In this document: positions 1 to 64,000 of the stretch, in pieces | Layout of the letters: each line of letters starts with the position of its first letter | How positions within the stretch are numbered: position 1 is the stretch's first letter | Assembly: GCA_977030845.1 (NCBI GenBank) | Contig: OZ365112.1 | Coordinates: 19,530,001 to 19,594,000, forward strand | DNA: 64,000 bases | Origin: Fimbriosthenelais zetlandica | Lineage: Eukaryota | Direction: 5' to 3' | Notes under the pieces: generated by a model | Told to the model about the DNA's origin: nothing | What the model saw: the letters and a program-made list of their open reading frames with translations, nothing else | Databases searched by the model: none | Translations under genes and position numbers: made by a program

Positions 1-256
1 TGGATTTTTAATGCTTCATATCAATGTTTCCCAAATTTAGAAGTAGAGCATACAGGACAGTTTAGACAGGACTGAATTATATGCAAAGAAGCCTGATATC
101 TGAAGATGATCTATTCCTCGGCAGGGCCGTCATCATTGCTCCAGGACTTACAAAGCATTCCCTGCTAGTCTAAAGGTAATCTAAAAGACAAATGCAGGTT
201 GTGGCCACTTCCAGAAAATGGAAGACCGCATGCTTAATATGTGAAGAAACTCAAAC

Positions 257-388
257 CTTTTATAGGGAATTGATCGAAATGCTCAGATTGTTCAGTTTCA
301 GTGGGAGTATGGGGAAACTCAGCGGGGGACTTGGAACCATCAGCATAGGCAAATTTCTCTCCGACTCTGCTGTCGGCGTATAACCGTT
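257..388 (-). CDS. Ank2: C-terminal region exon ([31 protein letters not shown]...FPIK)
   Basis: Long pyrimidine tract + aag|...AAA G|gtttga; 132 nt, phase 1/1. Confidence 0.65.
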
Positions 389-3300
389 CTTCATTAAAAG
401 AAATGAAAAAAGTAAACACCAGAATTCGTAGGTACTATACTTCTTTTCTCTGAAGTGCAGCAAACTGTTGAGGGTACAAAAATTATAAGCAAACATAAAA
501 CATTCTTCTCATGAGCACAATCATACATCACATTCACTCAGTGGGTTCAGTGTTCTCTGTGACAGTATGATTTCTCACAGAGTTGGGTACCTAGGAATTC
601 TGAAATACAGCAGGGGAATTAGCTATGAGAGAAATAAAAATAGTATGACAAAACAACCAACATGGAACAAATGTGTTATAATGTCCTTAATCCAGCCAAT
701 AGCAACACAGATAATGTTCTGTAAGTAATTAGAAATTGACCATGTTTTTAGCCCTGATCTGGCATTGGAGGGGAGCTTTTAATTTCATCTTCTCATATAC
801 CATATTTAAGTGTGTATGGTGTGGGCGATGGTTGTATAACTCGAACTATTGCCTTCATGCTTGAATTGATATATATGATAGCCAGTATGTGAGAGTAAAA
901 TCAGATGATACTGGACTGAAAAGGCTAAATGATGAAGAAGGCATGGCCTGCAATGGAGATTGACACGGAAGATAATGAATCTGTGGCGATGGAATGACTG
1001 GAAGACAAGTCTGCCATTACCGAACGAAACATACAGGCCCACAGGATCATTGATGGAAATATAGTATAGTAGGCTTGTTCTCCTTCACCAACCAACAACT
1101 CACAAATATATATAATAAACGCCGAATGTAGTCTCCTATTAGATAAAAGTATTTTTCTTGGAAGTTTGGTCGTCATAGACACTATACCTTATGACTTTAT
1201 CTCGGCACAAGCACTGAAATAAATTTCCTACTATCAGTGAAGTTGAGCACATTCGTTGGTAGTCTGTAATTACTGTCTTGGATCAGATATTACTGAAAGA
1301 GTACAAGCCTGTAGTGTTCAAAAGTCTACAGCTAAAAAGAAAAATACCCATGTAAAATAATAGAGGGTGCATTAAGGAAAGATGAAGTACCTGGGGAGGC
1401 GCCTTTGTCTGCAGGGGAAGGAGGAGGAGTCTTGGTCTTGCTTCGAGCATGCTTCTCCCGAACACCATCTGAAAACCGAAGACCCGTGAATGAGCACCAA
1501 TGACCATGACTTATAGTAGGAAACAAAGTTATAAAGAGATGAAAAATATCCCCACTGCCAGGGAAATTAATGCTTGTTAGAGCTTTGTTAGAGCTTACAG
1601 GATGATTTAGGGTACAGAAGAGTGTTTCTGCATCCTTATTTGCATTGCAATTTTTGGACTGCGTTAATCTTCAAAGAGAGTTGTCGATGGGTGAAATCCA
1701 TTTCTGTTTTGACAGATATTTTTACATCACCCCACCAGAAAAAAGTAGTAGATTTATACGTTACTTGTTAGTTTATTGAAGTACTATATAATTAATAGAC
1801 TTAACAATACAAAGATGTTAGGATAACATTCACATGCAGCGGTTAACACCAATATATGACACCTTGATAATACTGTCCCCAAAACAGTCAAAAACCATAG
1901 TATCCTTGTTTTAGACAATCACTACAAGCAAGGCCGAAAACTCCATAATATGGTAAATCCCACAGAGAATGTCTTGAGAATCTGGTGGCATACCTCAGAC
2001 AACGAAATGCTTCCAAAGTTAAAAGCATGTGTGTTTTTGCTTTCCAAATTAAAATATATTAGTTTCAATATGACGATGCCCATCATATGATGGGAGACTA
2101 TCACACAGTCTTCTATTGCTAAGAAATGCTGGGAACTGAAGACATAATCTGTGAGAATGGCCACAACTGTCAGGGGACTTCCTAATATATTATCTAAAGG
2201 TGAGCATGGCAACTATTAAACTAATCTCTACGAAGTGTTGCCTTCAATGGGTCTCTCATTTTAGCACTTTTACATGGTATCTGAATTGAATGTGATTTAA
2301 CGTGATTCCAATCCTTGAGCCATGACAATTATATAATTATTCATTTCTTTTATAGAAAGATATGCTTAAATATAATTTTGAATACACAATTAAAAAAAAA
2401 ATTGAATACTGATGCTGCATCAGAGACCAATGGAACGCTATCTGTAAGACACTTTACACAGTGAAAGACAATGTGACACTCACTACACACAATTTATAGA
2501 ATAAAGTTCGTGATTATGTACAGTGTGTCAAATTTGGAAAGAATAAGCACATGGTGATATACTAAAATAATTTCCATCCATTTATAACATAAATATCTAG
2601 CATAAATAGGCAACAATAAAATATTGTCTCAACAGCAAAATAATTGAAATACCAAATATCCCTACCCTGTAAATTGTCCCAAAAGATAAGCTAACACGTT
2701 CCTTTCAGAATGAAGAAAAATAAAACAAAAACCAATATACAGGTCTTGACGAATGGCTAAGCAGGAAAAAGCATAAAAGATGCTGGAACACTATTCAAAT
2801 TGTTCCGAGTGGCTCATTCATGACAAAATCAAAAACAAGTAAGAGTGTCCATGACTATGTTCTTCAGGTTGCACTAGAGGAGATACGTGAGCTGGTGCAT
2901 GACTACACAGAATAACATGACAACAAAGACGATGCTAGTGCTAGCTTGGTTAAGGTGAGGAGGATTTTGAGGTACCAGACTTGGCATCCATCCACGTGCT
3001 GATGGAGCCGTCGGTTGTGCATTGTTAGTGGAGGCAGGAGGCCACATTCTACTGCTGCTAACACTCAATAGTTCTCTACCTTTATCGGCTTCTCGCCCGG
3101 GTAGTGACTCTTCACTGGAGGACCGGGACATTCTGTCATCCATGCCCTCCACTCGGATAGCTTCAACACGCTCGATTAGATCCTCAACCTTCTCTTCGTC
3201 TCGCCGACATATCTGTTCTGGTTCTTCGTGAACAGGGGAGTATTGTTCTGGAAAAGGTTAGTAATTATGACATTTATGGTGCATGCTTGGAGTAAGCTGC

Positions 3301-6300
3301 TCATGTCTTACCGGGATAAATGGTAAGGTTTTACCACTAGAGGTAAAAGTGTTACTATCCTGATGCAGAAGCAGCATTGACAGACTTAATTTAGATGACC
3401 AAATAGACCAACTAATATGTATGACCCAATTAAGTATGAAATTCATTTAGAAGATAGTCAAAAGAATATAGATTTAACCCATGCATGTTGGGAGGTTTTT
3501 TTTTGACAATTTTAGCTTCTTGGCAAATATTATTTATCTAAATCTATTTAAGGTTGCACTGTGGTGTATGTATTATTGCAATTCAACTTATTTCTATAAC
3601 TAAAGATCTAGCTTAGTTATTAAGAAAAGCTGTTTCACACTACACCCAATGAATCATTTAATGCAGAAAGAATGTAAAATGTGTCATTCCACAAGTATTC
3701 AGTTTATAATCTATACATTAAGCATGTCATGCACTCTGGTTATACTGCTTCCACATGTATACAGTCCTTCTCACAGTCATTTCGTTAGATAAGATTTGAA
3801 ATCAGGAGCATCTTAGAAATAAGGAATAAGACATTGTTCTCCTATGACACTATAACGAAGGACAGGCGTCTTAGTTAGGAACAGGGTTAAAAGGAGGAGG
3901 AGGAGGGTTGGGCCTTTTGGCAATTTGAGAGTTCGACATCGTTTTCAGAATTAAAGACGTGCAAATCAAGAGTGAAATAGATACTCGTTGAGAATAAGAA
4001 AAATGCTCGATATCATAATTCAGAAAAAAAGATGTGTGATTAGCCTAGAAAATAAAACTAATTCATGAGTTATGAAAACAAGAGCCACTCAATAAGAATC
4101 AAATGAGAGTCAATCATCGACTGCTGTAAAAATAAATTATCAGAGTGCATAAGTTGGTAGAAGTGTCCGCAAATTCCCTCCAACTCCATTTGAAGCAGGG
4201 CAATATGCCGCGCCTTACTTTTTTCAGTAAAATCAATAAAGAACCGAGTATTCAGTTATTGGTATTTGCGTACACTTCCGAGTTAATATCATCTCATTCA
4301 ACAACACCGAAAAACATGGAGCATAAATCAGCATAAATCCAAATTAGAAAAAAAACACAATGTAGACAAGCCTGCAAAAAGACAAAACCTGTGTTGATAA
4401 TATGCATGCCTTGTTCTCTAGGGGTGTTTGTGTATAGAAAGGGATATATTAGGTATTATTTATTATACCCCGACCGCAGCTTAACACTGACTTAATATAG
4501 GTTCAGACCAAAGTAACAGAGACGAGAAACATGGCCTTATATGACATTGTTCATATACACAATGTTGTACTTAGTTTCGTAAAATTCAGGTGTAAAATAA
4601 TTTGTTAATTACTGTGATGAAATAATGGAAGTGGTTGCCAAAATAGTGTAGAACAAAATTTTGAAATATTTCTCACTCTCTGAGTCTTGGGTCTGACTTT
4701 TTTGGGATACAATAAATTCGGAACTATCCTGTATAGGGAAGATCTGAAAGGAAGACCTGCCAGAGCTAAAGACGGTGTAAGGGCTATAGCAAGCTACTGC
4801 CTTTTCACAGCATCAGATTCTCAGCTCTTGGCAAGGATTTCTTCAAACCTTCCCAGCAGGCCAGCTCTGAGTGGGGGACTTGGGAGCGCTTATTATCTGG
4901 GTACCTGGGGAGTCGGGCATTGCTGCCTCTATTTCCACTTGGTCAGACATGGTCTGAGCAAGCTGGACAAAGGCTTCCTTCTTCCTTGTAGCTAGCTCAC
5001 GTTCTTCTTCATCTGTGGGAGTTTTGATAACGCCCCTCCTGGTGTCAACGGTGGGGAATATTCCCTCTTCGGCTACTGGCGATTCAGACTCTGTGATTGG
5101 GAATGAGACAAGCGTATAGGAGGGGGCAAGACCCATGGCCAGGGACTGGGCACAACTCACTCATCCACACATACTCATAGAGTGATCACTTACATACATC
5201 TAAACTATACTCGTATACGTGAGCACAAATACAAGTGTACAAACACACATCTCCTCAAAACAATCAGTACACAATCACTTCGTATTGACTATACAGTGCC
5301 TTTACACAGGTGCTGAACTAGAATATATGTACGATGTGTGGACTAAACAGCCACTAAGAATCACTTTATCATGTGGTATATCAGAGAGAGATTTGCTTTT
5401 GAATATCACAAACAGGTGGTTCAAAACAGTCGCCAGGGGTACTGAACAGAAGGTACTTCTTAGCAAAGGTAATTAGTTTCTTTTACTTACCAACACGCTT
5501 CTCAACGATGGAACCACCCTCAGATTCTTCACCGACTGATTCAGAATCCTGAAGAAAAGGAGATTGATAGTGAACAACCAAATAACAACGAGGATTCATC
5601 ATACACCCCAACCAGTACTTAAATAGACTAGTGTGAGACTGATACCATAACGTTAACATGGAACAAGACTCTTATACAAGAACAAGACCAGAAACTCTTC
5701 AACCACTGCAAGGTATCTGCAGAACAACATAAAAAAGAGAAAATATCCAATGACCTCACTGAAGTATTGGTAGAGTGCTACACCTTGACATTTTGTGTAT
5801 GGTAGATATATTGTAACTCAGTCTCCCCCACTATATGGGACATCATGAGTTGTGTAGAAAAGTACATGTCTTAAGTGCCCCTATATAAGATCAAGTTCTG
5901 TGTTATGGGATTACTACAAACAGTACTCGGGGGAGTTGTCATGCACACAGGTAAGTTACCTCTAATAGCCAAGTTTTGTACAGAAAATTTAGTCTGGATG
6001 GGTGTCATCCTCTGGGATCTAAAATACAGAGCTCTACCTAGTCACAATATCCAGGTTAACTATCCATTTAATAACATCCCATCTTTTACTTTCCAAAAGG
6101 TGACAATCTGTGATCAAGTGTTACAGTTTCCTTGGATACCAGGTATATATAATATATACATGTATTTGCAGTCCATAATAACTGAACTGTCATAGTCGCT
6201 ACCCCACGAATGTGAAAGCATTGAAGTTCATACAAGTATTAGTTGCAGAACTATCTATATAATTACTTTGACTAGGACACAATTATACTTTTTCTTTCTA

Positions 6301-9300
6301 AAGAGTCTAAATTTCGGTCTACAGAAAGTAAAATGAAAAGGCTTTGCATCTAGAGGAAGGTTAGTCAAGTCATATCGATTCCTTGAATAATACATAAGAA
6401 AATGTAACTAAAGGTTTAGTTAGAGCATTTAGCTTTTGTGCATTTACGGGGGACATGTTTATGTCCATAAACTTATCTATAATTGGGCGCACAAACAAAT
6501 ACAACCATATCCTGAAAAGTAACTTATCAGAACTAAAATATTAAATGTTAACACACTCGGAAATGCTATATAAACTCTCTTTAGAAGCAGCTCACTAAAA
6601 CTGTCTTCCTCTTGTTCTGCAGTGAGACATCCTGCCACATCCAGTAGGTTTTCGCTACACAGAACCCGTTCTCAGCATGATCTAATGGAAAAGTTCCAAT
6701 TGGTAGCAGTTGGTCTCGGATAGGATGATACAAATTCAAAATAATCCTAGAGTTATACCCCTTGATGTGACAGAACAACTTGTGTGCATGAACTAGAGCT
6801 GCTACAGGAAGACGGTGGGAAGGACAGGGAAGGCAGGACTAGATAGGGATTTCGGGGAAGGAGAAGACAAGGTGATGAAGAAAGAGAAGCATGCAGATAA
6901 AGTAAGTACAAAGCATGAAGTCCAGAGGGGTTCTTGTCTCACCTGCATCTCTTGGTGAGCCTAGAGAAACGAGCGCATGCCATAAAATGAGAAGACTCTT
7001 TATTACTAAAAGCTAAGGTGCTTTATTATGAATCTGGTGAGTGGGTATAGCACAAGCCCTGAAGGATTGACACCATAATAGGTGTTGAATTTGGGAAGTG
7101 TTGAGGCAGGTGTGACTGTCCTGAATAAACGACTGCCCTGGCCAACACTATGTGTAAAATGAAGACTCCTATGACAAAATTACTTAGACCATGTTTATTC
7201 TTGCAGTCTAGGCCTTTCCTGGTCTCTTTTTTCACTACAGTCTAAGATCTGTTTTATATATTTAGATGTTGGGATATACTTGGATGCAAGAACACAAATT
7301 AAGAGCTAATTTTGGAAATCATTGTTTGCAAAAAAGGCATGTATAAAATTTGGCGAAAAGCGTTTGGATGAAAACAATCATGTCTACCATAATTAATATG
7401 AGAATAATTCCAAAGCAGCCAACAAAAGCAGCCAATTTCATTTTTTTTTAATTCTTTTTTCAATAAGACCCACTGCTCATAAAACTGCCTGTATCTCTCT
7501 TTCTTTATTTGAAACAGCAGTAGTATAACAATGTAGCAAGAAAAATTCAAGAGATAACAAAGAGAAAAAGTGATAAGGCATAAAGACTGGCAAACAGGAA
7601 GGCAAGATAAAGATATGTCCAAAAGACTTGCACCAAGCTGGGGAGGCAGGTTTGGAATCAATCATGCGGAACTGATCAAAAGGATCATCATGCTAGGGGC
7701 AGAATCCATATCAATCCAAAGCGCATTAGCCAAATGCTCGGCATAAAATTTGCTAGAAATTTGTATTTGTGTTGTGTTTCTTGCGGTGGATTTTCAGACT
7801 CGGATAGACATCAAAATGTTCTTTCGTCCAAATAGAATGAACATGTCTGTATGTTATATAACCATTGCAAAAATATGATAAGATAATTTTTTGAAGATGG
7901 CTGGTCACAATAAAATACCCAGACTAAATTTAAGCATAGTGCAGATAACTAGAGGTATTCTACAGCTATCAGTGAATATAGCCAAATTCTATGTCTGTGC
8001 TGTGGCATGTGCTTAACCCCTTGCCTGTCCGCTATCTCTATGATGCTTGTCATTTATAGTATGGTGTTTGGGGCTCCGGCAAAGCGTGCGCTATCAAGCT
8101 AGTGAGGGTTGGAGGAATACTCAATGAGTTAATTACCTTCATGATGTCTTGTTCGTCGTAAGAAACGTCTAAGGACATGCCTCGTGGGAGTGTGGAGTCG
8201 CGAGAAGGACCAAGCTCTTCCTTGAAAGCATCAAATCCTGAAAAGTATGGCAAACATTGCTGAAAGTGTTCAGAAACAAAAGAAATGAAATAATAAATCT
8301 GAGTCGCTGAAATAAGACTGACACCACCCTATTTCACATCTGATCTCCACTTCTAAAATATCTATATATTTATGGAGGTTTTTGTTGGGGGATACTTTAA
8401 GTGTTTATTGTATAATTGAAAATGATTGAATATTGATATGTTGTGATATTTAAACCTGAATAAGAAGTATTATCTCATTTTAAGAACCATTTCTAAGACA
8501 ATTACATGCGCTAAAATGGGGATATATGAATTGGGGTGGTGTCAGCTTAGGACTGTGCTAAATGAAATGAAATAGCAGATAGCAGTGACTTATGTTGTGG
8601 CATAAGGGCCACACAGTGTCATAGCGTGTATATTCAGCATTGAACACACTGGCTTTGGCACGAGAGACTGGACGTGATAGCTGTTGGTATGTGTTTAGTA
8701 GGATATTATAGAGACCCTAAATTTAAGAATAAACCTTTCAAAATTATTATACTAAACTGAATAATAAAGAAAAGCTACACATAAGGTGCCAGGAGAAATA
8801 AGTTAAGGGCCTGGTCACACTCTGAGAGAAGAGCAATGTTTGCTGTTTTTTAGATGTTTTTTGAGGGTAAACTTCAAGCAATATATCATGGTATCGCACG
8901 TTCTCTTTTCCAACATCAGAAGCAGTTACTGAACAAACATTGATAGGTCGCTCAGTGTGTTTTAGCCATAAAATGAAAATGAAATTATGTTACCGTGCTG
9001 CAAACACAAAAGGACAGAGCATTGTTTTATTCAGAAAATAAACCTAATCCCAATGGGCTATTTTATATCAATTTATAGGATATACTTTTTCAATAGTAAT
9101 AATAGCCCCAGCTGATAACTCAACTAAGGAAACACATGTACCAGACAACATAAGGAAGAGCTGACTGACCTGCTTGATCGATCTGTGTCTTGGCGACAGC
9201 TCTTTCCACAGGGTCCATGACCTCCTCTATGTTGTACATACACTTTCTGATGACATCTTCGCGATTGATCTTCCGAAGAGCACGTTCCAGTTCATTACCT

Positions 9301-12300
9301 TTAAGTTAAGTGGCAACAAAAAATGAGTATTGGTTGTAAAGTGTTTGTTCAAAAACGATGCCAAGTATGACTAAATTTTGAATAAACATCCAAGCTCTAA
9401 GCCGATCAAGCTGGACTTTTACTAACCTGTTGCGTCGTCTCCGTTCTTTTGTACCCATAGATGAAGCATGACTAGTGCTTGTTCACTCACATATGTATAC
9501 TCTGTTTGAATTTTGGATATTTCATCTTCTGTGATGTTCAATTGTCTGGCTAAGACTACCCAGTCGCCCTGTAAGGTATCTGCTATGTCGGTTAACCGGA
9601 GTTCAGCCTTTGAGATTTGGTCGTCCACAGTGCCTGTTTTAACGATGTCGTATTTTCGCCGAAGCTCTTGCGCCGTCTCTGAATCAAGTTCAATTGATGG
9701 TTCGCCCCGTAAAAAGTCGGGCAGAGTGACGTTGAGGTTACAGATGGGGGTTTGTGGGGCCTCGCCTCGTTGTACTTTTGGTTCTTTCATGAAGGCGATG
9801 CGACCCACCGGCTCTTGATTGCCATCACGCACGCGGACCAGGAATGGTAATCGGTTCTCACGGAAGGCGTGGAAGTTGATGTATAACTGGTCACCGGATT
9901 TGGTGACAGGCACAAGATTGCCTGCCATCTCAACATTCTGTGGTTTACCCTCAAGAACCTGAAAAAAGGGAATTACATATTTGTTTTAATTGAAACTGAT
10001 TGGAAAACGTCTGGCCCAATGGAATTTGGTTATAATATCATAAATTGTTGTGCAGATAGATCTTTGCTATTCTTCACCAGCCATGCTCACCTCAACATCT
10101 CTGCTTCTTGCTATTTCAGAGAAGTGTTCTTGTGTCTCGAGTGTCTTGTCCATTTTGTCGTCTGTCATACAGAAGACACGCAGACGAGCCTCCTGCTGTT
10201 CGTGACGTTTAGAGAACACGACAAACTTGGCCATAAAAGGCACTGATATAGCTTCGCGATATAATTCTGTTGCCATCTTAGCTGCTTCGTTGATATTCTG
10301 GCAGTCCATCAGCCAAAACCTGAGAAGTAATTAGGTTCACAGTATAGGAGTAAGGCGGCACAACAAAAAGGTCTCTATGCAATCAGAACAGGACTACATA
10401 ACCTGATGATAAACCTATGTGTACATACCTTGCTGATACCGTAGTGGTAAACGATACACAATCATTGACTAAAGTAAGTGGTGTCGAGCCGGTAATATCT
10501 TCCCATTGTGCTGGAGAGGTTCCTCCTGCAAAGGTCGAACAAGTTCTCAGTTAGATTTCCCAACAAATAAAACAATAACAGATCCAGCCAACCAGCAAAG
10601 TAAAAATGTTTCCTATCCCAACACACAATTGGCGCAATAAACACCACAAATCAGAGAAACTAAAGCCTACATAGAAGATTCTCCAGAACTTAAGACCAAA
10701 GGTGTACACTTCTCAGTATAAACCCTAGATACATGACCAAGACAAAACAGTTGAATAAAAAAAAAGACTGATATACTCAAGAATAATGATGGTTCTGACA
10801 TATGTCATAATACACATACTGAACACCCACTACAATAATATTAGGCAAGAAGATACACATTTCTGAGATAGTATGGGTTTCAGATAAGAGAAGCCAAAGT
10901 GTTTGGGGTCATTTTATAGTATGATATTTAAGAGCGGAGGTCGGGGCAGGTATTTCAAGTGAGGCAGCGGGTGATATGGAACACATGTAGTGCTTCACGA
11001 CACAAGTGTGCAGAACACATAGAATATGGTGGAACAGATTTTCATGACAGTTGACCAAGTTTTTTAAGTCCAGACATAGGCTCAACTCATCCCATTACAG
11101 CATCGACTTCATTATTATATGCCCGTACATTCTTGCAGTACCACATTTCTATTCCATCAGCTGTATTAGATATGATCTTGGGAGGCATATAATAAATATC
11201 ATGGTAGTTGTGGCTCCTGAGCACTGAATTTATGATTCTCAATCTGAAAGGCAGTGCTAGCCATTTAGGACTCCGTTAGTCCCCAGATTTCTGAACCATA
11301 AAAACATACTAGGGAAACAGTTATACCATAACATACACTGGTAGCGGATAGATATGGAGCATGTGACAGAAAAACCAAATGGAAGCAATAATCTGGCGAA
11401 CAAAACGTGTTCATCAGTCAACATACATTGGCAGAATGATGGAGAGACGGCGTAACGACACACATTTCTGCAGAAACGATTCACATGTTAAACCAAGGAT
11501 GGGAAATCAAGGACTGGGTGCAAGACAGAGGCGTGGATGAAGAGGAGGAGAAGGACGAGGAGATTATAACCAACCAAAGGATAAGAATTATCCAGCTACA
11601 CTTGTCAGGTATATAGTCTTCATATCATCCTTATCAACAACATATTCATCATATCTAGAGCAACAACAGAAAAACTTCTTCACAAATGATTAAATCTGTG
11701 GAGAAACCAATTTAATAAGAAGTCACACTCATAATCAATTTATCTCACTGTTCCTATCGTTTAAGCTTTAAGATTTTAGTGTCATCTTATTTATCGGAGA
11801 TTTATTATGACTGGTGATTCATTTCTTATCTTTTCTCTCTCTCACTCATTCTCTTTTGGTAAACATTTAAACAATGACTAAGATATTTTGGTGGACACGT
11901 GATCATGCTGACACTTATGAATCGAGTGTCCAACAGAGGGCAGCGTAAGTATACTAGGTTTAAGTGGGCATGCTAGCTTGAGGTTTTGTTGGTTTCTCTA
12001 AAAAATCAACCACCTTTAATATATTTTATCAAGACAATTGCATGCAATATATAGATAGAAAAAACATATAAGCTGATATGGTATTCCTGCCCTCCCTGCA
12101 CTGAAGAGCATTCCTACTCAATATGAGATGAAATAAAACATGGCGTATAATAAGGCGAACACATGAGGCAGAGATGATACTTAAAATGTAGCATATATAG
12201 AGAGGGGAGGAGTTGTTTGGCTACCTGCGTTGATGTGCCCTGTTTTATCTCCGCCACCGGAGATGGAATCCATAGACTCACCTAGGACAAACCGAGCAAC

Positions 12301-15300
12301 ACTGTGTCACCATGTCACAAAAAAAGCCCAACCATTCACGTGCCTGGAGCCGGTGCAATTCAGCTTCAATCTGAGCATGGAAGACCGCCAAAAGAACCCA
12401 ACCAAAAATAACTTGCACCGGCCCAGGCTACGGGATTGGTTCCGTCAACTGTGAAAGAAAGATTAACAATATTTTTTGTTTGCTTTCTTACTTCCTCACT
12501 GCCTTAATATCACGAAGACTTTACAGGAAATAGCTCGTTTAACTATTATGTTAATAATGACTGAATAGATAGATCACTTCAGATGTTTACAGGTAGGACA
12601 GATAAATTGGTAATTTTGTTTAAGAAACGAGGAAATATATAATATAGTAGTACAGGTGGAAGTTAAAGATTTGTGCTGTTAGAATTACTCATACCATAAG
12701 ATATTTTTAGATGTTCAACGATCGCACAGATTTAGGAAATTATCAGTTATAAGCGAACATTTTTATATCCAAAGTAATTGATATTTTAAGAAGTATTTCC
12801 CATGCAGTCACAAAATAAATCATTATCACTTAAACAAAACCTTCGGGAGTGATAATTAAGAGTGAGTGAATATTTCCAATTTAGTGATTATTTCTGAGGC
12901 AAAATAATGCTGTCGTATACTTAGAACCTTGAAAAAGTGTGATCTCATTGAAGAGTGAACTTACGAAACTTATTTGCATGAATATTAGTGCAGAAACCTT
13001 ATAATTTGAAGAAGGCTGACCAGTCTTATTGTTACTCTCAATTCTTTAAATCACTCATATTTAAATAGAAACAGAATTTGTGTCTTTAAAACATACTCTG
13101 AGACAATTTTCAAACAAATACTGAGCTGGACTAATTACTACGGGACTCTGATCAACTGAATAGTTAAAGCTTATATATGTAGAGGGACAGGCAAATATGG
13201 CAAGGCAGTCACTGTTGCAGTCAATGATGAAAAGCTATGCTGCGGACTTATTGGCACTAGGGGGGCTCAGTATGATTTGGGACTGGGCACTTTGTGACAC
13301 GCATGTTGTAATAGGGTGGGGATGGCAGCTAACACAGTGATCTGCTGTTCACGTAATAGAATGCCTTAGGGACCATATATAATAATGGGGTTTACATGCT
13401 GCATATGTAAGGTTGTCTCCACAATGCTACATCAGGAACCATTCAAACCATATATATCGCTTGCTCACATTAAAAATTATAAAAGTAATCACTATAATTA
13501 TGTGGAAGTGATCTGCTTTCATTCAAACCAAACCAAGACACTGCAGATAATTCACTTGCAGAATTTTTGCTTTCCCAGGCAATAGCTGACCAATCGACAT
13601 TTAAATCATCCATTGAATATATCAGTCAATATCATCATGATTGTTTACCATTCCAACAAAGGTCTTAAGTCCAATATTGTACCGATGATTGCATTCAAGC
13701 AGGAACACACAAGAAATAACAACCATTTGGTGATTACAAGAATGAAATATGCCAAAACGAAAAGAAAAACAACAATCGCAGCAATTTAATGAGGAATAAA
13801 CAAGGATTTCAACAAAAGATCAAGACAGACATAAGAGAGATTATTGAAGTATTGAAGTTTGGCAAGAAGAGAAGGTGTGACTGCAGAAGGACGTAACAGA
13901 ACAACACGTGGTGACACATACAGACATGTCATGAATGGACGTGGTGAGGGACGAGACCGGGTAGGTGGGGAAAAGACTCGATGAACATGAAAGGGCAGTG
14001 TGATATTGGATAAAGATGAGACAAACTAATTTATTGATAAAGGAACCTCTGAAGCTATAGGGACAGACTCCTCTTTATTTTGTCTCATCAATATCCAATT
14101 GTGTTTGCCTCAACCTTGAAATTTGTCCGGACTTCAGCCTGGCATCATTAGAGGAAGGGAGTTTTCAAAGAACTGATCGACAGAGTTTTAGGATCGTATA
14201 TTTTTTCTTTGCTCTCCAGTGGGGGAAGAAGAAAGACCCCATTTTCTCGTACACCAAAAGCATGAACTTGAAGCAATAAAATTCAAACAAAATAAATGAT
14301 ATCAATATACGGGTAGGGTTGTATTATCATGACAAATCATAAACACAATCAAAATCATCGGATTATTCGGAGATTGAAAGAACACAGAAAAAAGAAGGGT
14401 AAGTGGGGGCTTTCTTTTCTTTTTTTCTCTCAAAAGTATTGTCATCTCAAACACCTTTTGCAACTTGTAGGGGCAATTTTGAATTTCAAACCTGCTGTAT
14501 TCTTTTTGCAAAAAACATCCACCGAAAGTAACTCATGCATGGCTTTCATGAAGCCAAAATAATAACTAGGCAGGACAAAACTAATATATGATCTAAATTA
14601 ACAAAGTTACTTTTTACCTACGAAAGTCACATTTACAGCAGTGGATTTAATCGATAAAAGGAGTATTAGATACAATATAGCAGGTTCTTTACTTTACTGT
14701 GAAAGGCTGAGAACGGCTATCGACAAGTTAACTGAAAAGAAAGGGGGGATCAACATGTTTATCAGTATAAACATATTAGTAAGGACAAATCAAAGTGAAG
14801 GTATAAGTAGCGAATGGCTAGTTCAAAAATGATATCATTTCAGTCAAAAATCACGCATATGCATGGCCATTACTATTGTGAGTGGATTATATAATGCTTG
14901 ATTGGAAATGGAAAAGCAAAAAGCGAAGCCTTAATAATTACAACCCTCCATCGGCACCAAGTAAAATTCCATTTTACATTACAAGCCAAGCCCTTCTATT
15001 GGCTTTGGCTGTGTTTATAGTCCTCCTCAGCCACCAAAATTTCTTTTCAAAATGATATAATAAACGATATATTGTTTCAAAATTTGGATTTTTTATGATG
15101 ATTGCCAGTCTTCCTGAATCTATCAGTAGGTGGTGTGAGATGAATAGGGGTTACTTTGACCGCATGCCATGAGTTAGAGCAATGGTTAGCAGCACCCGAA
15201 CAGCAGCTCGATCGGTCATCTTCCGCACAAACCGGTGACTCGCGCCTCGGCTAGCGGGACTCTAGAGGCGACTAGTGAGCATCCTGGGGAACAGCCAAGA

Positions 15301-18300
15301 CTATACACCTGCTACAACGACATGACTCCACATGCAATTTACCCAAGAAAATCCCACCACCAAAAACTCCCAAAAAAACAAACCAAACCAGAAAATAATA
15401 GGAAAGGTCCACTGTAGTTGTAATGACAGCTCGTGGATAAAGGTTAAGCATGGCTTTGACTAAATGCAGCAGAGCCTTTTCTTCATCCATCTTTCTTACG
15501 ATATTGCTAAATTTTTCTGACTTTCATTTACCAACTTCAAATTTAGGGGATAGATTACTACTGTCATGTCAATGCAACAGGTTTCTAATGAATGTAACCA
15601 GGCTTAGTTACTGATAATATCATCATGCAATTTGAATCATTCCCCGCGATGCGATATAGATATGGATATATAGATGATCAGTTTCTAGTCATTAACGTTA
15701 AAAGCATTGCGCTCTAGGTGCACACCCGGTGCTTACAGCCGGGGGTTAATGGGTTAGAGTGGAAATCAAAAGAAGCACGCAAAACTGACAACTTACGCTT
15801 ACCAGTGATACTGCACAGCAAACGCAGGGTGGGCGTGTCTGCACCGTATTGGTTGATCATGCCCTTCTGAGCTGCCTTGGGCAGCGGTATTGTAAGAGTG
15901 ATAGGCTTGTGGAACTTGCGGCGGCGCGGCTCCACTGTCACTATTGGACTAACAGCAACTCGGTTACCAAGTAATTTTGAAACCATTTCAGGCTGAATAG
16001 GCTGTGCCTGTTGGTGAGTACAGAGAATACAAGTTAACAGGATTTGCAGTTGGTATGCTATGTAATATGAAAACATGAAATATATATTATCAATACATTT
16101 AGAACATAAAGGTTTTCTTCAAGCAATCAAGCACTGACCTGGAGTCCTACTCTGATCTTTTTAGTGAGGGAACCCTCTGGGAAGACAGCCTGAACTTGCG
16201 GGACCACCGTTGAGCTGAGCATGCCCGAGTCTGGCCCGATGGATTTGTTCTCCTGCCGGATGCGGGTCACCACAGCGAAGTACTGAGGGAAGTCAGTGGT
16301 GAGGATACGCGTGATCCTCTTGTTATACAGTTCCTCAGCACTTTCCAGATCTATGAAACAGAAGAGCGTGTTAAACAAACTGCATATCGCAAGCCTGCAG
16401 TTAAAGACCTTCATAGGACCCATGACAGTAAATGGCATGGGAAGTGAAGTCAGTGAGCATGGCATGCACTGAAAAGTAATAAATGTTAAATAGTTAATTC
16501 ATTGAGTAATTGCTTAAGAAAAGCATTATAAGATTTGGAGGGCGATGGTCACTGGATTGACCCAGGAAAACTTTCTATAATGTTGGTATACAGGCATAAC
16601 GGAGGTTATTACAGGCTGGATAGAAATTCGCTTAGTCGGAAGCTTAATGATCAAGGGATCTTTCTACTTGTGAGACATTATTTTTCCTACAATTAATTCA
16701 GGATGTTACTTTCAGTATCGCTTTCCGAGTAATCTTCAATGATAGAAAGAAAGTCTAAGAAGGGAGCATCATAACAGGGAAATATGAAACATTCCAAAAG
16801 GGAATGTGATCTTAGAAATGGATTATATAAAAAAACTTAATCTTGTAATAGAAGGCTGCGATAATAGATTTCGGCATCAAAAGGAAGCTAATGCATCAGG
16901 GGGCTAACTTGTCAAAGTCCATGCAGTGTTAGTAACAGGGCACAACGTCACCAAAGCTTTTTGTAAGCATGGAGTAATTCTTTCATTTCAGCAGCAGTCT
17001 ATATTAATTGTAGGGGAACTTTTAAGACTCTTTTTTGCAACAAACGAAATCTTAACTCATTGAATGGTTCAAATTCCAATCAACTAAAACATAAAAGAAG
17101 AATAAATAGTGCTATAAGCAGAAGACCTTGTCTCAGCCAGTCCGTGTCTACAACGTCAACTACAGATGTCAGAACATTTTGTATCATTTGGAGGGTCTAT
17201 TGAATGCTGTATATCAGCCAAATAGGGACGTCGGGGGCACCAGAAATGTTCAAGGTTCTACATTTACATCAGAAAACACCTGAGACAAAGTTCCCTGTTT
17301 ACATCTCGCCACTCAAACCTGATGTTCAACTCAAAACCTCCACAATGCTAATCACTCAAGGGGAGCATGAGCTTGCCACAGCTGGTGAACCAAATGAGCA
17401 GAAGAAGGAGGATGAGAAGACTGTGATGGTGTACATAGGAAGAGGAGCTAGAAAACTCGGCATGCCATATGACCATGGCCATGCTGACAATTGTAATCAC
17501 CTTCACCTTCAAAACTGCCATTGAGAGCCTGGTGTATGGCCTCTTCTGTGGCTTCCATGGTGTGTTCTCTCCAGTTCTCTCCATTATCAGCCCGCAGGAT
17601 GACTATCTCACGTTCCTTACCGCGCAATGACGCAAAGTGCGGAACCTCAATGATCACCGGCCTGAATAAAGAGACATGTTTATAATGACATCCCTTGCAC
17701 ATCAGAAAATAGTTTATATTTCATATACATGTGGAGATATTCATCGTTACAGTGAACAGGCATACCCCTGGAACTTGGCACCGACGGGTCCCATTTCAAG
17801 GATTCGTGAAGCGAGTGCCTCGCCCTCCATGAGTGGGGGAGGATGTATCAGCTTTTCCTTCTTCACGAGTTTGCACGTGACGCGAGTGGGCATGCATGCC
17901 TTGCCTGGTGGTACAATAATTCGCACGCCCGAGTGGCGGCAGCCTCTCATGGCTCCGCCACGGGCATCAACCATGAAGCTCACTAGGAAACTGAAAGTGT
18001 AAGAACATACATTTAGACATTTCCCAAGGAGATGTCCACTCAATCAAAATTGTTCAATTAGCATGCCATGCATTTAGCTGTGGACAGTATAAAATCAATG
18101 GGATTAAAGTTTTAACTTTAATTATTCCATATAAGAAAAAAAATAGATGTTTTATTATTGTTATCAGGGAGTAACATGTTTTGACTAGATTTGACTAGAC
18201 AAAATAGCATCTAAAAATAAATTAGAATAAATTCCAAAATGGTTAAGTTGTATGGTTTTCTCATTAGAAAATTATTTTTAAAAGAACAATTCCTCTCTTA

Positions 18301-21300
18301 CAATTACTCCTTAAAACACCAACCTAATTCTTATGGATTGACAAGTATTCTTACAGCGACAGAAAGATAATTATTTCTGTTATTTTATATTCAAATCTTG
18401 AACTGATGAGATTCTTAAAGAACTTTTAAAATCACTGTTAAATATAGTATAGGCATCAGAGTCCTTTTGAAGTAAAAATCTTTTCATTCTTTTTGATTAT
18501 TTCAATTGTAGTTTCCATGTTAGAGAAGCATTCTGACCACATAACAAGGATGGGGAAAGCCAGGATAATAAGCTGGCATTAGAGACATCCGTTGCCTGAC
18601 AGAAAGCCCATCATTTGTAACTCATCATGAGGGGAAACATATTGGCAACATAGAGATATACAAGTCATGCTTCTCTGAGAGTACTAAACAATAGAAAAAA
18701 TCAATGTAGTTTGGAAAAGATTTTAACAATATAATATGTTTTAAAAACCAAAAAACACTTATACAATCATATACAGAAAAGAAAAAATTGGTAATTGTAT
18801 TTATAAAACTAAAACAAAATAACAAAGCAATCTCATCTTTCACAAATTTTGGCACACTTAAAATGATTTAACATGAAATTGCTTAAAAGAGTGATTCATA
18901 TGAAACTCCATTTTAAAACCTTGCAAATTCGATTTTCAGGTGGTGGATATCCATCCTTGACAAGGATAGCTAACTCACAAACCACACTCAAACTTGAAGC
19001 CCTATGTATACTTACAAAATCAAAACTAATATAAACTAGGATCTTGTCTAATAAAGGAATATATTAGTAGGTCCCTTACTGGCCATTATACCACAAATGT
19101 TAGTTGTACAATATACTTGTCCAACATAAATTGTTATAAGCCAGTTAGGCCCAACACAAGTCATATTTAGTAAGGGTATCAACAGCCTCATATATATAGC
19201 CGCAAGGCCTCATTTATGGCGTGTGAAGAAAATAACTTGGGTCTCGAGCTGGGAGGGTTGCATTCAAATGCACTCCAGGCTTATGAATGAAATTTGTTGG
19301 ATATACTCGAAAATTTCTGGCGTGACATTATGCTGAGTCCCACGGGCGAGACTATAGGGGAGAAATAGTGTAATCATTTAATTAATGGGTGTGTGAGAGA
19401 AGAGTTATTTACATGTTAACGCCACAAACACATGTGGGGACATTTACAGCAATCGTAACAGCAGCGCCTCATTGAGAATTTGTTTGGCAACATGGACTTC
19501 AGCAACATAGACGTTCATGACTTTATAATGATCCACCAAAGGAGATTTATTGCAAAGGGATAGAATATAACCATTTGCCCAAACTTCCAGCCCTCCATCT
19601 ATTTTACCTGGTTATTATGCACTTGTCAATCGCAATAAGTACCGTATGCCCATGACCTATTTGGCAGAGGGGGATGGAGTAGTTTTTGGTTCATTCCCAT
19701 CTTCATGAAAGCAACAGAACCACTTCCGGTTACCCTTAGACAGCCAGAACCATTACAGGATTGCTTTTCTTTTAGCATGCATTCATGGGGGTAGACCGAG
19801 ATATTGCAACTGACAAGTCCATAATTAAGCTTAGTTTTGCTACTGTGTCTTGCCTTAATCTGTGTGCAAGGTGAATAGGATGACTATTCCATCTAGTGGA
19901 CCACCTGTCACTAGCTATTTCCCCAAGCACAATCACCACTGGTGGATCAGGAAACCCCCCCATCCCGCAAAAAAACAGCACAGGTTTATGCATGTTCAGT
20001 TGTTCTCTTAATATGTACGTGTTGAAGTCTTAATATAAATGCACTCTATAGACACTTGATTAAAGCAGATGTTTTAGTTAGAGAGGTGTTAATTGAGAGT
20101 ATGTTATTATCCTTAGGCCTGACACAATATCGTCCAAAATACCTATCCAGAGTACTCACGTTCTGTATCAAAGGGACAGATATACAGTGTTAAAATCATC
20201 CTCTATGGCATCTTTTCAATGTCATGTATTGTGGCCTTTCAAATGGATGCATTTATATGTTTTTTCAGTGCATTTCTTGTATCTGACGTTGATATAATTT
20301 ACTTTTAAAAATGTTTTAATATTCTACCCCAGAGAAATACCCGAGACTTTTTAGGTCGATCATCAGAATGGAACTATGCTCCACATACAATGTATATAAA
20401 TAATAATAAATAAATAATGTGAAATATATCAAGGTAATGACTGAAGACACAGGAATGCACGAGACATACTTTACATGAAATTCTAACTAGACACACCTTT
20501 AAAATAATCAGCACTGTTCATCACAATAAAATACAGTTAAAATCATTATAAACAATCAACAGAAAAAACAATACATCTAAAGTATAGAAAAAGAGTGAAA
20601 AAATAACATATTATGACACCACTTGTTTACCTCTTCCATTGTAGTTTGCTGCAATTCCAAACAGTAGCAAGAAAAGTGGAAAGAGAGAAAGAAGTAGGCA
20701 GTGAGCTTTGTAGGCAGACTAACAGAACATTTTCTTCCCATCTAATTTCACCTCGTACTAAATTCTGCAATCCTATGACAAGTTTAAAAGCAGTGACTTT
20801 GTAGAATATTCCCCAACTAGATGCAGTTGCAATGCCTATGGGCACTATGTTGAGTATCCCTGAGCTTGAAGCATGCCTACAGGCACTCTATGTAGAATAT
20901 CCCCTGAGCTTGAAGCAGTAACAATGCCTACAGGCACTCTATGTAGAATATCCCCTGAGCTTGAAGCAGTAACAATGCCTACAGGCACTCTATGTAGAAT
21001 ATCCCCTGAGCTTGAAGCAGTAACAATGCCTACAGGCACTCTATGTAGAATATCCCCTGAGCTTGAAGCAGTAACAATGCCTACAGGCACCATGTGGTAT
21101 ATATCCCATAAGGCATTAAATTTCTAGAGCTAAGTTTGAAGTAAATAAGCAAGAGCAGGCACTAGGGTATGCATGGATACCATTTTATGTTTAAATCAAA
21201 ATTGTGCAAGCAGGCCCTTCATGATTACGTTCCATTAAGAAATGCACGATGAAGATCATAAATCTGCATGAAATTACCCCTGCCCCATCATTACATATAT

Positions 21301-24300
21301 AATGCACCACAAGATAACCAATAGTGTGTTACATATGATATTTTCAGTTCATGAAATATATGTAGAGTAGATTATTGATTCATGTACGCGCAATAAATTG
21401 AGTGTTATTGGAAACTGAAAGGTTGACCTACTTAATCTAGATTAGTAATAGTAAAAGCTAGGCATGCGAAAGTAAGTGTTCTATGTGCTTCTATCTAACA
21501 ACACACACCCTGTAATCCGGCTGCCGCGAGATACAATGGAATCATCGTGAAGGGAAGAACTATTTTCAATCCTATAAAAAGAGTAGAAAACACCAGGCAC
21601 ACATAGCACCATGTCAATAGGCAGCCACAAACTTCAGAAAAGGAAAAGAATTCCTTTTCAGAATACTTATATAAAGATCTTTGGAGTAGTCACGAGAAGG
21701 GGATGTAAAACAACTTGGAAGGAAAAAGTCCTTAGGATGAGCAAGAATGTTATCCTTTAGCATTTCTTCCTTCCAAATTTGAAAAAGTTTTGAAGATTTG
21801 TAGTTAATGGCTGATACTCTGTGGACCTTGAAAGTCGGGTCTCAGAGAGCTACTCATTCCACATGACTTTTTGATACGGGAGCAATAGGCAGCAATTGGT
21901 TACAAACAATTCTAGGGGATACTAGAATGTCTTAATATCTAAATTTAATTTTGAGTATGAATCTGAATGATTCATATTATACAGATGAAGTTTTGACGGT
22001 CATTTTCCGATATCCCCATAGAAATGTTACACTGAACCCAAGCCGAAAGCTAAATGGTACTCATAAAATTGACACAGAGGAGAAGTAAAACAGGCTATCA
22101 TGAAGCATTACAAAAACATGCCTCTTGTCTATATACATTGTATAACAGATAACAACACTTCAATCTACAAGTGCTTCTTATAAAGCTAAAAACATAATAT
22201 TCAAAAAATCTGAGGATAAGTGTACAGGTATATGGCATATATCTAGAGCTGGATATATAAAAAAAAACATGCTTTTCTAAATTCAGTGCAAGACCAACTA
22301 GGATAAATTAAAGAAAAGGGTTTGATGTAAAATAAATAGAATGGAGCTCCTACCCTGAATAGAGTGGTTGACTTGAGGGAGGCACGTTGTCAGGATCAAA
22401 GCTGGATGAGAAAGATACTCCGCTGTAGGAACCGTACATTGCAGGTCGCTGGTCCTCCTGCGCAGCCCCGGACTTGGCCGCGTAGATCGAGGGCGCCGAA
22501 GCGGGTACTATCATCTTTTCCTCCTAATTTAAACAGATCCGAGATGTTGAATAATATCTTGTGAAATACATTAGAGATAAATGTTTCCCTCAAGGCATAA
22601 ATTATTTTAAATTAAGTTTCGCCAGGATGTAATGATTCAAATTCAATGAACAATTAGTATGTGTAAAACATGATCCTTAATTTAGGTATGAAACAAGATT
22701 GACCTACATTAACACAGGTACCTTTAATCAATTACCTTCATTGATAAATGTATAACATGTTGTACCTGTTACATTATTCAGTTTCACTTTACCAAATTTT
22801 TTGAGTTACAGTATGAATATATTAATTGATCTAAGGAAGTTTCTGATATTTTATCTCTAAGATAACCCTAAGATAACCTATTTCTTCTTCTTGTCCTATC
22901 CATAAATACCCATCTACCAACAGAAGCCACTTTAATTGATATCATTCAGTGTTCATCTGTCACAATTGACTTACCGTTTGTTTCATTCATATTCCCCCAT
23001 CTCTTGCACAACTCATGCTCTGTGGCAATCAATTTGCCTTTGAAATAGAAACCTTTTAGAAGGCAAGGTATATATTCTGGGTTCACACGAAAACTACAAA
23101 TTGGGATAGGCTTTGCCCAACTGTAAAACGTGTGCACTCCAACGTGCCCGTGTGTTAGTAGGGATTAGTTAAAGGATATGCAACCAAAAGTGTTCATATC
23201 CTGTTACAGAGTCAGGGAATTGGTTCCATTGCGAGGGTTAGTATTAATTTCAAAGCGTTCTTCCTTACTGAAAATGTCAGTAGGTTTTCTTTTGCGGAGG
23301 ATAGGCAGAAAGTTTAAAGAGGGGACAGGGTCAAGGGTTGACGAAATAATGATACGGAAGAGGAAGTGGAAGAACAGGAACCCTCGGCGCAAAAATTTTA
23401 CCTGCATCTGTTCAGCAAAAACGGGGCCGAAGTCTGCTGAATCATCAGCATCAAAGGTATGATCCTTGTAGAGTCGGGAGTCATCGGGACCCATAGTTGA
23501 GACAGAGGCGTTTGTGCTAAACCGTTCCATGAACATGAACTCGTCCTAAACAGACACCAACAGCCACCAAAAAACATAAACAATCAAAGGAAAAAATAAT
23601 AATATGCAAAACCGAGTGACCTTCTCATGATCTCATCCATATATTCAGAATGACCGGGATGTAAGTCAAGCTTATATTTAATTCTGATCCATGTCAAAAA
23701 TTAATGATTTAACAACGTTGGATGAAGCAATCAAGAGTAGTATATGACCCAGAGAAACCAGGTCATTTCTGGTTTCAAATGACATCATCATAAGGTCACA
23801 TAAAGTCATGCAGCCAAGTCGATCCCTACAAGTGAGGTCGTACAACATGAAGCAATGGCAACCGGTGGCACCAACCAACCATCCTATAACGGGGAAGATG
23901 GGGTATAATTTTCCTAGGATTAGATAGTAAACCATTTATCCAGCTGTGTACAGTGTACCACACTTCACAGGGGGTGTGGCCAACACAATGACCAATGACT
24001 CTAAGCCTGTAGAAAGCTTGACCCACCTTTTGGAGATGTCCTTCAACTTCCATGTTTAAGAACCTTATCCTGCACCGTATTGATCAAGCTATCCACAGGT
24101 AAGTGTTTCAGTCCTTCTTTTCAATGATGGTAGATCAAATTGACGTTTAACTTGTAAATTTCTTCAAGGATCTTTTTAAAATATGGTCCAGTCACGTTTG
24201 TATATGCGTATCCACTCAGTCAGACCCAATCAGGTAAGGAGTCGTGGGAGATTAACATGTATAGGAATGTACATGATTGTGTAGTACAGCCAAAACTATT

Positions 24301-27300
24301 TTAAGCATTCAGTGAAGTGGTCTCAGACTCTGAGAGAGTGTATTATATCATTGAGAGGTCAGGACCGTCAATACTGTCGGATCCATGAGCACAATTTTGG
24401 CGAATGGTCAAATGTTGATATATTAATACTCTCCACGACAAATATTATACATCTGAGTGTATGTATGTGCCTGTTCCGAATGTTGGCCTATATGGCCGAT
24501 TGAATTTAAATAGCAGTGAGTATGTTTCCTCCTGTTTTTGTCTGGGTCTCTTTTCACCATCCCTGACGAAGACTGGGTTTCAATTTGAATAGTCTGACAT
24601 ATATAAAAGTCTGGGGCAATGGCCACTATCTAACCAGGCGGAAAAGGCAGACCGAGAGGTCTGAAGTCCAAATAATTGGCATAGATTTTTATGACAATGT
24701 TACTCGAGAATATATTCTGTACTCTACATCTGATAATGGAAATGTCATTATCTCCGAAAGGTTCAAATATTAATGAAAGGAGGCTGAAATAAATCGGTTG
24801 GTGCCACGATTACCCAGTTTCAGATAATGTATATGTATATAGGATAAACACAACACCCATTCATATAGAAAATGGATATACTTGGCAAAATACATTACTG
24901 TAGAATTGATATATATTCATTATTGAATTGATAATTGAAAATTTACAGCAAGACATGACAATCACTCTGTGCACTGGAGAAAGTAAATAATTTGCATTTT
25001 GAGAGCACAATATCCAAAAATCAGTTAACATACAAGCTATGTCAAGGTAGTGGAATGATATAAAATATTTTAAGATTCCTAGAGGCAAACTATAGGATAG
25101 GCAAAGGTGGTTTTTACAAAAGCAAACTAAAGCTATATACTTATATACTAGGAGAGCTAAAAGTACTTGAACAAGAGCTAAGCTATTTTGACGCATGATG
25201 TATTGAAAAAGTATGGCACTAGCAGATCTAGACATAATATAATAGCAGGAGCGAAAGTAAATCCACCAATGGTAAAGTGATGACTACATGGCTAGATGAT
25301 AATGGTGAAATACTGGTGCTAGACAATACAAAGTATAATGCATGCAATTTATACTTTCAGCTGTAGGCGTCCACAAAGGACGAGGCCTCAATTATTACGG
25401 ATCCTCAACTGGTGCACCCATTACCATTTATATTCCACTAAATATACTCTAATAAGGCATTATATTGCAGGGAATTTCTGTTAAAATACCGCGGGATTAG
25501 CTCAGGCAACCTAGAGCGGCCCCCAAATGACATGTACCAAAATATCATTATCTCTTTCAGGGTGAAAGAACTTGCCCCTAAGGGAAATTATCTTTTCAAT
25601 GACAGAGGACAATTTAATATGAATTTACTTGCAATTTCATATCGTTATCATTTGGTTTTCATCCCACAGAATTCACAGAGATTCACTGTAAAGTAACGCC
25701 AGATTAGAGCAATAAGTTTTATCAGGGATAGGGGCTACTATGACACCCTTATACCTGTGATTGGTACGTGTGACTTGGGCGGGGAAGTCTTGGAACCAAA
25801 GCAGCGCAAATCAATTGATATTCTATTGCTTAACCATTGCAGGTTAGCATTTGTACTTCACCTGGCCTTACGCCTACAAGACACTAAGTACTAGTTGTTG
25901 TTATCGTAATTATTTCGATCAGTCACCAAAGCCTATAATCTAGTGGCCCTTATAAGCTTCTTCACTATGACTAATGACCTGTCTTTGGGCTTAATCAGAG
26001 AGCTCTACACCTTAACCCTGCGGTCATAATCCTACGAAAGCGTCTGATATTAGGGTCAATCCCTACATACTGCCTTATTCTCAACCTTAAACCTCTAGGA
26101 CTATATGTAATTGTAACACCTTATGTGATGGCGCCTATGAGGCACCGCCTTAGTGAATTCTTTTATAAATATACCTGCCTACCAACCTCTTACAAGCGTT
26201 TGTTGGGATACGTCCCAGAAACCAGGCCCTTTTTGATTCAGGAATGACCTTCTGAAAGGCAATGCCCTTTACTCTCTCAAGATTTCTATTTGACATAAGG
26301 TGGTGGATGGAAGAGACTTTTCTGAAGGGAGAATTTTGATCAAAATCGTCGAAATTCATGAACATCACACTGGTGTGGAGTGGACACTTTATGAGAGTAA
26401 AAGGGCACTTTTCAGACGATCAAGCACCTCGGTAGGGAAGGGCTTGGATATCGTTGGTAGGCAGTGGTCTTTTACGTACCTTAATTGGTGTGATGGAATC
26501 GTCACCAAGGAACTTCATGTCATCGATGGACATCGAGTGGTCTCCCAAGATGGTGTCCTCACCTACAAAAGAGGCTTAGTGAGCCAAGCCCAACCAGAGG
26601 GGAGTTGTGGTTAATAGACACACACACAACACAAAGCAGAACTAACAGGCAGAGGGAAGGAAGACAAAGATTAGAACCTTCTCAGACTGAGATTTTTACG
26701 GTGAACCTGTTGGTGAAAACACAGCTCTTCCGTGATGAAGATCTTAATATGTTTTCTCCACAATCTTATCAGAGAAAATCCGTAAAAACCACAAGCATAG
26801 CTGAGAAAGGGAAAGGTGGGTACCATGAGGGTGTCCAAGGTTTAACACTAGGGGGAAACCTCCAAAGGAGAAGCTCAATATTCACTCAGTTCAATACACA
26901 ATGGCTTTTGTATTTCATTTCAACTTTTCCACTAAATATCTTTGTGGTACGATGCACAGATGTAGAGGATTGTTGTGTCAATCAATGACTTTTCAATAAA
27001 TTTGAATGGGTCTCTTTCTATTTAACACCCTCATGGGCTGGTTAAGTGGTCAGGCTAGTGGTGGTGTTCCTGCTGGTTATCATACACATGCATGTTGACT
27101 GTGTACAATAGGTCAGTGGAGAGGGACTCTGATACTGGGGAAAACTATATAGGAAAACCCCCCAATGAAAGAAAATCAGGTCATGACTGAGAATGAATAG
27201 GATTCAACATTGTTTTCAATACCTACATGGAACCAAATTGTTCTACAAGAATAACAAATAAAGATTGATAAAGTGAACAATAGATTAAGGGGCATATATA

Positions 27301-30300
27301 AAGTGGTTGTCTAGGAAGAAAGGCCTAAATAATTAAATAATTCTTTGTGAATATATATTCTTTGCGGACAAGTGGGATTTGACTTCATGTGAACCATCAC
27401 AATAGACAACAGAACAAATGAAGATGAAGTCATACCCTATAGACAAAAGTACCTACTAATAGATGATATTTAAAATAGTTTATCTATGGAAACTATTAGG
27501 CGCTAATTGCAGTGATTAGAGTAGGTCTAAGAGTGTTTCAGGGGTCGAGAGATACTGTACTTAGAAGATGGTTCAATTTTGGAGAAAGACTGGTATTTGG
27601 ATAATTGAAAGCGTGTATATTGGCAGTGTGTGAATATAAATGTCATTTGCCGCTATAACAGGCCTCGGGTTGGCGTTCTACAGGTGACGGGCAAAAGAAG
27701 ACCATATGACAGTCAACAAGACTGACCTCATCCAAGAGGACTTTCTGAGGAAGCCAAATCAACTGAACAAACCATGCATGAAACACATAACTGACGGGAT
27801 CTAAAACACAGAATCAAAACCAACAAACCTATCAGAGAAACAAACTTGTTTTTGAAACTTCATTTGAAACAGGGGACTTCATAATATGGCATATGCAAGC
27901 AAATGATTTTGAAGAATTCGGGTTGATTTTTCATCTACAGAAGCTCAAACATGTACTTGGCGCTCAAAGCAATGAACACAGATCGAGACTGAACAGAAGA
28001 ACGGGCCCTTACTAACCCTCATCCCATTAAAATTATATTTTTAACAATTACTGACTTTATACAGATTTTATAAATCATACATCTTGTCATGATTATTCCA
28101 TATTCCTTTATCAAAATCTCATATTAACTTCTCAGTTCTGATAAAAGACCATTTTGAAGAAAAATTGAAAGCAATGGCACAAAACGATGACAAAACGAAG
28201 GGCGTTGTATATACAAGACGAAAAGGTCAAGAACAAATAAAAGAAAAGTAACAAAGGAAGAAGAGGGTGCATGCATCTTGAATCATCATCATGTTGAGAT
28301 GCAAGTCTAAATACCCCAATCCTGAGAGGAGCTCGGCTTGGTTTGCATCTTATCGCCCTCGTAATAAGGTAAGTAGACATGTTGTTCCGGCAGAGGCTTG
28401 CCAAATAAGGGTGACGAGGGCAACAACATTTCGTCACCTAGGTAACGGGGGGCACCAACCATTATACATCACACACTCTCCAAATAGTTTCTATTATTTT
28501 CCATTAACTGTTACATTATATTTAACTGGCACAGTTATATATACTGTCATGTGAATTCTAGTTACTTTTTCTGTCATATTATTGCATAAACTAATTGCAG
28601 ATATAAATATGTTATTTAAAAAACATAATTTGATAATAAATTGAGTGAAGTAAGATATTTCAACTCCTTGATATGAGTAGAATATTACTACTCTATGATA
28701 TTTCCTCAATTTAAGGGCTCAGTAAAAACAGGCCATTCTTTGTTAGTATCAGCAGTCCAAATCTCACATAGGGTTATCTGGTAAAGATTCTTACTACAAA
28801 GCAGCTAAATTAGCTAATTAGCATGTGTCAATAATGCCAACAATGGCTGGGACAGGATTTCCAAAAGTATATTAAACTTTCAAACTCAAATCCAAGAAAA
28901 ATGACCACTGACTAAAACTGAAAAAATATTTCAGGGGGTCATTTGGAGTGGTGGGAACTGGGCTTGAAACATGTACACAAACACACAGGTCTAGATTAGT
29001 ACATGTTGGGAGGCTATGTTGGATTCGGAGTTAGGCTTGAGGACCATGGGAATAGTTATAGAACATATGTGGAGATACAGAACCTGTGAGAGCAGTAGAG
29101 GGGAATAGGTGGTGAGAAGTACATATGATATATACAATATATGGACATTATAACAATTGCCGCATCCATATATCATATCGATCTATGTACTCTAACCTAA
29201 AAGGAGGTCCACACAAATTAGCTTAGAGACTGGCATCGTCACATTGTGACATGTAAAACACAGAAAATACAGAAATAACAGATGTTCATTGGTAAATGTA
29301 TTAATCTACCTAACAAAGTTATCATTGATTTAGATGCAATAACAATAATTATGGTTAACGTATGGAAGTTCCTCAAGAAACGATACAATGGTAAGAAACT
29401 CTTCCATGCGATATTATCATCTTCAATCTTTTTCAAGCCAAACTTGGTATTATTATAATCATGGATCAGTTTTTTTAATGATACAAGAAACAACATGGAA
29501 AATAAAATAATGCGCATGCATTTAAACTTTTTCATAATATCACTCACAGCATTATTAGTTGAGAACAGCAACATGAAAATACCAAACACTGATGCATCAC
29601 AGCAGAGTGGCAACAGCAGTTACACAGATTTTGTATCTACTGTATGGCGAGTTCAAGAATTCCAAAACGTAGAAAGGACTTCGGGGAATCAAAATGGGCC
29701 TGTGGCCACCCTGCCTTCTGCAATGCATCAGTGTAGGACTATGTATGTTAAAATTCCTGGTTAGGGTTAAGATTTGGGTAATTAGAGTAGTTGAGGCAAA
29801 GATTTGCTTACCTCCCTCGTCCTCGGAGTCGGTCATGAGTGTCTCTTGCATGGTTTCTGGAGACACTACCTTGTACTTCTCTTCGGGAGGGGCCTGTTGG
29901 GGGGTCACCTCCGTGATGTGCTTCAACACCTCGACCACCGAGATGTAGCCAAGGCGCTGGGCAATCGAAAGAGGTGTCTGTCCCGTCTGAAGACAAGAAG
30001 AAACACATGATAAGGCCAAGCTTATATCCCACTGTGGACATAGTTAAATGTACTTTTATTTGATTTTGACTTTTAGGGTCGAAAAGTGAAGACTCACGTT
30101 GGTGACAGCGTTGGGTGAGGCCTTGTACTTAAGCAGGAGGTTGATTACAAGGACATGGCCCTGTTGTGCCGCCTGGTGGAGTGGCGTGTAACCGAGCTAC
30201 AAAAAAAAGAAAATATCAATGAATCATCATTTCTAACTCGAATTTAACCCTTTCCCCTTGAATTTCAGCATCTCTACGTCAAGTTATACCAAAGGTCATA

Positions 30301-33300
30301 GGTTGGAGGTCGTAGACCAACACGTGAGCTGACGGAGGTTTACCTTGGTGGTAGCGTTGACAGAAGCGTCATGTTCGAGTAGGAATCGTATCATATTTAT
30401 CTGTCCAAAGTGACAGGCAGTGTGGAGTGGGGTATAACCGGCCTTAGTCTGAGGATCGATGTCTGAGCCGTGCTTGACAAGGATCTCAGCTACAGGTACT
30501 TTGTCTTCTTGTGCCGCCAAGTGCATTGGTGTCAGTCCATTCTGTGCAGAGAAAAGAGACGATCATGAAACTCTTGTTGATTCCTTAGATTCTTGGGGGT
30601 ACATCATCGAGTACATGGTTAAATTCTAATAATTTCCCTATGAATTGATCTGATAAGTTTGGTAAGGGACCTACCTTAGCCTTACAGTTAACGTTGGCCT
30701 TGTGTTCTAGTAGGAGGGACACCATGTCGGTGTGACCCTCCTGTGAAGCCAGATGGAGTGGGGTGAAGCCGTTCTGCAAAGAAAATAAGTTCTCCTTAGC
30801 GTTTCCTTCTTATGGTTTTGCCAAATGGACTATTCTTTAACAACCTCAATCCTTAATCATATTCCGACTATTCTTACCTTGCTCTCGGCATCTGGCTTGG
30901 CACCATATTCCAGCAAAGTAGTTGCAATGTCCATTTGGTTTTTCTTGGCGGCAATGTGTAGAGGAGTATATCCGTTCTGAAGTGTAAAGTGATTGCGTTT
31001 TAAAGATTGAAAGAATCTATCAACCTCTTGGCAAGGGCTTTTTGATCTTGATTGATTAAATTACTTAGCTCTAGTGCTACTCACCTTTGCAGTGCAATGA
31101 GGAGAAGCCCCATTTTCTAGGAGGAGCAGTGCCACGTTGACATGATTGTAATGGGTAGCCACGTGGAGTGGGGTCAGACCGTTCTTGCCTTGTACATTGG
31201 GGTCAGCTTCTTTCTGGAGCAGTAGCTGCACCACCTTAATGTTACCGTACTTAGCCGCAATGTGCAGGGGTGTGAATCCCTTCTGTAAACACAAAATCCC
31301 AAAGAAAAGTTACAAACGAGTATGATCTAGATTTATTTTTAACTTTCGGATTTTAATAGGTAATAGAATAGGATCTTGGGATGGGTTTGGAGGATCAATG
31401 TCCCAAAGAGATCTGATGTACCCACCTTAGTAGTCAGGTTTTGGTTAGCACCGTGCTCTAGGAGTACCGCGGCCACCTCCTCGTGGCCCTCCTTGGCAGT
31501 GATGTGAAGCGGTGTGTAGTTGTCCTTGGTTGTAGCATCCGGCGAGGCGCCATGTTGGAGCAGCAGGACGACGATGTCAGTGTTACCGAGACGGGAGGCG
31601 ATGTGCAGTGGCGTCTGTTGCTCACGTGCTTTCGCGTCCACCTGGGCGCCATTGCGCAACAGAATACGAATGATATCGGTCTGATTGGCGCGGGCCGCAA
31701 GGTGGAGAGCCGTCTCGCCACGGACAGTGGGTGTGTCCGGGTTGGCGCTATGCTGGATTAGGTAGATGACGATGTTCATGTGGCCCATGAAGGAGGCCAC
31801 ATGCAGCGGGGTGAGGCCAGACTCAGTGGTGGCCTCAATGGATGCACCATACTTGAGGAGAAGCTCCACTACTTTAATGCGGTTTTTCTTGCAGGCAATG
31901 TGTAGAGGTGTAAAGCCATTCTGAAAAGCAAGGAATACTTCAGCAATTGAATTCATATTTGGGTAAAGTATAAACATGTTTAACATAATCACTTTATTGA
32001 TAGGACGTGAGAAGATAATAGCCAGTAGACTCACCAAAGCACGGGCGTTGACTTCACATTTACGGTCAAGTAGGAGCTTAGCTGTGCGCACGTTTCCACA
32101 GTGAGCTGCTACATGAAGTGGGGTCAGGTAGTCCACAGTCACGTCGTCGATGGGCGCTTTGTGGTAGAGAAGCAGGCGCGCGCAGTCAACGTGATCGCCC
32201 TGAGCTGCCATATGTAATGGGCTCAGTCCATTCTGTCAAATTATAACCATTGACAATGAAGAAATATATTTAAACATATTAACAAAAATAATTTTGGGTT
32301 TTTTTCTTGGAATCCTAATTTTAACTGTAGCTGATATTTACCTTTGTTTTGGCGTTGACCGGGGCACTTCTCTCCAACAGGATTTCTTCGACTGCATCAT
32401 GTCCACTACGTGCTGCGCAATGAAGAGGCGTCAGTCCGTCCTGTACAAAATCAATGTGAGGTTTAACAACTACCCCAGCAGAACTATGTCCAAGGTATAC
32501 TCTTTACATCCTTTTAAACACATAATTCATCATTGTGAACATTTGAGTATCAAAGCCTAAACCTACTCCTAAGAAATGTAGTTTCTTGGACAAGTTTTAT
32601 GAGCAAGTGCTTCTGAGAATATTTATTTCAAGGTGTCCCATAGATTTAGAAAAGTGCTCAAACAGGAAAATACAGCAAAAGCATAGTTTAGAATGACTGC
32701 ATATTTAGAGATCTCAAAATTCAGGAATTAAAAGGAATGGAAAATTTAAACTGTACAATTATGGTGGGTAGTCAGAAGTAGTGTCCGTACTTTACATCAA
32801 AAGGTGTTTTCAAAGAGACTTTCATAATAATTTTAAATAAAAAAGATGGGTGTTTAAAACACTGTGGTTGAAAATTGATTCAAAGCTACCCACAAAAATA
32901 ACACATGTAATGTATGGTGTCTGGCTAACGTCTAGCAGGTACCAAAACAGTTGGGAGGATTAGGATATCGGGCAGAGGGGAAAAGATTGCATTAAATCAT
33001 TTCAGAGTCAGATTCGAGAATATGGAGGAATTTATAAAATATGTGGAATCAATCATTTTTGAGATATTGTCCAGCAACCTTTTCACATATACCCTTCTCA
33101 TCAGAGATGAGACACCAACTGCAAAACGAAGCGTCATCGCTGCACTGTGAAAAGACATTGGACCCACGATTTAAGTTTAATGATTTGATCATTTTAAGGT
33201 GCCTTCTCTGGATACTGAAGGGGGAGAAGAAACAAGGGGCACATCTGAGGTAACAGTACAGATAGTTGTAGAATGCATGGTTTGCAGTGGTTTTTGAAGC

Positions 33301-36300
33301 AATGTTTCTAACAACGTAGAACACATAAGTACATATATGACAAGGGAACACCTTGACCTATCTGCATCTAAGAGTACACGAGAGCGACATACTACGAACG
33401 ATATCATCTACAGTTCTAAATGAGTGAGTATGGCTTTCGTCACGTCTAATAAAATATTTCTAGAAATTTTGACGTAATTTTACAGAGGTCAACATTATTT
33501 ATTTCATAAGTAAAAGTCAATTCCATTCTCATGGGTAACAACTCTGTAAAATTACGTAAAATTCAGATACACATTTTTACCATCAAGACTAAAATGTAGA
33601 CAATAATATTACAGGAGGTTCGAAAAAATTTAGCGATGCCAGTGGAGGAAAATATGTTATAAACATAAATATCCATATCTTGTATAAAACTGGCATCACT
33701 AGATTGTTTCAATAAGATATGGAATACAACAAGGTCAGGAATTGGAGAATGTGACATTAAAAGCATGAAGATGTTTGGTGAGGAGGAGTAGCACTTACAC
33801 GTGTGGAACAGCCGATGTTGGCCTCACTATCCAAGAGCAGGGTAACCATCTTTGTGCGTCCCCACTTACTCGACACGTGTAAGGGGGTGATCGCATTCTG
33901 TAAGAAAACATCAAATATGCTATCAGAAGCCAGTAATTAATAATAGAAACCACATAAATTTATTGATGTTTCCTATGGTAAAGCATATTACATGACAAAA
34001 TTATTTACCCTGGCCTTGAAGTTGACATCTGCTCCTTTCTCAATAAGGAGCCTGCCGACGTTCAGATTGCCATAGTGAGCTGCGATATGCAAGGGCGTGA
34101 AGCCACTCTGAAAAAAGATCCAGAGTAACGAAATCAGCAAGACTCTCAACAACCTAACAATTACCATTAGCAATCTGGAAAAAATGGTAGAGAACTCCCA
34201 AACATATTGCTCAGTGACAGATGATATATTATTCTTTCACTTGTATTGGGATTGTGTGATATGTATCAAATATTATTGTCTTGCATGCCTTTAGTATAGA
34301 AATATGAGCCACTTTATACCAGGTAAACATGTATAAGGAGAGTGAATATTGTAAAAATGGTGGAGAACCCGGGAAAAAAATTCAATGGTGTTTAGTGTCA
34401 ATAAGCATATAAATCCACTGACTATGGACAATCCCTTGTTTTTATGTTAATAAGATGCAAATTCAGGTGCAGGCACAATATAGCCTAAATTTGACTAAAG
34501 CCAAGGGCACGCGTGAGCAATATGGATTAAAAATTTCAAGCTCCAAATATACAATTCATACAGAATGAAGCTATCATCAAAGACGACTAACTGATTTTCC
34601 CAGGAAATCACAAACACCAACCTAACATATGGCAAAATGTGAAAATGATATGTGAACTGATAGGACACTACTCATGAGTAAGAACTTGCGAAATTTGAAA
34701 AGCATGAAATAAATATATGTTCCAGTTTTGAGTACCAGGTGATTTTTAATGCACTTCCCCGCAAGCCTATTTCAATGTATACCATGACGTTACTCATGTT
34801 CTATTTCTATCAATTTTTACTATCTAATATTTCTGATATGCAATAACGACATGATTGTGTCAATAACGTGTGATTACTTTTGACAGTTTTTGATTGTCAG
34901 CCATGGAACTGAAGAACAGCTACGAGAGCAAATAACAGTCCCTGAGTAAGTTACAAGTAAGCTATCATTTAACAGTCATATTAACTACTCTTTTATTCAT
35001 GTGTTGCCTCTGTCAAAACAGCCACACAACCAGACACCTATTATCAGAAGTCAAATTTTCGATCAAGCCAGACAGTCGGCTCTTCTAGGGCAAGACCCCC
35101 TCCCTCCTCCAGCCTCCCACCTACTCCCCCCTCCCAACACCAGTGGAACAGCCGGGCTGATCATACATTAACTGGTTGCTATGGCAACCGAGAAATGTAC
35201 CGGCTACAGTAGGGGCTACTGGTGCAATGCAGATGGTGGGAGGAGGCTGGGGAGATCCCATAGACTCAAACATAGGGGTCTGCCTGTTTTCCAACTTAGC
35301 TTCATTCTACAATTCTAAACTGCTTTTCATATTTTTCAGAAAAATGAAATAACTTAAAGAAAATATTAAAGGCTTTTTCGAAATAATTATTATAGCAATA
35401 AAGCATTCTGCTTTGAGAGATCAATGCCTCTCCTTGAAAATACAGGTACTGATTTCTTTTGAGACCTAACAATTAAAGAAATCAAAGATAGATGAAAAAT
35501 AGGTTATGAATATCTTTTCCTATGCTCTTTGGCTTTTGATTTATTCCATTTTTTCCCTCGGTGTAGACCTGCAGCTACTATTAACCTGAACCAAAACTTA
35601 GTACAGAAGCACCCACTAATACTCTGACATTTGTTGAGTTCATAGTCTCTAAACTAACGCCCTGGGATTTTGAAAACAACACTTTGCCAAAAGTTTGCAT
35701 ATTATAACCTGACTTTAGGAGTCCTGCTACGATTATTTATAGCTACCTTGATCATGCCTTAATTGCATGCACGCGGTTACAATGAACATGTCTAGCAAGT
35801 TATCTTTATCAAAGTTAGAAGATGCATGTCAACTATATATCATTCTGGTACGTCTAGACTGGCTTTATAGGAGGGGCTGCAAACTTGGGAAACTGCATCT
35901 AGCAAGATATGTTCTCAACAAAAAAAATTATCTCAATGAAACGATTGAAATTGCAAAGATTTGGAAATGACTGAGGGACAAAACCAAAACCATATTGAAA
36001 TTGTGTTGGTCAGAGGAAAATGCAGAACAATTTCCTGAATGACACACAAAAAGAAAAACGCTTAAATGATAACAGGAATTTGAACTGATCCAACTGAATA
36101 GAAGAAATCCATTTTGCTGGAGGGAAAAGGGTGATCATGTTCTAACAAAAAATGAAAGAACACGTCTTAGATGAAGAGATGCAACTGAAATGTTAATGCG
36201 ATAATTACACTTATCTAAAGAGATCCTACAGCCGTGCACTGACACACAAACACACAAAAACAGTCGATTCTGACATACAAAAATTTACACATGTACACAC

Positions 36301-39300
36301 AAAACAGAGCAAACATCATTGTCGAAAAAAATACACAACACACCACATGGAAGGACAGTTGACAGAGGCGTACAGATTATCATCATTCACTAGAAGCCAC
36401 TTTCTATAACATGTCTAGAATGTATGATATGAAAGTGTGTATACAAGGTAATGCATGTAGGTATATTGGTCATTCCATCTACTAATTAATGTACTATTAT
36501 ATACAGACTGTAGAGGAATTTTCTTGATTTCGGAATACAAGAGACCAGATTGTCTCAGCAAAGATCAGTGAAGGTGTTTTCGAAGTACCAGACTAAGAAT
36601 GGAAGTCATATAATGTACATAATCACATGGACTGACCAATATAATAATAACAGTGCTCTTTTATGATATATCTTTACATATATAGAGAGGATGGAATATA
36701 ATAAAAGAGGCGGTCCTGTGGTTAGCTACAGACCTTGGTTGTGTCATTGACTAAGCTGCCACTCTGCAAATAGGGACAAACCACACGGTCGAGGTCAAAG
36801 TTCAAGTCACTTCATGGCAACAACATCTAACTGAGAGAGAGGAGGGCATGATGCTCTTGTCCCCAAATGATGTGCAAGTCTTAATTAGAGCCATTAATAT
36901 ACCACTGAGAATAATATGGGCTGCGATAAGTCTTAAATCGAAAATGCACCAAAACATTCCATTTCAGAATCTTGGTAATGATGCACATTATCCTTCTTTT
37001 AATACCAACAGTCAACAAGGGACAGCACCCACCATAGGGGAGAAGAGCCATGTAAATATTATCTATTTCTCAAATATATCCTTTTTTCGTCCATGGAGAC
37101 AGGTAGAGAGAGTTTTCATTCTAGTAACTGCATAACCATAACGAGCAAGAGAAGATATTTAACATTAATAACGATATTAAGGACGCGACAAATGGAGGGC
37201 AATACTCTGTTGAGGGGAGGAGTATATAAATATGAGAATTATCACGGTGCATGGATGGAACGGGGCAACTGGAAAGGCAGTGTGGTTCTCAAGAGCAAGA
37301 GGATGAACAAGATTTAGTACTTATCATACACTAATGAAAACCATTTACTTAATTCTGAAAATTCTGAAGGGTATCAATCCAATGACTTCAATTATCTCAG
37401 ACCTTAGCTGAGTAAGCACCAAGACACATCAGATTATACGTGACACCCTACTAGTCCCACCTTCCAATGACTAACATCCCCTTTCAGCTAAGAACAATGA
37501 GCTACGCTCACCTTGGACGTGCCATCGACGTTGTGTTCATTTTGTAGCAGGAGCGTTGCAGCCTTGATGTCGTCCTTTTTGGCGGCGATGTGGAGAGCGG
37601 GCAGGCGAACCTTGCCTCGGGTGTCATTCTCCAGCAAGACCGCCACCACTTTATCGTGTCCTTGCTGCAATGCCACTGCCAAAGGAGTAAATCCGTCCTA
37701 GAAAATAGATAAAGTATATAATAGGTTACTAGTTGCAAAATATCAAAAAGCAATTGAGGGTGAAATGCAGGAGTGCCATAGGTAAATTAGTATTGGTTCT
37801 GCCAATAGAGCGATGCATATTCAAAGACTTCCTCCTTAGTTTTGAATACATGTATTTTTACCTATTTTAGTTAATTACAGTTAGGGTGACAAGCATAGAT
37901 TCTTACCTCCGTGGCCAAGCTCTGGCTAGCCCCGTTAGCCAAGAGAAACTTGACCACATCGGAGTGGTTCTCCTGTGCAGCCATATATAAAGGGGTGAAC
38001 CCATTCTGAAAAGTCAAAATTAACACGGTTAATACATGTCCATAAAGATGAAATCATATTTAAATGTAATTCCATAGAAACACGTATCCTTCAAAGTGAT
38101 TCATAAATGACGTTTTCCTACCTGTGATTGGACATTGACTTTGGCCCCCTGTTGCACCAGAATCTTGACAATTTCCTCCTGTCCAGCTAGGGAGGCTATA
38201 TGAAGGGCAGTATTTCCTTTCTGTAAGACAAAAAAAGGAAAATTATAATGATTGTACCTTCATTGCAATATGAACCACATACTAACATCCTTACTTTCTG
38301 TTTCCAACCCCACCCTTTATTTATTATTCTCAAAGATAAGTTGCTTTTATACATGTATTTTTAAAATATGTTCGTGATAAAAGAGTCCAACTTAAGAGAA
38401 AAAAAAACATTCATTGGAGACAGCAGACATAACAGACTGGCTGTACAGAGGGAGGGACAGATGCTCGGACTAGTATGTTAGACCAAGTGCAGGTGTTAGA
38501 TACTCGATAAAACACTCACACCATACCGCCTCAAAATCAATGATCAGATCATGTTGGCTTTCCCCACGATAACTCTATACAATATGAAGGCTTAAAATTT
38601 AATATATTGTCAACCACTAGTGATTGAAATCCCAATGTAACCTTTATACCATGTACGTATTGGAGCTTATTAGCTTGCTAAACTTAATAGCTTGCTTCCC
38701 TCTATATTAGTTTTAAATGTTATTAAATGATTCTTTAATATATATCATATAACGTAAACATGTATTACTGCAATACTTAAAAAAAATAAAAACATTGCTA
38801 ATACTCTGAAGATATTAATGAAAAGCCCGAGAAAGAAAAATATAATCTGAGAATGGGCGTATTAGCTGACTGTAAAATGTAGTGGGATAAAGGAATGACG
38901 TAGAAAAACCGAGATCGAGCTCTGGGATTGAACAGACTGAAATCATTTCATTGTTTGGCAAGCTAGATTGGAATAAACCCATACTAAACAAAAACCAACA
39001 GTGTTCACATAGATATTCAATCCCGCATGGTCAGACTGAAGGATTTTTAGCAGTCTGCAGAATGTGCTGACTTGGCACAGGAAAAAAGGTAGTCATATAT
39101 TATGAGAAGAGGAGAGGGCGGATTTAAAATCTGTACAGTGAAAATATCCACTCTCCTCCCTCACTGTAATGAAGAATTCCTAATAGGTGATCAATATTTA
39201 TACACACACGTTTACACTCCCATCTGATGGAGAAAAAAGCCACTCTATTTCGGACCTGGAATTGGTGCCAAATTCACTAGGTAATTCAATACTTAATGAA

Positions 39301-42300
39301 ATTAGGCGTTAGCTGTTCGTAAACTTGTTCAAATCATCAAGAGGACTGAGTGAAGGCACCGGAGCTTTTTTTAGTTGCATAACATACATCATAAACACTG
39401 GATTTATTTTCTAAGTACTGTAATATTAAAAAAGGGACAGAAACATGTGTGAACATTGGGAAGCTATGGCATCGATGCTGACAGGGACTTCATACGTGTT
39501 GTTATAACACCAAACACAGAGACTAACACTAACTGTCACGAGCATAAAATGTCACCTCACACAGAATCCCATGTCCTCATACTACATAACTGCCATCTTT
39601 CACCATCCTTTATATATCCACAGCGACATAGACTTCATTTCAAGCCATCAACCATATATCACCCAAGGAACCCTTGAACACCACTCCACCTTTTGCTATT
39701 TTGTTTCTTTTATTTTCGTCGAATAAGCAAAGATAATAAAGCATTTATTTTGGAATAACCGATTGGTAATTAGCTGCTAATTAATTGGTATTATTGAGGT
39801 TTTCTTACCTTAGTTGCTGCGTCTACATTGGCCCCTCGTTTCAATAGTTCTGTGACAATGTTAACATGCCCTTCTTTAGACGCAAGGTGGAGAGCATTCA
39901 ATCCATTCTGAAAGGCACAAAAGCAAGTACGGTTATTTACCATTGAAAACTAATAAAATTCTCCATGATATATTTAAGAAATTATTTCAATTGGTAATAT
40001 AAAAGTCCTGTAAATAATATTTTATAGAAATTGGGCATAGTATGATATTGCAATATACAACATATTCTCTAAAGAGTCCCTATGGCCTTCAATTTCTTTT
40101 AGTGAAGGCACATTAATGTCCCACTGTCCACATTATTAATTGGTACACAATGAATGGTAAAGATACAAATGGTTGAAGGGAAAGTCATAAGCATGCATCA
40201 GTAGAGGAGGTGTGGCATGTAACATTGATGTATGGGCTATGGGTGGGTTTAGCTATGTCAGATTCAGTGTAAAGGTGACTAAGATCAGGTCAGTTTGTTT
40301 ATAAATAACCCAGAGATGGAGCTACCCACAAAACTGCTCCCATAACTCGCTATGTAGGCTGCAGCAGAGAGAGAGAGTGTGTGGATGTTCACACGTTTCT
40401 TCACCACTTGGTGATGGCGGGGCAGCTTTTAAAAATAATTACTGTATCACCAGCTCACAACAGATTCATTCATGACATTTTTTCGAGTGCCACTACATTT
40501 TCCCCCACATAAAGGTCATGTTCATTGAATATTATGCCTATGAGGTCAGCGTAAAGGCTTTGAAACCGATACTGAACATGGTGGCAACACATTGTCATCG
40601 GGGAAATACATGCTAGAGAAAAAAAGTCATAATCTCTTCCAGCTACCACCTAATCTGGGGATTGGGAAATCATGAACATTTTCTAGAAATCAATTGGATA
40701 CCGACATAAATGTTCTACTTCAACAGAATTGAATTGGAGGGCGATGCCCAAATAAATGTCCTACCTCATTTAATAGAATTCAATTGGAGGGCGTTTTTGA
40801 TCACGATCCATTGTGATTCTACATGTTTTGTGTTAATATTCAAGTGATTAGGCCAGTTGTAGAATAGCAGTTGTCAGATGTGATATAACCACACATTGAC
40901 AAGCCACCACCTTTCTTAGGATGATCAGAATCATTGTCTTTCCAGCTTCGATCTAATCATAGATCTATGATCTAATCCTACAAACCCGGGTAGCCTCACT
41001 AGGTTGTATGAGTACATGTTTGTCAATCATGTCTCACACCAAGCCGAACACCATGTCTGTCGTGGCTTCAAACAACTGCCCCCTATAGTGTTGATAAGTT
41101 TGTCACTTATGTCATTTTGCTCGAACTTTTCTTGCAAAACTGCTTCCATTATCCGTATCTACTTTTTCTCCCATGCCGGGTTGTTTTGCTTCATATCCGT
41201 CTTCTGCGTGCCTTATTGCCGCAGCATGTTGTAGATTACCACAAACTTCAGCACATTTGGACTGAAATAAATGTTCCGTGCTTTTGTAATATTTCCAATC
41301 TACTTCAATTGAACATGGGTACATGTTTGGTACTTTTGTGTGATTGAAAAGCCAGACCGTCCTCGATTGACACTGAATAAGCCGCTTCCAGGGAAATCCC
41401 CTCAGGCAGTAGGTGAAGTTCAGTGGTTGAATATCTCTTGTCATCGATTATAATCGCGTTTCCGCTTAGTCGAGAATTGTTACCACTTGCTTTGGCCACT
41501 CTATGAATATCTCTCATGTCTCTTCTGAAAGGTCGCCTTTTGATAGATCTTCATTAATATATGTGTGCCCCCATTTCCCCATGCCTTTCAAGTTTTTAAC
41601 TGATTTGAAGACGGTGGCTTTCAGATCGGGCGACTTCAATCGGATTAATACCGGTCGGTGTTTGTTTGGTAGCTTTTGTCATAGCCTGATATTGCAATAA
41701 CATGTTCTGCCCCAATGTCATTGACAAATTCACATACTTTTCACATACCTTCCCCTTCTCCCATGCCTTCTACTATTAAATTGGGTTTTTTCTTTTCATT
41801 TTCCAAAGCAATGATTCTTTTCTCGTTTTCTAAGTTTTTGCTCGCAAGTTATGAGTTTTTCGGGGGTGGGGGATGACACATAGATCATTAAAATTTCAAC
41901 CGAAAAGCATTCACATTTAATGTTAATTCATGTCATCATAATCCGAACATCTCAGGGATCCAAGGAAGTTGATCCAAGAGTTGATAAAGATGGATAAGGC
42001 AGTTTGAATCGTGAACGACGCCTCTGAATGTTTCACTTGAAAGGTTTTAAAGGGGTACTTTATGGAACCAGTGTGCAATGTGGACAGGCAGAGGGGTGCT
42101 AAGGCTATGGTACTTTTTTCATACACTTCTCCTCCTACTCCCTTTCACTGAGAACTCGTCTCCACTCAGCCCCTGAGTTGCTCACATCTCCTGACCTATA
42201 TCTTCCCACGCTTGTTTTTATCTAAACCACCTGCTCCTGAGGGTAAACATTACTATAGAATATGTCCCATATATGTATAGAAACCATATTACCAACAGGG

Positions 42301-45300
42301 GGTAAATGCTATATCATTATAACATTAAGCCAATTTGGGCTCTCTTTTCACTTGTCATAGGTCGTCCCCAATATTAGCACAAATGATATCATGATACTAT
42401 AATGTTATGTGAATTATACTCCCATTCAGAGCAGGCGCCCAGATATTCTAGCATTACTCCCGTATATTATCAAAGAGTCACGAGCAAACTAAATTTACTA
42501 CCACAGCCACTAGTATATTAAAGCAAAGTCAATTTCCCACATACTTTATGGGCATGCCCACGTGGCTGCTTTTTGGCAACATCAGGGCAACTCCAATGTA
42601 AGGTACAAACCATGTTTATAGCCGGGATAATGAAATATCATGTTAAATTGAGATTCATTGTTGAATCTAGCCTTTTTGTTCATTATACAGGGCTATATAC
42701 AGCATGAGAAGGTGAGTATGAGTGACGCTGTAAGAGTTAAAGGGCAGCTGTTGTGTGTTAAAAGGCCCATTGATCCCTGACTCCATGCATCATTCATTTT
42801 AATCCATGATATGTGGGCCAGAACTATCAACAGTGGAGATGTTTTTTAATGAATTCACATAAATCTTACGTATACGTATGACTAGGACTGCTCCGACAAA
42901 ACTGGGGTGCCCAAAAAGAGTCCTACGTACTATAGGTTTGACTTTATTTACACAAAAGCTTCCTTATGTTTTACCCTAGATATTTTTGCAGGCTAAAAAC
43001 TAAATGTCAAATGAAGAACTAGACGTGAAACTCTGCCATGTCTGGGTAGATAATGTAGATAGAATTTGTGATATATGGGTGTATTACTGTGTTGAGTTGG
43101 GTCACATATATACACGTGTTTCTCATCGGGAGGGAAGACATGGCTGGTGTTTTCATGTTATAATATAGCCAGGGGCATAGCACGTCAACAGTCATCATTG
43201 GCGCATCAGGCATTATGGTGTCATCAGTTCCAATCCAGCAAAATGCAACACCGTGAATCAAGCGGATATTGGTGTCCTCCACTAATCTTGGGAAGCCATC
43301 TTTAGCATGCATATAAATTACCAATTTTCTGGAATATGCGTGATAAAAGATGCATGGAGATGATATCTCATGTCACTTTGTTTTAGTCCTACTTCCATCA
43401 GCACTTAAAACAGCAATGGATGACACTTAAAACACACACTTCATCTATAAATAGATGTCTGTGCTTATCGTATTACACCAAAAGACAACAGAAAGACAAC
43501 AAAGACCTGCTTGTGATCAGCCAAAATTTGGGTCGTTGCCTTAGTAACCCTGCCCACTCTGGAGCATAATGGATCCAGTTGTATGGGGCCTCTCTTGGTG
43601 GTGATATTGGTAGGTAGGCTTTTTACATTGGACCATTTTTCGTGAAATATCATTCCAGTTATGTGCTAAGAAAAGATATTTAATAAGAGACTGGTGTTAG
43701 AACTTATTTCTCCGCCATCTGTAATGAGTATGTAGGGTTGACATTTGTCGCCTCTTATCTTTAGTCATGTACCAGAAGTTGTAGGGGGTAATGCCAGAAG
43801 TCCCCTGTGACCTTTTTTTAGAATGTTTATAATGCTAGACTTTCCCCTTAGGATGGAATAATCTGAGTTGTTCTATACTGTGGTGACAGATTGGGAGATA
43901 AGGAGACACTCCTAGTACAGGGCCTGCTCTGTCTTCGTACCCAGAAGTGTCATGTGAGATCATAGCAGGATTCTTAAGTGAGGATAAATGATGCAGAAGT
44001 ATAAATTAAAGTGTAATTGGTGTACCAGTTGATCCAGTAGAAACACTGACGCACTTTGTTCAGGCATTTTAAGGCAGAATATGTGTGCATGTATCAAAGT
44101 TTCTTTTAGGATATCAACCACTCATGTGAGTATCATTTGGTGAATGTCAATCAGCACCGAGCATTATTCAGTTTCTCTTTCCACTTCTTTCCCAATTTCC
44201 TTTTTAAAAAACGTTGCTACGGTCTGTTCATGTATCGTATGTGAGTGACAGAGGTATTATTTCAGGTTCATGTCAGATAATCCTGTAAAAGCCAGCACTG
44301 GAACATTGTAAGCGTCAGGTTCCTTGAAGCCCGTCACCCCGTCATGTGTAACAAAGTCTGATCTTATACGATGAACCATGATTGATTACAACAAACTTGC
44401 TACATTTTCATTTTTTTACCCACTAACATTTCTAACATTTCGATTTTGGGTTTAAAATACTAGTTTCTTCCACTGGATATGCAGCCAATTCTCTAGAGCA
44501 ACTTATCTGAAAAGCTGTTGCTGATGACTCGCCATATTGGAACAGTTAAATAGAGCATGAAATTTGCATGGCATTTGGACTTTGGTATTTCCTCAACAGG
44601 AATTCACTTCATGCATGTCTTACGGCTCAAATTATTCCCAAATGTAAACTGTTCCAGTTTCATTACCCCATGTGTTTTCTTTCTTATTCTCTTTTTTGGT
44701 CATTTTTGGGTAACAACAATGCCAGGCAATACGAGGGGCTGTGTTTAGCAAAGGTCAGTCCCTGCTCTATGTAAAAGACATGTCTCAAGGGTGAGGAGAA
44801 AAACAGTGATGTGACAGGCGACTGGTGTACATGGCCTCGGGGGTGAGCAGCTCATCCAGCCTGTCTGGGTATGGGTGGGTGAGCAGGTCTGAGAAAGTCT
44901 GAGTCATCATCTTCATTCCTGCTTGACAACCAGACTTGCCCAGGTCTTTAGAGGAGCAGCTGTGATTTCTTGGTCTTTACTCCTATTGCCATAAATGGAT
45001 CTGGTCAAGGGTGGTCAGTTTTGACCAGTGCATCACGTACCCTATAATGGGAAGCTGACCACTCCCTATGGGGGCATTGAGGGGTCTGGGGATTTACCGA
45101 TATGACGGTTGTACCCCATGGGTGCCACCAGATGGTCAGCACGTGAACATTCCACCATGTCCTGCTCACCTCCTGGGATCCAATCACTGACCATCAGCTG
45201 GTTTATAGTTACATGCCACACAATCCTGATTATTTTTATATGATCATTTCTATTAGCACCTTATAAATAAAAGTCTACTTACGGCATTACTTGTGTTGAT

Positions 45301-48300
45301 GTCTGTACTTCCTTTTAAGTATTCTAGAACTCTATCCAGGTTGCCGGCCCTGGCTGCCCGCAGGAAACTGGCGTTGCCATCCGTCTGTAAGAAATAACAA
45401 AACATTATAGAAACAAAACAGAAACCACAGGCTGACCTTATATATGTCCAGTAAATCTCTTTGGACACATGATCATGTTCTATATACAAATATAACTTTT
45501 CATCCTAATTCTAGGATTTTTATTCATGTTCTTCCTGCACAATACACTGTAGCTATTATATAGCAGTTCTTATACTAGGAAAATTTAATATTGAATCAAG
45601 TTATAACATAAAATTGATGTAAACTATCTAGGTTAGTCCACCGTACCATTGCTTGGATCTGCATGATTGGGGTCATACCACTCAGATTGCCCACAGATGC
45701 ACTCCACACACCCACCCATAAACAATTTATATCATGTAATAGAACACCATACATATACACGTGATGTGGGATCCATTTTAAAATCAACAGTACTTGGTTT
45801 CCCACGATTTCCTGAGGAAATGACTAAAATTCACATCAATATATCTTTCTAAAACATTATCAGAGAATCATAGGTTTGTGTGGGATGTTCTAAGTTGCCA
45901 TAAGCATTGATATTTGTATACATAGATGATTTGATGCTATGATATGATGAATATATGATATGACTAACAAGACTCAAAGGGTACACATCCCAATGCAAAC
46001 TTAGAACTTAGGCGAGATCTGTAGCCACAGAAGATGCCTCTGGTCTGCTGATACTAAAACAACAAATATATTGGTAGAAACTGACCCAGAAAACAAAACG
46101 TAACCCTTTGACCCTGTTTTAACCTATATCATTTTTATAAATGGGGATTTTATATTACTTCCTGTCAATATGTGCATTTTAGTTGGTGGTACTCATGATT
46201 CAAATGGGAATTAGTCCCAAAAGATCTTCAGCAATTCATGAAATGAAGCAATGATGGATACTGGGGATGTACTGGGTGTGGGAGGGAAGGGTTATAATGA
46301 TATCTTATCATTGGTGAGGGGAGGGGGGTCAAGGTGTGGTCCAACATGTGAAACCTCACCCCTGCCCACCTGTGTGGTATACCAACCACTGTATAGCTGG
46401 TGAAAGTGGTCGCTAATCTAACCTGTACACAGATGGCTAAATGGATCCAATATAGCTACTAATAAACAAGCAATATAACCCCCAATACACACATTTTAAT
46501 CTATATTCTCCATACACGTATTTGAGAGAATATACTTAAAGGTTCATATATATTTCATGGAGTCATATGACGTTATAGGAGCATCTTTCACCAGCTAATA
46601 AATCAAAATTGTTATTAGGATAGAGTTACCAAAGAGGGTGAGGTGATGATAATGCCAGCCTGTTGAAAGGTGGGTAAACCTGAAACCCAGAAACCTTAAA
46701 TACCAGGCGGCTCCCCACTCCACGGCCAGAGATAACCTCCAACTGGCTGCCAGCTACTCCACATCATCGTGCACACTGTATGGGGTGCACATGTAATCGT
46801 AAGGTAGATAGACTCAGAGTAGAATATTTAGTTTGTACCCTACATTCCACAAAACAAATCAGCTGCACACAGTGCTTCTTGTTTGCCAGAATACCATTGA
46901 AGAATTCACTGAGCATGGCAGGAGATTCTAGAGCAAGAAATTAGCTAGAAAATCATTAAATCTTGAGGTATGCCAGTACTGCAAGATGCCATAGGTTAAG
47001 CATCCACTAGAAAGCAATGCCAATTGCAAGCAATTTTTGGGAAGATGGGTCACATGTAGGCTGTTTTTTTTTAATAACTATCTCACAGATATCTTGGAAC
47101 TCAGGAACAAAAGTAGATAAAGACTCGTGTAATCCATTATTTACCCATACACTACTAGAGAAAATCAATCCAGCCCACAACATGGCCCAGTCACATCTGT
47201 GTGTACATTATTTTACTACTAGACTCGGCACCTACAATGGCGGTTACCATGGATACCTTGCTACAAAGATAAGGTTGTCATAGCAACTGAGGCTCGTGTT
47301 GTAAGCATGGCTTGTGTTCCTGGAAGTGGATGTACTTGTATAAGGAGGGAGAGGGATACGGCTGTATGGAGTTGTGTAATCTGTGACAACATACAGTGTA
47401 TCCCTGGATCTTCAGTAACCAAAGGTATGTCTGGAACGACAGGCATTCTGTTACGGGAGATCCAGTCATTTACATTTTTTTTCAGCCACAGCGGACAAAT
47501 TTCTCTGATTATAAGTATTTTAGGGCATCAAATGAAATTCAATAAAAATCCGGGATAATTCTCATCTCTTTCAGAGATCTATTAATATTTTTTTAAATTC
47601 TGATATTACCTGAAGATTTTCTACTAATTTTCTACTTATTCAATTACTGGATTTCATAGTATTCCATTTTAAAAGCCTATTATTGTGTTCAATACAGTAC
47701 ATTCAATACAGTACAGTATTGTTTTGTCGGTGCTATTTATTCTGCTCCAGCTGTTTAAAGATTCAACGGCAATTTTGACATAAAACATCTCCATCGGGAT
47801 GGCTTGAGTTGTTGTTGACCACGACTGACCTCCTTTCTCCTGGGTTGGGTGGTATTTTCACAGACCAGTGAAGTTAACTTCACTTTAGTTTGCAAGTCCA
47901 TCACTCACACAATCCGCCACCACCCAGGCTTTCTCCCCTCCAGGCACACACAGGAGGGGGAAGAGGGAAAACGTGGGCAAGTATACATGACATGGCCAAC
48001 ATCAAAGCTTCCAAACAGAGGTACACATAGGAAGATATCAAGTTAGGATTAAATCATGTAAACTTCTTATAAATATCAATCATAAGAGGGAAGTGAAGAG
48101 GGGGAAGTGTGTAGGCACGTCACTGTTTTTTTGGGAGGCAGAGATCATACTCGGGCAGTTAGATGAGCATGACCTAGTGGCCAAGATGAGCAACTCGGGG
48201 GAAATGCCCTGAGGAGGCGGAGAGGGAAAAAAGTGGGAGTACACACTTCTTGTGAGGAACAAGGAGTAAGATATGAGTAATATTTCACTCTGGGGATGTT

Positions 48301-51300
48301 AACGTTTACAGTTGAGTCACTCAATCGATGTATACTCTTAATAAAGGTACAAACGTTACAAATCAGTTAAAGATCTTCTTTGATGCCATTGAATAAACTC
48401 TCAGCATGAAGGAAATGTACTGATATTATCAGGGAGTCGGGAAAATGAAATCCAGATTAATAATTATGTTAATATCTTATTCTGCCTCAAAAATGGCAAA
48501 AGCTGAGAATATTTGACTAATATGACTAATATTTGAAAGGGAGAATCGCACAGAGACGCCAAAGGATGTTATACTCGTGCATTGGGTTAATATCAACAGA
48601 GATGGTGTAGACGATGGGATTATGATATAGGAGTCACAGATGAGGTCGGGTGATAGCACAGGGACCACCGACTGTGACATTGATAAGGATCACACTGCTC
48701 CCCTACTGCTGTCAGCAGGTCCTACCGACGTGACCATATGAGTAAAACAAAAGGGAAAACATTTCGTACCTTTCAGGCAGGTTTAGTTTCTTGAACTTTA
48801 TAAAGCGGTATGTTTTTTTTATCAAGGTTGAAATAGATTGTTTTTTATGGGAGGTTCAGAGAGAAGCAGGCTGGGACAGATGTAAGCAAGCATCAGGTAT
48901 GACCATTGACCCAGAGCAGGTCAAATAAACCAGCCTGGGCTGGTGAAGTGTTACACATCATGCTGCCCAGGCCCCCTGATGCTCACCTCACTATATTCCC
49001 TGCCTCTATCTGTGCCCACGGGCTCCTCAAAGTAAACGTATGATATGATGCACTGAACACATGTTGGCACAGATTATACTATACTCACGCCTCATTAATC
49101 ATGCCCCCTCAACTCACCCAGAGTATTTTTTTTACTCATACTTTGCCAGGATCCAGGTCAAAATATCATTAAATTTATACCCTATATTCAGCAATTCTTC
49201 TAACTCCACTGCACTGTCTTCTATCTCACTTGAATTGAACATTTTTGCAACTTTGTATATTGTTTTCCCCCTTCATTTTGCCAAGGGCCACTGAAGTTCA
49301 TGGAAATGATAATGAAGAAGACTTTGCAACAGTCACATCTTCGTGACATTAGGCCCAGGTTTCCCGTTGCCATAACAACCGTATGGAAACATGCAAGGAA
49401 TGCTAAAGCCAAGGGGCAGATGACTAGGGGTGAGACAGCCTATTACAAACTATAGAAATAGTCGAGCTAACAACCCTACACCGTCTTGAGTATGGAACCC
49501 ACACACTGTGAATTTATTTTCTGTTTTATTCTTCTGGTTTTTTTTTTAATCTTTTGACCCTGGCAGTAACAGAGGGGTACCCTGGTAAATGTAGAGGATC
49601 CATCGTGTTAGTTTTTGCTACTTTCCCTTGCACTCACAGTGAAGGAACTATTGTGTAGGGTGTCTTTTTATTAAGGTGGCATGACGAGATTATGGCAACA
49701 ATGTTTGAAGAGAGGAGAAAAATTCTCGGTTGGATTGAGGTGTGGATTTACTTTCAGACAATATTTTCATCACCACACGTCATTCAGACAACATGAATCA
49801 AGGACAGCTCAGCTGTTGCCTATTACTGTCGGTGAAATTAATCTCAAATGCAAAAGGTGTGGTAACATGGTGTACTTTATATTACAGTAAAGTCAGTTGA
49901 GGATTGCATAAAGCTCCCTGCAGGAAGCATCAAGATAAAATCATTTACTTCCTCTAGATTTTCCTCTTATCTTAAGGTAGGTCATTGTACTTTTCCAGCA
50001 CTTCATAGCACCCCTAGGGCGCGGTTTACAACCCTGGACGTCTCAGCTGGACACCACCTGCATCATATTAGATACATCACATATCACGAATACACATAGT
50101 TAGCATTTAGTCAGTGGTCAGTGTATTCACAACTAACCAGATAGCTCAGCTTATACTGTCCCACCATTTTGTGTAGATGTCACCTTTTCGTATTTCAGAG
50201 GCTCGTGCAAGACAACTTTGTGCATTGACTGCTTGATCTGAGTTGTCTAAAGAAAACTCTGTTAAATGAGCAGCTTAAAAATAGACACCATTGAAGAAAT
50301 GGTACACCAGCTGCTCTTGACTAATTGACCAATAAATAATCTCTAAGATTTTATATGATAGTTTCTCATCTTTATTTTTCATGTCCCCGCTCTGGCATTC
50401 CAGACGAGGGAGGAGTTATTAGCGACCTCTTGACTAAAGTTGGGAAGTTCCTAAGTTCAACCCACGCATGAATCTAAACACTAAGCATTTTATTTGGGAC
50501 CTTTTCCTCACCCTCTTAGTGGTGTACTTCCGCCCACGTCCCTGTAAATACTCATTATCTCCTACTACAGTATAGGCAGAGGGTGGTACTGTTTATTATT
50601 TAAGGGATAAAATAAAATAATTAATGTGTCTATGGCATTTATGTATACCAACTATCCCATACCAGCATGACCCATATCTCCTTTAATATCGTTGCTGTTC
50701 AATACTGTATGTTAAAAATGTTTTGCAGTGGTATAGATTTTACCATCTGCCAATGGATGCAAAGTGGTATAATACAACAGAAAAGCATCTGTTCACAGCC
50801 ATGTCTGTGTCCGTGTACCCTGATACAGGCCTACATAGGAGGGGTTCACACAGGAGAAAGTATGTGGGACTGTAAATCCTGACCATGTAAATAATCAGTC
50901 TTGGTCAGGAGTACTGGGAAAACATTGCTATCATTGAACACCTACTATTCCAGAGATAGCCCCATACCTATACTGTAACGCAGTCAGTTAGGCCTCATGC
51001 CTATGGGCGTTCTCTCAGTCTATACCTATAACATAAGCCTGAAAATAACCACTGATAGATAGACTCACAGTCAGTAGTGTTACTAGCTGGTGTTGGAGGA
51101 AATGACGAGGAGAAATGCTCACAGGCAGTAGTTTGCTAGTGGTAAGTTTGTAGTATACTGACAGCTTTATTTACCGTATTTCCCAGGTTGGGCTGGCCAT
51201 ATAGACTTATAAACTTAGTATATTCACTTAGTCTGTGGTGTATTTCATATTCATTGTAAATATATGGAACGCCGGCAAGCCTGGGCCATAAAATAGCTGG

Positions 51301-54300
51301 GCCTGTAGACAGGTAGATAATGGCCATGGGCGTGGATATGGGGTACCACAGCTAGTGAAAGCAGAGGAGGAGTGAGGGTTAGATAGATATATACTGGAGT
51401 GGGGGAAAGGTCGGGGTGAACATCCTACGGAGGCTTGTGATGGCTAAGAAATGAACAGCCATACCCCTGCTACTCCTGGCTCTCACAACTGTTACCTGAT
51501 TATCACAAATTAACACCGGGTGTGTTTGACACATTGTAATCATTAACCAACGAATGAATGCCCCACGACCTTTTAATCTCATGGATATGAATAGTTACAG
51601 GGTCGTCTTGGATAAGCACTGGGATTAATCCTTTTAGCAGAGCCTACTTAATATCTCTCAGACGTTAAATGGGGTATATGCGGTACAAGGTACTCCAAAA
51701 GCTTGGTGCATGTATCACGCAGAGAGACTGCGGCAATTTAACCTTGGTACAGGTGTATATAAATTCGATATTGGTGCCTCAGCGGGTATAGCTTCATTTT
51801 AAATTGAACCAATTGTAATTTTCTGGATTTCAAATTCACGGGGGGAGCCGGTAAGTAAGTTGTTAGGGGAATGTGTGATGGTATTCGTGAACACTGGAGG
51901 GACGCTGGAGTAACCTTCCTTCCAGGCCTTCTTGCCCCCATCCCAGGCCTCGCACACTCACTCCCACACCTACCTTCTTGAATATGTTCCTCATCTTTCT
52001 CCAGCCTCCGAGACGCTTATTCCCCAGTGAGAATCCCTAGCTGTACATACAGTAAATCCTTCGTAATATCCCTTTTTACTTATCTCTCCAGGACATGGAA
52101 GGCATTAAATGGAGGAAAAAGGGTGTGGGAGAGGGTGTCAATGCCCGTGAAAGTACTAAAGTTCCTCCTGCTACTATTTCTGCTCCTCCAGTGGTGGATG
52201 GTAAACCCCTGGTAGTGTCAGCATCCTCAGCATCCACCCACAGCTTCCCCTCTCCCCCTCCAGGGTCTCTCCAGTAAACATACCACCTTCATACCACTGG
52301 TAGGCTGCAAGCACTAGGGCCCCACCTGGAGGATGGAGGCGCAACAGGTTCTGGTCATGCAACAGGGCGCATAGTATTAAACAGGGAATTCAGGGAATTG
52401 GGAATACGTCAATGACTTGGAGGATACATGATCATGACAAGTACATGATCTCTAATGCTTTCAGAAACATTATATCTTGACTGCTTTTTAAGGCAGGTTA
52501 CGGCATTTTCACATTACAGCCAGAGAAGCAATTTTTATTAAAGTGTCGTGTCAGACAACCATTATTCTAATCAGTCCACTGATGGTGGATGATGCATTCT
52601 GAATTGGTATGACGAGGATGGAATGTGTCATAAAATGCATCTCAGCTTAATGATGAACCAACATGCCATCTTTAAGGGACCATGGCCATTGGCACAAGGC
52701 AATACGGAACTGTACTGCTGTTGCATTAGGTCCCTTGGCATGTGCTACTTCCGTAATAACATTGCAGTATTACAGAGGAATTAGATCATGAGATCATCAT
52801 AGATCATAATTATTGAGATATTAATTCCCCAGATGAGAAAGGAAGGCTGGATAAACTTACCCAACAGCGCATAATCCTAGATTGTTAATGCCTGATAGAT
52901 TAATATAATTCCCCTTTGGTAGACAAACCCTTATCTCCGATACATTGGTCTATCCTAACATGGACACCGGTAGCCTTCTCTGTACTGTAGTTATCCCTCC
53001 TATGTGGGAATGCCATATGCACATGATCATTGCATGCAGAATGCACATTGTACATCGGTACTGGAGGTATGTCATATTTCCTTTATACTCATCAGTGGGA
53101 GGGTGATGCATGAATGGTTTTTGTCAGGTGTAATGGTTAATACTACCCAGCTGTCACCCCCATCATATATCTACCTGTGTCAGGGATAGATCAATCTGAA
53201 CAATACCTCCTCATATATCAACAGTGTATGACACTATACACTCACTACATAATAAAATAGGATTGATGTTTTCACACTCTACATGCACTCTATAAATGAA
53301 CGTTTACATTCATAGACACATAGAACCATTTACAAGCCATTTAACTGCAATCAGTTCTCATTTATTGATGAGTCTAACAAATGCTGTTTCTGATATCCTA
53401 AATCAGGTGCAACCGATTTGATTGACATTTGAGGCATTGTGTCTACTGCTTCATGACTCTATGAAGTTGATATGGAGCGATCACTGCACAACAGACGTTC
53501 AACCCTTACTGCAGACTGTGCTGCTTCATTATTTAACAGGAATAATTGTCACCTTTTGGTCATTATTGTCAAAGACTGAAAGTAGCATTATTTCACCAAA
53601 ATGGTTCTATGCACAAGGCAGAAATTGCCCCTAGATATAATTCTTCTATAAAGATTCTTGAAGTGATGGTGTGATCAACACATTGCTGTTTGCAATGGTC
53701 TTGAATTTGTACAGAAGGGCAAAGTGACTTTGATCATTTTGCCGGTTGGACTGTGTATACATTATGTACATTAGTAATGCGACTATGACATCATACTGCA
53801 GCCTGGCTGGATGCTGGAGGAATGGTGTGGAGGAGGGGGGAGACCAGGCTGCTGCCACCTGCTGTTACACACACCACTGGTTCTGGTAGTCATAGTGCCA
53901 TGTAGAGCCGCCAGAGAGGCGCTACACTCCTCCAGGCGTTCAGGGGGTGGTGGAGGGTGCAGTTAGAGGAACAAGAATAAGATGGACTAATTTAAAAAAT
54001 AAATAAATTCCCTCTATGGCGGACATAAGTATTAATATGAATATTACAAGAATATTCAACAAGACGGGGCAAGACAAAAAAATTAATGAGAAGAATAGGT
54101 AAGGAGGGTAGCTGCATGGAAAAGATAAAAGGGCTATTTAAAGTGAAAAAAGATTAAAAGGGACAGCAAAAGCAGGATACAAGTTAGAAGGAGGAGGAGA
54201 CAGAGGCAGCCATGTTGGTGGAGGGGTACTACGCAGTGTCTGGGATGATCGAAGAGTCTTTTTATGCTGCTTATTCAGCGAGACGAAGATGTCTGGGTGG

Positions 54301-57300
54301 AGTGAAGTGTGCAGGGTCTGGTATTAAGCAGCAAAAAATTAGTCAAGCAAGAAGAAATCAATTTTACAGCGAGCAGTAGTACTGGCACCGAGCTTTACAG
54401 GCAGTGTAATATTTGGTAAAAAGTTGTATGTATTGATGAAGATGGTATCATCAATGTACCATCAGTCTATACTTTACTTACTGACAGGCTTTTCCAATTA
54501 TTGCGGCGGTAAGGGGAGCAATCAAGTAGCGAAGTCATTCTCAGTTTAATAGTTTGTTTTAGAATCTTTATAGTGATAGCTAGGCGGTATAGGAACCCTG
54601 GCTGTGGGTGTCAAACTCTGTACAGTCACAGAGAGGTGCCACCTCCATCTTGCTACAGTGGATGACGTCTAAGGAAGGTTTCAGTAGTTGACTCTGATTC
54701 CTCTTCAACCTCCAGCGGGAGAACTTCTGCTGACATCGCTGATGGAACCACTTCAGCGATGGAGCACGCTTATGTGGCATCCCACTGGTGACCAAGGGTT
54801 GTTCTTGGTCAGGCATTTTGCCACAGATAAAAGAGGATCACTAAAGTCAGATACCAAGATCAAGTCGTATCGGTATAATACAAGAAGACGTGGCTGGGCT
54901 TTCAGAAATCAAGCTGTGTAGAGGATACTGTAAGTAGGATGGGAAAATGGCTATCCAACCCAGGCCACTGTGAATGACATCGTGCAGTAAGCACATCCGA
55001 AACAGATCAAGGATCTAATTCCTTATATTGATATGCATCCCAGTAAAGAGGGATTTGGGATAAATAGAATCCTTGGAAGAAGTTCAATACAATGGTTTGA
55101 GTTTTGGCACCTCCAGGGGTGAGTACGCAGGGAAGGCCAATCCCTTACTCGTCCAAAAGGTCTCTGCGACGTGGATATATAGGCCTATGTGGTCATAATG
55201 TCCTGCCATTGGACCTGATATTTACAATAGTGAATAATTGATGTGTTAGCTATAGGATGGGGACATATAAAGGGCACAGACGCATTACTCCTCATCTCCT
55301 GTGCACATGACCCGGCTGCCACAATGTCTTTTGCATGCCAAGCCTATTTTGCATGAGTTGATATGGGGACAAACACGAACGAACATGTATATTGGGCCTT
55401 TTGTCCAAATGAGGTTATGTATAAGGTCATATATTGCATATATATAAGGTCTAGGATAGTTCCCAATAATATCACCAAAAGTTCAAAGGTCAATGACAAA
55501 GTCAATGACTTGTTCCAACCCAGTGAAATGACACCACCATTATACAACCAGTATACGAGATCCTGAAAACATGATTGAACTGCATTGAAAATGTGAATTT
55601 CTTTAAATTTACCAGTGGACACAGCTTGAAAATCTATCTGAATTGTTCCCCCAAAACAGCCATAAGCATGTCAAGAGTATCATGGAGGTTTGTGTTGATT
55701 GTACCACAGGCTATACAGTGTAAGCCGTCTCCATCTCGGCTTCCCCTCACACCATTACACCATGTACCGGTACCATTCTGTCCCCACTATTTACATTCTC
55801 GTCAGGCACTATAGCCCCTCCATTTTCCCTCATTCCCAGCCTCCCCCTCCCTCACCCACCTCAATATATCACCAGCCTCCAGCAGGGTTACCATGGCAAC
55901 CCATCTTCAGAGTGGGGGAGAGAGAGCCAGATAGGCAGTGTAGCAAGGCAGGAACTATACTCTGTGTCACCTTCTAATGGCTCAAAACCAAGCCCAGGCC
56001 CAGCATCGTTTGAAGATGCATGGGAGGGACTATGATGTTGGTGAGAACATGGTAGAGTGTATAGTCTCAGCCGGCCACTTGTTGACAATGGCTGATGGTG
56101 TTGGTGGTGCACATAACGGTGATGGAGATTGCTGGCAGCGCCTCTTTGTTTTAAACCACTTCATCAATATTTACCACCACCTTCTGCTACATCTGAAACT
56201 TCACCTATCTAACCATAGAGTTCTTGTTCAGCCTGAGAGCCTATGATAAATGGGGTATATGGGATAACAATACTGTCAGCCAGACAACTAACTGTATTGA
56301 AAGACATTAACAGGCAAAAGCAAGCAGAAAGTCCTCAGCTAAGTAATCATTAAGTCAGGAAGACGAAGTAGGACTATTACATAGGAATACTTCACATTAG
56401 GTTTAATGAAATGTGCATGTCCTTTTCATCAATGCGAAGAAATGTTAATCAATACTATATGCACGATTTGTCAAGACATTAAAAGCATATTGTATATACA
56501 CCATAAATAGGTATATAATGGGAGAGCTGTTATTTCCCAGACTCCAGCAGGGCTAGCGATTGGCAGTAAAGGCCCAGACAATAGTGCAATAGAATGAGCC
56601 ACACCCTTGGACAGCACTCTGCCAGCTCGGATACCAGTTAGAGGGGAGAGAGATCGATATGATATCAATAATCAATCACTCAAATGTGTATTGGTGGTTG
56701 ATGGCTGAGTGGCGAGGGAGGAAAACAGCAGTGGTGGTCATTCATCTGTACAGGGGAGAGTTGGCTTCCAATGTGGCTTCATACTGCATAATGTCCCTAG
56801 TCCAAACCACTCGCCCTCCTAGCTCTGCCTCTATTCTCCGGCCTTTCATGAATGGTCAATAAGTTCCATGGTAACTTTACTCCCACCTGACATTTAGCTT
56901 TCACCCCTGTAACTGGTATGTACTAGGTTGTATGTGCCCGTGCTGGTGCTGTGTGTTTTATAGCACCCACACACGATGGTTCTGCTTTTAGTGCAGACAG
57001 AAATAAAAGCCTGCCTCTTTTTTTTATTGTGTTTGCCTCTTTTTTATTGTGTTTTACTCAGATTATGAACAAAACATGGGCAATATCACATATGGACCAG
57101 ATTGTATTTATACCGGGTGGTGCAGAATTGATGACGCAGCAGAATCCGATGTCATTATTATATCAATTCTGTGATTAAAATACAAAAAATACTATATCAG
57201 CATCCACTATGAGAGTCTCACAATGCTTAAAACCAAGCAAGCATGTCCTTCCAGTTTATTCAATTTAAAAGGACATCAAATACTGATTGATGAATTAACT

Positions 57301-60300
57301 ATAGACCCCCCATTTACCCTGTACACTATACTGAATAGCTTAGGCTTGGTTGACTGACGCTTCGTGAATACCTCCTCTATTGAAAAGTTACAAGATAGAT
57401 GCTCCTCTAATGTGCATTTACAGTCAGCCACAATAATTACACCGACAATAAATCAGTAGAAGAAGCCAGTGGTCCCTCAATGGGGGAATTACTGCCTCAG
57501 CCTGACCCATCGCTCTGAAGGTTTTCATTGGAGTCTGCTAGGAGAAAGGATTAATTACATCAAGTGATAATAAAAGGGTCGCAGGCTTGAAAGGTAGTGG
57601 TGATACGGCCACGGTTGTCATGGTAATTGTGCCTTTAGAAAGCTAGCCAACAATCTATTGTTCGCCTCCCAGCGGGGGCCAGAAGGCCGCCATTTTAGGG
57701 ACATGCTTATAACACAGCCACTGCCAAAATGCTTTTGGGTCTCGTCCCTGAACGCGTGCCACTTTCAAGCTCAATCATGCATCATTTTACGGGGACTGGA
57801 TTTTTCACATGCAATCCTCAATAATATTTTAATCATGCCATGGTTCTCTAACGTAATCAGGGCGTAATGACCGAGTTTCATATAACTGGGTTATTTTTAG
57901 AACAATGATCTATTTGAGTTAAATATTAATTAAATGAAATACCATATAGACGTGGATGATTTATAACGCAATGTAATGATCCCCACTTAATAGCAGCACA
58001 TATCAATACATAACATTTAACATCAGCAGGGGGCCTATTACACCCCGTAATAGGGATAGTTTATAGAGAATTAAAGCTGGAAATGCAAAGATTTCATGTT
58101 CATATAGGTCCGGCAATAGAATAGAGGGCAATGTGGAGGGGGCGGGGGAGGAGGCAGTGTATGGGGTGCTTAGTTAGGGTCGTCTAACTCCATAGATGAC
58201 ACTATTAATGCAAGGTCACCTAGTTTAAAGGTCAGTATGGAACCCCCTCAGTAATTATGTGGTTCTCTATCATAATCTCGTGGTTGACCCCAATGTTAAT
58301 ACATGCCATCATGTGCAGTATGTGTATGTGTAAATAAAGTCAATGTTCTGGATGTAGCCCCATATACATAGTACTTATCTTGATGGGTAAATACACATAG
58401 AGTAAGCATCGTGTGTATGCTTCTGAGGTCATGTTTTGACCGTATATTTCTCTGAGACTATATTATTAGACTTTATCTATTCTCTCGGCAGTAAATGATC
58501 AGACCGGACTCCTGTCGATCTATAGGTTGTATATTAACTTTCCAATTCCCTCGTGAGCTTCTAATTATTTTTAATTAAAGGATATTGTGGGTCATTATAG
58601 CCCGAGTAATGTAATGGATATTTAAGTGATTTAAATAATGTGAAAAATACGAGCCTGGTGGACAGTAGCACATTAGGAGAGCCTAGGGTGATGCTAGGAG
58701 AAACGGTCACCATGGTTTCCCAGATTTGATTAGTCATCTAGCAGTGATGGGGAGGAGGTGGGAGGGGAGAGGGGGAGAACGGTGGGCAGGGCCGTCAAGA
58801 TATCGAATGTCCAGACAATTCTCCCTCAGGCACTCATGCTGGGATTTGCTGATAGAAAAATGACAGGGCCACTTGAGTCAACCACAATTAATGTGAACCT
58901 TATAGGCCTACACCCTACAGTACCAACTAGAAGATAGATGCTCACCAATAAAAGAGCCAGATATATTCAGATATTGTTAATATTATGCTTATCATCATCA
59001 AACGATTCCCATTGCAGATTATAGCAATTCGGAGCCTTTGAGAAGGGCATAATATTACGTAAAAGGTCGTATAGATGCTCTGATAGTAGGCAATACTGTT
59101 GCAATTTACATTGTGGTCATTTTAATAGTGTTTAATCAAATAAATGGCAAAGTCCATTAATAAACATTAGCTCTGACTGCGTGTCCAATTAGCCATACTA
59201 GCATGTCAAAGGGTGGATTCATATGCCTTGCTGTATTGGAGACATCACAGATGGCTCTTAAATTAACAATGACCGAGAAAAAGCTCTTGTTTGGAGCAAA
59301 GCCGTTGGGCAAGCATGCCTCATCGCTTCGAATAATAGCACTTGTCAATCAGTTCTAATCTTTTCTTTAGACCCCGCCCACTTGCTAGACAGACTAATAT
59401 GCTTTTGGGAGCTGAATAACAATAGGGTCTACACTACAGCATTGCTTTAGAATGTGAGGTAATGGCTTGATGATTGTGTTTTGAAATGGTGACGGGTGGA
59501 ATGGGATGGGAGGGGAAGGAGGGAAGGAAGGGGAGGATGATTCAAGCACAAGAGACTGCCACCAACTCATGCTGAGCATTATCATAGTGATGATTCACAG
59601 CAATGGCTGCATGCCAGGCAACATAATGCAGAGGCAAGCACAAGTGCAGGAGCAGGGGGCAGTGGTCTGAAGTGAAGAGGAGCAATGTGGAGCAATGGAA
59701 GAGGGGAATGAACAGCAGGACGAAGAGTAGGACAAGGGTAACAGAAGATACTGTGCAGATGTTGCAAGTTCATTTGCAAATGACTCAATAATAGTGATAT
59801 TTGGGAAGGGAAGTGAAAAAGGTGAAGGGTGGTTGCAAATGGAGAGCATCGAGATGAATAGAAGAACGGGAGGGAAAGGATGAGAATTGCCGGTAAAATG
59901 CTGGATGAAAGCATGCTTTAACATGAGCACATCACCCCTGGTCGTCTGTCGGGGTGGGCGGGGTCATTTTACTCATTGTAATCTAAATCAGTCTGAACGC
60001 ATTGGAAGCTCGTGAACAAACACAGGGTGATGCATGCAAAGGTCATGCAATGTGGTATAGAGCACCAAGTTAAAACTGATTTCCACTGTACAGTTCTTAC
60101 TCCTGGTATTTCACTGCCTTCTCCAGACATCAAAAAATAATTTATTCACCAGGCAATAATTTCAGCCCCTTGTCTTATCTTTCCACAAGTGTGCATTTTT
60201 ATGTGTCGTTTATATTTGTTTGGTATATAAATTCAAGATCATAGTGGATCGAGGATTTAAGGATGATTTTATGGGAGGTGAGACCAATGGGCGCCGGAGC

Positions 60301-61510
60301 TGGAGGAGGTGAGGGTAGGCGGGATCGATGTGAGATCTAGGTCAGACCATTCATTATCATACCTGCCCCTCATCACCAGCAGGTATGATTCATACTATAC
60401 ACCTGATGCTCCTCATCTATACAACTATTGTTACAGATTTACACGCCTCATCCATGCAAATAATAGAAAAATTATAGTAAAGTAAATACAGATATATGTC
60501 TATGAGATTATAGATTATGACCCCAGAATAGCAACCATCAGGTCACATTCTTATGGAAAATATGCCAGGTCACACAGCAATTGGCAATTGGTCTCCTCAA
60601 GGAGCACAAAGTCTCCATTGCTGGATGCCATCGACCTTGTCTGTCTGGAGCTTTTGTAAGGGCACAAGACCTCTCATAAGGTCATTGCAAAAAGCAATGA
60701 ATCTGGTTGCCAGACAAGATTAAAAGATGGATACCTTATATGAGGATCCATTTTTCTCAGAAACATCCATTTTTTGGGTGAGATGAGTCATTTTTGTTTC
60801 AATAATGAAAATGATGAGAATCTTGCGTCACCAGATGCTTTGCATTCATATTGAGATTATTTGGATAATCAAACCAACAATTTTGTTGAAGTAAATCTCC
60901 CTTCATCTTTCTCATGAATTTCATTACAGCTGGAATGAAATGGATTTTTTAAACAATGCTGGCATAGGTCATGATAGGATTTAAAGGGTGGGGTCTGCTT
61001 ACAGGATGAGGGGAGGGGGAGGGGGTGTGTTCTGCGCACGGCATGTATAAAAGCCTAATCCTGGAAGCGGTTAACGGAGTGTATTATCGATTGCATGGCG
61101 GGCGGTGGCAATAGTGCTGAGGCCAAGGCAAAGAGCAGCCTTTTACGAGGCTATACGTAATAAATATGTGCTTTACGATCTATATGGCCTGCGATCATCT
61201 ATAGAAGCATGCACTATCAATCAATCGTCTCGTCCCTCAATCTGCCTTCTACGAGTTTAAATGCTCTTACAGATCATGATTTGTCGGTAGATTCTTGGAG
61301 GAGGATTTTTCAAAGAGAAAAATGTTGATTATTGGAGTAAATTGTAGTCTTTTTGGAGGGTGAACTTACCGTGGCAGGAGACTGATGTGGCGTGGCCTGG
61401 GCCAGTGCGGCAGGCCTGTGCTGCATTGGTAAAGTAGAACCTTGTACAGCAGCCGCCGGATTCTCTTCGCCCTTGACCGGCTTCTCTGTCGTTGATGCTT
61501 TCTCCGCCAT
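257..61510 (-). CDS. Ank2: Ankyrin (Ank2/unc-44-like), spliced multi-exon gene span; 3' end probably outside the window
   Basis: Spliced translation gives 24 ANK repeats, ZU5-ZU5-UPA, a death domain and a C-terminal tail, colinear with the ankyrin-B sequence as I recall it (e.g. [43 protein letters not shown]). All core exons have GT-AG ends with matching phases. Orthologue label is approximate. Confidence 0.97.
1391..1468 (-). CDS. Ank2: C-terminal region exon ([26 protein letters not shown])
   Basis: ggttttcag|...CCA G|gtactt; 78 nt, phase 1/1. Confidence 0.75.
2874..3247 (-). CDS. Ank2: C-terminal region exon ([11 protein letters not shown]...EADK; internal donor after 3080) with read-through to a hydrophobic C-terminus and stop at 2874
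   Basis: ccttttccag|AA CAA TAC...; 3080..3247 is a symmetric phase-1 exon (G|gtagag); the frame stays open to TAG at 2874-2876. Confidence 0.75.
4677..4728 (-). CDS. Ank2: Candidate exon ([17 protein letters not shown])
   Basis: ctatacag|GAT...GAG A|gtgaga; phase 0->1 restores frame between 4849 and 3247; alternative acceptor at 4743. Confidence 0.5.
4849..5090 (-). CDS. Ank2: C-terminal region exon ([20 protein letters not shown]...SWPAGK)
   Basis: cacag|AG TCT...AAG|gtttga; acidic S/T/P-rich; alternative phase-1 donor with exon end 4905. Confidence 0.8.
5491..5548 (-). CDS. Ank2: C-terminal region exon ([19 protein letters not shown])
   Basis: ttttcttcag|...G|gtaagt; phase 0->1. Confidence 0.85.
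6943..6960 (-). CDS. Ank2: 18-nt microexon (AHQEMQ)
   Basis: tgcgctcgtttctctag|GCT CAC CAA GAG ATG CAG|gtgaga; phase 0/0; TGCATG about 50 nt downstream. Confidence 0.6.
8137..8237 (-). CDS. Ank2: Post-DD exon ([34 protein letters not shown])
   Basis: ttttcag|...AAG|gtaatt; phase 1->0; motif I recall from invertebrate ankyrins. Confidence 0.92.
9170..9298 (-). CDS. Ank2: Death-domain end exon ([23 protein letters not shown]...IDQA)
   Basis: 129 nt, phase 1/1, donor gtcagt. Confidence 0.95.
9427..9958 (-). CDS. Ank2: UPA end plus death-domain start exon (VLEGKPQ...[23 protein letters not shown]...DDAT)
   Basis: 532 nt, phase 0->1; agrees with ORF 9422..9928. Confidence 0.96.
10091..10319 (-). 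CDS. Ank2: UPA exon (FWLMDCQN...[13 protein letters not shown]...SRDVE)
   Basis: 229 nt, phase 2->0. Confidence 0.97.
10429..10525 (-). CDS. Ank2: ZU5-B end exon ([33 protein letters not shown])
   Basis: 97 nt, phase 1->2, donor gtatgt; strongly conserved ankyrin motif. Confidence 0.97.
12225..12281 (-). CDS. Ank2: Candidate 57-nt cassette exon ([19 protein letters not shown])
   Basis: tttgtcctag|GTGAGT...GCA G|gtagcc; symmetric phase 1, open frame. Confidence 0.5.
12419..12448 (-). CDS. Ank2: Candidate 30-nt microexon ([10 protein letters not shown])
   Basis: Strong acceptor tctttctttcacag; symmetric phase 1; weak donors (gtgcaa, or gttatt 6 nt further). Confidence 0.4.
15233..15283 (-). 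CDS. Ank2: Candidate 51-nt cassette exon ([17 protein letters not shown])
   Basis: ttccccag|...ACC G|gtttgt; symmetric phase 1; CpG-rich island in an AT-rich intron; weak donor. Confidence 0.35.
15803..16007 (-). CDS. Ank2: ZU5-B exon ([14 protein letters not shown]...[12 protein letters not shown]...LRLLCSIT)
   Basis: 205 nt, phase 0->1. Confidence 0.97.
16139..16350 (-). CDS. Ank2: ZU5-A/ZU5-B exon ([25 protein letters not shown]...IRVGLQ)
   Basis: 212 nt, phase 1->0, donor gtcagt. Confidence 0.97.
17501..17661 (-). CDS. Ank2: ZU5-A exon 2 ([23 protein letters not shown]...SFEGE)
   Basis: Phase 2->1; alternative in-frame donor 6 nt upstream (exon end 17507). Confidence 0.93.
17766..17990 (-). 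CDS. Ank2: ZU5-A exon ([21 protein letters not shown]...GPVGAKFQG)
   Basis: 225 nt, phase 2/2, hallmark ZU5 motif. Confidence 0.97.
20800..21090. repeat. 51-bp minisatellite (4 perfect units starting 20873, 20924, 20975, 21026, plus a partial 3' unit and degenerate 5' units)
   Basis: Unit atgcctacaggcactctatgtagaatatcccctgagcttgaagcagtaaca repeats exactly; intronic. Confidence 0.95.
22354..22523 (-). CDS. Ank2: Linker/pre-ZU5 exon (EEKMIVP...[16 protein letters not shown])
   Basis: Phase 0->2; ends DNV...SG like vertebrate LDNVALSSSPIHSG and joins in frame to FLVSFM. Confidence 0.92.
23402..23545 (-). CDS. Ank2: Linker exon ([28 protein letters not shown]...EQMQ)
   Basis: tttag|...CAG|gtaaaa; 144 nt, symmetric phase 0; may be a cassette exon. 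Confidence 0.75.
26480..26562 (-). CDS. Ank2: Linker exon ([28 protein letters not shown])
   Basis: ttttgtag|...AAG|gtacgt; phase 1->0; resembles vertebrate GDDTMTGD...DLKELGDDS. Confidence 0.9.
28315..28437 (-). CDS. Ank2: Candidate cassette linker exon ([41 protein letters not shown])
   Basis: cctag|GT GAC...TGG G|gtattt; 123 nt, symmetric phase 1, open frame; TGCATG about 40 nt downstream. Confidence 0.6.
29812..29986 (-). CDS. Ank2: Ankyrin exon, ANK repeat 24 and start of linker ([13 protein letters not shown]...SEDEG)
   Basis: 175 nt, phase 0->1, donor gtaagc. Confidence 0.96.
30098..30196 (-). CDS. Ank2: Ankyrin exon, ANK repeat 23 ([14 protein letters not shown]...NAVTN)
   Basis: 99 nt, tag|...|gtgagt. 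Confidence 0.97.
30344..30541 (-). CDS. Ank2: Ankyrin exon, ANK repeats 21-22
   Basis: 198 nt, [13 protein letters not shown]...NATTK. Confidence 0.97.
30675..30773 (-). CDS. Ank2: Ankyrin exon, ANK repeat 20 ([14 protein letters not shown]...NCKAK)
   Basis: 99 nt, AG/GT. Confidence 0.97.
30878..30976 (-). CDS. Ank2: Ankyrin exon, ANK repeat 19 ([14 protein letters not shown]...DAESK)
   Basis: 99 nt, AG/GT. Confidence 0.97.
31085..31282 (-). CDS. Ank2: Ankyrin exon, ANK repeats 17-18
   Basis: 198 nt, [13 protein letters not shown]...HCTAK. Confidence 0.97.
31426..31920 (-). CDS. Ank2: Ankyrin exon, ANK repeats 12-16
   Basis: 495 nt = 5x33 codons, [14 protein letters not shown]...NLTTK. 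Confidence 0.97.
32035..32232 (-). CDS. Ank2: Ankyrin exon, ANK repeats 10-11
   Basis: 198 nt, [14 protein letters not shown]...NARAL, donor gtgagt. Confidence 0.97.
32342..32440 (-). CDS. Ank2: Ankyrin exon, ANK repeat 9 ([14 protein letters not shown]...NAKTK)
   Basis: 99 nt, AG/GT. Confidence 0.96.
33799..33897 (-). CDS. Ank2: Ankyrin exon, ANK repeat 8 ([14 protein letters not shown]...GCSTR)
   Basis: 99 nt, cag|...|gtaagt. Confidence 0.96.
34009..34107 (-). CDS. Ank2: Ankyrin exon, ANK repeat 7 ([14 protein letters not shown]...NFKAR)
   Basis: 99 nt, AG/GT. Confidence 0.97.
35175..35188. promoter_or_regulatory. RFX X-box GTTGCTATGGCAAC
   Basis: Near-perfect palindromic X-box. Confidence 0.55.
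36734..36763 (-). CDS. Ank2: 30-nt microexon [10 protein letters not shown] between ANK repeats 6 and 7
   Basis: tttgtccctatttgcag|AGT GGC AGC TTA GTC AAT GAC ACA ACC AAG|gtctgt; phase 0/0; same position as, and similar to, the ankyrin-B insert MMVNRTTE. Confidence 0.75.
37512..37697 (-). CDS. Ank2: Ankyrin exon, ANK repeats 5-6 ([14 protein letters not shown]...VDGTSK)
   Basis: 186 nt, tag|...|gtgagc; agrees with ORF 37488..37682. Confidence 0.97.
37907..38005 (-). CDS. Ank2: Ankyrin exon, ANK repeat 4 ([14 protein letters not shown]...SLATE)
   Basis: 99 nt, AG/GT, ANK consensus. Confidence 0.97.
38122..38220 (-). CDS. Ank2: Ankyrin exon, ANK repeat 3 ([14 protein letters not shown]...NVQSQ)
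   Basis: 99 nt, AG/GT, ANK consensus. Confidence 0.97.
39809..39907 (-). CDS. Ank2: Ankyrin exon, ANK repeat 2 ([14 protein letters not shown]...DAATK)
   Basis: 99 nt, AG/GT, ANK consensus. Confidence 0.97.
41010..41830 (-). pseudogene. Frameshifted relic of a LINE ORF1-like (coiled-coil/RRM) protein fused to a NADAR (YbiA-like) domain
   Basis: Colinear fragments across frames: [25 protein letters not shown]; [32 protein letters not shown]; [24 protein letters not shown]; [41 protein letters not shown]; [13 protein letters not shown]; [11 protein letters not shown]. Family assignment is by motif recognition, not a database search. Confidence 0.7.
45283..45384 (-). CDS. Ank2: Ankyrin exon, ANK repeat 1 ([34 protein letters not shown])
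   Basis: ttacag|...|gtaagt, 102 nt, phase 0/0. Confidence 0.97.
47243..47287. promoter_or_regulatory. Tandem RFX X-boxes GTTACCATGGATAC (47243-47256) and GTTGTCATAGCAAC (47274-47287)
   Basis: Two 14-bp X-box matches 31 bp apart (start to start). Confidence 0.55.
47830..47901 (-). CDS. Ank2: Candidate alternative first coding exon C ([24 protein letters not shown])
   Basis: gagtgATGG context, 24 codons, phase-0 donor GAG|gtcagt (same hexamer as the donors at 16138 and 9169); basic end. Confidence 0.5.
49366..49379. promoter_or_regulatory. RFX X-box-like GTTGCCATAACAAC
   Basis: Fits the relaxed X-box consensus RTHNYYWTRRNRAC. Confidence 0.4.
51974..51994 (-). CDS. Ank2: Candidate alternative first coding exon B (MRNIFKK)
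   Basis: gaaagATG AGG AAC ATA TTC AAG AAG|gtaggt; phase 0; short Lys-ending leader like the alternative first exons of vertebrate ankyrins. Confidence 0.55.
55887..55900. promoter_or_regulatory. RFX X-box GTTACCATGGCAAC
   Basis: Near-perfect palindromic X-box. Confidence 0.55.
57614..57627. promoter_or_regulatory. RFX X-box-like GTTGTCATGGTAAT
   Basis: One terminal mismatch to consensus. Confidence 0.35.
61370..61510 (-). CDS. Ank2: Candidate first coding exon A ([47 protein letters not shown])
   Basis: ATG in good context (aatcATGG), 47 codons, strong phase-0 donor ACG|gtaagt matching the phase-0 acceptor at 45384; Ala/Pro/Thr-rich. Confidence 0.72.
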
Positions 61511-62910
61511 GATTTTGTCAATGTCTAGAGAGCTTCTTCTTCAAAGTGAAAATGTCACCACCCCGCCTCTCACAGTAGAGACAGCATAAGATAATTCACA
61601 CACCGGTTGTAGTCCAACATCGGGGTTCTTTTACTTCTTACAGTTGATAGGAGAGATTATACCCGAGGAAATAATTATCATCGATAATAATTATTATCAA
61701 AAGATGAAAATGCTTATGGTTAAAGCACAATGCAGTTGGATTAAGTTGCTGAAGCTGTGGATTGTGTTTTTAAAGCTGCTGCATAAACATACCTCGGGGT
61801 CTCGTCACGAAACTATGCTGTCTGTCCTAAGGATTCTGTGGGGGTAGAATGCTGTGTAGAAGTATAGGTGGTCGTAGCGTGACAACAAAATGCGCGCCGC
61901 TGCTGCATATAAAACAATTGTAACCCCAAATATACTGCTAATTAATCTCTAAAAAGGCACCTCTATCCGGTGCCCTCTCTGTGCTCCTCCTTTTTTGTGT
62001 AAATCAGAAGATGATGAATTCACCAGTTATCGAAAGTCGGGCTCCGTAGATTTCCCGATCGGAGGGCGCCCCTGTCTAGAGCTTACTCTGTCCCTCCTCC
62101 GACTGGCTAAACCCTCGGTGCAGCATCACTCCCCTCCTCCCCATCTCCATCTCCTCTCCCCTCAGCGCTGCCCTCGGCTGCCAGAGGAACTAGTCAGCAG
62201 ACGACATGCTTGTCATTATGCCTCAGTATAATGTATGCAAGCAGACGCATGTATCTGCTGCTATGAGGAATTAAACCAGCAGCAGACGAATAGATTGGCT
62301 CATGGAAGGGAATATGTGTTGTATATTACATTGACGACTGTAAGTTGATTGCAGCCGCCATTGTTGTTTTGTGCCGCAGCTGAGTTTTCATTGGAGGTAG
62401 ATGCCGGGTGGCTGAAGTTGCAGCAGCAGCAGGAATGCTTTTGTATTAAAGCAATGGCGGCAAGTGCTCCCGAGGCGTCAGCTTTGCTATTGTAAAGCTC
62501 CGAAGCAAACATCGGCAATAGTTAGCATCCTACAGAGAGAAGAGGCTGTCCAAGAACAATTGACAAAACCTGGGTCATGATGCAATGGGTATACACCACA
62601 AGTGTTATAAGGTGAACAAAAGAAGGCCCGTCCAGGAGTCCAGTTAGGACAAGGACTGTCCATGCTCCCCTTGAAACTAACCCTTTCCCTTTCAGGCCAT
62701 TGTCTATTATATACAAGTAAATAACATGTCAATACCATAGGGATTAGATGACTAGAAGGAGAATTACCTCCCACCCCCAATAGTCCAAATTTTGTAGACA
62801 TCTTTCCTCATCCAATTCCCTTCATCCCATCATCAGACAGACAGCCTGTGGAACTCTCTCTCCCCTGGAGGAAGAAGGTTATTGATCCGTCGGTCATAAA
62901 TTAGCATAGC

Positions 62911-62924
62911 ATTTCCATGGCAAC
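62911..62924. promoter_or_regulatory. RFX X-box-like ATTTCCATGGCAAC upstream of first exon A
   Basis: Fits the relaxed X-box consensus; about 1.4 kb upstream of the ATG at 61510. Confidence 0.4.
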
Positions 62925-64000
62925 CAAGCCGATGCTGTGATAATGTTAGTGGAAGGCGGGAATGGATTAGGCAAGGGTAGAGGAAGGCTCTATAGAGGTC
63001 TAGTCTATACAATGGGGTACAGATTAGACATTGTAGGAGAAATACCACTAAGCCACCAGCCACATCTAAATGATGAACATACACAGAACCAAGGTATAAG
63101 AATTATTACATAGATGGATTAAATTGACCGTTAGACTTAACCCTAAGTGTATAATACCTTAACTAGTCCATCAATAATGCTCTGAACACACGTTGGTCTG
63201 AGCCCTATCGAATGTCATAAGAGACAGCGATTGGCGTAATTAGGTTTGTGCATGTTAAAGGGTCATAAAAATATCGGCGAAACCAAAGTTTACAGTAAAA
63301 AATGGTCCCGAGTCAGGTCAAGGGGGCGAGTCACTTAAGGACATAATGTTTGTAATAGTGTCAATAATATAGGGTGTTATACTAGTTTCCTTTTATATTA
63401 AATGGATTTGCTATCTAAATAATAAACCACCTTTCATAGTCTCTAGTCTACATAGCTCTCAGTCTCTGCCTCTCTTAATGGCGAGCAATTGCCAATTGCC
63501 TCAGTGCATGAGAGTAGCTCTAATACATCGATCTTTGTTTAGCTCTTCTATTATTTATAACCGGATCTTTCCGATCCAATAAAATAATGGACTCTATTTT
63601 TGTGCCCAGAGGCAGGCAGGAATACGCCTGTGGTCGGAGTTCAATATTAGACGCGCGTATAGGAGGTGTAACTGATTCATTCACCCATACACAAATGTTC
63701 CCAGTGTTACTGAATGAAGCCTTAAAATTGAGGGAGAAATTATTCCAATGACGCAATCATTGGTAATCATGACATAAAAAGGCTTTCTAAAGTTGGCAGC
63801 AGTTGCAGGGCCCAAGGTCAGAAATTATTCAGCGAGACACGCCAAAAAAAATGGGAGGCAAGTCCGGGAACGATCCAAGTGGTACCAATCATGCCATTCG
63901 ACACCAATGTCCTAAAAGGGGCAGTCGCAAGTTTATTCATATGACATTGATAACAAGACGTATTATTCATTAGAGGAGGATTTTATGTTAAAGTTATCCA

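What the first reader, a model, noticed from the sequence alone, without database searches (positions are those of the whole stretch)
41010..41830. Intronic relic of a retrotransposon ORF1-like protein fused to a NADAR domain
Seen: in the intron after the repeat-1 exon, six short minus-strand frames join via frameshifts into one colinear protein. It has a coiled-coil end with NLIVEG, an RRM-like [18 protein letters not shown], a [11 protein letters not shown] segment, then NADAR-type motifs in the right order (N.YP, EHLFQ, A..I..A....EAK, KF.QN, EA.D..(W/F)G). Established: the first block is typical of ORF1 of non-LTR elements (CR1/L2/L1-like). NADAR/YbiA enzymes are N-glycosidases that remove ADP-ribose from guanine in DNA (antitoxin of DarT1) or cleave damaged riboflavin intermediates. 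Inference: a mobile element family carrying its own nucleic-acid de-ADP-ribosylase, perhaps as counter-defence against host ADP-ribosylation. I saw no ORF2 (EN/RT) beside it, so this copy is truncated or the family is non-autonomous.
Basis: partly seen in the sequence, partly recalled or inferred. Interest (0 to 1): 0.75.

Follow-up and report, generated by a model that had tools for sequence, protein, structure and literature searches.

The report
Dead LINE copy with ORF1-NADAR fusion
The stretch is a broken, truncated copy of a jumping gene (a LINE retrotransposon) whose RNA-coating protein is fused to a NADAR enzyme domain, a type that strips ADP-ribose from DNA and RNA bases. The copy is dead, but intact relatives are abundant in this genome, and the fusion has been noted only once in the literature and never tested.

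Summary
Window 40793-41859 (minus strand) is a decayed fragment of a non-LTR retrotransposon. It holds ORF1 residues ~83-373 and ~70 residues of the ORF2 endonuclease. Relative to the closest copy it has three in-frame stops, about eight frameshifting gaps and ~884 bp missing.

That closest copy, on contig C39, has both frames open:
- ORF1 is 411 aa: coiled coil, then an L1-type RRM/CTD, then NADAR (Pfam E 3.8e-26).
- ORF2 is 963 aa: endonuclease plus reverse transcriptase, followed by an (AAAT)n tail.

A profile of the ORF1 family matches solved NADAR/YbiA structures (E 1e-21) and human L1 ORF1p (E 5e-11). A confident model (pLDDT 89) agrees. The genome holds at least 150 NADAR matches above Pfam's cut-off, nearly all inside 400-750 aa open frames. 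In 10 of 12 distant copies examined, a homologous ORF2 follows. Both catalytic glutamates are invariant in 36 of 36 diverse copies.

Its "no ORF2" is wrong: a remnant lies at 40793-41037.

The fusion was noted in passing for oyster Tx1 LINEs (PMC12477816), and this scan found it twice before elsewhere in this genome. A role as a de-ADP-ribosylase acting on the element's nucleic acids is inference only.

The parts
41038..41859 (-). Decayed ORF1 fragment, equivalent to residues ~83-373 of the open sister ORF1. It covers the end of the coiled coil, the RRM (NLIVEG ... RPVLIRLK ... YINEDL), the CTD-like hairpin ([11 protein letters not shown]) and most of the NADAR domain up to [11 protein letters not shown].
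   Evidence: blastn gives 86% identity to G000:C39. tblastn gives E 6e-63. Breaks are listed. Pfam NADAR is E 0.014 on piece 41115-41447 and E 3.8e-26 on the open sister ORF1.
41037..41038 (-). Junction where ~884 bp present in the sister copy are missing: the last ~40 residues of NADAR, the ORF1 stop, the inter-ORF spacer and the first ~60 codons of ORF2.
   Evidence: The two blastn blocks are adjacent in the window but 884 bp apart in the C39 copy.
40793..41037 (-). Remnant of the ORF2 AP-endonuclease domain (about residues 62-131 of the sister ORF2), with frame breaks.
   Evidence: blastn gives 82% identity to the C39 ORF2 5' part. tblastn gives E 1.5e-11. The sister ORF2 hits Exo_endo_phos_2 at E 1.5e-8 and RVT_1 at E 2e-38.
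40697..40793 (.). About two units of an unrelated 46-bp tandem-repeat family that abuts the 3' break of the LINE fragment. It is not part of the element but marks its boundary.
   Evidence: There are many genomic matches in arrays. blastn to L047 and TRF give period 46 and 15.5 copies. There is no match to the C39 element.

Best explanation
Window 40793-41859 (minus strand, same orientation as the host ankyrin gene whose intron it sits in) is a dead fragment of an autonomous APE-type non-LTR retrotransposon. It is 5'-truncated, internally deleted and cut off at the 3' side. In open members of the family, ORF1 encodes a long coiled coil, an L1-type RRM and part of the L1 CTD, fused at the C-terminus to a YbiA-family NADAR domain. 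ORF2 encodes an endonuclease and a reverse transcriptase. The window copy does nothing now. For live elements the inferred mechanism is as follows. ORF1p multimerises through the coiled coil and coats the element's RNA. This places a catalytically competent NADAR on the ribonucleoprotein particle. There it hydrolyses base-linked ADP-ribose (on G or C) from the element's RNA, cDNA or target DNA. That would protect retrotransposition from nucleic-acid ADP-ribosylation by host or microbial transferases. The identity and architecture are shown. The enzymatic activity, its substrate and the counter-defence role are inferred; I put the counter-defence role at about 0.3-0.35.
For: - Three DNA-level copies exist, and the C39 copy has both ORFs open.
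- Pfam on the C39 copy: NADAR E 3.8e-26 on ORF1; RVT_1 E 2e-38 and Exo_endo_phos_2 E 1.5e-8 on ORF2.
- The C39 copy ends in an (AAAT)n 3' tail.
- The ORF1 family profile against PDB sequences hits NADAR 8bau at E 1.6e-21, YbiA 2b3w at E 2.3e-20 and human L1 ORF1p 2ykp at E 5e-11.
- The AlphaFold model has pLDDT 89.2: helix 12-103, an RRM, a CTD-like hairpin and a NADAR fold.
- Foldseek on that model gives 8bau at TM 0.73 / rmsd 2.3 Å and the L1 ORF1p trimer at E 1.8e-6.
- The ORF1 query gave 102 scored matches among 561 candidates. Pfam NADAR gave 152 matches over its cut-off among 483 candidates, mostly in open 400-750 aa frames.
- A homologous ORF2 lies downstream in 10 of 12 distant copies.
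- ORF1 and ORF2 identities co-vary, rho 0.56.
- Residues mapped from PMC11543638 onto 36 copies: the E43 and E125 equivalents are kept in 36/36, D130 in 34/36 and W89 in 34/36.
- NADARs reverse G-ADPr on DNA and RNA and C-ADPr (PMC11543638, PMC11833690, PMC12945103).
- Phages carry orphan NADARs as counter-defence (PMC11825919).
Against: - The window copy alone does not reach Pfam's NADAR cut-off (16 bits against 35.1) and lacks the last ~40 residues of the domain.
- The lysine equivalent to K50, essential in E. coli C7 NADAR, is not fixed. K/R sits one position earlier in 16/36 copies and at the same position in only 9/36. The substrate or activity may therefore differ.
- Pfam's L1 ORF1 model did not hit the single sequence at E <= 1.
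- No DarT or ADPrib_exo_Tox homologue was found in this genome, though the controls were silent too.
- No RNA or DNA sequencing run could be listed, so expression is unknown.
- The LINE clade (Tx1, L1 or another) could not be assigned with these tools.
Confidence: 0.88

Rival explanations
1. The NADAR domain in these ORF1 proteins is catalytically active but is not a counter-defence. It might act on another N-glycosidic substrate, such as a small-molecule NAD/ADP-ribose derivative or a damaged nucleotide (as YbiA does on riboflavin intermediates). Or it might serve RNA processing of the element's transcript, as suggested for NADARs of RNA viruses.
For: E. coli YbiA is an N-glycosidase on riboflavin intermediates, and the roles of NADARs outside DarT operons are unknown (PMC11125620, PMC11543638). 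PMC12477816 proposes RNA processing. The K50-equivalent lysine varies. No nucleic-acid ADP-ribosyltransferase was found in the genome (both inconclusive).
Against: Every NADAR class tested so far, including YbiA-type and a sponge NADAR, hydrolyses G-ADPr on DNA or RNA (PMC11125620, PMC11833690, PMC12945103). Fusion to an RNA-binding ORF1p points to a nucleic-acid substrate.
Confidence: 0.3
2. The NADAR module is a non-catalytic structural or nucleic-acid-binding replacement for the C-terminal part of the L1-type CTD.
For: It sits where the L1 CTD helices would be (model). K50 is not conserved.
Against: Both glutamates are 36/36. D130, W89, the basic R93 position and the aromatic W133 position are kept across copies only 19-41% identical in the seven-element pairwise comparison. 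That pattern is expected for an active site under selection.
Confidence: 0.07
3. The window stretch is a processed pseudogene or exon relic of a host NADAR gene rather than a transposon fragment.
For: It lies in an intron in sense orientation, lacks a 3' tail and target-site duplications, and only three copies match at the DNA level.
Against: The same stretch continues into an EN remnant colinear with a sister element that has ORF2 and a 3' tail. More than 100 ORF1-NADAR copies have linked EN-RT ORFs.
Confidence: 0.02

Closest known systems
ORF1 proteins of Tx1 LINEs of the Pacific oyster (Repbase), noted to contain YbiA-family NADAR domains (PMC12477816, Genome Biol 2025)
   Same: A LINE ORF1 protein carrying a YbiA-family NADAR domain in a marine or aquatic invertebrate. 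Its function is unknown, and that paper speculates on RNA processing.
   Different: This is a different genome. ESM Atlas neighbours are mostly annelid, but the organism was not identified. I could not test whether this element belongs to the Tx1 clade. ORF2 here is only ~960 aa, and tails are (AAAT)n or poly(A). The window copy is a dead fragment.
Human/mouse LINE-1 ORF1p (coiled coil-RRM-CTD trimer; PDB 2ykp, 2yko, 2ldy, 2w7a)
   Same: N-terminal coiled coil followed by a non-canonical RRM and the first helix and hairpin of the CTD. The profile E-value is 5e-11 and Foldseek gives E 1.8e-6.
   Different: The C-terminal part of the CTD is followed or replaced by a ~160-aa NADAR enzyme domain. 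The Pfam L1 ORF1 model does not hit the single sequence. The oligomeric state was not tested.
Stand-alone NADAR/YbiA hydrolases (P. nicotianae NADAR 8bau; E. coli YbiA 2b3w) and phage T4 orphan NADAR counter-defence (PMC11543638, PMC11125620, PMC11825919)
   Same: The same fold (TM 0.73-0.74), the YbiA-type glutamate in the last strand, and the ADP-ribose-contacting residues largely kept. The phage case is a precedent for a mobile element carrying a NADAR against nucleic-acid ADP-ribosylation.
   Different: Here the domain is fused to a retrotransposon RNA-binding protein in an animal genome. The K50 lysine is not fixed. No partner transferase is known.
Esterase-containing ORF1p of CR1/L2-like LINEs (ZfL2-1; PMC3905857)
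   Same: A LINE ORF1p consisting of a coiled coil plus an accessory hydrolase domain.
   Different: The enzyme is different: an SGNH esterase acting on lipids. Esterase ORF1ps never combine with an RRM according to that paper, whereas here the enzyme domain and the RRM coexist in one protein.
Gypsy LTR retrotransposons of Ectocarpus with a NADAR domain at the N-terminus of Pol (PMC12477816)
   Same: An independent capture of a YbiA-family NADAR by a retroelement.
   Different: A different element class, a different host protein (Pol rather than ORF1) and a different kingdom.

Membership tests
NADAR superfamily, YbiA family (Pfam PF08719) | Sequence match to PF08719 above the gathering score (35.1 bits) | tested here: met
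   The open sister ORF1 scores 92.7 bits, E 3.8e-26. 152 genomic matches exceed the cut-off. The window's own largest piece reaches only 16.1 bits because it is broken and truncated.
NADAR superfamily, YbiA family (Pfam PF08719) | YbiA fold | tested here: met
   The model has pLDDT 89. Foldseek gives 8bau at TM 0.73 / rmsd 2.3 Å and 2b3w at TM 0.74.
NADAR superfamily, YbiA family (Pfam PF08719) | Glutamate in the last strand (E125 of P. nicotianae NADAR), which defines the YbiA family, plus the E43 equivalent | tested here: met
   Both are E in 36/36 aligned LINE ORF1 copies (mapping from the alignment and PMC11543638). The window relic still reads STEHLFQ and LFEATTD.
NADAR superfamily, YbiA family (Pfam PF08719) | Phosphate-coordinating lysine (K50 of P. 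nicotianae, K95 of E. coli C7) | tested here: inconclusive
   K/R is at the aligned position in 9/36 copies and one residue earlier in 16/36.
NADAR superfamily, YbiA family (Pfam PF08719) | Hydrolysis of base-linked ADP-ribose | not testable with these tools
   This needs a biochemical assay.
L1-type ORF1p (coiled coil-RRM-CTD) | N-terminal coiled coil followed by an RRM homologous to L1 ORF1p | tested here: met
   The profile matches 2ykp at E 5e-11 over coiled coil + RRM + CTD start. The model has helix 12-103 and a beta-alpha-beta-beta-alpha-beta unit. Foldseek matches 2yko at E 1.8e-6 and 2w7a at TM 0.65.
L1-type ORF1p (coiled coil-RRM-CTD) | Match to the Pfam L1 ORF1 family model | tested here: not met
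   No L1 ORF1 (Transposase_22) model was listed at E <= 1 for the single open ORF1. Homology is seen only with the family profile and the fold.
Autonomous APE-type non-LTR retrotransposon | ORF2 with an AP-endonuclease and a reverse transcriptase downstream of ORF1 | tested here: met
   The sister copy has a 963-aa ORF2 with RVT_1 E 2e-38 and Exo_endo_phos_2 E 1.5e-8. 10 of 12 distant copies have a homologous ORF2. The window keeps only a 245-bp EN remnant.
Autonomous APE-type non-LTR retrotransposon | A-rich or microsatellite 3' tail and target-site duplications | tested here: inconclusive
   Sister copies show (AAAT)n or poly(A) tails. Target-site duplications were not examined. The window copy has lost its 3' end.
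Tx1 clade of LINEs (the clade named in PMC12477816) | RT phylogeny placing ORF2 within Tx1 | not testable with these tools
   No reference set of classified LINE RTs was on hand. The word search returned only unnamed ENA proteins. PDB comparison (L1 ORF2p 6e-17, R2 4e-12) does not resolve clades.

The most novel reading that the evidence does not exclude
LINE-borne NADAR is an active base-ADP-ribose hydrolase that rides on the ORF1p-RNA particle. It erases guanine/cytosine ADP-ribosylation placed on retrotransposition intermediates by host or microbial pierisin/CARP-1-type transferases. That would be a eukaryotic transposon counter-defence enzyme analogous to the orphan NADARs of T4-like phages. 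A corollary is that much of what is listed as 'metazoan NADAR genes' is retrotransposon ORF1.
Probability: 0.3. Interest if true: 0.8.

Novelty: new member of a known kind. Interest (0 to 1): 0.42.

Why it matters
The window copy itself is junk DNA in an ankyrin intron. The family behind it matters for three reasons:
- An enzyme class now known to reverse ADP-ribosylation of DNA and RNA bases has been carried and kept catalytically intact by an old, diverse and recently active LINE group, in hundreds of copies.
- This makes testable whether nucleic-acid ADP-ribosylation acts on retroelements in animals.
- It warns that NADAR "genes" counted in invertebrate genomes may largely be transposon ORF1s.

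Tried and rejected
- Host-pseudogene reading: rejected on copy number and ORF2 linkage.
- Pfam on the window's pieces alone: only a sub-threshold NADAR hit and chance hits (SEHBP, DUF6541), which I disregarded.
- Partner transferases in the genome: PF03496 (ADPrib_exo_Tox) and PF14487 (DarT) gave no match. The tool's control genomes did not ring either, so this says nothing.
- LINE clade assignment: the ORF2 word search returned 4358 unnamed ENA proteins. PF28493, seen on some of them, is not in the local Pfam copy. PDB hits do not resolve clades. From memory, the RT motifs look Jockey/CR1-like; this is a lead only and is not used.
- Origin of the NADAR module: the word search with the NADAR domain alone gave 5 unnamed ENA proteins at 44-48% identity, so no stand-alone donor was identified. 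I did not run the big representative search because the family scans had already settled the protein's identity.
- Expression: no sequencing run was listed.
Twelve others were obtained.
Only natural open frames were used.

Full report
**What is in the window**

On the minus strand between 41859 and 41038, stop-free pieces in three frames follow one another colinearly. They read ...[14 protein letters not shown]......[25 protein letters not shown]...YINEDL......[11 protein letters not shown]...AFQSH......NMYPCSIEV...STEHLFQ...EAK......KFEQND... and ...[11 protein letters not shown]....

The largest piece alone gives only a sub-threshold Pfam NADAR hit (E 0.014, 16 bits against a cut-off of 35.1). 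The case therefore rests on relatives.

**Relatives in the same genome**

A DNA search of the window's own genome (447 Mb in 79 contigs) finds two other copies at 86-88% identity.

The copy on contig C39 carries an uninterrupted 411-codon frame colinear with the window's pieces. That frame hits Pfam NADAR at E 3.8e-26, 92.7 bits. About 600 bp downstream lies an open 963-codon ORF2. It has Exo_endo_phos_2 (E 1.5e-8) and RVT_1 (E 2e-38). A short 3' UTR and an (AAAT)n tail follow. This is a complete bicistronic APE-type non-LTR retrotransposon.

**Anatomy of the window copy**

blastn and tblastn against the C39 element give these correspondences:
- Window 41038-41859 corresponds to ORF1 residues ~83-373 (E 6e-63).
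- Window 40793-41037 corresponds to ORF2 residues ~62-131, in the endonuclease (82% DNA identity, E 1.5e-11).
- About 884 bp between these two blocks are missing in the window. They would hold the end of NADAR, the ORF1 stop, the spacer and the start of ORF2.

A base-level alignment shows 92.6% identity in aligned columns. There are 12 gaps, of which about eight shift the frame, and three in-frame stops at 41851, 41681 and 41161.

Nothing more of ORF2 exists elsewhere in the window. At 40697-40793 the fragment abuts about two units of an unrelated 46-bp tandem-repeat family. Upstream of 41859 the sequence is unique in the genome.

The copy is therefore 5'-truncated, internally deleted and cut at its 3' side. 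It is dead.

The host ankyrin gene runs on the minus strand, with ANK exons from 38217 down to 30193. The relic is therefore in sense orientation within an intron.

**What the ORF1 protein is**

An alignment of 12 open ORF1s from this genome and 7 proteins from other public assemblies (A1) was turned into a profile and compared with PDB sequences. It hits:
- P. nicotianae NADAR 8bau at E 1.6e-21
- E. coli YbiA 2b3w at E 2.3e-20
- human LINE-1 ORF1p 2ykp/2yko at E 5e-11, spanning coiled coil, RRM and the start of the CTD
- 2ldy, the L1 ORF1p RRM-CTD solution structure, at E 3e-4

An AlphaFold model of the natural C39 ORF1 is confident (pLDDT 89.2, pTM 0.68). It shows these elements in order:
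- a helix at residues 12-103
- a beta-alpha-beta-beta-alpha-beta RRM at residues 108-192
- a helix plus three-stranded hairpin at residues 196-233 (the [11 protein letters not shown] segment)
- a NADAR fold at residues 252-408

Foldseek returns 8bau (TM 0.73, rmsd 2.3 Å, E 3.9e-9), YbiA (TM 0.74) and the human L1 ORF1p trimer (E 1.8e-6), followed by generic RRMs. ORF1p is therefore an L1-type coiled coil-RRM-partial-CTD protein with a C-terminal YbiA-family NADAR.

**How common and how old**

The ORF1 query finds 102 scored matches among 561 candidates in this genome. Most lie in open frames of 400-670 aa at 25-50% identity. Pfam NADAR finds 152 matches above its cut-off among 483 candidates, nearly all as full-length single-exon matches inside open frames of 400-750 aa.

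Of 12 distant copies fetched with flanks, 10 have a homologous ORF2 downstream, and several are open over ~960-980 aa. Between seven elements, ORF1 identity (19-41%) and ORF2 identity (27-45%) co-vary (Spearman 0.56). This fits an old module inherited together with the RT.

Several subfamilies have copies with identical scores and 608-aa open frames, which suggests recent activity. Outside this genome, the word search finds ORF1-NADAR proteins of 360-490 aa in other assemblies. The ESM Atlas neighbours are NADAR clusters of 415-489 aa, with annelids the commonest recorded taxon.

**Is the NADAR likely active?**

I mapped the residues that contact ADP-ribose in P. nicotianae NADAR, and that were mutated in E. 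coli C7 NADAR (PMC11543638, section read), through the HMMER alignment onto 36 diverse ORF1 copies. The results are:
- E43 equivalent: 36/36
- E125 equivalent (the YbiA-family glutamate): 36/36
- D130: 34/36
- W89: 34/36
- R93: K or R in 31/36
- W133: aromatic in 36/36
- K75: K in 26/36
- K50 (the essential lysine): not fixed, with K/R at the aligned position in 9/36 and one residue earlier in 16/36

The two glutamates are preserved across copies only 19-41% identical in the seven-element comparison. That argues for a selected catalytic site. The lysine variation leaves room for a shifted substrate.

**How it most likely works**

Shown here: the architecture, the abundance, the ORF2 linkage and the conserved active-site residues.

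Established elsewhere:
- L1 ORF1p trimers coat their own RNA.
- NADARs of all tested classes remove ADP-ribose from guanine in DNA and RNA and from cytosine, but not from phosphate ends (PMC11543638, PMC11125620, PMC11833690, PMC12945103).
- T4-like phages use orphan NADARs against DarT1 (PMC11825919).
- CARP-1/pierisin-type transferases occur in bivalves and other invertebrates (PMC12945103).

Inferred: in live elements the ORF1p-tethered NADAR cleans base-linked ADP-ribose from the element's RNA, cDNA or target DNA.

I could not support the counter-defence part. Searches for DarT and exotoxin-type transferases in the genome were blank, and so were their controls. No sequencing runs were listed. 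I give this role about 0.3-0.35. A different catalytic role gets about 0.3, and a purely structural role below 0.1.

**Comparison with what is known**

One paper notes that ORF1 proteins of several Tx1 LINE families of the Pacific oyster in Repbase appear to contain YbiA-family NADAR domains. It also reports that an Ectocarpus Gypsy lineage carries one in Pol (PMC12477816). A full-text search found no other paper linking NADAR or YbiA with LINE ORF1.

The NADAR biochemistry papers treat metazoan NADARs as host genes. The nearest functional analogue among ORF1 proteins is the esterase ORF1p of CR1/L2-like LINEs. According to its authors that type never co-occurs with an RRM (PMC3905857). Here the enzyme domain and the RRM coexist.

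I could not place ORF2 in a LINE clade. There is no classified reference set, and the word search returned only unnamed hits. Membership in Tx1 is therefore untested.

**Earlier notes of this scan**

Two other windows of the same genome were already reported with the same reading (s1-210701, s1-223611). My results agree with them independently.

**Limits**

All protein analyses used natural open frames by reference.

**Verdict**

The window item is an ordinary dead transposon fragment. The family it belongs to is a little-known and functionally untested LINE type that deserves a biochemical test.

Noticed in passing
window 40697-40793; L047:203-913: About two units of a 46-bp tandem repeat abut the 3' break of the LINE relic. 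The same 46-bp unit forms arrays at many loci, for example 15.5 copies at G000:C13:35712402-35713112.
   Followed up: partly
G000:C14:1105826-1132436: Four NADAR matches spaced ~8744 bp apart (1105826, 1114570, 1123314, 1132056). This looks like a tandem array of 8.7-kb units, each holding an ORF1-NADAR.
   Followed up: no
G000:C1:2009490, C1:47882640, C1:66878223, C30:687956, C1:69325845: ORF1-NADAR copies with identical or near-identical scores, most with 608-aa open frames. This suggests a recently active subfamily.
   Followed up: no
L004:5753-5800; L039 and L044 downstream of ORF2: 3' tails differ among lineages of this LINE group: (AAAT)n in the C39 copy, and poly(A) runs of 31 and 11 A in two distant lineages.
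   Followed up: partly
window 30193-38217, minus strand: ANK-repeat exons of the host ankyrin gene run on the minus strand, so the LINE relic is in sense orientation within its intron.
   Followed up: partly
L005:1501-2733:- (C39 ORF1): The open 411-codon frame has no ATG before residue 72 and starts right after a stop. This otherwise open copy may itself lack its true ORF1 start: relatives have 60-200 more N-terminal residues.
   Followed up: no
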